This document shows, one piece after another, positions 1-64,000 of a stretch of 64,000 bases of DNA (position 1 is its first letter; each line of letters starts with the position of its first letter). The position numbers and the translations under genes are program-made. The DNA is from Fistulifera solaris (Eukaryota). The notes beneath the pieces were generated by a model. The model made no database searches. It had not been told where the DNA came from and saw only the letters and a program-made list of their open reading frames with translations. The stretch is from the NCBI GenBank assembly GCA_030295235.1, contig AP026130.1, positions 496,001 through 560,000 on the forward strand, given 5' to 3'.

Positions 1-186
1 CTGCTCGACAGTCGGAGTATCCGTTCGCGCCATTTGCTCAACGCCACGTTTCAACCAAGCTTCGCTTCTGATCGGTTTGTTGCAATAAAACAACAAGCGA
101 GCAGTTTATAAAAAAGACCACATCCTGCTTTATCGACTGAAAGAAAATCCTTTGTTATCTAAAGTTTACCTAGAGTAAAAAAGGAC

Positions 187-920
187 ATGATGCACGCCAA
201 CAAAAGCCGAACCATGAAATTCGCAGATGAAAGCTGTAACGGAACTGAGTCATCGTCAATGGCTTCGTCCTTTGACGAATCGGATACGGATACTTCAAAC
301 GAAGACCGCTGGCTTGTTTCATCTTCGAAGACAAACCCATTACTGTCAAATCATAGCGAATCATCACGATCAGGGAGTATGTCAGTAACGGCTGGGGAAA
401 GGGCGACCCGTCATATCAGATCAAATGACTATTCAAGTGGGAATGCGATTCGGTCGCGCCTGTTAAACAAACTCGGATTCGAGCCAGCGGCCTCAAAAAG
501 ACCAATAAGTACCACAATATCCCACACTCCAAGTTTTCACGAGAGCAACGTTTTTTTGTCGACTTGAAGGGCGACTACGGAGTCCCAGACAAGAGCTCGG
601 TTTCCAAACATGATCGAAGTCTGAACTCGAAACGACGGATTGTATTTAATCCTGAAGTTAAAGTTCAGACAATTCCTTCCCACACTGATTTTTCTGATCG
701 CATTCGTCGTGTTATGTGGACGGACGCCGTGGAGATGGACGAAAACGCTGCTCGAAATTGCCTCGAATACACTGCCGAAGGTTGGGATTGGCGGAATGTG
801 CTCGATGACGAAGATATGATCGTAATAAATGGAGAAAAGATTCATCCAGTGCATTTTTCGGATGAAGAATGCAATTTGAATCGAGAGTTATCAGGTATCT
901 TGTCATCGCATCTACAGTAG
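187..920 (+). CDS. Hypothetical protein, diatom-type family; two ORFs joined by a frameshift
   Basis: ORFs 187-567 and 564-920 become one frame if T7 at 551-557 is T8 (ESNVFFVDLKGDYG). The C-terminal block RIVFNPEVKVQTIP...RNCLEYTAEGWDW reads as conserved coding sequence. Confidence 0.6.
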
Positions 921-1156
921 ACGAAAGTCGTAAGGCAACCTTATGAGCCTAGACGGAAAATCTTTTTCTGTTTCAGGAGTCGACATGTTAATAATGATAG
1001 AACTAGATTACAGAGTTACGATTAGTCGAAGGATGAATGTAAATGAGAGTAATTTTCAAAGACTTCAGCTAAAACGATGGCACCCGGAAGGCTCAATCAT
1101 GCCCCGATTTAGAATAAGATGCCACTTGCCCCTTGATCGACTGTTTTAAAAAAATC

Positions 1157-1432
1157 TTACGCTCGTAATTTGACAATATATATGTGCGATACATCACGAG
1201 CGACAATGTATCGCGTGGCTTGAAAACTAACTGTCATCCGGCTCAAGGAATCGAGCTTTAGGCTTCCTGCTTCTACCAGCATTTGGTACAGCAAAGCACA
1301 ATCTTTCTCACTCAGTGGACCACGAAGCAGATTGCCTTGTAAATCTAGAACGGCACTAGCTTGCTGTCCTGGAACAGGAGAGGCCTCGAGATCAAGGGCA
1401 GCGAAGTTTTCGCTGTTATTCGATCGATCCAT
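1157..1432 (-). CDS. Ragulator LAMTOR4-like roadblock protein (91 aa)
   Basis: VPGQQASAVLDLQG...RMTVSF...YIVARD..HIYIVK parallels LAMTOR4 (IPDQLGYLVL...RLSVVF...VFVVK) in size and pattern. First ATG is at 1432. Confidence 0.55.
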   Translation of the reverse strand: MDRSNNSENFAALDLEASPVPGQQASAVLDLQGNLLRGPLSEKDCALLYQMLVEAGSLKLDSLSRMTVSFQATRYIVARDVSHIYIVKLRA

Positions 1433-1948
1433 ACTTTGTAAAAGCTGGGTGTGTTGTTGACGTCCAGCGGCAAACTCCTGGACCACCTTCTCTTCTTCTT
1501 AAAGACTCTTTAAGACTCTTAGTCAGCTATTGTTGAATCAAACCTGTTGAGATGATAATTTATCTATAGTGCATTTTGTTTTTTGTTGTTGTTGTACAGT
1601 ACGGAGTACCCCGGAGTAATAAAAATGCAAAATGCACAAGCCAATTTTACGTAGTCCCTGACAGACGACACGACTTGCAGAATCAATCTTGGTTAGCAGG
1701 TCGCGCTATAGGGTTATACAGGAAACGCAAACCTTGGCGGCTAGCTAACGAAACATTGAATGCTGTTTGCTAGCAAGCCGATCACAGTCGTATTTGTTAC
1801 TTTGACCAATTACCAACGAATATACTCGTATCTCTTTCAAATGCAAACATCCTCGGTCAGGCGAGGGAGACAGGACTATTACTTCCATTTCATTCGAGAT
1901 TATAGCTAAGAAAATCCTCTTCTATATAATTTGCAAGAATGCTGCCGA

Positions 1949-2671
1949 CTATCTTAAAGAAAAAGATTCATCCATTTTCTCCAAATCATAACGATACCCG
2001 TACGCCGTATCCAACTTGTCTAATCCTTTCAAACGAGCCGCTTGTTCCAGCACCGCTACTCGCTGGAACCCAAGTGATTCCCAGAGCGCTACGGACGCCT
2101 CATTAGATTGAAAGACGAGATTGAAATAAGCCGATTTGTATCCCAGCTGGTGAGCCGCTTTCAGAAAGACTTTTCCCATGAGATGCGCTACGCCGCGTCG
2201 ACGATAATCGGGATGTGTAATGAATCCGCCATTGCAGATGTGGGAACATCGGCCGGGAAAATTGGGCTTGATGTAGAAACAACCCGCCACTTCCTTGGTT
2301 TCCAGACATCGCACCACGAACGCGGCGTGCGAAAGAAAATATCCTCGATACGCTTCTAGCGTTTCAAATTCCGATTCGAACGGCCATGATCGTCCCTCTT
2401 GAATGACATGATTCATCAATGTCATGCCGGCATTCCATTCTGATTCTTCAAATGGACCTACTTGAACGGGTGTCTCATCACGAAGTGTTGTATCGAAAGG
2501 AATCCAGTCTTTTAACAGAGATAATCCGGCATTACCATCCCCCGGTTCACCGGAATACGCTGTCGTCATCCATCGCCGTTTTAGGCCATGAAAATAGCCG
2601 GTTTTGGGTGCACGAGTTAGAATTCGAGGGACGTTTCGTTCGATGACCGAGAAAACGGTGGGAGCTATCAT
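1949..2671 (-). CDS. GNAT N-acetyltransferase, MPR1 (L-azetidine-2-carboxylate acetyltransferase)/Spt10-like
   Basis: Motifs GCFYIKPNFPGRCSHICNGGF, acetyl-CoA loop YRRRGVA, and FNLVFQSNEASVALWESLGF. The basic N-terminus may be a mitochondrial transit peptide. Confidence 0.85.
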   Translation of the reverse strand: MIAPTVFSVIERNVPRILTRAPKTGYFHGLKRRWMTTAYSGEPGDGNAGLSLLKDWIPFDTTLRDETPVQVGPFEESEWNAGMTLMNHVIQEGRSWPFESEFETLEAYRGYFLSHAAFVVRCLETKEVAGCFYIKPNFPGRCSHICNGGFITHPDYRRRGVAHLMGKVFLKAAHQLGYKSAYFNLVFQSNEASVALWESLGFQRVAVLEQAARLKGLDKLDTAYGYRYDLEKMDESFSLR

Positions 2672-3084
2672 TCGAGTTATCTATCACACTACGGGGGAAG
2701 GCGTTTACAGTGAATAGAGGACAAAATTGTGATACGGCTGAAACTGCAGTGATGATTGATGATAACCATGTAAACACACGCGCCATGGCGGATGCCGATG
2801 CCTTTTTGCCTTTTTTGCGGACGACGAGCACGGCGAACCGAACGCGTTGCGACACTCCGCATAGTCAATAAAGGTGACGTCGAAAGCGCGAATACCAGTA
2901 CGTAGTAATAAGGTGGCTGCGCGTTTTGTTTTGTTGAGAAAAAGAACTCTTTTTGTTGCCAGTTGCCACACTCACTCCTCAAATAGGTCTAGTTTCTTTT
3001 TTTAATCTTTAGCTTTGCTAGAAATTCTGTTGTTCTTCTCACTGGTGACAAGCCTTTAGGCTCGGATAAGGTAAGCTAACAAAC

Positions 3085-3579
3085 ATGCTGAAATGTCTCT
3101 GGATCGGAACACTACTTGCTTTCACAATCGACAGTGTGCAAGCGTTTTGCATTCCTCGAAGCACCAAAAGAAAATCATCTCTTTCCATGTGCATTTGCAT
3201 TGACTGTGCACGTGTGACCGACTGTGCAGCATACCATTTTGTCGAAAGCAAACATGAGCAACCGCATATGAACGAAAATCCGCAATTCACACCCCGCGAC
3301 GGAAGTCCGACCATTCATGTCAATGTACGAACGCACCGCAACGATGAGGAGATCCAGCGTATATGGAAGGAGCACAAAGAGGAAACGAGACGGGCGGAAG
3401 CTAAAGCTGGAGACGCGCAAGGAGAATTACGCGGTGAGACGGTGTATAACATGTCGCCTTCCACCACCATCGAGTACGATGTCGTAAAATGCGCAGATTT
3501 TGTGGAGGATAAGGGATGTTGGGTCCGGAATATGCCAGAAGAAATAAGGAAAGCCAATCCGCATTTCGTTCCGACTTAA
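3085..3579 (+). CDS. ycf34: Nucleus-encoded plastid-targeted Ycf34
   Basis: MCICIDC..V..C..YH.VE.KH.QPH...P.F.P...TIHVNVR...EYDVVKC..FVEDKG.W is the Ycf34 pattern. It follows a signal peptide ending VQA-F and a basic/Ser-rich transit peptide. Confidence 0.85.
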   Translation: MLKCLWIGTLLAFTIDSVQAFCIPRSTKRKSSLSMCICIDCARVTDCAAYHFVESKHEQPHMNENPQFTPRDGSPTIHVNVRTHRNDEEIQRIWKEHKEETRRAEAKAGDAQGELRGETVYNMSPSTTIEYDVVKCADFVEDKGCWVRNMPEEIRKANPHFVPT

Positions 3580-3705
3580 GTTGTGCGGAAAAGAATCATA
3601 GACACACTAAAACGGTCGTCAGGATACGCTTTGTCTTTGCAAACATACACTATTTTAGTGTTTCTCTCTTGTGCTTTAGTTTTTGTTTTTCATTCTACGC
3701 TCAAC

Positions 3706-4335
3706 TTAGATATCATCAAAATCAATACCAATATCATCATCATCCGCATCACCCGCCATAGCCATGTCCACTGCCGTTTCATTGATTCGGGCCGTCTCGG
3801 GGAGTTCTCCATACTGTTTCAGGTTACGCGCTTCATCGGCCGAATACTTGTGTATAATGTCCACCTTTTCGTCTTGAAAGTCACGTTTCGCTACTAGTAC
3901 AATATCACCGGCTGTGATCCATACCTTCTTTCGCATCTTGCCACGAATATGGCCCAGACGAGTCACACCATCAAAGCAGAAACATTCACAACGTCCATTT
4001 CCCAACATTTTGACTACTTGCGCGTACTCTTGGCCTGAAGAAGTGTCAGAAGTCAGGCGGATGAAAAAGGAAAGAAAAACATGAAATAGGGGAGCAGAAT
4101 GATTGACACCTACCATCTTCCTTGAATTCAAGCTCTCGCTTGCTTTCTTCTCCGTCACCTTTTCCCCTTCGTCGATTCTTTCCTCCGTTTCCTGTTGGTT
4201 AGAGAATCAAAATGTGTTGTTCGTCAGTGATTTTCGTTCCTTACAAACGAAGACACGCGCGATGCTCTTTACAAACGAAAAGGAGGTGTCGCATCAGGAA
4301 CAATGCTCTCGTCACGCACCTTTCGGTTTCGGCAT
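3706..4335 (-). CDS. EIF1A: Translation initiation factor eIF1A; exons 4335-4320, 4191-4114, 4034-3706
   Basis: Spliced product [16 protein letters not shown]...[18 protein letters not shown]...[12 protein letters not shown]...DFDDI. GT-AG introns at 4192-4319 and 4035-4113. Confidence 0.95.
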
Positions 4336-4852
4336 ATTTTCTGTCTATACTACGAGCAAATCAAAAGATGAGCCCCAACTATTGATTTCCTTTGCGACAA
4401 GCAATATCCTTTCTTCGGTTCTGGTGCCCTTCAGAGTTAGACAGATGATCTTCTCTATTATCAAGTCGACGAGCGCCTTCGAACTCGAACGCCGCACACG
4501 TCTTGACGTTCTCGGCCGCATTTGGTGGGAAAAACACAAACCGCATCTCCGTCGCGCCTTGGTTTGCGCGTTGCGTTGGGAAGAGCGGGCGAAGGACGTA
4601 CGCCGTCTGACCATCGTTAAAATATTGTACTTTCTGAATCTATAGTTTCGTGTACAAACAGTAGACACACACGTCCGCCTCACCAAACTCCTTACCTCGT
4701 TACTAAAAACAGAAGCTACGGCAGACCAAGGCGAGAGGGCCGAGGGAAACAATTGAAAGCAATCATCAACAACGTCGCGGAGCACCGTTGAGAATCCAAT
4801 CAGTTTGTTTGTATCCAGTTGTTCATTAATTGCTAAATAAAGAAGAAGAGCC

Positions 4853-5461
4853 ATGGGTATTACACGAGAAGGCCGCCACAAGCGTCGCGAAACCGGTGGA
4901 CGTCGCGAAAAGTTCCGCAAGAAGCGCAAGTTCGAACTCGGTCGCCAACCCGCCATGACCAAGATCGGTGAGGCCCGCATCCACCAAGTTCGTGGACGCG
5001 GAGGTAACCCCAAGTTCCGAGCACTCCGATTGGACAGTGGTAATTTTTCGTGGGGTACCGAAGTGTGCACACGAAAAGTCCGTGTCTTGGACGTTTCGTA
5101 CAACGCCTCAAATAACGAGTTGGTCCGCACCAAGACTTTGGTCAAGGGATCTATCATCGTGGTGGATGCTCACCCTTTCAAGGACTGGTATGAGTCACAC
5201 TATGGTGTGAAGATTGGCTTAAAGAAGAAGAGCGAAGAAGCTGCCACTGTCGATCTTTCCGGAAAGTCGGAGAAGACCGCCGCCAAGCTCAAGGCTCGTC
5301 AAGCCAACCGCACTTTGGAGCCGGCTTTGGATCACCAGTTCGCATCTGGTCGTCTTTACGCCAAGATTACCAGCCGACCGGGTCAAACTGGACGCTGCGA
5401 TGGATATATTCTTGAGGGCCCTGAACTTGCCTTCTACATGAAGCAAATGACGAAGAAATAA
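4853..5461 (+). CDS. RPS8: 40S ribosomal protein S8 (eS8)
   Basis: [14 protein letters not shown]...KKRKFELGR...[12 protein letters not shown]...[16 protein letters not shown]. Confidence 0.97.
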
Positions 5462-5996
5462 AGTTCCAAATAAAAATTAGCAGTTTGTTTTTAACTACTC
5501 ATTTCACACATTCGCTGCATCGGTGTATTCTTGCGGTCCGACTAATGTCTAAACCGATCTAAAACTTTGTCATCCCTCGCAGCGAGGTCACGGTGAGGTG
5601 ATGAAACTAACTATAGCAGTGTACTTGTAGTACTAAGGTCAACGTTACTGTAATGATGATGATTCATGATAACTCATGATTAACTTGAGTCCCGCTATAA
5701 AGAAAATTGCGTCACGCTATAATATTTAGTCACGGTCACGAGCTGAACCCAGAACAAAAAAAGTTCAAAACAGCACACGCAAAATGGGCCATGGAATGAT
5801 TCGATTCGTATACGCAATCACAATAATCAAGATACGACGAATAACACGGATCACCGCTCATTGACAATCAGCGACCAAAAATCGAGCTGATCGTACAAAG
5901 TTTACCTCTTATTATTGACGGAACCCGAAATTCTGTCTCGGCCGGTAATTGTTTCTGTTGTTGACATTTTTACCGCAAACATTCGAGCGTTCGACG

Positions 5997-7013
5997 ATGA
6001 CTTCGGAATCTGGAACCGTAATGGGAAAGTTGCGTGGCTGGCGAGAGTATATGGCGCCTACTTTGAAAAAGACGGCGTTCCTTGAGAGAGGGGTATTGAC
6101 GCCAGAGGAGGTAAGAACACGAACCGTTATAGTCGATGAAAAGTAGGCTATCGCGTCTTTCTCATTTCATTCCGCTCGCATCTAGTTTGTTCGTGCGGGA
6201 GACGAGTTGGTATTTCGGTGCCCAGCTTGGAGTTGGGAACGAGGGTCAAATCCTCCCAAATCGTATTTACCCGAGGACAAGCAGTTTTTGGTAACTCGCA
6301 ATGTCCCCTGTCCCACCCGCGTCTCCGACATGGAAGCACAGCTGGGTCTCATTCAGCAACAAGCGCAAAACAATGACGACGACGACGATGACTGGCTTGT
6401 GTCTACTCTGGTGAAGCAAAATACTCATTCACTGGAAGATGAATTTGATATTCTAGACGAAGAGGGAGAAGTCGTGAAAAGTCATCCGAATGAGGAGGAA
6501 GAAAAGCCTGCAGAGGAGGAGGAGGGCGACGAGTATGCAGATATGGCGGATTATGAAGACAACAATGTGCTAGTGGATGACGATGCTGCCGCTCCATCGA
6601 CAGCTGGTGATACGAATTTGTTAAAAGTGAGAACCTACGATCTCAGTATCACCTACGATAAATACTATCAGACGCCCCGCGTGTGGATGGTCGGTCGTTC
6701 GGCCGAAGGTCAGCCATTGACTGGAAAAGAAATGATGGAAGATGTTATGACGGACTACGCCAACAAGACGGTCACAATCGAAGTGCATCCTCACGTCAGT
6801 GGCCCTCATGCCTCCATACACCCCTGCAAACACGGAAAAGTGATGAAAACAATTGTTGACAATCTAATGGCTGCACAGCAGCAGACGGATGGAAATGAAG
6901 AAGCAGGGCCGTCGATTGAGATGTATTTGTTTATCTTTCTCAAGTTTGTGAGCAGTATCATTCCGACGATTGCTTACGACTTTACCATGGAGGTGAACAC
7001 GGGAAAGAAGTAG
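5997..7013 (+). CDS. ATG3: Autophagy E2-like enzyme ATG3; intron 6111-6185
   Basis: F.ERGVLTPEEFVRAGDELV..CP.WSW, RTYDLSITYDKYYQTPR, catalytic SIHPCKH, FLKFVSSIIPTI.YDFT. Confidence 0.95.
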
Positions 7014-7414
7014 TTATTCCATGGTAGCTAGTTGATGACACATTAAGTTGATATTAGTTGTTAGCAGTGCGTCTGGTCAGAATGTATAAACGAGATGCTC
7101 TAACTTTAGCTCGGATGTTCTTCGCTTGCTTCGCATTAGTTGCATCTTCATACCGGTACCCATTTACAGAGTTGAAAACGTGTTATGTGAGAAATTTGTT
7201 TTTTCGCGTATAGCCTTTTATCAACATGACCATGACGACATGCGACGATGGTGCGCACAAACGAAGTGTAAGCATAGTCATTCACTTTTCACCTACCAAT
7301 CCACGCCCGCGGATGAGATATATCAGAGAGAAGCTTTTTCGCCTTCATGATTGTATGAGTCAGCTTTTACCTTATCTACAACACTGATTCGACAAACAAA
7401 GTCTTTCATTCTTC

Positions 7415-8997
7415 ATGTGGCTGAGGTGGGTCGTCTTTCTCATATTTCCCTCCTCAACGCTAGTCAAATCCTTTCTTTTAATTCGGGGACACAGATACGC
7501 TCATACAAGAACAGTTGCTCTAGAAGAGCAACTACAGAAGACACATCACAAAATACCCGCACGAACCACAAGGTTCGTGGTTTACTCGATCATGTTCTAA
7601 ATCGATTGCATCAAGAATGGGATGAAACAAAATGGTCTCGATTGCGTAATTACTTGTATCGCAGTCAAGAAAAGTTGACCGAAGAGCAAGTCAAGAACGT
7701 GTTGGATTTTTTGTTGCAGCATTTGGACGAAACAGATGCAGCTCTTGTTTTGCAACAATCTCCGAGAATATTGCGTAAGAACGCCAAGACAAGCCTAGAA
7801 CCGACCTATCAGTTCCTGAAGGACCTCTACGGTGAATCGTTACTTTCTGTGGCTTTGAAACGAAACCCAGATCTTCTCCTTACTCGTGGAGCTGGTTATG
7901 ACGGGGGAGTCTTGGAGCTAGTAGAAGTTTTTCTGGCGGAAGAGTTAGCTTTGAGTCAACGACAAATCGCGACCATCAAAAAAGACTTTCCCGTCCTTTT
8001 TCAAACACCAGTGTCGAAATTGCTTTCAACAGTTTACTTGTTTCGCACTCGAATGGAACATCAAACGCACGAACAAGCCACTGTGGCAATCGCTAAAATG
8101 ATGCTGCTTCATCCTCAAATATTCATTTTGTCAGTCGAGAGCATAGAGCATCGCATTGAATTCCTCGTCAAAGAGTGCGGTTTAGACACGGACTCTATCG
8201 TTCGAAATGCGGGGTTCCTGTTGGGCCTGTCAATCGAGGAGAATTTGGAACCGAAATTGAAGTTGCTTTCGGCCTACATTCCCAACCGAGAAATGTTAGC
8301 CACTGCTTTGAAATCTCATCCGCAGATTCTTGGCTTAGCGCAAGATACTTTGCAGGCAAAGTTCTCGTACTTTGATCGAATTGATGCGGATTGTTTCGGA
8401 ACGAATTCAGTTCTCACAGCTGACGACTCTTTAGCCAGCCGCATTCTTTTGAGAGCTACACCAGTTCTTTCTCTTAGCCTGGAAAAGAATATTATACCGA
8501 AGATTGAGTTTCTTGCTAAAGTTTGGGGCATTGAGTCGTTAGATACATCCCCTCGTTCGCCCAGATTGTCGCTTTCCGAACAACTTCGACAATACCCTAG
8601 TATACTCAGCCTAAGCCTGGGTGGGAACATACGGCCCACAGTTGAGTTTTACAATCGAACGAGTTACATTGAACTGGACAGTAGCTGGCGGTTGCAGCCG
8701 TGGTCCATTTCTCTCAGGGGTCGCGACTTGGCCGCATCGCTATCCAACCGCTTACTGCCTCGATGGCATTTCTTCCACTCGAAACTATTTTCAAAAGAAG
8801 ACAGCAATGCACAGCGTGCAATGCAAAAAGGTCTTCCATTGCATATTCTCGTGTCGGCCACGGACACGACTTTCTGCGATGAATTCAATTTTGATGCGAC
8901 GGAATATAGCGTATTCAAGCGAGAGGCTATTCCGCGCTTGAAGTTCAGCTCCCAGTTCGACACGTGGGTAAAGACAGGGCGACCCATAGATGTATAA
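7415..8997 (+). CDS. mTERF-repeat protein, probably plastid-targeted
   Basis: Repeated PxIL.LS.E.N(I/L)xPK..FL units. ATG 7415 joins the long ORF if T3 at 7445-7447 is T4, giving the signal peptide MWLRWVVFLIFSLLNASQILS-F. Confidence 0.75.
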
Positions 8998-9215
8998 GCC
9001 TGTTTGCTTTTTCCTGCAACAACATGAATAATAAATTTGCGCGGATTCAATGAACCTAAATAGGCGACAGGAAAGCCTAGCCTACCAAGTTTTTTTGCTT
9101 ACCTCAAAACCAAACACCAGTACCACAGCGACGTTTTTGAATTTTGTCGTCACATTGAAATAAAAGTTCTGCCGTCGCGATCCGCAGAACATGACAACAT
9201 TAATGACCATGTATC

Positions 9216-10442
9216 ATGGTGGCTCTGAAGATTGTGCTGATAACATACGAGTTTACATATAGCCCGTTCAGTGGAAACGGCATCCTTTCACGCAGCTTGG
9301 TGCAGTCCCTCGAAGCGACTGGAGCTGAGATTACTGTTTGGTGTTGTCGTCCACATGCCGATGACCGCCAAGTTCTAGAAGAATCAACGTCGAGCTGGAC
9401 AGCCATTCCACTCACCCTCCCAGCCGACGTGCAATGGAAACGAGTAGACCATGAGTCAGGCTGGAAGCATTTCGTATTCACCAATCTTTCAACTGAATTA
9501 CAGAAACAACTTCTGCAAGCCGTCAACCGTGCCGATATCATCGCTTCTGTTGACTGGACTGGAGCTTACGCGCTGAGATCCTTACCAACCCCGAAAGTCA
9601 AGCCAGCAATCTACTTTAATTATAGGGTTTTTGCTCAGGGGGTAAAGGATTCTCAACTGCAGGAGTGGTATAATCAAATGGAAACCGAAGCTTTGCAATC
9701 AGCAGACCTAGTCGTCGCGCTTTCGCACCGTGACAAGATGTCTTTGATGAAGCTGGTGAGCAGCAGGGAGGTCGTAGTTTTGTTACCTCCCCTTCGTCAA
9801 GATATGGCTGCATTGACGGCACGAGATGAACCGGCACCATTACCTCCAGAGCTTGCGTGGGTTCGATCGATGTGCTTAGTAACATGCGTCGTTCGACTTT
9901 CGCCTGAGAAAGACGTCATGCGCTTCGTTCGATTCCTTAAATCGATTCAAGACTTGTTACAACAAGAAAAATGGACTGTAGTTCTTGCTGGGGCTCGAGC
10001 GGATCCGAGTTATGCAGATGAAGTGGAGTCCAGATTACGGATAGTCTGTCCCAACGCAGTTATTTTGACTCATTCGTTTCTCTCCCCGGCAACAATGGTA
10101 TCTATTTACCAGCGATCAGTTTTGAATTTCCACCCCTGTGCATATGACGCCTATGGGATGACCATCATTGAGGCGGGGGCTTGTGGAGTTCCGTCGGTCG
10201 TCTCGTCTGAAGGTGTAGGGGCATTGGACCTATTAGGAGAGAGCTGCATTCGAGTTGAGATGACTCAGCATGATGGGCTCAGCCTAGAATCAATAAGGAA
10301 GATAAGGCGTGTCCTTGCGGATGCATCAGAGCTGGAACGTATTGGGACGTCGGCAAAGAGCAAGGCTTTGGAGTGGGATGAGCAAGCATATGGTCAAGCA
10401 CTATTGTCACACATGAAGCTCAGAAACCCAAATGATTCGTAA
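9216..10442 (+). CDS. GT-B glycosyltransferase, family 4-like
   Basis: N-terminal LKIVLITYEF...SGNG, RLSPEKD, and nucleotide-sugar motif YDAYGMTIIEAGACGVP. Confidence 0.85.
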   Translation: MVALKIVLITYEFTYSPFSGNGILSRSLVQSLEATGAEITVWCCRPHADDRQVLEESTSSWTAIPLTLPADVQWKRVDHESGWKHFVFTNLSTELQKQLLQAVNRADIIASVDWTGAYALRSLPTPKVKPAIYFNYRVFAQGVKDSQLQEWYNQMETEALQSADLVVALSHRDKMSLMKLVSSREVVVLLPPLRQDMAALTARDEPAPLPPELAWVRSMCLVTCVVRLSPEKDVMRFVRFLKSIQDLLQQEKWTVVLAGARADPSYADEVESRLRIVCPNAVILTHSFLSPATMVSIYQRSVLNFHPCAYDAYGMTIIEAGACGVPSVVSSEGVGALDLLGESCIRVEMTQHDGLSLESIRKIRRVLADASELERIGTSAKSKALEWDEQAYGQALLSHMKLRNPNDS

Positions 10443-10580
10443 ATAAGAACCTTACTTGAATGATAGAGAGTAAAGATGGAGGAATGCGAACAGTGAATAT
10501 AAAAGTTGTGTGTTCTCTTTAGTGACTTATGGATAATATGTGTACTTGGCAGCTCCAAGGGATAGTAAAAGAAAAACATC

Positions 10581-12043
10581 TCAGCGACTGGATGTTCGAT
10601 TGTCAGTGATGAGGGTGGCAGTTTCGTCGAATGAATACTGGGATGAGCCGTGATACGGTGACGATTGCTCTGGTGAGTCCCCATCTTCAGCCCCAGACCA
10701 CGACTGCTCTGAGCCCGAGCCGTACGAATCATCGTCTTCGTCGTCGCTGTTTTCAGGCGTCTCCTGGATGGTAGCCATTTCCGGTACGCCACTCAAAAGC
10801 GCCTTTCGCTTCTTTTTTTCTACGTCGTCGACGAGCGGTCTGACCAGTCGATGGGACAGTCTTGGCTGGACGCGTTCCAGGAGGTAAAGGCGGCAACAAA
10901 GTGTCACTGGACTGCGTGTTGTCTCCGGCGGTCGCTACTTCAAACGGATTTTTCGCTCCGACGGGCGTGAGAGTGCTCGCAGCCGTAGCGAGTGCAAGAA
11001 CTGCAGGATTTTGAAGCATTACCGAGTCAGTCTCGTTGCTACTATCCATCAGCATCGGTGCATCTGACCCGACCTCTTCCATCGAACCACTTTCAACGTC
11101 ATCAAATATCGAGTCGGCAGATAGAGTCGGCGATGGGTTTTCTTCATCTTCTGACTTTTCGGAAGAGTCCGTCTCGGCCAGCATAGGCTGGCTCTTGGTC
11201 GAAAGAGGCACTTGGCCATTTCGACTATCGAAGTCAGCGTTTTCCGAATCCACTTGCTGGCTGTTGAGTTCTGAAGAGTCCGACTGGCGCCTTCGTCGTG
11301 TGACGAATAAACCGACCGCTACAATCAAAGCCAAAGCGATCGGAATCATTAGAACGAGAGGCAGCATGCCAGATGAACTGTCGCTACTCTCAGGGTTCTC
11401 GGTTTCTCTGTCCTCATCTTCCGCTACAAGATTGTAAGGATTATCCGTACTTTTTCCCACGAAATAGGTTTGATAAATAGAGCCCACTAAGGCGTTTTGA
11501 GAGTCGAGCTCGACGCGTAAGTGGTACATCATGTAGTCTTCAATGACGCTTGCACTGGGTCCTGTGTAAAAGACGTCCATTTTACCACTCATCGCAAAAC
11601 ATATCAGGTTGTCCTCAAGGCTTTTAATGTATTGACACTCTCCTGTTAAATAGTGGTCATGAGGCAAACGTACAGAAGTATCTTTAAACGAAGAAGAAAA
11701 ATTACCTACCGACAGGATGAAGCGTATCTTTCTCTCCGCTGGTCAAGCCGACCACTTTATGAAGGCCCGATCCACCACTCTGAAGCCAGGGATCTTCCGA
11801 TTGCACCGACAAGTCACAGCTCCCAACTCCAGTAACTTCGTTCATACGCCGCAACATTCCGTATTCTACATCTGGTAAATCCTGCCATTGTACCTCTGGA
11901 AAAGGTTCTCCCGGGTCAGGCAAGGCAAACTCATAATCGAATTCCAACGAGAGCTTTTTGACGTCTTGGGAGCTGTCCTCGCACAAGACGCTATAAAGGC
12001 GGCCATCGCGGTATTCCTCCGCGGCGGGCAGCGATACCGACAT
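10581..12043 (-). CDS. Single-pass membrane hypothetical protein; intron 11643-11709, frameshift at 10813-10819
   Basis: Three ORFs are linked by one GT-AG intron and one homopolymer shift. TM helix LPLVLMIPIALALIVAVGLFV is followed by RRRR. The 5' end is uncertain. Confidence 0.55.
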
Positions 12044-13184
12044 GCTATTGAACTCAAACGGGTTAATTGTCTTTCGATGAGATCACTTTTTCTTAAACTG
12101 TGTGATCAACAACACAAAAGAAGTTTCCGCGTCGTTATTGTGCAAGATTGATCAAATAATGCGAAACGAGACGTTGCGAAAGAGGAAAAACTCGGAGGAT
12201 CGACTTTGTGTGCAACGGCTTCGCGGCATTTCCCCATGTGACGAAACGCGTCGCATTTTATTTAGGGAATCTGAGTACATTAAACGATAGTGTCGCTTGG
12301 AATTCGCTAAACACGTCGATCATAACCTCTCGCCTATAGCACACAATGTATGGATCCACGCGAGCCGGCTCGAAACACAACGAATAACGCTCTATGGCGA
12401 ATATAGCCTATTTAGTACGTGGTCAGCTGGATTGCATTTCAACGTATCGTGTCTGGGCGATCCTGGATCAGTCCCACTAACTGTAAACATGGTCATAGTG
12501 TGCACCGCTAACAGATCTAACTCCGCCCCTTCCTGATTGATGCCAGGCTATTGCAGCTTTTGTTTGTTCTAATTTGTGTTTTAAATTAATACCAATTTAA
12601 TCAGTTGCAATAGGCAAGTCAATACCTATTTTCAAGTATCCAATACTTCGATGGAAATTGTTCGCAGCGGGTACCATATCTATGCCGCATTAGTTGCGTT
12701 CCCAGCTTATCTTTTATCGTCGTAAATAATAGCTATATCCCGAAGACAACATCTCTCTTACGAATTGTAAGATAAGGCATTTGCATTATCTAATGAATGT
12801 AGCACGTAGGAGCTTCCGGCCAAAGTCTCATATTTTCAGCTTTCTCTGCATTCGACTTACCGCTTTCATTGAGGATAGGATCCATAGCTAGGCTTCTGTC
12901 TTTTTTAGAAGTAAACCTTCTTTCCATGTCTCGAACTCTAGCTAGAGGTAAAAGGGCTTCGTTCCTTTTCGACGTAGAACGTAAAGGTTGATATGCAACA
13001 AGGATAGAGTTTTAGTGTGTGTGAATGAAGAAAATGGCGCTGCGAGCAAGCTGCGCGGCGAGCGCGGACGAGGTTTCACTTATTTTTTTTTTTCAAACAA
13101 AACAAGCGAACCATTTGCTCCTTGCGATGATCGATTCGGCACCTTACCTTTGCGCTTGACATTGATACAGCCTTTACATTCACC

Positions 13185-14069
13185 ATGAGGGTTAAGCTCG
13201 TGCACTATTTATGTACGGTCATTCTGTGCGGCGCATCGAACGGGTTCCTCGTCGCTCATACGTCGCGTCTCAATAATCGAATCGAGTTGTCCGCCATTCG
13301 AGGGCCGCCGATGGAAACCAAACCCGACTACGATGCCATCGTTGGACCACTGGGTCGGGCGGTCGACAATTTATTTCTAGATTTGTTTCGTCAAAAGCTG
13401 GAAGAAAATGTTGGCTTTCAAACAAATGAAACTGGATATGCCGCCATCATAGATTTGACATCCAAGCTTAATGCCCGATATTCCGATCGAGAAGAGATTC
13501 GACGACGTGCGCAGAAAACATTAAGTGACTTGTTTCCTTCCTGGTTACCGGGCTCTTATGCAATTCTCTTTTCAAAGCCTTTCCCAAGGGTAAGCCTCTA
13601 GTAAGTGTTTTACTGATTTTTGGAGGAGCCGACTCACTTTCTCGTACTCCAGTTCTCCGCGAGAATGAACGCTTGGGCGACATGGTGGGCCGGAACGTGG
13701 TTGATGGGAGAATGTGAAATCAATGATATCACCGCGGATGGAAGAGAGCCCGGTCCAGCGCAAGGATTACTCGTCAAACGCTGTCGGTTTCTCGAAGAAG
13801 CCGGCTGTGCCTCCGTATGTGTCAACAGTTGCAAAATTCCTACGCAAAACTTTTTTCTGCAAGAAATGGGACTGCCGTTGACAATGGAACCAAACTATGA
13901 AACATTCGAATGTCAATTTTCGTTTGGGAAGACACCAACGCCCGAGACAGAATTGGATGCCGTGGGAACTCCCTGTCTCATGCGATGCCCTACAGCTGGT
14001 GCGCTCCGTGAATTTCATTCCAGATCACTGAATGATTCCGAAACAACGAGTCAATGTCATTTGATGTAG
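13185..14069 (+). CDS. Beta-carotene isomerase D27-like (DUF4033) plastid protein; intron 13590-13652
   Basis: WLMG.CE...V.RCRFLEEAGCASVCVNSCKIPTQ.FF...MGLPLTMEPNYETFECQFSFG..P is the D27 C-terminal signature. Bipartite presequence ending ASNG-F. Confidence 0.88.
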
Positions 14070-14180
14070 CTTAGAAAAAAAAAGAAAATAATAATATAGA
14101 CTGATAGACTTCTATAGAATGAAGCCAAGGGCCGATATCATTCTCAAAAATTCTAATAATCTAATTGAATGTTTTGAAGA

Positions 14181-15393
14181 TCAATCCATGTCAAATGCAA
14201 GCTCTGCATCCGGATTCGAGTCATGAGAAGGCTGTAGCGGGTCGGTGAGCTGTGAATCGTGCGTATAGTTGATGTCGTTTGAATGCGGGTACGAAGCAAG
14301 TTGCAACGGTGGAACAGCCTCGCCCCTGAGATTCGAATGGTTTGCGTTCGGTCGCATAAGACTCGGGCTGTGCTCTGGATTGGGATCGGAAAGTGATCGG
14401 GGCAATAGAGTATTGTTACCAAGTTCGTCTGTAGGTAGCTTGTCGAGGTCAGCAAACGCCATTTTCAGTGCATGGGATGGTTGAACTGACGCGCCAGCAG
14501 TCCCACGAAACCCTGCTTGTAAAACTTCCAGACCAGTAAGTGAAGTAGAGAGCATATCAGAGGGTCTGTCTCTCGTAAAGTCTTCATCATAAAACGTGAC
14601 AGTTCGGTTCTTTGTTTGCTGTGTTGTGTCCTCCGCTGGTTGCATAGGACTGCTAATTGTGGAATTATCGGTTGACGCTTCCATGAGCGCGGATAATGAC
14701 GAAGGCTGATGGTTATCCTGAGACGAAGCGCTCTCTTTTCGTTTTAACCGTGACTGCATGATGCGTTCCCCTATCGACAACGATGCCGGTAGCGATTGCG
14801 ACATATTTTTACTTCTATAGCGGACTCGGTGTTCCAGCGCCCGAATATCACCGGTATTTCTATCTCGATAACTACTGGGACCATCCAGAAATATCCCCCG
14901 ACTGTTGGAATCTCGCAGTGAACCATACGACGTTCGATCTTCGGTCTCGCCCAGAGGATTTTTCTGCGGACGCCATAGCAGGCGGCAGCATTGCTGGGTA
15001 TTGTAAAGCCTGTTTGTTGTCACTATCTGATATAGCCGTAAGTCGAGGTGCTCGGAGAAGATGATTCGGTAAAGAAGAAGAGGTGTAAACGCTTCGCGAG
15101 TTCTCTGTAGCAATGCTAAGGGCATCTAGCTCTAAATGAATTGTATCAATATCATCGTCGTCATCGCCCAGCTCATCGTCACTCGATTCGGGATACGGGT
15201 CGTTATCATTTCTGACAATAGCAATCGGGTTGGATCGAATTCCGTTATTTTGTCGAAGCTGCGGCAAGGCAATAGGGCGACCGCCCAAAGACTGAGAAAT
15301 GGGAGCATGCATCGTCCACCTTTCCGGTGAATCATCGTCGGCCGCTCCTCCTTCTGCTTCGTTTACAAAATTGTGCGACGACATCGCTTTCAT
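14181..15393 (-). CDS. Disordered hypothetical protein; frameshift near 14959-14963
   Basis: Two overlapping ORFs join by removing one base from a 5-nt run. Ser/Asp-rich; ends AFDMD. Confidence 0.5.
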
Positions 15394-15867
15394 TACTATC
15401 TCGTCTGTCTCTATCAATAAGGCTCGACAACACCAAGGATAAATATACAAAAATGACAAAGGAACACCTTCATTGTGAGAGCACTGCGGCAAGAATGACA
15501 GTTGCCGCAGTTTTTATAATGCATTCGTATTACAGAGATTACAGTACGGTACCAGTACAGAGTACTGTACCACCTCGTTTTCGTTGGTGTGTCACTTTTA
15601 GTACACTTCACTGCACAATAGATCGACTCTATCGAAATCTTAAATATATTACGGAGTATAACAGTATTTGTAAAGCTGACAGTCGCATAGCGTATGAGAT
15701 CTATTTCTCATTAATTCATTCGTCTGTTTTCGACCGCATGAAAACACGCCCATTTTTCTCCTTTTTGTGAAAAATCTCCACGAAAAGCGCAACCATTTCA
15801 AATAAGCATGTCAATGAATTAAATGCTTTTTTCCTAATCCTTCACACAAAAGGGTACAAGAAAGAGC

Positions 15868-16734
15868 ATGCAGTGGAAAAAGATCTCGTTTGGGTACTTA
15901 CTAGCCGGTGCTCTATGCCTGCAAGCAGCCGCAACATCTCGTCACATGCGGGCCGTCGAGTCACGAACTTTTCAAAGTCGACTGAATCATTTTCGAGGAG
16001 GAAGACTGAGTTCTTCTGATTTCGAAAGCCAGAAATCATCCGATTATTCACCCGAGTACTATCAAGATGTCGAACCGCCTACTCATGAAACAACTGTTCA
16101 AGATAATATTGACACGTGGAGAGCGCAACAACGACAACGTGCGGAAGCGACACAACATTCAATGCGTGATGATCAGGGGCGCGTAAAATTGCTGACATCC
16201 GTCGGAAAAGGTTCTCGTGCTCTTATTTTCTTTGTGTTGATGTTGCGTGATATACATCTCTATGAAGTAGCTGACGCCTCTCGCAAAGGTCTTGCCCGAT
16301 TACTGTGTGTGACACCTTTGATCGCTCTTTTTCTCTCCAACATGGTGGGTGCGTTTGCTTCGCTCGCAAGCCCAACTCATGCGACCAAGAAACGACTCAA
16401 GGCGATATTGAATCTTGACAAGGCTCTCGAGGTTGTTTTGATGGTATTTTATTTGTTACGGTTAACAATATTTCCTCCGGCGCACATCCCCCGAGAGACT
16501 TTCATTGCGAATATTTTCCACTCGGTGTTTTTCATCCTACAAGCCCAAACTTACACCCGTTTGTCTTGGGATGAAACGGCGGCTCCATCAATCAATAGTT
16601 ATGCCGTCCCAAACAACCAACTTCGGCAGTTTTCTGCTTCATCTTATAACACTTATGGCAATCAACCAGAGGCGCAAACGTTCCAGCCGACTCAACTCGG
16701 GAAAGAATCTTCGGAAACTTCAAACTATCCATAA
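15868..16734 (+). CDS. Signal-peptide-bearing multi-pass membrane protein, function unknown
   Basis: 288-aa ORF with a signal peptide, an FRGG motif after the presequence, and about 4 hydrophobic helices. Confidence 0.65.
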   Translation: MQWKKISFGYLLAGALCLQAAATSRHMRAVESRTFQSRLNHFRGGRLSSSDFESQKSSDYSPEYYQDVEPPTHETTVQDNIDTWRAQQRQRAEATQHSMRDDQGRVKLLTSVGKGSRALIFFVLMLRDIHLYEVADASRKGLARLLCVTPLIALFLSNMVGAFASLASPTHATKKRLKAILNLDKALEVVLMVFYLLRLTIFPPAHIPRETFIANIFHSVFFILQAQTYTRLSWDETAAPSINSYAVPNNQLRQFSASSYNTYGNQPEAQTFQPTQLGKESSETSNYP

Positions 16735-16778
16735 AATGATAAAGGGCGATACATCAACTTTTTCTCATTTAAAAGGGT

Positions 16779-17063
16779 TTAATCCTCTTTAGTAGAATCG
16801 TCTGTTTCGTGTGTGGCTGTATGCACATGCACTCCATCGTTTTCTTCCAGTGAGTTGCAATCTTTGTGCAACCGCGATAGACCCGCTACAACCAGAAGTG
16901 ACAGAAGGGCTACAAATCGCGACAATGGCGGAAACGGATCCACAATAAACAAAAAGGCACACACCAGTAAAGTTCCCTTGGCCACATATTCAAAGGGCAC
17001 GTACGACAGTAATGCTAAACCTGCTGCCAACGGAACATGCCTTCCTCCTCCGAGGGTGCTCAT
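16779..17063 (-). CDS. Small membrane protein
   Basis: 94-aa ATG ORF with 2-3 hydrophobic segments, convergent with the neighbouring gene. Confidence 0.5.
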   Translation of the reverse strand: MSTLGGGRHVPLAAGLALLSYVPFEYVAKGTLLVCAFLFIVDPFPPLSRFVALLSLLVVAGLSRLHKDCNSLEENDGVHVHTATHETDDSTKED

Positions 17064-17314
17064 GATAATATGACCCTTTTAATTACTCCGTACTCCGGAT
17101 TTTGATTAGAAAAGGAGTGGAAGACGAATGAAAAAAGCAACGTGTGCAACTAATAGTTTTCACATATGTACATTTTGTCACATAGTAGAAAAGTGCCCCT
17201 TTCCGCGAGACCGATGATCGGCGCGTTTCGGCGCGCACTTCTTCGGCCGAAGAATTTTTGTAAAGAGTAAAGAATAACAAAACAATAAACGAGACGAACG
17301 AGTCAAACATCAGT

Positions 17315-19163
17315 ATGTCACCAAGAACAACAACAGAATCAATTATCCCGCTCTTATTCTATGTTCTTCTTTTCGTACAAACCGTCGCTTCGTCTTTTGC
17401 CGTGGGGCGACATCAATGTCATTGTCGTGACCGATGTACATTCCTGGGTCGCCGGTCAGCGGCATTTGTTTTCACAAGCCGCCGATTATGGGGATGTGCT
17501 TTCCTTTTACGAACAACTGCCGCACGAAGAGCAAGATATATTCTTTGTTATGAATGGTGACTTCATGGACGGCACGGGTCTATCGACAATTCCCCCGACG
17601 CATTTATTGCCGATTCTGGAGCACATGCCGTGGGATGTGGTGAACATGGGGAATCATGAGTTGTATCATAGCGAAACCGTCGAGTACATGAAGACTTCGG
17701 GATTTATTGATCACTGGAAGGGGAACTATTTGACTTCCAATGTCGTATGGTCGTCCTCGGGAAAACCCATCGGAAATCGATACACGATCCTACACGCAGC
17801 CCACAATCGTGCGAAAATACTCACGTTCGGTTTTTTGTACAATTTTCAAGGAAACTGCAACACTACTCAAGTTATTCTGGTACAGGACGCTGTAAAGGAG
17901 GATTGGTTTCGTTCGGTGCTGCGACACGAAGACTACGATGCTATTCTTGTTTTGGCTCATATGGATTACGAAGATGAACTCGTGTCGGTGGTTCATCAGG
18001 CAATTCGAAATATTGTCGGTCCCAGCATGCCGATTCAGTTTATCAACGGCCATTCTCATCGTCGTGGTTCCGCTCAACTCGATAATAGCAGTGCAGCCAT
18101 GGAAGCCGGGCACTTTCTGGATACGGTCGGATTTGTGAGTTTCCCCGTAAAACAAACGGTACTATCTTCCGATGCCACCTTGTCGCTCTTTCAAAATACA
18201 TTCGTCGATGCGGCTGTACCCGACTTGGCGCAAGCCTTGGAGCAAACGTCGCTTCCTAGTACCGACGCGGGTGAAGCTCTTTCCTCGCTCATTCGTCAAA
18301 CAAGGGATTCGCTACGACTCGAGCAACCGGTCGGTTGTGCTCCCCAGACATTTCGGCTGGGTCTGTCATTGGATGACCCCAATTCGCTGTGGGGACTTTA
18401 CATGGACCATGTTGTAAAAATGGAGCTCTTACGGCAGAATGAATCCTTGGTGTACATACAAGGCACAGGCTTGTTACGCTATGATTTATATGCAGGGCCC
18501 ATTACAGTCGATGACATAATAGCAGTGACCCCATTTAACGATTCGATCTACAGTGTCGTCGAAAATGTGGACGGTGAGATTCTAAGGACGATTTTGCAAG
18601 CCTTGGAGAACTCTTCTTCAGCAGTCGGGACTGCCTTGCCTCCATTTGTCAGCACTTTGTCCTCCTACGACGTCGTTGCGACAAATCGATACAAACTACT
18701 CAGTTCGGACTACGACGCGCCTCGAATATGCCGGTTGATTTCTTTGATAGTACCTGAAATCAAGTCATCTTGTCGCCCTTCTCTCTATTTATATACGCCA
18801 ACGGATGCTTTGATGATTGACTTATGGATTGCTTATATCCAGTCTCAATGGAGTTGCGAGTGGCATCAAGACGAAGAAGCGCCAAGTGCCGTCTTTTTCC
18901 TTGCCATGCTCGTTCTCTTTGCCGCATTCGCGTTCTTATTTTATCACTTTTTCGCCCCTAGAACCGTTCGAACCAAAGGGTTTACCCCACGTGAGACGTT
19001 AGATGACGAAAGAACGCCAATAATCCGGAACCGATACTCAGGATCATCGTGTGACCAAGACCAACGGAGTGATAATACTAGTGGACATAAGAAAGCGGCG
19101 TCCCTCATGTTACCACAACATGTGTTGGTGTCCGTTTTTGAAAAAGACTCAACTGTAATTTAA
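17315..19163 (+). CDS. Membrane-anchored 5'-nucleotidase-type calcineurin-like metallophosphoesterase (YHR202W-like)
   Basis: Metal motifs TDVHSW, NGDFMDG, GNHELY, LAHM, GHSH, plus a C-terminal TM helix. The signal-peptide ORF from 17315 joins by removing one T at 17395-17398. Confidence 0.85.
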
Positions 19164-19477
19164 TTACGTATCTGTAAAATATTTTGCGATATTGTTTGTT
19201 AAGTATGTCAATGGAGTCCGCAACCTTTTGGTGGGCCTAGTTTTCTCAAAGAGTAAGGTTATGATTTAGTGGAATGCGTCTTCACATCGCACAGGGTTTA
19301 AAAATTGTATCCCGCAACCCCTGAAGAGAAGCGAGTCCTGGTTGAAGTTCACGAGGATGATGCTTGATGACGATGGGGCGATGAAAGTGTTTGCAATGGC
19401 AAGCAAATAATAATTCAAAACACAACCAGTAATCCAAAATATTCTACATCTTTCTTTGATCGAGATACAAAGCAAAA

Positions 19478-19950
19478 ATGGCGATGAATAATCTAATGCT
19501 AGCGCAAATGATGAAGGATATGCAGGTAAATGATGAATGTCGACGAGTTACAGGATGTTAATGGGGTCCAGTCTATACTCAATCCGTTTCTTTTTCTCAC
19601 GCAAGGATCCTGAAATGATGCGAGAAGCTCAGAAGTTGATGCAGGATCCCGCTTTCCAGGCCCACATGAAAAAGATGATGCAGTCGGCAGGCTTCCAGCA
19701 AGCGATGGCTCAGACGAAGCAAAGTCTGCAAGATCCGGAAAAAGCCAAAGAATTGGAAGAAAAGGCCAAGAAAGCTTTGGAGGAAGGAAATAAGGAATTA
19801 GAGAAAAATCGAACAAGTGCGAAAAGAACTGGCGGAAAAGCAGTCGGAAGGAGAGGATAAGGATAAAGAAGATGAGGCTGAGGACAAAAGAAAGCAGCCG
19901 TCGAGGAGCAGGAAGATATCCCTGATATTCCGTCACTCAACCTCAACTAA
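19478..19950 (+). CDS. STI1/DP-repeat coiled-coil protein; intron 19526-19605, frameshifts at 19804-19808 and 19886-19889
   Basis: MLAQMMKDMQ|DPEMMREAQKLMQDPAFQ...LQDPEK. The corrected C-terminus ends IPDIPSLNLN*. The 5' end may be incomplete. Confidence 0.55.
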
Positions 19951-19992
19951 CGCTTTCAATTTACGCAACACATCAATAACAAGAGGAAACTT

Positions 19993-20013
19993 TGTGTGTG
20001 TGTGTGTGTGTGT
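19993..20013. repeat. (TG)10 microsatellite
   Basis: Read directly; lies between convergent gene ends. Confidence 0.9.
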
Positions 20014-20075
20014 ACGTTCTAATAATTTATTGTTCGACTGTCAGTAGCTCTGTGGACTTTGTGGTAGAATAACTC

Positions 20076-21886
20076 TCAAGTCGTTTTGTGATCTTTCACC
20101 CATACGTCAACGCCATCTCGCAGACGTTTCAGAATTGTTTCTTCACTAATTTCCTTGATGACAGTATCATCAGCGTAATTGCATCGTTTCGCTCGAACTC
20201 GCAGTTTATTCTCTCGGGTAATTTCGACCATTACTTGTATGCCGCCCTCCTTTGTTTGCGTGCGACGTGGTGCAGTCGATGATTTCTCCGTTCCGCGTTG
20301 CTTCTCCTCCCTCGCGACTCACGTAGTTCTTTCCCGTCGAAGTTGGCAAGAATAGAAGTTGCACCCCTTGCGAATGTTGAATGCCGGACTTTGAAATGGG
20401 GTCGACTACAGGTACAGCTCGAATTGGGGTCGTCAATCCTTTTCCCGATTCGGCGAGCAGCTCAGCCCATTCTCGGATATATTCTACCAAAGATGCATAA
20501 TTTTTCGTTACTTCTGTTTCTGCCAGCTCCTGTCGCCAAAGTTCGGGGCCGTCCAACTTTAAGAAGAAGTCATCGAGCAAATCGTTTAGCTCCTCTTCGT
20601 TCCGTGTAACGGGCAACTTCCCCTACACATGACAATGTTGCATTTCTGGCAGCAGGTTGATACCCAATAGCTTGCGTCAAAATGGTGATGGCTGTATCGG
20701 GATCCGTTGATCCATCTACTACGTCACCGGGTTCGAATGCGAAGGCATCCTTTGATTCCTTCAGTTCGCCGAATTTGCACACAGTGTAATCCATCGCCGG
20801 TTCTACCACTCGGTTCCGTACGGTGTTGATGATAGCTTCTTCGATCTGTCGACGTTTATCAAGCTTCGCACCCATCATATTTTGCATTGTGTAAGGCATC
20901 TTATTTGTCCGCTCGGTTCCCACGGTTGATACTGCAATCAGCTGACTTGGTGGCGAGCCGAGCGAGCCATTTGGTTGCAACGTCTTCCGTAAAAGCCGGT
21001 CAAAAGCATTGTAAAGAGCCGATTTGTCACTCCAGCTCGTACAGAATACCACGACGCAAGCCGCATTATCAGCTCCAATAGGCATGGTAGCAGTGGGCTT
21101 ATAAACATCCACATTCAAGCCAGGAAGCATCTTTTTCAATGAATCGGTTAAATCAGGAACCAGCCGTTTCGCGTAAGGATCCGAACTGGTGTCCGCCAAG
21201 ATCAAAACTCGCTGTTGAGATCGATCGGTTGCTACAGGAGAGTCTTTCTCCGATGCTGCACTCATTCGGTTCTTTTCCTCTTGTTGAGCTTGATCGACGC
21301 TGCCGATCAACGAAGACGACGACAAGCCGACTGTAGCTCCACGAATCGTCCCCCATGCACCCCAATCCAGTCCACGACCACCTTCCATAGAGCGATCCGC
21401 TGCAGCAGCTAATTTCGTCGACTGTCGTTGACTTTCCGTCTCTTTCAAAAAGGCAGCCGTAAGAGTATCGATTTTTTCGAGCAATTTCGTCGATTCACGT
21501 TTCGCGTTCAATTCCGATTGCACTGCCATGGTTTCTCGCTTCTTGGCGAATTCGGCATTCATGCGAGCACGCAGAGTCTCGATTTCATCGATCCCTTCCG
21601 CAATCGCGTCATTAATCACTTCAGCGGCGGCGGCCTTGAGTTCGTTCGCTTCTTGTTCCGTCAAGGGCTCCAACATACTGCCCAAGTCAATACCAAGTTT
21701 CTTGCGATTTTCGCTGGGAGTATCTCCGAGATTGAAAAAGAAAGGTATTTGTTTGTCTTCATCGTCGTCCTGTTTGGCGAATAACGAGACGGCGTGAATC
21801 GTTCGCGTGTCGGTCGGTGGAAGCCAGCCGTGAACCACGCGTGACGACACTATTGCGCAAATAATGCCCCCAACTTGAAAGCGCAT
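20076..21886 (-). CDS. Plastid-targeted coiled-coil plus degenerate NAD(P)-binding Rossmann-like protein; frameshifts near 20620 and 20310
   Basis: Presequence VVHG-W. Segment LIAVSTVGTERTNKMPYTMQN..GAKLDKRRQIEE resembles atypical SDR/Tic62-like proteins. Corrected C-terminus KEGGIQVMVE...LRVRAKRCNY...KEISEETILKRL. Confidence 0.6.
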
Positions 21887-22330
21887 TCTTCAGCTTCTAT
21901 TACCAGGTTTTTCAGCAGAATGGGCGAGTCGCCAGCCTTCTAGTTCGAAGTACTGTACACGCAGTTTATTGCAAACGCATGATAATGAGAATGAGAACAC
22001 AAAGTCAAGAATGCGTCGCGAAGAGAAAGATACGCGGAAGAATGTTCCACGTACGTTAAGGCTAAGGATCTCGACGCATGCAGTTTCGAAGATCCGAAAC
22101 TCAGTCACGCAGAGACTCCAAGAAAGGTAAGAATCGGAGCCCCAACGGACAAACATTTACTCAACGGCTCATAGTATACTGCGATCCGGGACTAGTAAAT
22201 TTTTGTTTTGAGTTTTGACAGCTGCTCGGCTCGAGATCATCGCAAATGCAATCCATCGCATTCATTACTTTCATTAACCTAACTTCTTACCAGTAATCTC
22301 TTCTCGTTACCGTTGCAGTCAGGCGAAATA

Positions 22331-23545
22331 ATGAAGATAACAGTTTTCTTCTTTCTGATGTCACATGTTCGGTCTTTTCAACGGCCACCTCGATTACAAC
22401 ATTTTCATCTGTCGAGCAATCTCCAGTCGTTCAACAATAAAAAGCCAGATGCAGATGATGCCCTATCCATTCCGTATATTCCTTTAACCTACGAATCTAT
22501 TGAAGAAACTTATTCTTCCGAAGAGTCGGAAAAGGAACTCGACATCCGATCCACAATGAACGTAGTTTTACCGTTCCTGTTTCCCTTTTTTGCCTTTGAA
22601 ACGTACGATGAAGTGGCCGCCTTGTGGGAATTTTGCGTTGAAACGCTCTTCACGAAATCATGGGTCACGGTCGACGGAGGTGCTTATCAAGCCCGGATCA
22701 TCGCTCCGGCAGTCAATGGAGTGGTGGTTCCGGCCATGGCGGTGTTATTTGCGACCTTGACATCCACGACGATCAGTTCGTTACGGGATCGTCAGCATAC
22801 GGTCCATCGCAGTATTAACCTGGAAGCGGGAGAACTGCGCGCTCTGGAATGTGTGCTGGAAGAATTTCCTACCGGGAATTTGAAACGAAGTGCGCGCAAT
22901 TATCTGGTTCAATACACGTCCCGATTGATTTCGGAAAGCAGTCCCCGCGAAAGCCTGGATCATGATTTTACGAATCCTAGACGGAACATGGACTCGGAAC
23001 TCAATGGTCTTATTAGTTTACTCAATCGGCATGTACGAGAACAAGATCAGAAGCAGACCACCGAAACGATTCCTCCGCACATTCTTTCGGAAGTTTATTC
23101 ATCTGTGACGAAATTACGAGATCATCGTCACAACCGCATCACTGCGCTTCAATCATACTTCCCGCCCTTGCACTACGCAGTGCTGGGTGTTTTGGCTCTT
23201 TCGGAATGCATAGCCTTTCTCATGGAAACGAATCAGGAGATTTTGGTATTTTTGAATGCATTTCAGTTGAGAATTTTGTGGAGTATGCTGACGAGCACAT
23301 TTGTGGCTTGCTTTGCGCTATTTAGTGACCTAAATTCTCCGTTTTCGGGCTCTTACTCGATCGCAACGAGCGCCGACCAGTTGCGTACAATTCGTATTAC
23401 ATTGAACGCTTCCGCACGACAGGAAGAGCGAGAAACCGAGAAAAATGGCAAGGAGCATACTACGGTAAAGACCCAACAGATTTTTACTCAGCAAGTGAAA
23501 AATATCACGATGTCTGGGACAGGCACAAACGGAATTGAAGAATGA
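22331..23545 (+). CDS. DUF4239/bestrophin-like membrane protein, probably plastid-targeted
   Basis: LFATL...RQ......EAGELRAL, R..RITAL...FP..H, DLNSPFSG.YSI. Presequence ending VRS-F. Confidence 0.65.
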   Translation: MKITVFFFLMSHVRSFQRPPRLQHFHLSSNLQSFNNKKPDADDALSIPYIPLTYESIEETYSSEESEKELDIRSTMNVVLPFLFPFFAFETYDEVAALWEFCVETLFTKSWVTVDGGAYQARIIAPAVNGVVVPAMAVLFATLTSTTISSLRDRQHTVHRSINLEAGELRALECVLEEFPTGNLKRSARNYLVQYTSRLISESSPRESLDHDFTNPRRNMDSELNGLISLLNRHVREQDQKQTTETIPPHILSEVYSSVTKLRDHRHNRITALQSYFPPLHYAVLGVLALSECIAFLMETNQEILVFLNAFQLRILWSMLTSTFVACFALFSDLNSPFSGSYSIATSADQLRTIRITLNASARQEERETEKNGKEHTTVKTQQIFTQQVKNITMSGTGTNGIEE

Positions 23546-23693
23546 GACACAAGCGCGGGATGGATGACAAGCGCCAACTACGGTGGCATCGAATGGTGTG
23601 CGTTTTTGAGTAAGACATGATGTAGAGAGAGTAAATAGATTAGAAGGCGTCGAATACCCATAACACTTTGCATATGTTAAACTCTTATATTGT

Positions 23694-25958
23694 TTATGTC
23701 ATTGTAAGGGTTACGCCTTGGTTGTTTTCGTCGTCATCAACGGCGGAAGGCGGTGCTGCCATGTCGTCTCCCTCGACGTCTTCGCTAGGTAGCGGAGCGT
23801 GAGCACCTTGTGACTGCGAATTTCCTGCAGGGTCTTCACCATATAAAATCGCATCAGCGGCTTTTATGGCTCTCGGTCCGTCCCAAAGATCTTTCAACTC
23901 TCCTTGTCGCCATCCAATGTAGCTCATCGTCCCGAGACAGCTTGGTACAAGATAAAGTAGAGCTGGCTGCCCCATCTCCATCAAGTATACTGCCGCGTTC
24001 GCCATGAACAAACCAATTGCGTATGCAATCACAAGTGGACCAAAGTATCCACGAAAACATAGACAGCTTGACAAAAGCCTTTGCTCCGGACAAGTTGTTG
24101 CTATTCTACCACTACCTCCGCCCATGATACCAACCAAAGATTTGGCCGCATCGTATCGTGCAGCAAAACTGAGAAGGAGACCTGGAAGAACAATATCGCC
24201 AAGACCCAGCAAACTTGCTCCTCCTTGGTAATCAAAGAATCGCGGAATCGTCAGAAGCATGGGCAACGGGTTGCCCCCTTGGCAGTTCGCATCGTCAGGG
24301 TATTTTTCGCACCATGAAGCATCTGCCGTGGGCGGTCCACCACTAGTTGCAACTGTAATCATGATTGACTTCTTAAAGATATAAGGTGTAATGAACACAA
24401 AGAAGATATCATAGAAGAATGCCACAACCAAAAGTATCGACGCTACTTCGATGCTGTTCAGCCGGATAGTCTTCAGAAACATGATGCACATACAAGATCC
24501 AAAAATGTTCTGGGTAATCCAGAAAAACGTTCTTGCTTCGGCGTTTCGGTCTGTGAATGCGATCACAAGCCACGCCAGTGCTATTACGTAAGCGATCAAG
24601 AACGACAGCATCTGGGAGACTCGGATATCTCCAAAATCTTCCGTGCCTGTTCTCCACGCGATGGGATCACTCGTACCGAGATGCTTACGAATCCTGTTCA
24701 ACGACGGTTGGAGGATCACTTGCGCTAGTGCATTGCTGCAACCCTGGGTAAGTAATGTTGAAGCGAGTGACGATGTGAGGAGCAAGTTTTCGAGCATTCA
24801 CAATCACAGATTTACTTACAAATGCGTACATAACTTTGACGACTCCATAAATTTTGAAGTAAAAGAGAATCATTAAGCTGGAGGATGCCATAATGATGAA
24901 GCCCAAGGCATGCATGGGCGTCAATTCTAACGTTTCATCGGGGTGAGTTGTAGGTCGATGAGCGGGTCTCGGTTGACGCCCTGGCTCAGGTGATTCGCGC
25001 TGGCGTGTTTGCGCTCGTACAATTTTGTTTGAGAGCTTGCGGTAGTCATCGGCCGTAAGGTACGCGGCCAGAGCAGCGACAAACACACCGAGCGCCCAAA
25101 TAACACCCGATGAAATATTCCATTCGGGCTTCCAACGGGCATACAACCTCACATGTTGCAATTCTTCTCCCCCAAATAACCAAAGAGTTGATCGGCTTGT
25201 TCCATTGTGACGTACGCGGCCGGGATCGTCGTTTCCTCTTCAATGGAACGATCATCATACAGCCAAATGGGTAAATCCCAAGCACAACATGCTTCTCGAT
25301 TTGAACCACTCTCTTTGCCCGTCAGTAAGCAAGATTTAGAAGGGCAGTTCATCAGCTTGTCATCGGATAGCTTCTGGCACAGGTTCGTGTCCGAGTCACC
25401 CGACAGCAGGAGATTGTTTTGCATGGCATTGTAAGGAAGCGGATCAAATGATAGTGCACTGGAAGGAATCATGGCTTGACCCATGGAACAATCATAATCC
25501 AATTTATCTGCAGGATAGACGATGTCATTCATTGTGTATTGATAGTCTGTTTCATTGGTGATATTGAGCTGATAGCGCCCTTCTAATGCCCCGTAAATCA
25601 ACACGGCACTCGCTCCCATTTTCTGGGCATTACAAACTTTCGTCTTGAAGGAACAGACACCACGAGGAATCATGATGATGCTGTTTAATGGGTAAGTTGT
25701 CGACTCGACGACCTCACACAGAAAGTGGTGCTCATTGCTGGCGGGTATGGGTCCGATCAGTTGCAACCGGGGACTCTCTTCCTCTTTCATTGAAGGGATC
25801 GGGGGAAAGAATGCTTGTGAAGCAAGCATCGTAACTGGATCATCGTTTTTGAAGCTAATGTCCAAAACGAGTGTCTGTAAAACACATTCCGTTGCTTTTG
25901 TAAAAAATAATAGAAAAAGAAGAAAGATTTTCTTTGCGTAGCCGCCGTTTGAGCTCAT
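23694..25958 (-). CDS. Signal peptide peptidase-like (SPPL2-type) aspartyl intramembrane protease with PA domain; intron 24744-24819, frameshift 25169-25173
   Basis: PA motif IPRGVCSFKTKVCNAQKMGASAVLIY; catalytic FFYDIFFVF, LLGLGDIVLPG, and GQPALLYLVP. Confidence 0.92.
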
Positions 25959-26740
25959 CGTCGAATCAAATTCTTCTTGGCGAAGCGTATTATGAAAAAT
26001 AGAGGTTCTCTTGTGGATCTGTGAACGTGAAACTGCTTTCGTCGACCGATTCGGAAGGATCAAGCAATATATTGAATTTCAGAACTATGAACGAAAAGGA
26101 CTAGCAAAACTACAACAAGCTTTTTATCCTCATACCAGGTAACTGATCATCATCGTCGTTGTCGCGATGATTCGCGATCGACGACGCGGAGGCGCGGAGG
26201 AGCCGTTTCGATCAAGCAAAATCAGACTCACTATGTACAGAACGTCATCGGACATACATCATACATGAAATATCATACCCTTGATTTACTCTATGACTCG
26301 ATATGATCCATTTTTTTCTCAACGGTAAACCTTAGTACCGGTGCCTGGTACTGCTGGTATGTGACATGTGACACACACACGTACTCGTATTTGACACGGG
26401 CAATTAGCAATCACCAATCACCAATCACGCGAGGATAGGCGCGGTGACCTATCATCACGAATATCATTTTGATCAGCTATCATCCAAGATCAAGAGGAAT
26501 CTATCATCGTTTTTGAAAAAACTTTATACGAGCGCGAGAGCTTGTATAGAATGCACCGCCAATGAAGCACGCTTTCTAGACAAGATACAATCAATTACAA
26601 GAGAGGCACACAACTAAAAAAGAGCCAACAAATCGATGCGACTAAAGATGATTCTTATTGCGCGAAATAAACTACCGGTACTAATGATATGATATGCATG
26701 TGTACAGAGTGGAAATCGGCTCACAATCTCGACCGTGTAT

Positions 26741-27417
26741 TTAGGCAGCGAGCTTGGCTGTGATGGTAGCAAAGTGCTTTCCATGATTCTCGCAAATCGA
26801 CAACTCCAATTCTGAAGGCATGCGAGAGCCGTCACCCTGTTGACAAACAAATCAAATGAGAACTTGACTTTCATCAAAAACACAAAATAAGTACAAACTA
26901 ATGATCTTACATTCGCAAAAGTTCCCGATCCGTAGGGCGAAGCACCGTGGATCTCTTCCAAATTGAAGACTTGCGGGTCCGTGTATCCCAAAGGCACAAA
27001 GCACATGCCCTGGTGAGAGAAGAAACTGAAGCAGCTCATGTTGACCGACTCTTGTCCGCCACCCAAAGTAGCGACACTGGTAAAGGTACCGGCGGCCTTG
27101 CCCGTCATGGCTCCCCTTTGCCAGAGGCCACCGCAAGAGTCCATAAAGGTCTTGATCTGCGCCGGCATGGCTCCGAAGCGTCCACTGAGACCGAACAGGA
27201 CACCATCATACTCGGCCATCTTGTCGGGAGTGATGATGGGGTGATCTTGTTTCGGAGGAGCACCCATCTTGCCCAAGATCTCGTCGGACAAGGTCTCGGC
27301 GACTTGATAAATGTCGCACGTGGCTCCGGCGGCTTCGACGCCTTTGGCGACCGACTTGGCCATGGTAGCCACGTGGCCGTAGAGGGAGTAGTAGACGATG
27401 GCGATTTTGGCGGGCAT
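26741..27417 (-). CDS. WrbA-type flavodoxin-like NAD(P)H:quinone oxidoreductase; intron 26837-26910
   Basis: KIAIVYYSLYGHV, RFGAMPAQIKTFMD, GGGQES, HGASPYGSGTFAN|GDGSRMPSELE. Confidence 0.93.
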
Positions 27418-27934
27418 GGTTGCTTTGTCTGGTGCTGATGGACGAGCGGCGAGTTGCGGTGTTCGGTTGTGTTTTATGAAACGACGAGCCATCAAAAAGC
27501 AATCGAAACGAACCGGAAAGAAAGTCACGTCATTCCGAGTCTCCATCATCTTGGCCGCAATAACGCCGCACCCGTAGCCTTTCTACACAAACTCTACGAG
27601 ACGCGAATACGAAGCTCTTTTATTGAATGTTCGGCGATGTTCAGTGACGCATATCTCCGCATGTGACGTGGAAAGTGGGACTTGGCTCTCAATGTCGTCA
27701 CTGACTTCATCCCCGATGCGACCCTTGAGAGAGAATGCCCTTTTGAGTCACGACCTTGCAGTCACGCAGACACTGGGGCCGCGGACGCGATCTTTCGCGT
27801 GTCGAAGAACGCGTTTACTCCCACACGTCCATTTGTCATCGTCCTCGCTTAGATGATAATAAAAACGTTTGCTGTGTTTGACAAAGCCTAATTCAAACGA
27901 ACTCTTCAGCAACAAAAATAGGACAAAGCGAAAA

Positions 27935-30900
27935 ATGGAGGGCGTTTCGTTGAACGCGGACGAAATCGCTGCCGGACGTAATTGGAGTGAGGTTCTTCAA
28001 AATCCGACCGAGCCGTCGAACGGGGAAGAAACGAATCCGCAGGTAGCAGAACCTCTTGAAATGATTCAAGAAAACGAAACAAACCAAAGAAATCTACGAA
28101 AGCCGGCTGTCAGGACCAACTACGGCGAAGATTATCCCGATTTCAGCGAACACGACGATACGGCGGTAGGAATGAAAACGAGGAGTGCTCGACGAGGCAG
28201 CCAAGCTACGGTAATTCCAGCCAAGAAGAACGACAAACCGAAAGCTAGCATTTCTTCTTTGGTTACCAGCAACGATGAAATCATCACCCTCTCACCAACT
28301 GTAAAAACGGCGCGGATCAAGAAGAACAAAGACCAGCCACCCGTCGAGCAACCACCCGATTCTACCCCCGCCACCAAGAGTGCCAGAAAACCGAAAGGAC
28401 GTCCAGCCCCCAACAGGACCGTTGTGAGCGTTCTCGAACGCGTGGACCAGTGCGAGGAAATAGGATGGGAGAAACCGACGAGTCGTCGACGAAAATCCTT
28501 TGGTTCGTTCCAAGAGACGACACCGTTCCGGGTGACGAAGGAACAGAAAAGAACGCTGGAAGGCCCAGTGGTTGAGCCCGCAGTCAAGAAGACGAAACGT
28601 GTCTATCCAAAGAAAGCGCCGAAAGCGACGATTCAACTAGAAATGGGGACGGTTGTGGAAGAAATAAAACCGCGTGCTGAGCAGATTGAACAAACCGAAG
28701 CAAAATCGAACAGTCAAGCTAGTGTTGCATTATTAAAAATGACGATGGAGGAACCGAAAGGTTTGGCGCTCGTAAAGACTGACGATGCGCTGGCCCGAGG
28801 AAGCTTTTACATGGCGAACGACGCCATGACGTTGATTCATGGCATAGGTAACGATGCGCGGCGACAGGACATGCAAGAAACGCCGATTCAGCTTCTGGAT
28901 ACTACTTTAATTGCTGACGAAAAAGAAAAACAAGAGACTGAATCGTCATCTCTTGACGACACCGGTGCTGAGTCTAGCCGAGTGGAGAGTGAACTTGCTG
29001 TCAACCGAACGGTGCTGCCGGAACAGACGCACGAAAATGGACCGGAATTTGAAGCACCCGCGAAGGGACGTCAAGATAAGAAAGCTCTCCGAGGGAAGAA
29101 AAAACAAGCACGTCGAATTTCTAAATCGTCGCGAATGACACAGGAGAATGATTTAGACGCTACGACGCCTAAAGAGACGAGCGCTACGCCAACTCGAGAA
29201 AGCGCGTTCTGTTCGGACGACACCGCTACGTTGAACCATGCAACAGCGAACGGTGCTCAGCAGCAGATGGTACAAGAAGCTTCGGACAAGTCGGGCAAGA
29301 GCTCTCCGACTGTCGAAGGAAAGTCCGAAGAAGAACAACATGAATTGAGTGCTTTCAAAACCATGGATGGCCAGCCGAGCCAGTTGGAAAGCGAACCCGC
29401 AATAAGCCAAGCGACGTCGCCGAAACCGACACAGGAGAATGGATCAGAGATCAAAGCATCTTTGAAAGGGCGGCGAGGCAAACAAACTAGCCGAGGACTG
29501 GCGAATCAAGTACCTCGAACAAGATCATCGTCACGATTGGCAATAAAGAAACACGCAGAAGAATTGACGGTTTTTAATATCAGCGATGCACAAGGCTCCG
29601 AAAAGTATTGCGCTTCGAACGGTGCTAAGATTCATGCAACAGCGAACGATGCTCAGCTACAAAATTCGCAAGAAACACCGATCAAGTTGGTTGAGACTAC
29701 TTCGAGTGTTGACGGAAAGTCCGAAGAAGAACAATCCGTATTGAATACTTCCAAAGTTAGTCAAGTGGACAGTGAATTCGCAGTCAATGTAACGGTACTG
29801 CCGGGACCGACACTCGGAACTGAACAACAACTTGACGCAAATAAGAAGGGAAGCCAAGATAGTCAACCTTCTTGGGTACAGAGAAGCCAAGTTCATCCAA
29901 GAAGATCTGCATCGTCGCGCACGAAAACTGAGAACGAACCAGACGCTGCTACGTTCATAGAGACGAACAATACGCATTGTTCGGACACACCTGATATGAT
30001 GAACCATGCAACAGCGAGCGACAATCAGTTACAAGTTGCGCAAGAAACGCCGGTCAAGCCGGTCGAGACTGTTTCGATTGCTGACGAAAAGTCCGAAGAA
30101 ACGCAATATGAATTAAGTTCTTTAAAAACTATTGATGTTGAGCCGAGCCAATTGGAGACTGGACTGACAGTCAGCCAACCGATTTTTGTGGAGTCGACGC
30201 ATGAAAGTGAACCAAAGATTAAAGCACCTTTGAAAAGGCGCCGACGTACACTATCCAACCGAGGAAAGACAAAACGTGAGCGTCAAAAACGATCTTCTTT
30301 GACGCGGACGGAAGAGAAAGATACGACAACTTTAACGGCTGGCGAGGCAAGTGGTATTCATGCAACAGGAAACGATACACAGAGACAAGGGACGCGAAAA
30401 GCGTTGGTCAGGGCGACTGAGAATGCTGAGGTAGCTGACAAGGAACCCAAAAATGCTCAACAACATGAATTAAGTCCTTTTAAAGCCATGGATGCCCAAC
30501 ATGGCCAGCGGGAGAACGAGCCTTCTCTCACGTTGCCGGAATCGACGCTTGAAAGGGCTGAGGGGTCCGTACTGGACTTTTCAGAAAAGGAACATGAATA
30601 TGAGCAACCGTGCCAAGGAAACACGAGACAAGGGCGTCGAACCACAAAGAAGGTACATGAAACTTCTGAGTTTCTAGAGCCGAGCGATAGTCGAACGGAA
30701 TCATGCTCTTTCCCTTCGATCGACGCTAAGGAGTTTAACCATTTAGATAGTCAACGACAAGAAGCGGGACACGCGTCGTGCCAGGGAAATCAGTCTTTCA
30801 TTCCTAGAACAGACGAAGCGACTAAAGAACGTGGTCGAAGAACATCTTCGAGAGTCGGTCGGCAGGAAAACGAACGTGCACAAAAGAGACCGCGCCGAAC

Positions 30901-33741
30901 AAGTCAAAGTGGATCACTGAAAACAATACCACGTACGGAAGCGGAAGCGTTGGCACCTGCCGATACGGGCGCTGCTCCTACAGCAAATGAAGACGACGAC
31001 ATCTCACGCAAAACAAAAGCAAGAACATCTTTATCAGCATCTAGACGTCTGGCGGGCATGAAAGCTTCCGCATCAATCTTCCCCAGATCCAAGAAGTTGA
31101 GTTCTTCGCAAACAAAAGGAACGCCGATCCGATCATCAGCTACAACGGTTGCAACTCATTTAGAACCAAAGTACAATAAGAACTCAGGATCGGAAGATAT
31201 GTCTAACGAGGACAATGAACGCTTTCACAAACCCCAGAGGATGAATGCTAAAAGAAGTGCTGTTACACTTGGACGGCGTAGTCTCGCTCCTTTGAAGAGT
31301 CCTCCGCCTCTACCACAACCACCAGAAGGATTGAAAGGCAAGTGGACGTACACAGACGAAACTCGAATGTTCCTTGCAGACTTCAGGGATCTTGCACAAG
31401 TCCCAGAGGAGGACATGAAGTTTTTACTAGAGCTCATGGCCAGAGACGATCTTGTGGTGGTCTCTGAAGGGCTTTGGAATCCCGCCTTTGAGAAACTTTT
31501 ACGGCTTGAGTATTTGGAGGCCGCTTTCGGAAATCAAATCCAGCATAAATTTCGCATGTTTTCAAAGAAGAAGGAAGGTGGTTATGCTGAGAAACCAGAA
31601 GGATTGTCCATGTGTGCAAAGGACTTTTTCCAATATTTAAAAATGAAAGTAGGGAAGGAAGGTGTCAGCAGGAGATTTGCATTCACGGACTTCAAAGGAA
31701 AACGCCACGAAATCGACGTCGATGAGGTCTCCATATACTTGATTGATTGCGATTTACCAAAGATTTTACCTTTGTTCTATGACAAGTACCTCGACCACTG
31801 CAAGATACCTGAGATCTTGCCGGGAGGAGAGATGTGTATGATGAATGCTGTGAGTTTCGTTTGAGAGTCGTTTATACATGATTGTGCTGCCCTCACCACT
31901 TTCCCTTTTCTCCAGATGAATCGTGAGGGACGACCATTCATGGGGCCCAATCTGTACATTGCACCAGGTGGAGGATTTACAAGTCTGCATCAAGACGGGG
32001 AGGTGCGTACCATCGCCAATGCTGACTAATGCGATACAGGCATTTTCACAATTGTATGAATTTGTACAGGGGACTGTGGATTCTGGCCATTCATGTATCA
32101 CCGGATATAATGAAGTTGTAATGCTTCGGCGAATGCCAGAAGAACATAAGCATTTCGCCGCCGAACAGCTTGGGTATGATGGGGTGCATCGTTTGCCCCA
32201 TGATGTTGGCACGAAGTACGAAAACATTTGGCCAAAAAAGTCTGTCATTAAGAAGTGGGAAGAAATGAAGTAAGTAGTTGTAGCTGCAGTCACATAGCAA
32301 ATTCTATCGCTCACCGCCACGTCAAAGTTACTGTCCTTCTGTATTTGTACTCCGGCCTGGTCAGCATTTGCATATTAACAAAGGCCGTCTTCACACCTTC
32401 CGCAAAGTCAATTCGGAACCCCTCGAAGAAGATGACTGCCACTATGAACTTAGAAAGGATCTTCTAGTTGGTGGCATTTCTAGGCGAGATGAGCTTTGTA
32501 TCAGCATAGCTTTTGATTGGTAAGTGAGCAAACGATTAGGTACATCGACCTATTTCCATCTGACTCTAAATGATCCCCACGCTAGGATGTTTCTTGGCCA
32601 TTCGCGGGAGGCCATCGACGAGGAGCTTAAAACGGCTTTGCAGTGTGCAGATATTTGCAGGAAAGTGGGCACTTCATCTCTTGGAATTCCAGAAACGTGC
32701 TTGCTGAAGATAGCTAAGCTTTTATCGCATGACGCCGGAACGATTTGTAATGAGCTTCTACATCCAATTCGCAATGCGGCATGCCAAGGAATTTTACCCC
32801 ACCTTCAAGCTATTGTACAACGTGAAATCGAATCAGGGACCGGCATCTCAAACAAGGCAAAAATAGCTGATAATCAACAGGATCCAGATTCCTATAGTAT
32901 CGATCCCTTCGGCGCCGACTATTTTTGTCAGACTTGCAAAAAGGAACTGGCAAATACCTACTTCCACTGTTTAGGATGTGAACGCCTTCTACAAAAAGAC
33001 TTGAACATTTGCAGGATGTGCCTAGAGGAGAAGAAGTATGGGACAAACATACGTATGGGTGTCGCGTGCAAAAGTCGTAATAGCGACATCATTCATGCTG
33101 GAATGCTGAATAAGAATAGCAACACGAAAGGATGCTCGTGTCGTCAAGGCATTTGTAGGGAATGTGGTTTTTGCAAAAGCTGCTCCTGTCGCTGCCATCA
33201 TGAGTTTCAACTTCATTATCGTTTTTTTACGGCTGATGAATTGAAAGATATGGTTAAGCGTGTTGGAGAATTGGCTAAAGCAAGCGATGGGCACTTGCAA
33301 TCTTTTGCTGAGACACCTCAGCTGACAGCCGAAGCGGGAAATCTCAGCGTCAAACATATTAAGAGAAAGGCCGTCCTTCCAGTTTGCGACACTGACATTC
33401 AAAAGAACTGTGGTGAGGCCGAACCTTGTGTACAGCAAGTGCTGCCACTGCCGGTCGACGGCACAGATACAGTCACGAGCGATATTGTGAGACATGATAC
33501 ACCCTCGATTGGTGCTGCCGGGATTTCCTCAAATCGTTCTTCCTCCCCTGATACGGACGAGACACCCACATTGGAACCACTGACGCAACAGGACAACCAA
33601 ACCGATAACCACGGCGCGACACAAGGTGCAATTTCTGCCTCACCACATCTAGTTACTCCAAAAGACCTTTCTCTTGATGGGAAGGCCTATCAACCGCTTT
33701 ACCAGGATGTCAAAAACAATGTTTTCACAAGCCCTTTTTGA
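27935..33741 (+). CDS. Large JmjC-domain protein with disordered repetitive N-terminus and Cys-rich C-terminal zinc fingers; introns 31850-31916, 32003-32069, 32270-32327, 32520-32585
   Basis: Spliced MGPNLYIAPGGGFTSLHQDGEGTVDSGH (HxD) and LRPGQHLHINKGRLHTFRK...SIAFDW (distal His). Followed by CQTCKKELANTYFHCLGC and CSCRQGICRECGFCKSCSCRCH. Confidence 0.8.
28835..30560 (+). repeat. Five diverged in-frame repeats of about 120-133 aa inside the JmjC gene
   Basis: Units start (I/N)HAT(A/G)(N/S)D...QETP...(A/V)D.KSEE.Q.ELS..K near 28835, 29233, 29630, 30002 and 30356. Confidence 0.8.
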
Positions 33742-33807
33742 GCTCGGATCGTTTGCGGTTACGATAATTATCTATGGATTAAAGCTGTAAAATATAGTGG
33801 TAGTCTT

Positions 33808-35984
33808 CTACGATTTTTGGGCTACTAGTGACGGATCATTTTGCAGTAATGAATGTGGACCATGAGGCATGATACCCGGGCTGCAATTATGATTCGATTC
33901 GAAAGAACCGTGAGCATGAAAGAAGAAAAGAATGAATGTCCATGAATGCAGCAGAACCAAGTAACACACTGATACGGGGCAGGGTAAGAAGGTGTGTTTT
34001 GACGAACTTCCGTCGTGTTGTTATAAACTTACCGAAAAATAGTCTTGCAATCGGATTATAACGTAGAACATTTCCACTTTGCGAAAGTATTGTGTCCACC
34101 GCATCTAGACTTTTGCCAAGTTTCGTACTTCCGTCGTTAGGATTTGAGTTTAAGAATAAAGCCGAACTCATCGAGGTTTGGAAGCCGCTTGCTGGCTTCC
34201 TTCTTGTCCGACCACGCAACCGCACCTTAGTACCTATTTCAATGTCATCGGCACCATCAGAGGACGTACGCGACCTTTCAAGCGTATCTTCGGCCTTCTC
34301 CGCTCGGCTGATGGCGGCTTTAAGACGGCTCTTCAAAGTAGCAATCTCGCTCTTGCAGCTGGTGACTAACTCACGTTGTCGAAAAAGGTCCTCTGAGAGC
34401 GCTTTCGATTCACTTGCGTCATTCAGACCCAGATTCTTTCCAGAGTCCAACCTCTTTGCTTCATCGAGGTCACGCTTTAATGAAATGATTTCATTGCTCA
34501 TTTCTTGAAGTTTGCGATCGGACTCGACATGTCGTGTAGCCGATGTTGATATTTCGTCGGCGCGTTCTCTTGTCAAAGATCGAACTTCCCGCTGCAGCAT
34601 ATCGCATTTCTGTTTTTCAAGTGTCAATTGAGCTTCCAAGGCTTCTATTTCATTTGAGAGATCGTGTTGAAAACCTGATGTATCCATGGTTTGTTCCTTC
34701 GCCAATCGAGCATTCACAGATGATTTCGCTTCCACCAAAGCAGCCCCAAGCTCCGCAACGGTCTTCTCCAATTCCGCCTCCCTATGATTCCGTTGACTTA
34801 TTTGTCGGGCGTGCAGCGAAAGAGCCTGATCTAATCTGTCTTCCGCCTCGCGCTCTCTGGCCATGGCATTGTCTGCCGTTTGTGTCAAGGATTCCAACCT
34901 ACTTCCAAGAGCTTCTTGTTGCGCCTGTAAGGTCCCAATCTGCGTTAAAAATGTCGTCTTCTCATCTTCGAGCAGCGCAATCTTTTGCATCAATTCCTGT
35001 TCGCGTTGCACAGCGTCTGACAATTCTCTATTCATATCGCCGCCCTCTTGCATACGGCGCTGCTCCAGTTCATGAAATTGTCGTCGTGCTTCCTCTAATT
35101 GCGCATTGGATCTACTCTTTGCATCTTCCAAGGCTTGTTCGTGCTTCGCCTTCAACAATTGCACTTCATCGGCATGTCGCTTCTTTTCCGCCTCTTTCTC
35201 TTGCTGATACCGAGTCCGATCCTTTTCGATCCGTTCCGCGGCTCGTTCGAGCTCCTCACGTTGCGCTTGTATTTCTGTTTCGGCTTGTTCCAGCTGTGAA
35301 TTGAGTTTCACTACGTGTCGTTTCAGTGTCTTCACTTCTTTTGCAGTTCGCGCGATGATGCAGACTCGTCCGGTTGTGATGACGGCTCCACCACTTTCAA
35401 GTGACTTTTTAAATTGCTGAAAAGGGCCCCGCCCGCCACTCGAAACGGTGTCATATTGAATTGGGAGGATTGCTGCGTTTCGGATTGTATTTCGCTGTCC
35501 ACCGGGATATTGACGGATTCCGCATGTTCAGCGAAAGGTTGTTTCAACGGAGTCTCGTCGATCGGAAGAGTAGCCGCCGTTTGAATATCGTTCTCCGTCG
35601 TCTCTGGAGTAAATTTCTCGATACTGCTCGCTTCCTGAGTCTGCTGTAGATCTAATACAGATCGCACTGGTGTTCTGCTTCGTCGTTGACCGACTCGGAG
35701 AGGGATTGTTCAGGCCAAGCATTCGGATCAAATTTTTCCTCTAATTCAATCTTTACAGGTACTTCTTCCTCCTTTCCTTCCAAAGCAATCTCTTCTTCCT
35801 GCGCGGCTTCTTTCAATTGACCTGCCTCATCGTCATCATCATCATCCTGTTGCAGACCACGAGCGGCCAAAATACTGGCAATATCCTTACGATCCTCGGA
35901 CTGCAATCGTTCGTCAGCGACTTTTTCGGCTTGATCATCTAATTTTTCTAAGAATTGCCCCACATTTTGCAGCCACTGTGACAT
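33808..35984 (-). CDS. Golgin-84-like coiled-coil tail-anchored protein; intron 33969-34032, two frameshifts (~35673, 35339-35342)
   Basis: N-terminal MSQWLQNVGQFLEKLD, a long coiled coil, and C-terminal LRYNPIARLFFVCYLVLLHSWTFILF resembling the golgin-84 TM. Confidence 0.75.
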
Positions 35985-36315
35985 TTTTAATCCTTTCCTT
36001 CAATGGTAATGTTAATGAAACGGTGTTTGTTGATTTTAATAACAATATCTTCGCACAAGGCACTTCGACATCGACAACAACAGAAAATGTCGCGTTTTGC
36101 CGTTTGTCACAAACCTGCGGTCACAATGCAAATTATGTGTCTTACCGTGACCCACAACCCGTACTTTTGTAACGAATGTACGATTCAGAACCCGGATGCT
36201 GTCACGCTATCATCGGTGATTTTTGCATGGATGAGAAATTCCGACCGCCTATTATTGTTCCTTCACTGACATTGCTTATCCCTCACAAATTTCCATTATA
36301 CTTGAGAACAAAAGC

Positions 36316-37713
36316 ATGAGTTCTGTATTCGATAATTGCAACGATTCTTGTGGCTGGGTGGCGGGTATTCTGGCCGCCATCGCGTACGGTTGCTTTGGTG
36401 TGCCCATCAAGGAAACCGCTCATGTGGAGGTTCATCCGCTGATTTTACAGTCCTACAAAACCGGAACCATGTTCGTTTGCTGTTGGTGGGTCATGGCCAT
36501 GGGAGTGGATGTTGCCTTCACGCCGTGGGGAATATTGTCCGGATTCTTGTGGGTTTTGGGAGGAACGGGCGGTATCTATGCCATACGTTTGGCGGGGATG
36601 GCGGTGAGTGTCGGAACATGGGCGTCGGTCATGATTTGTGTCAATTTTGTTTGGGGCATCTTGATCTTTCGGGAGCCTGTGGCGAGTATTTACGGCACGA
36701 TGGGTGCTTTTGCCCTTCTCGGGTGCGGATTGGTCGGTATGAGCTGGAATGCATCACCTCCCCAGCGATTGTCGGAGCGTTCACAACTGATTCCGAGTAC
36801 ATCCACCGAACTACTCAAAGCAGAGGAAGCTACCGCATCCGGAGCTGTACCAAAGCGAAGGCAGGTTGATAAACGTAGGATAGAATTGGCAGGTACAGCA
36901 GACCAAGCTGCCACAGAGGAAGCTCATCAGGCGTTGACGCGAAGCAACTCCCACAACTCAGTTCAGGAAGGCATGAACAAAGATGATGCCGACGACGATA
37001 ATAATAACGACATACCGAGCCCTTCATCGCGAGTCATGCTGCTTGGCGTGAATATGACGAGACATCAGGCGGGACTTTGTGGAGCTGTATTCAATGGCAT
37101 CATGTCGGGAAGCTCACTACTTCCCCCTCCATTTTGCGAAAAAGGAAGGTTTTGGCGGGGCCCGTTACATGATAAGCTACGCTACGGGAGCATTACTTTC
37201 CAACGGCTTCATATGGTGCTGCTTTGTTGGCTTCAAATTGAGGCAGGTATCGGCGACGAACGATTCTGGTTCGGTGGTACTGCAAACGTACGCCAGTCTA
37301 CCTAGCTGGCACTGTAGAAAACTGTGGTTACCAGGAGTTACAGCAGGTTGGTTTCCCAGACGTCGCTTGCTGTGTTGTCATGGACTTTCGTCTTCTCACT
37401 ATTTTCTCTCCCAGGTTTACTACTAACGATCGCCATGTTTGGCACTATCCTATCTACCACATATCTCGGTCAAGGTATAGGCAATAGTATCGTGCAGTCG
37501 AAGATATTAATAAGGTACGAACATGTTGTCGGTTTCAAGGTCGAGTACAAGGTTATCTGACTTCTTTGCAGTGGGCTATGGGGGATATTTTGGTACAAAG
37601 AAGTATCTGGACTAGAAAAAATAGTGAAATGGTTTATTTCTGCGACGCTAACAGTCTTGGGCATCATCTGCCTCAGCTACGAGCGACTTCATGCTATTCA
37701 TAAGGAAGGATAG
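36316..37713 (+). CDS. TMEM144-like DMT-superfamily transporter; frameshift 37123-37127 and two short introns
   Basis: A.IAYGCFGVPIK, FTPWGILSG.LW, GMAVSVGTW, LGQGIGNSIVQ...SGLWGIFWYKEV. Confidence 0.75.
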
Positions 37714-37797
37714 AAAAAAATTTGTATAAAGTGGAACGATCTGCTATTGCAGCGTAATAAGAGCATAGGAAGCTTGAATTCTATATTGAGTAATTCA

Positions 37798-40700
37798 TCA
37801 ACTTTCTTTGTGGCTATCATCCAGAATATGACGAACTTTCTTCTTGGCTGGTTCGTCAACTTGGTTTGTGTCGACAACATTGATGCGGCGCTTCTCAACA
37901 ACGTGCTCCGTACTGCTTGTAGCAGGTCTAGTTGCTTCCCATTCGTGGTCAGAAGTAGCGGCAGTAACGTTGCTCTTTTCGACCTGTCCTTCCAAATCGG
38001 TATGCGCAGTACGATCATCATCGCTGGAACCATGTTGCGTGGCTTCAAGCACATTCTCAAGTGAAGTGGCGTGTGAGTCCGCTGCTTCATTTGTTGCTCC
38101 TAATGCTTGTTGCTGGGTTTCCTCTTCGTCGTCGCTTGCTGGCTCAAAAGCGTTGCAGACATCATCTGAATTTGACTTGACTTCGTTGGTCAATGATTGC
38201 TCTTCCTCATATTTCATTTCATCATCGGTGGATCCCTGTTGTGAACTTTGTTCAAGAACATTCTCGGAAGCGGTAGTCGACTGGAGTTCGCCTTCGAATA
38301 CTGCATGCGACGCGGAATCCTTGCTTGCTGCTCTTTCCTGTTCAAGCTCCGATTTGTCCTTGTCATGTCTTGGATCGCAGACGTTTTCATAACTGGCTGA
38401 TTCATATTTCGCTTCCATGACCGTGTTTTCCTTATAGTTTTCGTCTTCCTCGTCGGAATCATCATCATCAATCGATCGCGTTTGTCGTTTCGGACTGCTT
38501 TCAACCTTGGTAATTGCTTCACTATGCTTTTCAGATGTAGCTGTATTTGAATTGGCTTCTTTCAGCGTAACCTGCTCCCCTTTAAACTCCATTTCTTCAT
38601 CAGAATCGTCATCAATGGAGCGCTTCTGAGTTGTTCGTTTCGGACTGCTTCCAACAGTATTTGTCACTTGACGCTCGTTTTCAGAAGTTGGTAAATCTCC
38701 GATGGCTTCTGTCGACGTGCCCTGTTCCCCTTCAAAATCCATTTCTTCATCGGAATCATCATTAATGGAGCGTCGCGGAAATATTTGTTTCCGACTATTT
38801 TCAGCATTGTCCTTCGCTTCGAGCTCGTTTTCAGAAGTTGCCGAACTCGCCTCAGCTGCTTTCAACGTGAACTCTTCACCTTCAAACTCCATTTCTTCGT
38901 CAGAATCATCATCGATGACACGTTTTCGAGAGAGTCTTGTGGGATTGTCGCTGTTGCTTCCATTTGCGCCTGAACGATTTTCTTCGTTCGCTCCTGCACC
39001 TCGTGGGATACCCGAAGCCCCACCACGCTCAGTATCGTCATCAAACTCAGGTTCGTCGTCTTCCTCGTCCTCGTTGGCAAGTGCTTCAGAGTACTGACGC
39101 TCAAAGAACTCCTGCCTTTCAAGAAGAAGTTCGCGGTCGGCCAACATCCTGAGCTCTTCCGTGACGTACATATTGGTAACATGATCACAGAACTTATGTG
39201 ATAGCGGGTGCTTGAAAAGAGCTTCAACGAATAGCAACGGGTTCTCAGAAGCTAATTTTGCGAAATTCCCAACGGTCGTGACGCAAAAGTTCAAAACTGG
39301 TGTGAAGTCCTTGTCCTTGTACACACTTTTATCGTTGAGAATGGTATTAGCGACGTTCAGAAAATGATAATTGTAAAGCAAAGGTTCGAGCGTCACTTTC
39401 TTCGTGGCCAACAAATTCTGCGGGAGCCCTTCAGTTTCGTCCGGAGACGGTGCCTCAGGGACAGCTAATTTGACTTGCGCCAACCGAAGGAAGAACGACA
39501 CAATCCGGTGATTCACTTGGGGAGCATTCACGTGATATTGAGACAGCAACTGCGTATACATATGTACGGACTGGTTCGACACTATCTTCTTTGTAAAGTA
39601 GGCCATGACGTCGAAGCTAGCAGCAGCCGCTTTGAGCTTGTTAACGGTATCCTTTTGTCCTGAACGGTCTGGTTTCGAGAGGCCTTAGCGCTCAATTCGA
39701 GAAGCTTCATGGTCATGTGAATGATTTCCACAATATCGCAAAGATGCTCCCGTGTGTTTGTCCCTGGAGCCCATTTTGAAATAAGCTTCGGCAGACGATC
39801 TAAAGGGTCTCCGTTGTAAAACAAGCGATCCATTAAACCAACAGCCATAAGATGCTCCGTAGAATCCTCCGACTGATACATGATATGGAGGAGATGCATC
39901 ATTTCACTGAGCAATGCGACGGTCGGAACCATACGTCTGTGCTTCTTGTGCTGGTGAAACGTGTCGATAGCATTGAAGACCATGTTGAACGTAAAGATAT
40001 CCAGCGTAAAAATGAGCTGTCCCAAAACCTCTTTGGTCGAATCACTGCTGTCAGCTGTAATTGATTTGCGTCCCCCCGATCTCCACCACTGAGTTAAGAA
40101 CCACACGATATGGAAGAAGACGACTCGGTCATTATCTTCCAACCGAACCGAGTCCCTTCGGAATTCGTTTTTCAAACTCTTCATCACCGGGCCATAGCAC
40201 TCTTTCATAAAGCGCTGACAGAATTCGTCCAGGGTGCGGTGCGCGCGCTTGGAAATGGGACCGATCGTCAATCGACAACCCGATCGCGCGTGTACCTGCA
40301 GTGTAACAGAATTTCCCACAAAGCAATCCAACTTTTTACTTTTGCGTCGATTCACAATGAGTGCTGTAGCGTTGGTACTGGCAAACAATCCTGCGGATGT
40401 ACTGACATATTTCCCCTTTTCTCCGTGACGTCCTTTTAACTGGAGCGTCCCACCAAAGTTCGAATGTCGACTGGATACGGTCACCGCCAAAGCCTGTTTC
40501 TCGCGAGCGAGCTGTGCTTGCAGGGAACCGGGTTGACCCCGTCGCTGTTCCGGAACCGCCGGTCCCATGGATGCTTTCGCGACGGCCATGGGATCTTGGT
40601 TGCGAAAGAGATGGTGCAGCAATTCCATGAGTAACAAGTTGTACGGAGCGTTCTCTCGTTGCTCCAAATCAGCACAGAGTACATGAATAATATCCAAGAA

Positions 40701-41479
40701 AAGCTCACGTTCAATCAAGTTGATGAACTCGTGATGCAGCTGTTCGGATTCTTGCGCTTGATCGGCGGAAGCCAGCACCAGTGGCTCGGCTTGCAACAGG
40801 TTGCGAAAGAGATGCAGCACAAGCTCTATGGTCAGATGATCGTTTTCCGTACGACTGGTTCCTTGTTTCGCGAGAGGCTCCGCCAGAAGAGAAACGAAGA
40901 CCGATAAAACGCCTCCTTCATCATTTTGATTCGACTTGATGTGCGAAGGATGATAGCAAAAGGCGCGTTTGTAGTCCATCAGCGTCTCCGCCTGCTTGAG
41001 TGCATTTTCTCGGAGTTTAATTTGCTCTTGTACAAAGCTGTGAAGACACGAAGAGTGAGTTGCGTAATATCCGATAGTATATTCATTACCACATCACGAT
41101 CACACTCACAGGGTGCCTTTGTTCTTGCCACTACTATTAATTTCCATCCTCCCCGCCCGCACCGTATTTTCCGCCAGCGGTTTCGTGAGAATCACCAGAA
41201 TCTTACAAATGGTCAACACCAACGCCGTATCGTATCGACACGAGATCACGAGCGGCAATAGTTTTGTTCCACAACTTTGAGATCGCCCAAAAAGAGCGAA
41301 ATGGGTCGATAGAGATCATCATCGCGACGCAAGGCCCGTTGCAAATCCTGTAACCAATTCAAACAATCTTCGACCGGCACCATTTGACCTTCATCGGCGG
41401 TTCCCAAAACACCACACACGAGCAACAATTCTTCTACGACATTCTTATCGACCGTCATGCGCTTTTTTGAGGGAATCAT
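37798..41479 (-). CDS. TIMELESS: Timeless/Tof1/Swi1 replication-fork protection protein; intron 41038-41109, frameshifts 41262-41265 and 39653-39656
   Basis: ELLLVCGVLG...DCLNWLQDLQRALRRDD, LMDYKRAF, LVLHLFRNLL, NLLLMELLHHLF, SRHSNFGG, NPLLFVEALF. Confidence 0.88.
38440..38930 (-). repeat. About 150-bp (50-aa) tandem acidic repeat, 3.3 copies, in the Timeless C-terminus
   Basis: R.I.DDSDEEM.F.GE...TSE recurs near 38900, 38750 and 38600, with a partial copy near 38460. Confidence 0.85.
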
Positions 41480-41942
41480 GGTCGGGAGAAATTACACGGG
41501 CGGTGTTCTTGGCCCCTGCTGTCCTTGGAATGGCCGGTGGACGCGCGTTCCGATTCGCTGTTGACATTATGAAGAACGAAATAAGTCTTTTAGCACCTGC
41601 GAAGGTTCTTGAGTGACTACTGTTATAAAGTTCTTTCTTTCTTTAGGGTAAACGATGAAAGCAATGCGAATCGATTGATGTTGTTGCATCGAAACAAAGG
41701 TGGAGGGAAAAATGAAAAAGCACGGCCCACCCGCGCGCCCGCCTACCACACGGGTCGGCGCGCGACCTCTGATAGCGAGAGGTCACTCTGCGACAGCATA
41801 TACCCGTGTGACACCATGCATTGCGAACTACATTTCCGCTCTTTTTATCGCATTCAGATTAAACCCATTTTCGAAAGTAAATGAAAATTGCTATACATAT
41901 TTTATCCTCTCGGCCACCTATTGTTGAAACAGGAAGTGAATC

Positions 41943-43650
41943 ATGTCCTTAGTTGAAGATTTCAGTGAAGGCGACGACGATGATACAAGTGAGAACAACA
42001 GAAAACACACGAGCAACGAGTCATCATCGAGTATCCTTCCACCTCGCGCACACACTTACTTACCCACATCGCATCCGTTATATACTGCGCTGCAAACGTC
42101 AGCAGCTCGTGCCTCCAATATACAAGAGCTGGCCGTACTGGAATTACCGGGAATTGTTTTGTTTCCGGGATCGGTATTTCCCCCTGCGATTGTCTGATGC
42201 GGCTTGGGTGAATTATTTAGGGAAACAAATCACCATCAGTCGACAATGTCCCAGTCAAGCGGGAGACGTGCGACTAGGTATTTTGACCACCAAGAAGGAG
42301 CAGTCGCTAGATCGACGTTCATGGACGCGACAAGCATTTGGGCCGGATCGATTGCGGCGGCTTTCGATGCAATTGATACAAGAGTTGGGAAATTTGGATG
42401 ATCTGAGTGACGATGAAAGCAATGAAACGGATGAACCAATGATATCCCTGAATAATCAATTAGGCGATACTTCATCGACAGTTGATCCGCCGCCATCGTC
42501 TCTTCGTCAGCAACAAGATCGATGTGGTTACGTTGGTCGAGTAGGAACAATCGTGACGGTCATGAACACGCACGGAGATGAAGATGGCAACCACAACACG
42601 AGCGATTCGGCATCCGTATGGCGGAGTGTCAACGAAGATGGTCAACTAGTCCTCACAACACTGGCCATGAGTCGCTTTCGTATTCTGGGCTATTGTAGCG
42701 CCGACGATGAAGCTATCATGTACCAACGAGTTATACTTCAGCGTTCCTTTCGGAGATCCTTTTCGACGAATGTTCCGACCTTTGTCGTCGAAGTCATGGA
42801 CGAAAGGCAAGTTGAGATTCCCACTATCATACAAAGACCTATTGTGTCCTCTCATAGGTCAAAGCGAAAGAGGACACGGGACGGCGACATTATTTCATCT
42901 CTTGCGATGATTAGCCCCTTTCCTGAGTTCATCTACCGAAGAGTGTGGCCGTGGAGGCTCGTTTCACTGATTCAAGAGAAAATGGCGGCGAGTCCTACGT
43001 TTCAAGCCTTCCTCCAGTGTCTGCCACGACATGGCGACAGTGTCAGTAAAGAGCATACTGACTCAAATGATGCTTTGTGGGGAACATTCAACGAAGTAGT
43101 AGAAGAAAACGACCCGATTAAGTTGAGCTTCTGGCTGTCCTCCAATCTCCCTTTTTCTGAAAATGATAAGTATCGATTGCTGGAAATGAACAGTGCCGTG
43201 CAACGCCTCGAATATATTTATCACAAAATCAAAGAACGGACCGAACCCCTTCTTTGCTGTCAGTGCTGTGGGTTGCCTTTATCGCGGGCGTCCTCTATGT
43301 TTACTGTAGGAGGCGCCGAGGGGACGACAGGAGCCTACGTGAATGAACACGGCTTTGTGCACCAGACTGTCACAGTTCGACGGCTGCTATCGTTGAATCA
43401 ACGCTCAGTGGCGAGTCCCGATGGTACCGAGGAGGCTGATGTTGTTTCCTTTTCGGGTGGACCACAAACGAGAGACTCTTGGTTCCCGGGGTATTCTTGG
43501 ACGATAATGTCGTGTGCATTGTGCGACTCCCATTTGGGATGGAAGTTTCGTCTCGTCCAGAGTTTACAAAGGGAGAAAGAGTCCCTGGAGCGCCCTGATG
43601 TATTTTACGGATTGAGCGGCGCTAGTGTTACCATTGCTATACCTCAATAA
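41943..43650 (+). CDS. CRBN: Cereblon-like protein (Lon-N plus CULT domain); frameshift 42180-42184
   Basis: LPGIVLFPGSVFPLRL; CCQCC...YVNEHGFVHQT...SWFPGYSWTIMSCALCDSHLGWKF. Confidence 0.9.
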
Positions 43651-43802
43651 GAAGTCGACATTTGACGGAGATGCATACTTTGCTTGGAGTGCCTTGCTAT
43701 ACCTGGTACAATAATCGTTTTTAAGAAAATAGATAGTTTAGATGTTGTAATACTATGAACGACCCATTGACTCTAAAATTCCAAACAACTCGTAGTGAGA
43801 GT

Positions 43803-44875
43803 TCACTCACATTCATCTTCTGCTTCTCCTTCGTTCTCTGCAATTGCATCATAGTTATTGCCTGTCGTGAATGGGTCCATTATAAGTTCATCGAGATCCG
43901 TGTCATTCGTGTTGCGGTACAGCCAATAATGCTGTACGATGAAAATGATATCAAAGATAATGGATATTATACCAAGACAGAGTTTAGCAGGATTTCCAGT
44001 AATTCCAGCCCAATCTTTCATGTCCATCGAGTCCAAGACTAATTGCAGATCATTGAGTACGCCTCCATTGAGATCCAGAAGGATTTGCCAGATGGAAAAG
44101 CCAATCGTAGATTTTCTTCGGAGATTCAAAATGACTTGCGGGATGTATTTCGTTAAAGTGACAAGGATCTTGACGAAGGATAGCATGTAAAGATATTGGA
44201 GCCACGTTCCAAACTTCATCCCAACCAACTGGAGCAAAGGATAGGCCACGGCCAAGACAGAAACGACCGCAATGAAATAGAGAATGATTCGAGACGGTTG
44301 TTGCTGCGAACGCAAACCGTCAAAGTAAACAATTTGAAGAAACGTGATGGAAGCGAGTACGAACGAGTGCATGGCGAACGCCACATCGTTGCTTTGCACG
44401 GTGATCGGGGCACCATCGTGTTGTTCTCGGTATTCTTTTGCACTTCGGCGGAATAGAAAAGGGAAAGGTTGTAGATGGCATAGCAGGCAAAACCAAGGAC
44501 ATTCAAGCCGCAAAAGTCGGCACTCAAACCGAGCGTCGTTCGTCGTTTGAGATTGTTAATTACTTGTGGGTAGAAACTCACGCCCCACGCCACAAAGCAC
44601 GTGTATCCAATCATGGACGAAATGATGCGATAGAACGGTGTAGGCAGCGACTCGTTCTTGGGCATGAGGAGACCCAATAGACTCCCGCACACGGTCACGA
44701 ATAAGAGACCGAAGAAAATAGACGGTAGAGAGTCTTGATGATCGGTGATCGGCGACAGCATCCTTTCGACCCGCTGTCGAAACGCACTGCTTCTGTGTTC
44801 TTCCTGCCGCTGCCGCAGCTCTTCATCAACTAGGAAAGGCGTCGATGAAGTCGTCGGGGCCTCGTGAGTTGCCAT
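43803..44875 (-). CDS. CTNS: Cystinosin-like PQ-loop transporter; frameshift 44436-44439
   Basis: AWGVSFYPQV..N.KRRTT.GLS.DF, NDVAFAMH, KYIPQV..N.RRKST.GFSI.QILLD, GNPAK, QHYWLY. Confidence 0.9.
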
Positions 44876-45285
44876 TTTTCACGGTGTAATTGCTCTTGAA
44901 ATGTTAATGTTCTGTGTCTTCGTCGAAAACCTGGTTGTTGCTTCTTTTTGTGCGTTGGAGGGAGTTTAATGTGACAGTACCGGTACGATTCATAGAAAAT
45001 TAAATGCTGACGAAAGCATGTTTCGTGATTAAAGTGAAAGGAAACCGTGTTTGAACCACCATCTTGTCAGCGAAGGATTGTATGGGATGAAAAGTAGACG
45101 GAATCGATTCCATCCTGCATAGCGCTGTTGACTATAGTTTATTGAGTAGTGAGCGTTTCGGATGGCGTGGTTTGCCTTCCGTCTCTCTTTTTTTGCCAAG
45201 AGCCGTCCGCCTTCAAGACAGCGAGATATTTCTTTTCTTTCATTACGAAGCAAAGTTTGGACAACAAGAACAAAGAAAAGAAAAA

Positions 45286-48200
45286 ATGGTAACCGAATCC
45301 ATTAAAATCGATCAGAACAGGCTTCCCAGAACGCCGTCTCGTGACTTGCTTTCCAAGTCTCTCGACTATTCGAGCTATTTGACCCAGCAACCGCGGTACG
45401 TGCAACGACACTTTCAGTTGCACCGCATCACAGAATAATTCTCACTTTTAATATTTTCGTTAGAAAACGGCCTTATGCCCATCATGTCAGCGAGTTGTCC
45501 AGCATATCTCATGCAGGATATTTGCTGAAACGCAGCAATCGTCCGTATAAAATTGTGAACCCGTTTCCACGCGACGACCAAGAAGTCAATTTCAAATACG
45601 GAGGTCCTCGATTAAAACCGATTCTGTCGTCGCGGATCGAACTATCGGCCATTGACGATACCCTACCGCGACAGTTACTACTGATACCGCACGAAGAGAA
45701 TACAGTGCCGCATTTGTCAGAGACAAATGAAACTGAAAAACAGAAATGTTTCTACGAACAATCCACATGATGCCTTGGACCAAACACTACAATTCGCTGC
45801 ATCCTTTTTCGGTATACCGTTTGATCTTTTACCGAAGAATCAAGCAAAGGACGTGGACTTTGACGATGATGATTTGACATCACCGTTCGGAGATCCTTCA
45901 TCCCCTCCAACAACCCGCAGCATACCGATCCGAACGAAGAATCATCCCGAACCCGATACTGAACGACCGAGTCCGTTTCGTTTTTCATTTAGTTCATCAC
46001 AGTCCGAAGAACTGAAACATTTGGAGCACCGATCTCTCTCCGATTGCAGTCACCCGGGCGATTTTGTTGAAGACGATGGTCATATTTGGCGGGCGAGGTA
46101 CTGCATTTTAGAGGATGGAGTTTTGTACTTTTACCGACATCAGCAAGATGCCGAATCACCGGAAGCTCGCTTGGAGCGTCAACAAAAGAAAGGAGGGGAC
46201 GAAGCATCAAAACCATTGCCTTTGGGGTACAGCCCTATTCCCACAGTATATGCAAAAAGACCGGGAGGACACACAGGGTTCAAATTTGTGGGAAAAGCGT
46301 GTTGCTCTCAACTGTGTTGGAGCAGTACGTTCGGCAGAGTTTGAATACGGCAAAAATTCGTTCGAGCTCGCCGCGGTGGATGACGAAGGGGAAGAAAACG
46401 ACACGAAACTTGTTTTGCGCGCTCAGAGCAAAGAGGAAATGAATCAGTGGATGTTTCAGTTTCACTGCTCTATTCAGACGTATATTATGGGCATTATGGA
46501 TCATGTGGCTCCCTCACTAGGCGACATTCATCACCCATCTTTGTCGATATTAAAGGGGAAAGGTAGTAGTGATGCGAAAGGGGATGAATCGCCCAAGCGA
46601 TACTCCAGCTCTGCCTCCGTAGCACTCAGTCCGCATTCCCGGTGCAGCACAGGAGTTGGAAGTCTACCTCCACTGTCACACGGTCATGGACGAAACTCAA
46701 TGCATCGACGCCGTGCAAGGGATAAAGAGAGCGATCACATCAATATTGCCTCTTCCGTTCCCAATACGCCACTGTTGGCATCGATTCTCAGTCAACACAA
46801 ACGATCACTCGGTGAAGAGCCTAACCTTTCTCAGACAAGCCGACTTGTGACTCCCAGTCCTGTGACAGCGTCCCCGCTGCCAGCAAGGATTCCTTTGGAG
46901 AGCAGCTCACCTGAGCTCTCAGCGCCACAGACTGCTTGCCCGGAAACAGAGCATCCAATACCGAGTAAAAAATACGTTCCGCCACATTTGCGCAATCAAA
47001 CAGATTCAAATAAATACGTTCCGCCTCATTTGCGAAATAGAGATGAAGCTGTCCCTAACCGTAACGAAACGAGAAGGCCACAGTCGAAGGACTACGTGCC
47101 ACGGCATCTTCGGAAGACGCCGGTTGATGTCGAGCACACTACTGTGTGCTTGTCTCTGGAGGACCGTGCAGCTAGTCTTTCCATCGCCGTGCCAGATGAT
47201 AACGTAAAAGCAAGTGTTTTTGCTTTTGAGGCCAAAAATATCGCGCAAAGTTTTCAGCGTGATTTTAAATTGGGCGGATGCGCGGACCCATCCGTCATCG
47301 CCGGCTCCATTTTAGATGGCGAGTTCATACCGCGAAAGGCCTCGCGGCTTGGGAAAGTTCATACGGCTCCCTACGGTTGCACTTCGAAATCGAGCACATA
47401 TTCTTCGCCTACAGCCCCTGGACTTCGTTGGGAAATAGGCGCCGTGTCGGAATGCGGTGTCAGAGACTCCAACGAGGATTCGTATCTGATTGTCAGTGAT
47501 GTACTCGAGGCGTTTAAGGTTCTTTCATCAACCGAAGAAACTATCTGGGGTGAATTTGGAGATCATATTCCGGGGCTTTTTGCTATCTTTGATGGTCACT
47601 GCGGCAACCACGCTGCTCGTTATTCAGCTGAAAAGCTCATAGAAAACATTCACAGAAAGTCGATAAGGGTTTCAGCTCAAGATGCCAGTCAATTGTCGGA
47701 AGTCATAAGTGGAATCATTGAAGAAGCAATTTTTTGTCTCGACGATGACTTTTGTAATACTTGCGTCCAGGACGGAAGAGAATGGGATTCAGGTGCTACG
47801 GCGGTGATTGCTGCAGTCATCAACCAGAATTTAGTCGTGGCTAACCTAGGCGATGCCCGTGGTGTAATGAGTCGATCTGTTGATAGCAACGACAAAGCCA
47901 AAGATCTTTACCAAGAAGGATGGAATGAGATTCCAATCCCTGACCAGTTGTGCAGCAGACGCTGTTTTTGGAAAGATGTCACAGACACGCACAGTCCAGA
48001 TCGAAACGACGAGAGGCTGAGAATCCAGCAAGCCAACGGGTGGGTTACAACCGAGCAAGAAATTCCCATTTCCCAGCTTAAGCGTTTGGTGCTTGACGAT
48101 CAAGATGTCGTTGACATTTTGAAACGATGCTTTGCTGATCGCTTTCAACCGTCCCCAAGAGCAGCTGCACCCCAAAGAATCATTCGAATAGCAAGAGTGT

Positions 48201-48701
48201 GTGGTGAATTGGCTATATCTCGCGCCATCGGAGACCGGGATTTCAAAGCCCGTTACAATAGCACAGGCAAAGACAATCAAACCTGGGATGGATCCATGTT
48301 TTTGCCCTACCCGGATGACCATAACAGATCTTTCACTGGAGATTTGGTGAGCAACCAGCCTGAATTTCAGTCGTTTCGTCTGGGCCAAGAAGGAATACAT
48401 GATGAATTCTTGCTCCTGGCCTGCGACGGACTGTGGGATGTAATAGATTCGGATGATGTAAGTACCGAGTGCTAGGGGTATAGCTTATGAAGATGACAGC
48501 TCAATTCTCACTCTGCATCTTGTTTTTCAGGCCATCCGAGTCACTCATGATTTGTTGTTCGAAAAGAAGTGGCCCGCAAAGAAGGCAGCCGCCCGTTTGG
48601 CGGAGCTCGCAATCCACCTTGGATCCTCGGACAACATCACTGTCATTGTTGTACGCTTTTTCCATGGTCCTGACCGATATTCAGACAATCATGATTCATA
48701 A
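45286..48701 (+). CDS. PH-domain plus PP2C (PPM) protein phosphatase; introns 45396-45463 and 48458-48530, frameshifts near 45738 and 46241
   Basis: PH motifs HAGYLLKRS, WRARYCILEDGVLYFY, LVLRAQSKEEMNQW. PP2C motifs RDSNED, FDGHCG, NLGDAR, LAISRAIGD, LACDGLWD, GSSDNITV. Confidence 0.88.
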
Positions 48702-49107
48702 CGATCAGAGTATATTTTGTGTTATTGTGTATTTCTTGTTTTACCAATTTCGTGGCCTTCTGCCCTATGTCAGCGGCTCCATAATCTAGTCTAGAGATTT
48801 TTGGAAATGGCTGCACTAAAGAGAGTAAGTCGCGTAGATTGGATTATGGTTAGACCGTTGAGGCAAAGCTCACGAGGATTGAGTCTTGACCTTCCGGGAC
48901 TGGAGCTACAGGTCTTCATGGTTTAAAACCGAGAATCTCTGTTCGTATGAAAGACTTCATGCGAGGGGCCATAAAGAAACGTAGTAAGTTTTTAGATCAT
49001 GGCTTACCAGTAGCACTTATCGATCATCAAATCACAACAAACGTGTTCATGTTGGTTCATAGACTAGTTCATAGCTCATAGCATCCATCGGTGCACGTAC
49101 CAACACT

Positions 49108-50322
49108 GGGCAACCACTCCATGCTGGTGGACCTTTTTGGATTTTTATTGCTCGCGAGCGAAGCGAGCATGGGCAGACGCCGAAAGGCGTCTTTTCTCAA
49201 TAAATTTTCGCATTTCGTCGCGTTCGCACAAAACTGCGTTTCTCAATAAATTCTTTCATCGCCATCGACAACAAACTAGCGTTTTTAATTGAATTTCGCG
49301 AAACTATAGCTCTTTTTCAGCTCAAAACTCTTTCGTATGGATATGCGGTTTATACATGAGCCGTTTCTTGACGATCCTTGAGGGTAAGAGTGTTGATTTG
49401 TCGATTTTTAGGTCTTGCCGGCGATCGGAAAATCACTATCGATGGACAAAACATTGCCGGCAAAAGCTCTCCGAACGCCGGGAAACATATTGTCGCAATT
49501 TTATGACAATCTTCAAAAGCCTGTTGCTTCGCTCTCACCGTTCTCGCAAGAAAAGGCTTCTTTATCGTCTCATTCTTGCAATTCGATTTTCGCATCAACA
49601 TTTTCTTTCTCCTGGCGTCGAAGCACCAACTTCGCACGAGCATCGGAACCGCTTAAATTCGATTATGTATGTCTCCATAGTGAAAAATATTGAATATTAA
49701 GTATCTATTAGCAAAAGATCATCTATGTTTCCTCTGATAAATCATTGTCGGGACCAAACTAAGGATTGACTTTCTACGCGAAAATCGCTTCATGCCTTGC
49801 GGAATCGACTTCAACTGCACGCTCGCCGGATTTAAGTTTCCATTCAGAGTTCTTAATTTTAAGACCAGAGATTTTGCGGAGGTTTAAGGCAAGCTACAGG
49901 CCGAGAAAAAAAAAATAAAGGGCAACCCGGCCAATTCCGAAAAGATACCGCCGCTGTCTTTCCATGAAGCTTTTTTGATCGCTGCGTACGCGGTTAAGAC
50001 ATGAACTACTATTGCTCTTCATTTGAATCCACAGAATATGAAAATCGCTGGTTTTTGCAACAATAGCTTGATCCAAAAAGTGACGATGGATCCTCATTTT
50101 TGACCCGCCCGCCCGGATCGCGTACAGACGCTCTAAAAGTCGCTTTTGGATAACGCATTCTGATTGGTTGGAGCTTTTGGACTTTTTTGGATGAAAGCCA
50201 TCTGATTGGCTGCATCCAAAAAGTTTTTTGGATGGCATGTCGCTTTGGTATGTCTGCTTCCTAAGTAAATCCAACGACGGACGGTCCAAAAGGTCCACCA
50301 GCATGGAGTGGTTGCATGACCC
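49108..50322. mobile_element. Non-autonomous inverted-repeat element, copy 1 (1215 bp)
   Basis: Starts GG-GCAACCACTCCATGCTGGTGGACCTTTTTGGA and ends TCCAAAAGGTCCACCAGCATGGAGTGGTTGC-ATGACCC. No credible ORF. Confidence 0.75.
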
Positions 50323-51536
50323 GGGCAACCACTCCATGCTGGTGGACCTTTTGGATTTTTATTGCTCGCGAGCGAAGCGAGCAATAGACAGACGCCGAAA
50401 GGCGTCTTTTCTCAATAAATTTTCGCATTTCGTCGCGTTCGCACAAAACTGCGTTTCTCAATAAATTCTTTCATCGCCATCGACAACAAACTAGCGTTTT
50501 TAATTGAATTTCGCGAAACTATAGCTCTTTTTCAGCTCAAAACTCTTTCGTATGGATATGCGGTTTATACATGAGCCGTTTCTTGACGATCCTTGAGGGT
50601 AAGAGTGTTGATTTGTCGATTTTTAGGTCTTGCCGGCGATCGGAAAATCACTATCGATGGACAAAACATTGCCGGCAAAAGCTCTCCGAACGCCGGGAAA
50701 CATATTGTCGCAATTTTATGACAATCTTCAAAAGCCTGTTGCTTCGCTCTCACCGTTCTCGCAAGAAAAGGCTTCTTTATCGTCTCATTCTTGCAATTCG
50801 ATTTTCGCATCAACATTTTCTTTCTCCTGGCGTCGAAGCACCAACTTCGCACGAGCATCGGAACCGCTTAAATTCGATTATGTATGTCTCCATAGTGAAA
50901 AATATTGAATATTAAGTATCTATTAGCAAAAGATCATCTATGTTTCCTCTGATAAATCATTGTCGGGACCAAACTAAGGATTGACTTTCTACGCGAAAAT
51001 CGCTTCATGCCTTGCGGAATCGACTTCAACTGCACGCTCGCCGGATTTAAGTTTCCATTCAGAGTTCTTAATTTTAAGACCAGAGATTTTGCGGAGGTTT
51101 AAGGCAAGCTACAGGCCGAGAAAAAAAAAATAAAGGGCAACCCGGCCAATTCCGAAAAGATACCGCCGCTGTCTTTCCATGAAGCTTTTTTGATCGCTGC
51201 GTACGCGGTTAAGACATGAACTACTATTGCTCTTCATTTGAATCCACAGAATATGAAAATCGCTGGTTTTTGCAACAATAGCTTGATCCAAAAAGTGACG
51301 ATGGATCCTCATTTTTGACCCGCCCGCCCGGATCGCGTACAGACGCTCTAAAAGTCGCTTTTGGATAACGCATTCTGATTGGTTGGAGCTTTTGGACTTT
51401 TTGGATGAAAGCCATCTGATTGGCTGCATCCAAAAAGTTTTTGGATGGCATGTCGCTTTGGTATGTCTGCTTCCTAAGTAAATCCAACGACGGACGGTCC
51501 AAAAAGGTCCACCAGCATGGAGTGGTTGCATGACCC
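50323..51536. mobile_element. Non-autonomous inverted-repeat element, copy 2 (1214 bp), head-to-tail with copy 1
   Basis: Near-identical to 49108-50322; duplicated ORF translations are offset by 1215 in the ORF track. Confidence 0.75.
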
Positions 51537-51661
51537 GATTTCTTTCCCCGCTGCCCGCGCAAAAGCCGCAGCTCAATTATTATTGTTTGCGATCGCTGCA
51601 TTACATTTTCTTTTGATCGAATTGCTAGTCCTCGACACAATTAAAGCGGGCACTCTGAAGG

Positions 51662-52498
51662 ATGGCGTCGAAAGCAATGGAGACCGAGAGCCCCGAGAAG
51701 CAAGATAAGCCTCCTACTGTATCAGAACACGCACCGAATTTGGCTGGTTCGGTGATAACAGCAGACGCTTTGGGTGACGAAAAAATCGGTAAGTTCGATA
51801 ACGGCTGCTCGTCATTCAAGAGTTTTGAAGTAATCTCACACTTTATTTCTCTGTGTTTGTATTTTAGTCATTCGCATTCAAAATATTGCTTCCACCGTCA
51901 ATCTTGGTGTTCGGCTGGATTTGAAGAAGATTGCCCTCAAATGCCGCAACACCGAATTCAACCCACGGCGCTTTGGTGCCGTCATTATGCGATTGCGAGA
52001 ACCCCGAGCCACCGCTCTCATTTTGCGACAGGGAAAATGGTAGTGACGGGCGTTCGATCGACCCACAATGCGGAATTAGCGAGCAAAAAGTTTGCGTACA
52101 TTATCGAGCGTGTGGGTTTCAAACCGACGGATACATTTGAATTCAAAGTACGCAATATCGTGGGTACGGCGGATGTTGGTTTCCCTATACGTTTGGAAGG
52201 GTTAGTTTATGCGCACTCGGCGTTTGCTTCCTACGAACCGGAGCTCTTTCCAGGCTTAATTTATCGATTGGTGGCACCCGAAAAAGTGGTTCTACTAATT
52301 TTTGTATCCGGAAAGATTGTGATCACCGGCGCAAAGAAAGAATCCGAAATATCCGCAGCCGTGACTAAGATATATCCTACTCTGTTGGAATTTCGAAAAG
52401 CACACGTCGCAGCTCCCTTGATTCCTCCCGAACCGCCTGCCGCACAAGCAGCAGCTCTGGCGGACGATGAAACGCTCAAACAAACGAGCACGTTATAG
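51662..52498 (+). CDS. TBP: TATA-box binding protein; intron 51789-51867, frameshift 52021-52024
   Basis: [18 protein letters not shown]...[43 protein letters not shown]...[13 protein letters not shown]...[14 protein letters not shown]. Confidence 0.95.
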
Positions 52499-52553
52499 AA
52501 AAAGGATAAAGTGAAAGTGTTCCTGAGTTAATAATCATTTTTTATTGATAAAG

Positions 52554-52850
52554 CTACTTCACATCAAATCCCTCTGCTCTTAAGCATTCTTTGTGCGCTT
52601 CGATTAGTTTTATGCAGTCGGGGTGCTCTTCTCCTTTTAATACAATGCATTCGTCTCGTGGTTTCTTTGTGTCGGGGCAGCAGCAACAAATCGGTTCTCC
52701 AGTTTTGATGCCGAGCTTTTGTTTCGGCTTATCCTAAAAAAGTGAACGTGAGTGCAAGAGTTGTTTCGAACGACGTCGAAAAATGGGCACGATAGGGCGT
52801 ATACGCACCACTGGTACTTCGACAGCAGGAACTGATGAGCCTTGTCCCAT
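52554..52850 (-). CDS. COX17: Mitochondrial copper chaperone COX17 (73 aa); exons 52850-52809 and 52733-52554
   Basis: Spliced [73 protein letters not shown], showing CC plus twin CX9C. Not in the ORF track. Confidence 0.92.
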
Positions 52851-52932
52851 TATTAATCTTAAAAAAGTGATTATCTTGAGTGAGGGTTGTAAAGAGATGC
52901 AATCGTGTCGACAACCTTACTGTTGCGTTTTT

Positions 52933-53109
52933 TTATGATGCCAATACGAACGAAACTGCCAAAAAGAGAAGGCACGCCAACACAGCGAGAAAAACGAGGC
53001 GAGAACCATAGGTGCCGCTAAGACATGAAGAGATTTCTTGAGCATTACTTTTGTCGATCCCGGTAGAACTACCTGGTAGTCTAGGTACAATCTCCTCATC
53101 TTTACTCAT
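52933..53109 (-). CDS. Possible small single-TM protein
   Basis: MSKDEEIVP...RLVFLAVLACLLF between the LRR gene and COX17; the 3' end is uncertain. Confidence 0.25.
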   Translation of the reverse strand: MSKDEEIVPRLPGSSTGIDKSNAQEISSCLSGTYGSRLVFLAVLACLLFLAVSFVLAS

Positions 53110-53155
53110 CGAATAAATCGATAAGGAATACTCCGTTATAATAATAATCTTCAGT

Positions 53156-54487
53156 TTATTGCTTCTTATCGCACTTATCTCGGGCAATATCCATATCTGG
53201 ACGTATCTGCCTAATTTGTGCTACGATCTCTTCGATCTCGGTCCCACTAGCGTTTCCACCAATGACAAGAGAGCGTAATCGTGAAGGACCTTCAGATTCT
53301 CTTTTCAAGATTGCTTTCAACAAGGATACAACCGCGTTGATGTCGGCATTGTTTCCAGCAAGATCCAAGTTTTCCAGTTGGGGAGCCACAGCGCTGTCTT
53401 GGATGAGCTCTGAGATTGCTAAGAATCCTTCCGAACCCAATTGGTTGTTGAATAAGCGCAAGGAAACTACCTTGCTTTGCGTCAAGACAGTGCAAGCACC
53501 TTGTATTCCGCAATGTGTCTCGCTCAAATCGAGAAATTGCAGAGAGTTGTTCGAGCACTTGGCAAGTCCTTGGTTGGCCAGCAAACAAACACCTTCCTCA
53601 GACAACGGGTTACTGGACAAGTCGAGCTTTTGAAGGTTACGCAATGTACCCAATTGTTCATTTTCTTCTTGCAGGCAAGCAATCAAACTGGGGATACCTT
53701 CGAAACTGATGTTGTTTCGCGAAAGATCTAACGACACGATAGCCGACGACCCGAACGATGATAAAACTTCCATTCCCTCATTTCCGATACTAGTGTTGGA
53801 GAGGTTGAGAGTACAAATATTCCCCATGAGTGGTTCCAGCGATCGTAACCCCCCTGGACCGAGTGGATTGTTCGAAAGAACCAGTGTGCGTTTTACGCGA
53901 GAGGGAGCGAGTTTTGCAAACAAATCGGAAGCAAATGAATGAGTGATTCCACAATCGGAGAGATCGAGTTCCTCTACTTTATCGAATAAAGACGAAGTCG
54001 TAATTTTTGTTGCGTCAAGCCCAAGGAGAGGGTTTCGAGACACATTCAAACTCTGGAGCGTCGGTGATACTCCCAGTGTCTCGAGAACCGACTGAAAGCC
54101 CGCTGTAGTCATGTTTTTGTAGCTCAAATCAATCGCTCTCAATCGGTGTTGCCGACCCAGCGCACGGCACAACGCCGAGACACCTTCATCTCCCATGGAA
54201 CGATCACCGATCGACAGAGAACCAAGGGGCGTCGAGATATTGGCGGCAATGGATTGCCCAAATTGTTGCAGCAATGTGACGGATACAACATGCCCCGATG
54301 CACTCAACGACGTCCAATGCGTGTTCGAGTTGCTGTCCAGGACGGCACAAAGACGATGAACTTCATCGGCACCAAACTGTTTGGTGGGCAGAATCACGAG
54401 ATCTTTGAGAGTCGGATCATTCTGTTCGATGCGTTGAATGAGAGAATCACAAGATCGGAAGGTCGACGATGCGCCCCAAGCTGGCAT
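53156..54487 (-). CDS. RNI-like leucine-rich repeat protein
   Basis: Repeated L..L.LS.N.(I/L)G.EG units; starts IEQNDPTLKDL. Confidence 0.85.
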   Translation of the reverse strand: MPAWGASSTFRSCDSLIQRIEQNDPTLKDLVILPTKQFGADEVHRLCAVLDSNSNTHWTSLSASGHVVSVTLLQQFGQSIAANISTPLGSLSIGDRSMGDEGVSALCRALGRQHRLRAIDLSYKNMTTAGFQSVLETLGVSPTLQSLNVSRNPLLGLDATKITTSSLFDKVEELDLSDCGITHSFASDLFAKLAPSRVKRTLVLSNNPLGPGGLRSLEPLMGNICTLNLSNTSIGNEGMEVLSSFGSSAIVSLDLSRNNISFEGIPSLIACLQEENEQLGTLRNLQKLDLSSNPLSEEGVCLLANQGLAKCSNNSLQFLDLSETHCGIQGACTVLTQSKVVSLRLFNNQLGSEGFLAISELIQDSAVAPQLENLDLAGNNADINAVVSLLKAILKRESEGPSRLRSLVIGGNASGTEIEEIVAQIRQIRPDMDIARDKCDKKQ

Positions 54488-54794
54488 TCTGGAAGGGTTC
54501 GATTTTGAATAGTATGAATGATGGTTCCTTGTATTTATATTCTTTTGTTATAAGCCTTTGGTCCGCGCTTTTCGCTTCTGCGAGAATTTTGTTGGAAGAT
54601 GTGAGACGACCGCGCGCTTTCGCGCGACACGGCTGTATCTTTTCGCGCCCTTTTTCTTTATTCCAAAAGGCGCAACTTCAAAGAAAATAAAGCCTCCATT
54701 TCCTACCGTACCGGTACCTTATACCATGTATTGAAAGCGGGAAAGGTCGTTTGCTCGATAAATTTAAACAAAAACGTCCGCATCTTAGAAGGAA

Positions 54795-55570
54795 ATGAAA
54801 TCCAGGTTGAGCGCACTTCTACTAGGGCTTTTCGTCGACACTTCCGTCAGTTTTGTGCCCCGGATAGATCCTCGACGGTCAGTGACATATTTAGAAAGCA
54901 ACGAGGATGCCATCCTCGAATGCAAAACGTTCGATACACAAGAGCTGTTGAAACAAAATCTCTTACGACTGGCCGCCTCGTATGACCGAGGTTTTGGGGC
55001 GAGCAATAAAGCTAGAGAAGAAGCCAATCAGATCATTCAAGACTTGGAACGCTGCAATACAGAACAACAAGCATCACGAGGTATGGATGGGACGGGCCGG
55101 TCACCACTGAGAGGGACTTGGCGAATGATTTGGACGACCGCATCGGATGTTTTGATTCTGGCGGCGTCGCCGGTGGCGGCTCCGGGTGCCATCTATCAGG
55201 TCTTTGAACCGCCTCTTGTCACCAACGTGATCGATTTTTTACCTCGCGTTCAAGCGATATTTCCTATCGGGCCTAGCACTGTACTACGAGCCAATGTACA
55301 AACTAGAGCGGCGATTCGACCTGAAAATTCCAATCGAGTGGGATTGGTGTTTGAAAAGGTGAACTTTCAGCCACTGCAGTTGTTCGGGCAATCCATCGAT
55401 GTGTTCCCTCCGCTGGGATTCGATTTACCCAAACTTCCTGGTACTAGTGACGCTTCCAGTGGACCGGGATATTTTGTTGTGACTTATTTGGATGCTGACT
55501 TGCTGATAATACGACAAAACGCACCGGGTGGTCTTTTGCACTGATCAAGGTAGATTCCACCGATGTCTAA
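54795..55570 (+). CDS. Plastid lipid-associated protein (PAP/fibrillin); frameshift 55534-55537
   Basis: LKQNLLRLAASYDRGFGA...I.DLE..N, LRGTWRMIWTT, YFVVTYLDADLLIIR..GGLFAL. Presequence ending SVS-F. Confidence 0.88.
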
Positions 55571-55637
55571 GGTGTGGGCCTCTGACGCTCTACAATTGTT
55601 GAGAGAACAATTGTTGATATTAATTGCTATGTACTAG

Positions 55638-56198
55638 TTAATCTTCTCGGGGATCTAAAATGAGTGCAGCAGCCACTTGTCGATCTTCGCCGTTCAAAAT
55701 ATTGAATGTGCCCATCGCGTTCGTTAAAGATACCTTCTCCACAAACGTATTCTGAGCCCGGAATCTTCTACGAATTCGTTCCATTTCCGCCGGTGGTATT
55801 TCTCCTTGATCTGCGCCGATAAATAGGTACTCCAACCGTGGTTGATGCAGCAAAGCCGGCGATAAGGATTCGAGCGTGATGTCCTCGGCGCGCGAAACAT
55901 TCCAGAAGAAGCATCCGAACGGAAACGCCATAATCGATCCGTTCATGTGCAAGGTTCCCGATTCGACAGAATCATTGGGGTCGACTTTCTTAATTACATT
56001 CAGTACATCGAATCCAGTGGGCGCGTGGCCTTCAAGCACAATTTTCGGTTTACTGCCGTGAGTCAAGCTGTCGTGTAGTAAATCATGACCTCGTGCCGTC
56101 CAATCGGAAAAAGGTCTTGAGCCACATACTGCCTTTACATGCAACCTAAAAAAATTTCGGGCGGCGAAGCCTCGGGACATGCAATGAGGTATTAACAT
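55638..56198 (-). CDS. NDUFAF3/Mth938 (DUF498) domain protein
   Basis: GSIMAFP...W.V....ITLESL....P.LEYLFIG...VEKVSLTNAMGTFNILNGEDRQVAAAL; mitochondrial-like N-terminus. Confidence 0.85.
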   Translation of the reverse strand: MLIPHCMSRGFAARNFFRLHVKAVCGSRPFSDWTARGHDLLHDSLTHGSKPKIVLEGHAPTGFDVLNVIKKVDPNDSVESGTLHMNGSIMAFPFGCFFWNVSRAEDITLESLSPALLHQPRLEYLFIGADQGEIPPAEMERIRRRFRAQNTFVEKVSLTNAMGTFNILNGEDRQVAAALILDPRED

Positions 56199-56747
56199 GC
56201 TTATTATTTGTCCTTTCAAGTTGTCGTAAATCGTTGCCCTGCGCGCGTTTTTTACTCGGCGGCGAAAAAACGATTACGGAGTATAAAGAGACGAGGAGAC
56301 GAAAAAATGAAATTAAATCCTCAGGGTTAAGCGTTAAACATCTTGGTCACGATTAAGTGGCGGTGCGATAGCCAATAAAATGTGCATGTTGAGAATAATT
56401 TATTTACAATTTGCCTTAGTGTCGCCTTTACACAACAGAATAATGTACAATTGACTCCAGAACTCAGAATGTAGAGAACTCCATCCTTTGGTTCAACGCG
56501 ATGACCCACGCCCACACAAACGACGGGCTTTATTCTGAGGTATCTTTAAACCTTACCTTATTCCGCCTATCTTTTTCTCGCTTATCGCCTTTGCGGCACA
56601 TCTTCCTCGCCGACTGAATAACGTATTCCATTCAAATCTCATAGACGCAATACGAACCCAATTTCACATCGTCTAATCGTGGAGATTAGTTTGGTCTACC
56701 TCTTATTCGGATCAAAATCTGTCGCCTTTCTCACTCAACAAGCTGCC

Positions 56748-57643
56748 ATGTCCGAGGAAAAACCCGAACCGCAAATTTTCGCGATCATGCGCAACGGCCA
56801 TGAGGTCATCCGAGGAGGCATGCTCGATATGAAGGAAGCCATCGACAACGATGACATTCAAACGGCAAAGGAGGTTTGGCAGAAGCTACACAAGTGGACC
56901 GAAATGCACAAACGCATGGAAGAAGGAAAAGAACCGGAACCAGAAGGCTGTGGATGCTTTCAGTGAGTACTTGCTCTCGTTTTTCATTTTCTTATTGGAC
57001 CCAAAACTCACTTTTCATCTTTTTTCATCATCCAGGTCTTTATGCGGAGGGTCAAAAGTAAAGGAGCCTTCACCATGTGGATTCTTCAAGTAAGTAATCA
57101 ATCTTTCGCTGCGTGTGACAGCTTAATGATGAACGTTACTAATGCGCTTTCCTCGACTCTTTTGGAACAAAAAGAGTTCTAGACGAAAAGAGAGATGGAA
57201 TTGTGACGAAGAATGGGTTGCACGGACTTCATGCTGAATTAGATAAGGTCGAGAAGGCCGTAGACGTAGCTTGCAAGAAATCAGATTTAAAAGCGCTTAA
57301 GGAAGCGTTCCCTAAGTTCCAAGAGATGAATGAAAGTCATTTGAAAAAGGAAGAAGATGTTATGATGCCGAATGTCATGGAAATGAAGAAAGCCGGTGAA
57401 CCGATGAAGAAGATCATGACTCAAGACATTCTTCCCCTCGTTTCGGAAACGCCGGACTACGAGTTTTTTGTCAAGTATGCCAATCTAGTGTTGGAAAAGC
57501 ACCATGGAGGATTACCGCGCGCTCGGGTGTTCGACCATGCACTCTGGGCTGCATCCACACCGGAGGAATGGAAGAAAGTGGATGGGTGGATTAAAGAGAC
57601 GTTACAGGAGTCAACTTACAAGCAGCTCCAAGCCGTGCTGTAA
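56748..57643 (+). CDS. Hemerythrin-like (HHE) domain protein; exons 56748-56962, 57036-57089, 57175-57643
   Basis: MRNGHEVIR, HKRMEE, LHAEL and HLKKEEDVMMP give the H...HxxxE...H...HxxxE spacing. Confidence 0.7.
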
Positions 57644-58374
57644 TCATCGATGTAGCAGCAATCTCGTCAGATATTGAGCTTTACCAAGAACATCGTGAGT
57701 CGGTAGCGATAAAATTAGAAATGGATTAGGGTCTCTCGTCGTCTCGCATCTCTAGAGGGCAATTTGTGAAGATGTCACATAGGTATCCATCCGACATTTT
57801 CCGCTCTGGAACGACGAACAAACGACCTGCTTTTACTAGGTACCGGTACGATACATTCGTTCGCTGCACACGGGACCTCTGTCCTCATCTCGGACAGCCA
57901 AAAAGATGAAAAACGTGCGTGTGTGATTTGATTATGAATGTTGATGGCAATCAAACCAATCAGAATCAATACTTTCAAAAAGAACTCGTCTTGCTTCAAG
58001 GCTGAATCCCCGTCATTCACACATTTTGTCCAAGACACGTTGCGCGGGAAGTTCAAGGGCGACTAGCGATTACCATCCGAATTGTGTACAGAATGAGCCC
58101 GATGCAGGAAAGTCAAAAGTCGAGTCATTTCTCGTCAATTGAACGTGTCGCGTTATCGCGTTATCGTGTCTCTCGCAAGTCCAAAGAATTTCGGTACAGT
58201 CATTCCTATAGTTCCTATCCAAGTAATATGTTTCGGGAGCAACAGCCAGGCCATATGGGAATAATCATCGTTGGCTTTCATTTCATTTTTCGCTCACCAA
58301 CATCAAAAGCTTTCTCATTATTTCTCATCCTTTCGCAAAAGCACAACCACTTTTAAATCATCAACATTGTAAGC

Positions 58375-59079
58375 ATGGTTGCTTTGATGAACAACATTTT
58401 CAATCAAATCAAAAGCGAGTGCGAGTGCGAGCCTGACGAGCAACTCTCCTCGGTAGACAACAAGACGCCTGGTCGCGCTCGAATCGATAACAGCGACACG
58501 GATTGCCACAGTCATGCTATTCCTGTTGAGGTACAAAGCAGCACCCATGAAATTGGCGAAACAGAGGCACAGGAAGAAGCATCACATGCTGCCGACGAGC
58601 ATTATCAAGACACGCAGAGCTCGCTACCCGAATTCGAATACCTCACCAACGACGGCTTTTTTGATCACAATGAACCACTACCAAAAGACACCAACGAGGA
58701 GGCAAATGATAATGACAACCCGGTAGCCGTTTTGTACAAGAAAAAGATATTCAACTCATCGTTCATCTGCGCGAAGCGCGTCGCGAAATTGACCCCGAGC
58801 GATCGAACGCGCCTCCGTGCACTGGTCAAATTGAAAGCCGATGATCTGCCAAAGGCCATGTTGCATGTGAACATCCCGCCGTTCCCGACGGCGGCCGAAA
58901 TGGCGGAGAAAATAGCGATGAAGTCGACCCGCAAACGTTCTTCCGATCCTGTGTCGCGATCCAAACGACCACGGAGAGGATCTTCTTTACCGAGTAGTTC
59001 GACACAGTATAATCAAAAGATAGCCCCAAAGGCCTCGCGGACGGAAGAACCGATCCCCGCTACAACCATGAGCAGCTAA
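58375..59079 (+). CDS. Hypothetical protein
   Basis: 234-aa ATG ORF with an acidic N-half and a basic C-half; no recognised motif. Confidence 0.5.
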   Translation: MVALMNNIFNQIKSECECEPDEQLSSVDNKTPGRARIDNSDTDCHSHAIPVEVQSSTHEIGETEAQEEASHAADEHYQDTQSSLPEFEYLTNDGFFDHNEPLPKDTNEEANDNDNPVAVLYKKKIFNSSFICAKRVAKLTPSDRTRLRALVKLKADDLPKAMLHVNIPPFPTAAEMAEKIAMKSTRKRSSDPVSRSKRPRRGSSLPSSSTQYNQKIAPKASRTEEPIPATTMSS

Positions 59080-59697
59080 AAGAGTCCGGCCTGTGAATTC
59101 TGACGAAACGCCGTGCTTTGCGGTACGCCCTGGGTTTATTATGAGATGAAACATTGCCGCTAGCGTGTACGCTACTTTAAAAGTTTTAACATATATAGTA
59201 CAAATTTGATGCATGACAACTCTGCAAGAGATCGCCGCCATGGTTAAAGTCGATAAGCGCGAGACGAGAGGCTGCGCGGCCGTCGTCTTCATCGTTCATC
59301 GTTCATCGTCGCTTTCCGCTGTGCATTATTTTTCCTTCTGCTTTCTCAAAACAAGAAAGTGTCGTATCAATATTTAATGTGTACAAGCAAGTTTATAGTC
59401 ATCTCAAGTCGGTAATACATTGCTGCTGTTTTATGTACAAGCCTAAGTACCGGATAGAAAACTAGCCGGTGTAACACTTCGTCACGCAAAAAAATGAGTT
59501 CGAAATTCTTTAACGAAGCAAAGAGTATCACACTCCACCGTGGAAAGGAAGTCCAAGAATCAAAAGAAGTTAACGAAAAACAGCGGAAAGAAAGCTTTAC
59601 TTGAAGTATTCATTAGCACTGCATCCCTTTTGGTAAAAAATATTCCTCTTCGCTTCTTTATTTCGTCCGAGTGCCCTCCACAAGCTAGCCGCGGCCC

Positions 59698-60889
59698 ATG
59701 GGCTTCTTAGAAAAACTCTTTCATTTTGGCAACAGCCATCAACAAGGTGAAAAGGGCGGTGACTATCACAATCACTGCCCCATTGTGACCTTATTCTTTG
59801 ATACAACCAACCGCCGGACGATCGCCGTCTTGTCGAAACGCAAGGAAAGCTTGGACGTTTATTTCATGTGTCGTGTAGCACAAGGAACTGCTTATGAGAA
59901 ATCACCCTTTACTACGAACTCCATGGTTATATTCGAGAGAATCTGGTGAAAATTTGTCGCCATGAAGGCTTCTTTCCGGAAGCGATTGCTATCGCTGTGG
60001 GGGCGCTGGCCGCCTCGGATGCTTCGCAGAAAGAGGAATTGACGCGGCTTCGTACAGAACAAATGCGATCGAAACACCAACAGCATTATGACGAGGCTCT
60101 TTTCGAGAACGCTTTGGAAATAGCACGACTGCATCGACTTTCCAGCGATCTGGATGTTTTGGATGTGTACTGTATGCGGCAAGCGAGTAAAGTTCTCGGA
60201 CGAGTCGCTGCGCGGATCGCTAGGAGCAAAATGCTTTCGTTGAAGTTACATGTCACCCCTTTCGTAGACGGTGTGCTTCTTTCTGGATACTCTACGTTTA
60301 TGAGATCTCCTCATGCGTCGCTGATACGAGTTTCAGAGACGGGGAGATTAATGGAATATCAAAGATGCAGCGATATTCATCTGGAATCGACAGAAACCGA
60401 TGGGTCGTTCTCACCATCGACATCCAATTCGAGCTTTTCGTGGAAGTGTGAGGAAATTGCCTTGGCGAATCTTCACAAATGGTGGGGTGATATTGTTGTA
60501 CGTGACTACGTGGGTCATAAACTGGTTGTTTCTTGGACATTGGACCCGTTGTCGGCCGATGCCTCGAACATCAAGCCCCAGACCATTGCAATCGCGACGG
60601 TCCGGATCGATGATTGTCCTGGACACGGTAGACATCACTATAAGGCACCGCATGTAGATGTAGCATTGGACATTCGCGGCACGACCAAGGAGGAATTCGG
60701 CGTAGCCTTTTCCACCGAAGGAACATCGGTCTTGACAAGAGTGGATCTGAGTTTTTGGCCTTGGTACGAGTATCGGCTCGGTCCGTCGTGACTCAACTGG
60801 AGCAATCGTACAATCAACAACTTTTACGACCCCTTCTCGATCACGAAGTCCAGTATCTTGAAACGATCAAGGCCGCTTGTGCACTGTAG
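59698..60889 (+). CDS. Hypothetical protein; probable frameshifts near 59908-59910 and 60752-60756
   Basis: Three consecutive frames join with single-T insertions; LDVLDVYCMRQASK is weakly F-box-like. Confidence 0.5.
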
Positions 60890-60957
60890 AGCACGCAATT
60901 AACAATAGATAGAAATGATCTGACTAAGAAAAGAATCAGGTTTTTTCTCGTTATTAT

Positions 60958-61878
60958 TTACAATAGTATACAAGATTCACGATCCTGCCGGTCGATCCGC
61001 TCCAACCGTGCTCGCGCTACGGCCACCCAATCGGTGTGCCAGACTTCGGGAAAGTCCCCCACCGGGATGTAACGGACTTGATCCGGCAAGATCCGCCAAT
61101 GCGTGAAATTCCCACACAATCCGTGACACGCCCAGGTCACGGTCCCAAATTGCATTGGGGAGGATTGATACCGATACATGGGATGCGGAATTCGTTGGGT
61201 TGTATGACAATTCAGGCATTCGTACAGCAAGGCACATTGACGACCCAAGAAACAGGCATCACAGATGGCATCTTCCTCGACGAGATGGTCTTTGATTTGA
61301 TGACAAATCCGACAGGTTCCGGCTGCCGATACGGTCGTAATGACTTCTGCTTTGATCACCAACCAAGACCGACAACGAGGGCACTTTCCGACACGGGATG
61401 TCCCATCGGAAGTAGGATGCGACAGCAGTAGGATACAGGATGTACAAATTTGCACCGTGCTGGTAGCTTTGTCACAACACGGTAATCTGGCAAAGACAAC
61501 GTCTTCTTCTAAGCAAACTGCGCAAGACGATGTATTCTTCTCGGCGTGAGGACTGGTAGGATTATTCGGTATTGTGTTGGCGCCTTTCGGGGACATCTTT
61601 CTGCCACTGGGAATGTCATTTTCCGTTCCGCACAAGTTCAAATAATCCAATTCTTGCGGTAATGCAATGAGCGATTGCTGCTGTTCCTCATATTGTGAAT
61701 GGACGCCTTCCACATAATTGACACAACCATCCATCGAATCCAGTAAAGCATCGTTGCAATCAACCAAATGTTCGGGGACGACTAACGCATCGTCATTGGT
61801 GGCTGGAGTAATAGTAGCATCATTATTGATAGGATCTTGATGACTCTGCGGTTGTTCCTCGTGTGGCTCGTCTGACAT
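60958..61878 (-). CDS. RING-like/Cys-rich zinc-finger protein
   Basis: CAVC...LPCC...ICTSC...KCPRCR, followed by CRIC, CDAC, CLNC and WACHGLC. Confidence 0.75.
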   Translation of the reverse strand: MSDEPHEEQPQSHQDPINNDATITPATNDDALVVPEHLVDCNDALLDSMDGCVNYVEGVHSQYEEQQQSLIALPQELDYLNLCGTENDIPSGRKMSPKGANTIPNNPTSPHAEKNTSSCAVCLEEDVVFARLPCCDKATSTVQICTSCILLLSHPTSDGTSRVGKCPRCRSWLVIKAEVITTVSAAGTCRICHQIKDHLVEEDAICDACFLGRQCALLYECLNCHTTQRIPHPMYRYQSSPMQFGTVTWACHGLCGNFTHWRILPDQVRYIPVGDFPEVWHTDWVAVARARLERIDRQDRESCILL

Positions 61879-62080
61879 TGTCGTAATTTCTTGCTAGGTC
61901 TAGAGATGTCTTGATAGAAAAACAAAAACAGTTACTTTGAGTGACGGGGATCGCTTCGCTTTTCGTTTTGTTGGGGTGTCAATGACACGTGCTATCGTGC
62001 TGTTGAGGAGGAGGGATCTCGTCCGTTGTCGCGCCGGAAGTGGACGAAACGAGGAGGCGGGCGCGCGCGTGCGGCAGCCA

Positions 62081-62088
62081 ATTCCCGC
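62081..62088 (+). promoter_or_regulatory. Candidate E2F site upstream of MSH6
   Basis: ATTCCCGC matches the WTTSSCSS consensus, within a CG-rich patch about 210 bp upstream of the ATG of an S-phase gene. Confidence 0.35.
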
Positions 62089-62295
62089 CAGCGCGCGCGG
62101 CTGCGAAGGATGGAGGAAAAACAATTGAAGGAGAAAAAAAAAAAGATCATTGCAGCTCGCATCATTCTATTTTTGACATTGCCTTTCGATCTTTATTGTG
62201 AAGCAAATCGTCTTTTATAGTCTTTTTCACTTCACAGAAGGAAAGAAGAGAAGGCCTTGCTTTTGCGTAAACCTTTTTCAAACTGCATTTTGATC

Positions 62296-64000
62296 ATGTC
62301 ATCGAAACCGTTGAAACAAGGAACGCTCTTTTCGTTTTTCAATAAACCCCAACCTCCTGCCGCACCCGCAGTACCCGCAGTACCGAAACCCAAGGAAGCA
62401 CCAGTCGCTACAAAAGCGGTGAAAATAGGAGATCGTATTGAAGTATACTGGAAAGACGATCAAGAATATTACGCCGCGACGGTCACACAACAACGTCAGG
62501 CTTCCTTCTTTCTCGAGTACGACGATGGTCAAACGGAATGGTTGGATTTAGCACAGGAACAATTTCGCGTTTTTCCTCCTTCAAAACAACGAAGATCGAT
62601 TCGAGATGATGACGAAGAAGCGGAATTTGATGGGACTTTGGAAGAAGAATCCGACGATGGATCGGTTTACGAAGACAAAGAGGATCCGAAAGATGATCTA
62701 TCCGAAGAAGACAAATGGCTCGTTTCGGATGAAGAAGAAGAAGAGCGGCCCAAAAAGAAACTCAAAGTGACGAAACATAAAGCAACTCCCGAGTTGAAAA
62801 CACCTTCGGCACGCAAAACGACGGCTTTGAGTCAATTTGGGCACACACCCAAGAGTGTCATTACACCGTCTTCCCAATTCTCTCCTCCAGTCGTACCTAC
62901 ACCTCTGGCAGCAACGACCACTACTACTGCAAACAAAACCGCGGCAACTTCTACGACGAACGAAAACAACAAAGTCACGCCCTTTGTGAAAGACGCGGTC
63001 AACCCCGCGGGGAGTCATGTGCACAATCATTTGCCCTTTTGCAGAATCCGCGTGATTTGCAAAAGCGATCCACGGACGACCCTCAGTACGATCCGCGAAC
63101 TTTGCTCGTGGTCGAGCGGGATTGGGTCAAAGTCATGGGCAAGGAAATGACGGACGCGGTGAAACAATGGTGGGACTTGAAATCGCAATACTTTGATACC
63201 GTTCTGTTGTTCAAAACCGGTAAGTCGTTCGGGGGTCTTGTTTGAAGAAAATGGTCGTCCGTCTCACGCTCCTCGAAAACAGGCAAATTTTATGAAATGT
63301 TTCACATGGGTAAGTGTTAATGGGGAGGTCGCTGACAGGACGTTCCGTGTTGAATACTGATCCTTTCCTTTTCATATATTCTTCTAGACGCGGACGTCGG
63401 TGTCCAGGTGCTCGGATTGCTGTACATGAAAGGTATCGTGGCGCATGCGGGGTTCCCCGAAATTTCCTACGGGACCATGGCGGACAAATTAGTCCGTGCG
63501 GGGTACAAAGTAGCCCGTGTGGAACAAACCGAGACCCCGGAGCAATTGAAAGTTCGCAAGTCGCAACACAAGAAGACCAATGGTCCGTCCCCCAAAGTTG
63601 TCAACCGTGAGGTATGCTCGGTGATGACTTTGGGCACTCGTACGTTTTGCTACCTTGATGACGGAAAGGATGTCCTGGACGAAGGCGGCGCGGTCGGGCC
63701 GTTGCTCGCCATTCGTGAGATTTTGATCGATCATGACGTGGAGGGGGAGACCGATGAGGTCCGACCTGTTTGCGAGTATGGTATTACCGCGATTGATGCT
63801 GTACGTGGTGTGGTAACCATTGGTCAGTTCGCGGATGACGTTCTGCGAAGTCGTATGAATACACTTTTGGCCGCGCTGGCTCCGTCTGAGGTGCTTTTGC
63901 AAGCCGGCGCAGATGGAGCCTCTCCTGTACTGGAGTCACTGATCAAAACGCATCAAAGCATGTGCCCGCATCCATTTCGAGTGGAGAAAATCAGGGCAGA
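62296..64000 (+). CDS. MSH6: DNA mismatch repair protein MSH6, 3'-truncated by the window; introns 63220-63282 and 63310-63387, frameshift 63037-63040
   Basis: PIP box KQGTLFSFF; Tudor GDRIEVYW..D..YY.A.V...YDDG..[57 protein letters not shown]. Confidence 0.95.

Follow-up and report, generated by a model that had tools for sequence, protein, structure and literature searches.

The question raised by this locus is whether two 1.2-kb units joined head to tail in a 64-kb window (the window being the whole stretch of DNA analysed) represent a new rolling-circle element or a tandem arrangement already known from other transposons. With the boundaries used in the original prediction, the two direct units spanned 49108-50322 (1215 bp) and 50323-51536 (1214 bp), and their near-identity was borne out: the units were 99.4% identical over 1217 alignment columns, and the 7 columns that differed comprised one cluster of three columns (49168-49173) and four homopolymers whose length differed by one base. 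Perfect inverted repeats of 28-32 nt were found at all four unit ends, in agreement with the 31- to 32-bp repeat first described for each end, and the 24-nt core of the repeat occurred four times in the 64-kb window, each time at a unit end, compared with 0 occurrences expected (100 shuffles). The outer flanks of the dimer were also confirmed to lack a common duplication, with CAACACTG on the left and ATGACCCG on the right.

The termini of the element were mapped by aligning contigs from four public runs (X1 to X4, from four studies) to positions 48700-50400, a segment that contains one unit and the junction; X1 is possibly the window's own source, and independent support is therefore that of X2 to X4 (three studies). 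Among the contigs listed, similarity to the window started at 49109 in at least eight contigs from the four runs, and loose ends preceding 49109, with flanks that differed, were observed in at least four contigs of X1 (flank agreement 0.53), at least two of X2 and at least one of X4. The alignment of X3 record 16 likewise began at 49109. At the other side, the match of X3 record 19, the single informative right-end contig among those listed, ended at 50315 and was followed by unrelated sequence, which places ATGACCC outside the end of the family. The right terminus is thus given by one foreign contig (X3) together with the symmetry of the repeats; this contig has a C just past the match where the window has an A, so that the last base of the element, and the choice between a 7-nt and an 8-nt duplication, are ambiguous. 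The same ends recur beside different flanks, and the element is a member of a multicopy family. Hence the element probably reads 5'-GGCAACC...GGTTGC-3' (1207 bp and 1206 bp in the two copies), with ATGACCCG belonging to the flank, and the unit boundaries first proposed are probably wrong.

The contigs also provided information on the surroundings and the interior of the unit. A flank contig of X1, possibly the source of the window, was mismatch-free over the left junction (record 1, 48700-49136), and X2 and X3 gave zero cover of the unique flank. None of the contigs listed (contigs, not raw reads) bridged the junction at 50316-50324. Alignments skipped internal segments at 49194-49259, 49279-49539 and 49563-50103, and these three skips, whose sides measure only 25-26 nt, are weak hints of deletion variants. 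One further contig of X1 (record 8, 1760 nt) has no more than the right 120 nt of the unit in common with it and is a candidate fragment of a longer copy.

With element ends at 49109 and 50315, the asymmetry of the repeats and the absence of a duplication vanish, and the second unit gains a perfect 8-nt direct repeat, a probable target-site duplication (TSD). Copy 1 then occupies 49109-50315 of the forward strand (1207 bp, non-coding) and copy 2 occupies 50324-51529 of the same strand (1206 bp), and the two facing ends are separated by a single target-site copy, ATGACCCG, at 50316-50323 that is identical to the right target-site copy at 51530-51537. This 8-mer occurs only these two times in the 64-kb window, directly outside both ends of copy 2. 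Copy 1 has no such repeat (CAACACTG versus ATGACCCG), and the length of the duplication is therefore known from one copy; the left outer 8 nt (49101-49108, CAACACTG) match the junction 8-mer at 2 of 8 positions and are not a copy of it. Thus, the tandem units, the inverted repeats, the non-coding content and the outer flanks of the original prediction stand, but three of its observations have to be revised under the contig-defined termini: the inverted repeats held to be asymmetric are terminal, symmetric and 32-33 nt long, the ends held to abut directly are 8 nt apart, and the insertion held to be TSD-free has, in the case of copy 2, an exact direct repeat of 8 nt on its two sides.

The repeat arms were found to pair perfectly across the dimer and not within a unit. 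In copy 1, the left terminal inverted repeat (49109-49141, forward strand; T5 form) pairs with the right arm of the same copy over only 28 nt, compared with 32 nt, all perfect, for the right arm of copy 2 (49110-49141 with 51498-51529), and the right terminal inverted repeat (50285-50315, reverse strand; A4 form) shows perfect 31-nt pairing with 50325-50355; the outer pair is accordingly T5/A5 and the inner pair A4/T4. The two facing repeats form a near-perfect palindrome of 71 nt (50285-50355) with a 31-bp stem and a folding energy of -41.5 kcal/mol (z = -12.6; 0 of 200 shuffles equally stable), and a search of 48500-52000 against Rfam returned only three miRNA-model matches, all sub-threshold and on this junction hairpin (29 bits versus a gathering score of 130). 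When the left 260 nt were aligned to the right 260 nt in reverse complement, clean pairing was confined to the first ~33 nt. Counts of the motif TTTTGGA/TCCAAAA delimited a right subterminal cluster at 50072-50291 in copy 1 and 51287-51504 in copy 2: each unit has 8 sites, 7 of them within its right-hand 250 nt, and the 2.4-kb dimer accounts for 16 of the 27 sites counted over the 64-kb window. As judged from sequence, the array may serve as a set of transposase-binding sites.

The absence of a transposase ORF from the unit, as originally reported, held up on closer search. None of the 33 stop-to-stop frames of at least 30 aa in unit 1 had a Pfam match at E ≤ 0.05, and domain matches for the five ATG-initiated ORFs of the unit were all far below the cut-off. 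A protein search, over a restricted length range, with the 139-aa open frame that crosses the right end gave 8 candidates, none at E ≤ 0.001, and no transposase was found among the 103 ORFs of at least 110 aa that the window contains beyond the dimer and the two genes adjoining it. Searches for further copies were made in three collections. A metagenome scan with a 20-nt repeat core returned 68 loci, none of which was a copy; blastn of unit 1 against them gave only matches of 24-28 nt at the pattern itself, and the loci, whose contexts are three kinds of bacterial coding sequence, were rejected as chance matches. Contexts were classified for 65 of the 68 loci, namely ...GGTDNHSMLVDLR... (54 loci), ...GHSMLVDPWG... 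(8 loci) and ...HSMLVDPDAPF... (3 loci), the most frequent of which we take to be serine hydroxymethyltransferase. Scans of a genome contig collection with a 22-mer and of a viral contig collection with a 21-mer gave 0 matches each. Perfect 28-32-nt repeats, enriched subterminal short repeats and the lack of a domain in any frame are together typical of non-autonomous class II elements with terminal inverted repeats (TIRs).

We favor, with reasonable but limited confidence, the reading that the locus consists of two non-autonomous DDE-type TIR transposons of ~1207 bp and that a second insertion, at the target-site copy next to the resident element, gave rise to the dimer. The element, 5'-GGCAACCACTCC...GGAGTGGTTGC-3', with its 32-33-nt terminal repeats and subterminal TTTTGGA array, would belong to a family that occurs several times in this organism and has relatives in other samples from freshwater, and would be mobilised in trans by a transposase, putatively of the DDE class, that is encoded elsewhere and makes a staggered target cut of ~8 bp (7-9 possible). 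The second copy would have inserted into the 8-bp ATGACCCG adjoining the right end of copy 1, which would leave one ATGACCCG in the junction and one at the right. The duplicated unit begins, to the base, at one element terminus and ends 8 nt past the other, as expected of a transposase; a random tandem duplication of 1.2 kb would not be expected to yield such boundaries. However, double insertion predicts the order T-E-T-E-T, and the left target copy is missing, so that a further event, itself unobserved, has to be assumed. The expected third ATGACCCG to the left of copy 1 may have been removed or replaced separately, either by a deletion next to the element or by ectopic recombination involving another copy. 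Nor does simple double insertion predict the pairing of arms across the dimer (T5/A5 outer, A4/T4 inner). Precedent comes from Drosophila P element and hobo dimers (McGurk & Barbash 2018, PMC5932611), which are head-to-tail pairs of inverted-repeat DNA transposons with exactly one TSD-length (8-nt), site-derived spacer in the junction, attributed to double insertion; the same paper cites bacterial transposon dimers that also carry the TSD in the junction. Unlike the P and hobo dimers, the present dimer lacks the outer left target copy and is known from one locus. The structure is nevertheless best read as one of a kind already known from other transposons and not as the sign of a new rolling-circle element.

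A duplication of 'element + 8 nt' would also give the 8-nt repeat, which is for that reason not independent proof of insertion, and it is possible, albeit unlikely, that one resident copy was duplicated in situ together with its 8-bp flank and without any second insertion. This could have occurred through a circle of 'element + 8 nt' with abutted ends that recombined back into the resident copy, the circle itself stemming from copy-out-paste-in transposition as in insertion sequences (IS) or from the element's own ends inserting into the adjacent target copy; alternatively, through IS-type dimer formation between sister chromatids, or through unequal exchange or slippage between the 8-bp target repeats. 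At the junction the right end is followed first by the 8 nt that also form the right flank and then by the left end; this order and the 99.4% identity of the units agree with such a duplication, and perfect outer/outer and inner/inner arm pairing is expected of a circularly permuted unit inside one original element. Yet a circle from the resident copy predicts that all arms are alike, and the A4/T4 versus T5/A5 pattern still requires a later change; the cluster of differences at 49168-49173 is somewhat better accounted for by two distinct donor copies, and the missing left target copy is explained no better than by double insertion. We know of no eukaryotic family with 8-bp duplications for which copy-out-paste-in is established. 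In bacterial copy-out-paste-in families such as IS3 and IS256, the abutted repeats of circle junctions have between them a short stretch of donor flank, typically of TSD length (PMC9587614), and these junctions, like the bacterial tandem dimers cited in PMC5932611, resemble the present one; the host here, unlike theirs, is eukaryotic. It is quite improbable that the dimer is a relic left by an IS-like replicative pathway of a eukaryotic DDE transposon (for example of Merlin/IS1595 type) and not the product of double insertion; under that proposal a circle or sister-chromatid dimer, its ends spaced by TSD-length donor flank, would have been captured in the chromosome. The arm pairing across the dimer and the flank-derived spacer are compatible with such a pathway, and, if it were true, this would be the first element of its superfamily in diatoms.

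Improbable, too, is an assembly artefact in which the repeat of a single genomic copy was duplicated by the assembler. Such an origin would account for the four of 7 unit differences that are changes in homopolymer length, a typical consensus error, for the symmetric one-base differences of the inner arms, as if reads of the palindrome had piled up in both orientations, and for the lack of a junction-bridging contig among those listed. On the other hand, both units are anchored in unique flanks, and it would be strange for an artefactual direct duplication to leave, by coincidence, a target-like spacer of exactly 8 nt. The exact internal contig of X1 (record 3, 580 nt, 0 mismatches) had a depth of 31.9, whereas the depth of the flank contig (record 1), which is single-copy, was 17.8, and this ratio of ~1.8 is compatible with two copies; a contig at about single-copy depth (14.6) lies on 50353-50400, a segment with the variant specific to unit 2. 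Contig depth is, however, a rough measure and not a copy number, and X1 may be the window's source. The original lean towards a TSD-free HUH rolling-circle element (Helitron2/Helentron-like and non-autonomous, with the dimer as a rolling-circle concatenate) is not supported, and we regard it as very improbable. Under it the true ends would be GGGCAACC... and ...GCATGACCC and the inverted repeats would be subterminal and asymmetric; it draws on the head-to-tail arrangement and on the lack of a duplication around the dimer as a whole, since Helitrons, according to PMC7492417, may stand in tandem and make no TSD. The similarity of other copies, however, runs from 49109 (not 49108) to 50315, 7 nt short of the proposed right end, and the exact 8-nt direct repeat around copy 2 is left unexplained. 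The same paper gives Helentron-derived HINEs subterminal repeats of 11-12 nt followed by a 3' palindrome, whereas the repeats here are terminal, 32-33 nt long, and have no palindrome after the right one. Symmetric terminal repeats combined with an 8-nt direct repeat and an 8-nt spacer are instead characteristic both of DDE-type insertion and of tandem dimers described for other transposons (PMC5932611). The interpretation first offered is therefore retained insofar as it named a non-autonomous member of a mobile-element family, given ends that recur with different flanks in four runs and no domain-bearing ORF, and is given up as to the rolling-circle mechanism.

As to its superfamily, the element may be a MULE, a Merlin or a hAT-like transposon. 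Tc1/mariner, piggyBac/Kolobok and PIF/Harbinger were rejected because the flanks lack TA, TTAA and TWA, respectively. The terminal motif of hAT elements is YARNG, and the terminus found here is GGCAA; the 8-nt repeat does agree with the 8-bp TSD of hAT elements (PMC5499845). MULEs share with the present element a G-rich terminus (GGGTCTACCC in Muta1) and have a TSD of 8-10 bp, and their non-autonomous derivatives share subterminal short repeats in unequal numbers at the two ends (PMC5499845); MULEs are also active in a diatom, as seen for a Phaeodactylum MULE (bioRxiv 10.1101/2023.01.02.522487). Typical MULE terminal repeats, however, exceed 100 bp (PMC5499845), and those of the diatom MULE measure ~200 bp with a 9-bp TSD, compared with ~33 nt here, although the length of the TSD is compatible. 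The Merlin superfamily, whose DDE transposases are related to IS1016/IS1595, is resembled in the 5'-GG terminus (here GGCAACC), in repeats of 32-33 nt, within the 24-462 bp given for Merlin, and in the 8-nt repeat (copy 2 only), set beside a Merlin TSD of 8 or 9 bp; these Merlin values come from PMC8101967, in which the stramenopile Merlins are from the oomycete genera Phytophthora and Aphanomyces only. The superfamily is defined by a DDE_Tnp_IS1595 transposase. A diatom repeat survey names 12 class II superfamilies, with Merlin not among them (PMC7466962). A literature search yielded no diatom Merlin by title, and the supplementary tables of PMC8101967 and PMC7466962 might add taxa or superfamilies. 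Two further considerations bear on the choice. Subterminal repeat arrays are, to our knowledge, not a reported hallmark of Merlin. Short-repeat MULEs exist, and the ~33-nt pairing therefore lowers the probability of MULE membership without excluding it.

If the double-insertion reading holds, the locus is an ordinary but tidy case of tandem pairing by a route already described for transposons, and such pairs can seed satellite DNA. The dimer is situated between PP2C and TBP-like genes, with the TBP-like ORF starting 124 bp downstream of it, and this proximity, together with the palindrome and its 31-bp stem, means that it may affect expression or stability there. Its practical value is modest: for an unclassified transposon family in a photosynthetic, stramenopile-like alga, it supplies the exact ends (GGCAACC...GGTTGC), a target duplication that is probably 8 bp long and, in TTTTGGA, a candidate binding motif, with which the genome can be searched for an autonomous partner. 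Diatom DNA transposons are poorly catalogued, and assignment of the family to Merlin, if true, would add a lineage to those in which that superfamily is known.

The assembly contains the two near-identical direct units of the original prediction, unit 1 (49108-50322, 1215 bp) being immediately followed by unit 2 (50323-51536, 1214 bp). They share 99.4% identity, and among the 7 alignment columns that differ, 3 are clustered at 49168-49173 and 4 are single-base differences in homopolymer length (49134, 50183, 50224 and 50287). The same inverted repeat was found at all unit ends, with perfect arms of 28-32 nt (pairings I1 and I3-I5). Its 24-nt core was present at 4 sites in the 64-kb window, only at unit ends, as against 0 expected from 100 shuffles; thus the repeat is as described and far beyond chance. 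Inverted similarity between left and right ends stops beyond ~33 nt.

The extent of the element itself was read from other copies. Seven public sequencing runs have words in common with the region, and contigs of four of these, from four studies (X1-X4), were aligned to 48700-50400. X1, whose record 1 carries the unique left flank (48700-49136) with zero mismatches, may be the window's own source; independent data come from X2 (a wetland metagenome), X3 (another organism) and X4 (a freshwater metatranscriptome). Loose ends, where a contig runs on into sequence unlike the window, were observed before 49109 in 4 X1 contigs (agreement with the flanks 0.53), 2 X2 contigs and 1 X4 contig, and the alignment of X3 record 16 begins at 49109. 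X3 record 19 aligned up to 50315 and continued into 127 nt of unrelated sequence, while two X2 contigs departed from the window sequence a little earlier (50302 and 50306). Because these contigs have unrelated flanks, the family termini are 5'-GGCAACC at 49109 and GGTTGC-3' at 50315, in place of the unit ends GGGCAACC and GCATGACCC initially proposed. Just past 50315 the window has A and the X3 contig has C, which would complete a GG...CC repeat, and base 50316 could be part of the element. In X1, 41 of the 54 aligned contigs were below 99% identity and summed word depth at the ends (292 and 254) was far above that of the flank (17.8); as word depth is not copy number, the argument for a multicopy family is based on the distinct flanks. 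The ends in X2-X4 belong to the family at ~85-99% identity, and since they occur in another organism's run, a wetland metagenome and a freshwater metatranscriptome, the family is not confined to one strain, although its occurrence in an RNA library (X4) is no proof of transcription.

The public runs yielded ends with unlike flanks; the database scans returned no element copy. A metagenome scan with the 20-nt repeat core gave 68 loci (L001-L068) in bacterial coding sequence (65/68 classed), and prokaryote genomes and viral contigs, scanned with a 22-mer and a 21-mer respectively, gave 0 matches. In many of these contigs, 24-28 nt of the terminal repeat (49109-49136) were identical (best 27/28) to a conserved coding stretch, ...DNHSMLVDL..., of genes that we take to be serine hydroxymethyltransferase. 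The likeness extends no further and so probably reflects chance in a very large database, although the 4-5-nt extension past the searched 20-mer was slightly above expectation.

With the termini so placed, element 1 spans 49109-50315 (1207 bp) and element 2 spans 50324-51529 (1206 bp). Element 1 is preceded by CAACACTG, an 8-nt spacer, ATGACCCG, separates the two elements, which had been thought to abut directly, and element 2 is followed by ATGACCCG and then ATTTC.... Element 2 is therefore flanked by a perfect 8-nt direct repeat, contrary to the earlier view that the locus bears no target-site duplication (TSD), and ATGACCCG has no window occurrence beyond the two bordering element 2. The repeat would shorten to 7 nt if the element includes base 50316, and would lengthen to 9 nt, one of them mismatched, were G49109 flank, against which eight contigs speak. 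The inverted repeats had also seemed asymmetric, set 2 nt inside one end and 7 nt inside the other, because flank had been counted as element. The left edge of the duplicated unit is the family terminus to the base and its right edge lies one stagger length past the other terminus; because its edges are tied to the termini, the junction appears transposase-made, unlike that of a random segmental duplication.

In tandem dimers of the P-element and hobo, exactly 8 nt, the TSD length, lie in the head-to-tail junction, and McGurk and Barbash (PMC5932611) ascribe such dimers, like those of bacterial transposons, to the same target site having been hit twice. Since the present locus has this junction signature in common with them, we consider it most likely a non-autonomous inverted-repeat (DDE-type) transposon dimer formed by double insertion, in which the second copy would have entered the 8 bp that adjoin the first copy on its right. 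The main weakness, which weighs equally on every rival, is that the third ATGACCCG expected left of element 1 is absent, and a second event would thus be needed, for which candidates are an adjacent deletion induced by the transposase and recombination involving a further member of the multicopy family. 'Element + 8 nt' might instead have been duplicated in situ, whether by way of a circle in which the ends abut, by IS-type dimer formation between sister chromatids or by exchange at the 8-bp repeats; the junction does resemble the circle junction of copy-out-paste-in IS families, which holds a TSD-length donor flank between abutted repeats (PMC9587614, part text), but the difference cluster at 49168-49173 is slightly better explained by two donor copies.

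An assembly artefact would fit the homopolymer nature of 4/7 unit differences, and among the contigs listed none bridges the junction. Against it, unique sequence anchors both units, an exact internal X1 contig has 1.8x the depth of the flank contig, and a 14.6-depth contig sits on unit 2's own variant, the last two points being weak evidence that possibly derives from the source data. The initial lean towards an HUH rolling-circle element (Helitron2/Helentron) is not supported, in that the three tested features of such elements (absence of a TSD, subterminal repeats that are short, and a palindrome at the 3' end; PMC7492417) do not describe this locus.

Arm pairing across the dimer was closer than within a unit. 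The outer arms (49110-49141 in element 1 and 51498-51529 in element 2) have the T5/A5 homopolymer form and match perfectly over 32 nt, and the inner arms (50285-50315 and 50325-50355) have the A4/T4 form and match perfectly over 31 nt, whereas arms within one unit match over 28 nt only. Other copies mostly have A5 in the right arm (256.8/330.7 depth in X1) and T5 in the left. The inner arms carry two correlated one-base losses, which suggests templated correction inside the 71-nt palindrome that they form or a symmetric consensus error. This palindrome (50285-50355; 31-bp stem, -41.5 kcal/mol, z -12.6) could potentially adopt a cruciform or give rise to small RNAs; its matches to miRNA-precursor models were all sub-threshold. 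It lies 1.3 kb upstream of a TBP-like gene.

The unit has no detectable coding capacity, and the statement that it lacks a transposase ORF holds: 0/33 stop-to-stop frames of at least 30 aa matched Pfam at E<=0.05, its five ATG-ORFs gave only matches far under curated cut-offs, and a 139-aa frame over the right end had no match of near length in a collection of 5.8 billion proteins. Nor was a transposase found among the 103 scanned ORFs of at least 110 aa, which cover the window apart from the dimer and both neighbouring ORFs. These neighbours are a PP2C-domain ORF on one side (46115-48475, Pfam E 1.5e-34) and a TBP-domain ORF on the other (51662-52498, E 2.4e-36), whose ATG is 124 bp downstream of the dimer end, and a promoter effect of the dimer on the latter is possible. 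GATTGG, the CCAAT-box complement, occurs twice per unit in the right subterminal region (50160-50210 and 51375-51425), and GATTGGCTG is also present in loose ends of related X1 and X3 copies. The window is gene-dense, with genes for plastid-related proteins, among them Ycf34, D27-like and PAP-fibrillin, and ordinary eukaryotic housekeeping genes, which fits a photosynthetic eukaryote. A 150-nt tandem repeat (38553-38917; 2.4 copies, 75% matches) lies inside a long minus-strand open frame (37801-39684) without a Pfam match.

TTTTGGA/TCCAAAA occurs at 8 sites per unit, of which 7 are within the right-hand 250 nt, each terminal repeat holding one, and 16 of its 27 window sites fall inside the dimer. 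By analogy with Muta1 and similar MULEs, in which short subterminal repeats, unequal between ends, are transposase-binding arrays (PMC5499845, part text), it is a putative transposase-binding array. Some 65 nt inside the left end, a short hairpin with a perfect stem, GACGCC-GAAA-GGCGTC, precedes a run of T (49174-49198, also 50390-50413), with two TTCTCAATAAATT copies ~50 nt apart downstream, between which one X1 contig has other sequence (joint 49194-49259).

The hAT terminal motif is YARNG, which the element lacks, its 8-bp TSD being the sole fit to that superfamily. The structural hallmarks (5'-GG terminus, 32-33-nt terminal repeat, 8-nt duplication) fit Merlin, with repeats of 24-462 bp, terminal GG and an 8-9-bp TSD (PMC8101967), although the accessible part of that source reports stramenopile Merlins from oomycetes only, and that of a diatom repeat survey gives 12 class II superfamilies, including hAT and MuDR, without Merlin (PMC7466962). 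MULEs fit partially (TSD length, G-rich terminus, subterminal repeats), but the element's repeats are shorter than those typical of MULEs (>100 bp, with an 8-10-bp TSD; PMC5499845, part text) or of a diatom MULE (~200 bp, 9-bp TSD; bioRxiv 10.1101/2023.01.02.522487). Each of these superfamilies is defined by its transposase; from the structural hallmarks, assignment to MULE is tentative and just as possible as assignment to some other superfamily, Merlin is a little more doubtful than either, and hAT is improbable. The element is new and unclassified, its type and tandem arrangement both being already known, and of note are the absence of a third target copy, the pairing of arms across the dimer and the identity of the transposase.
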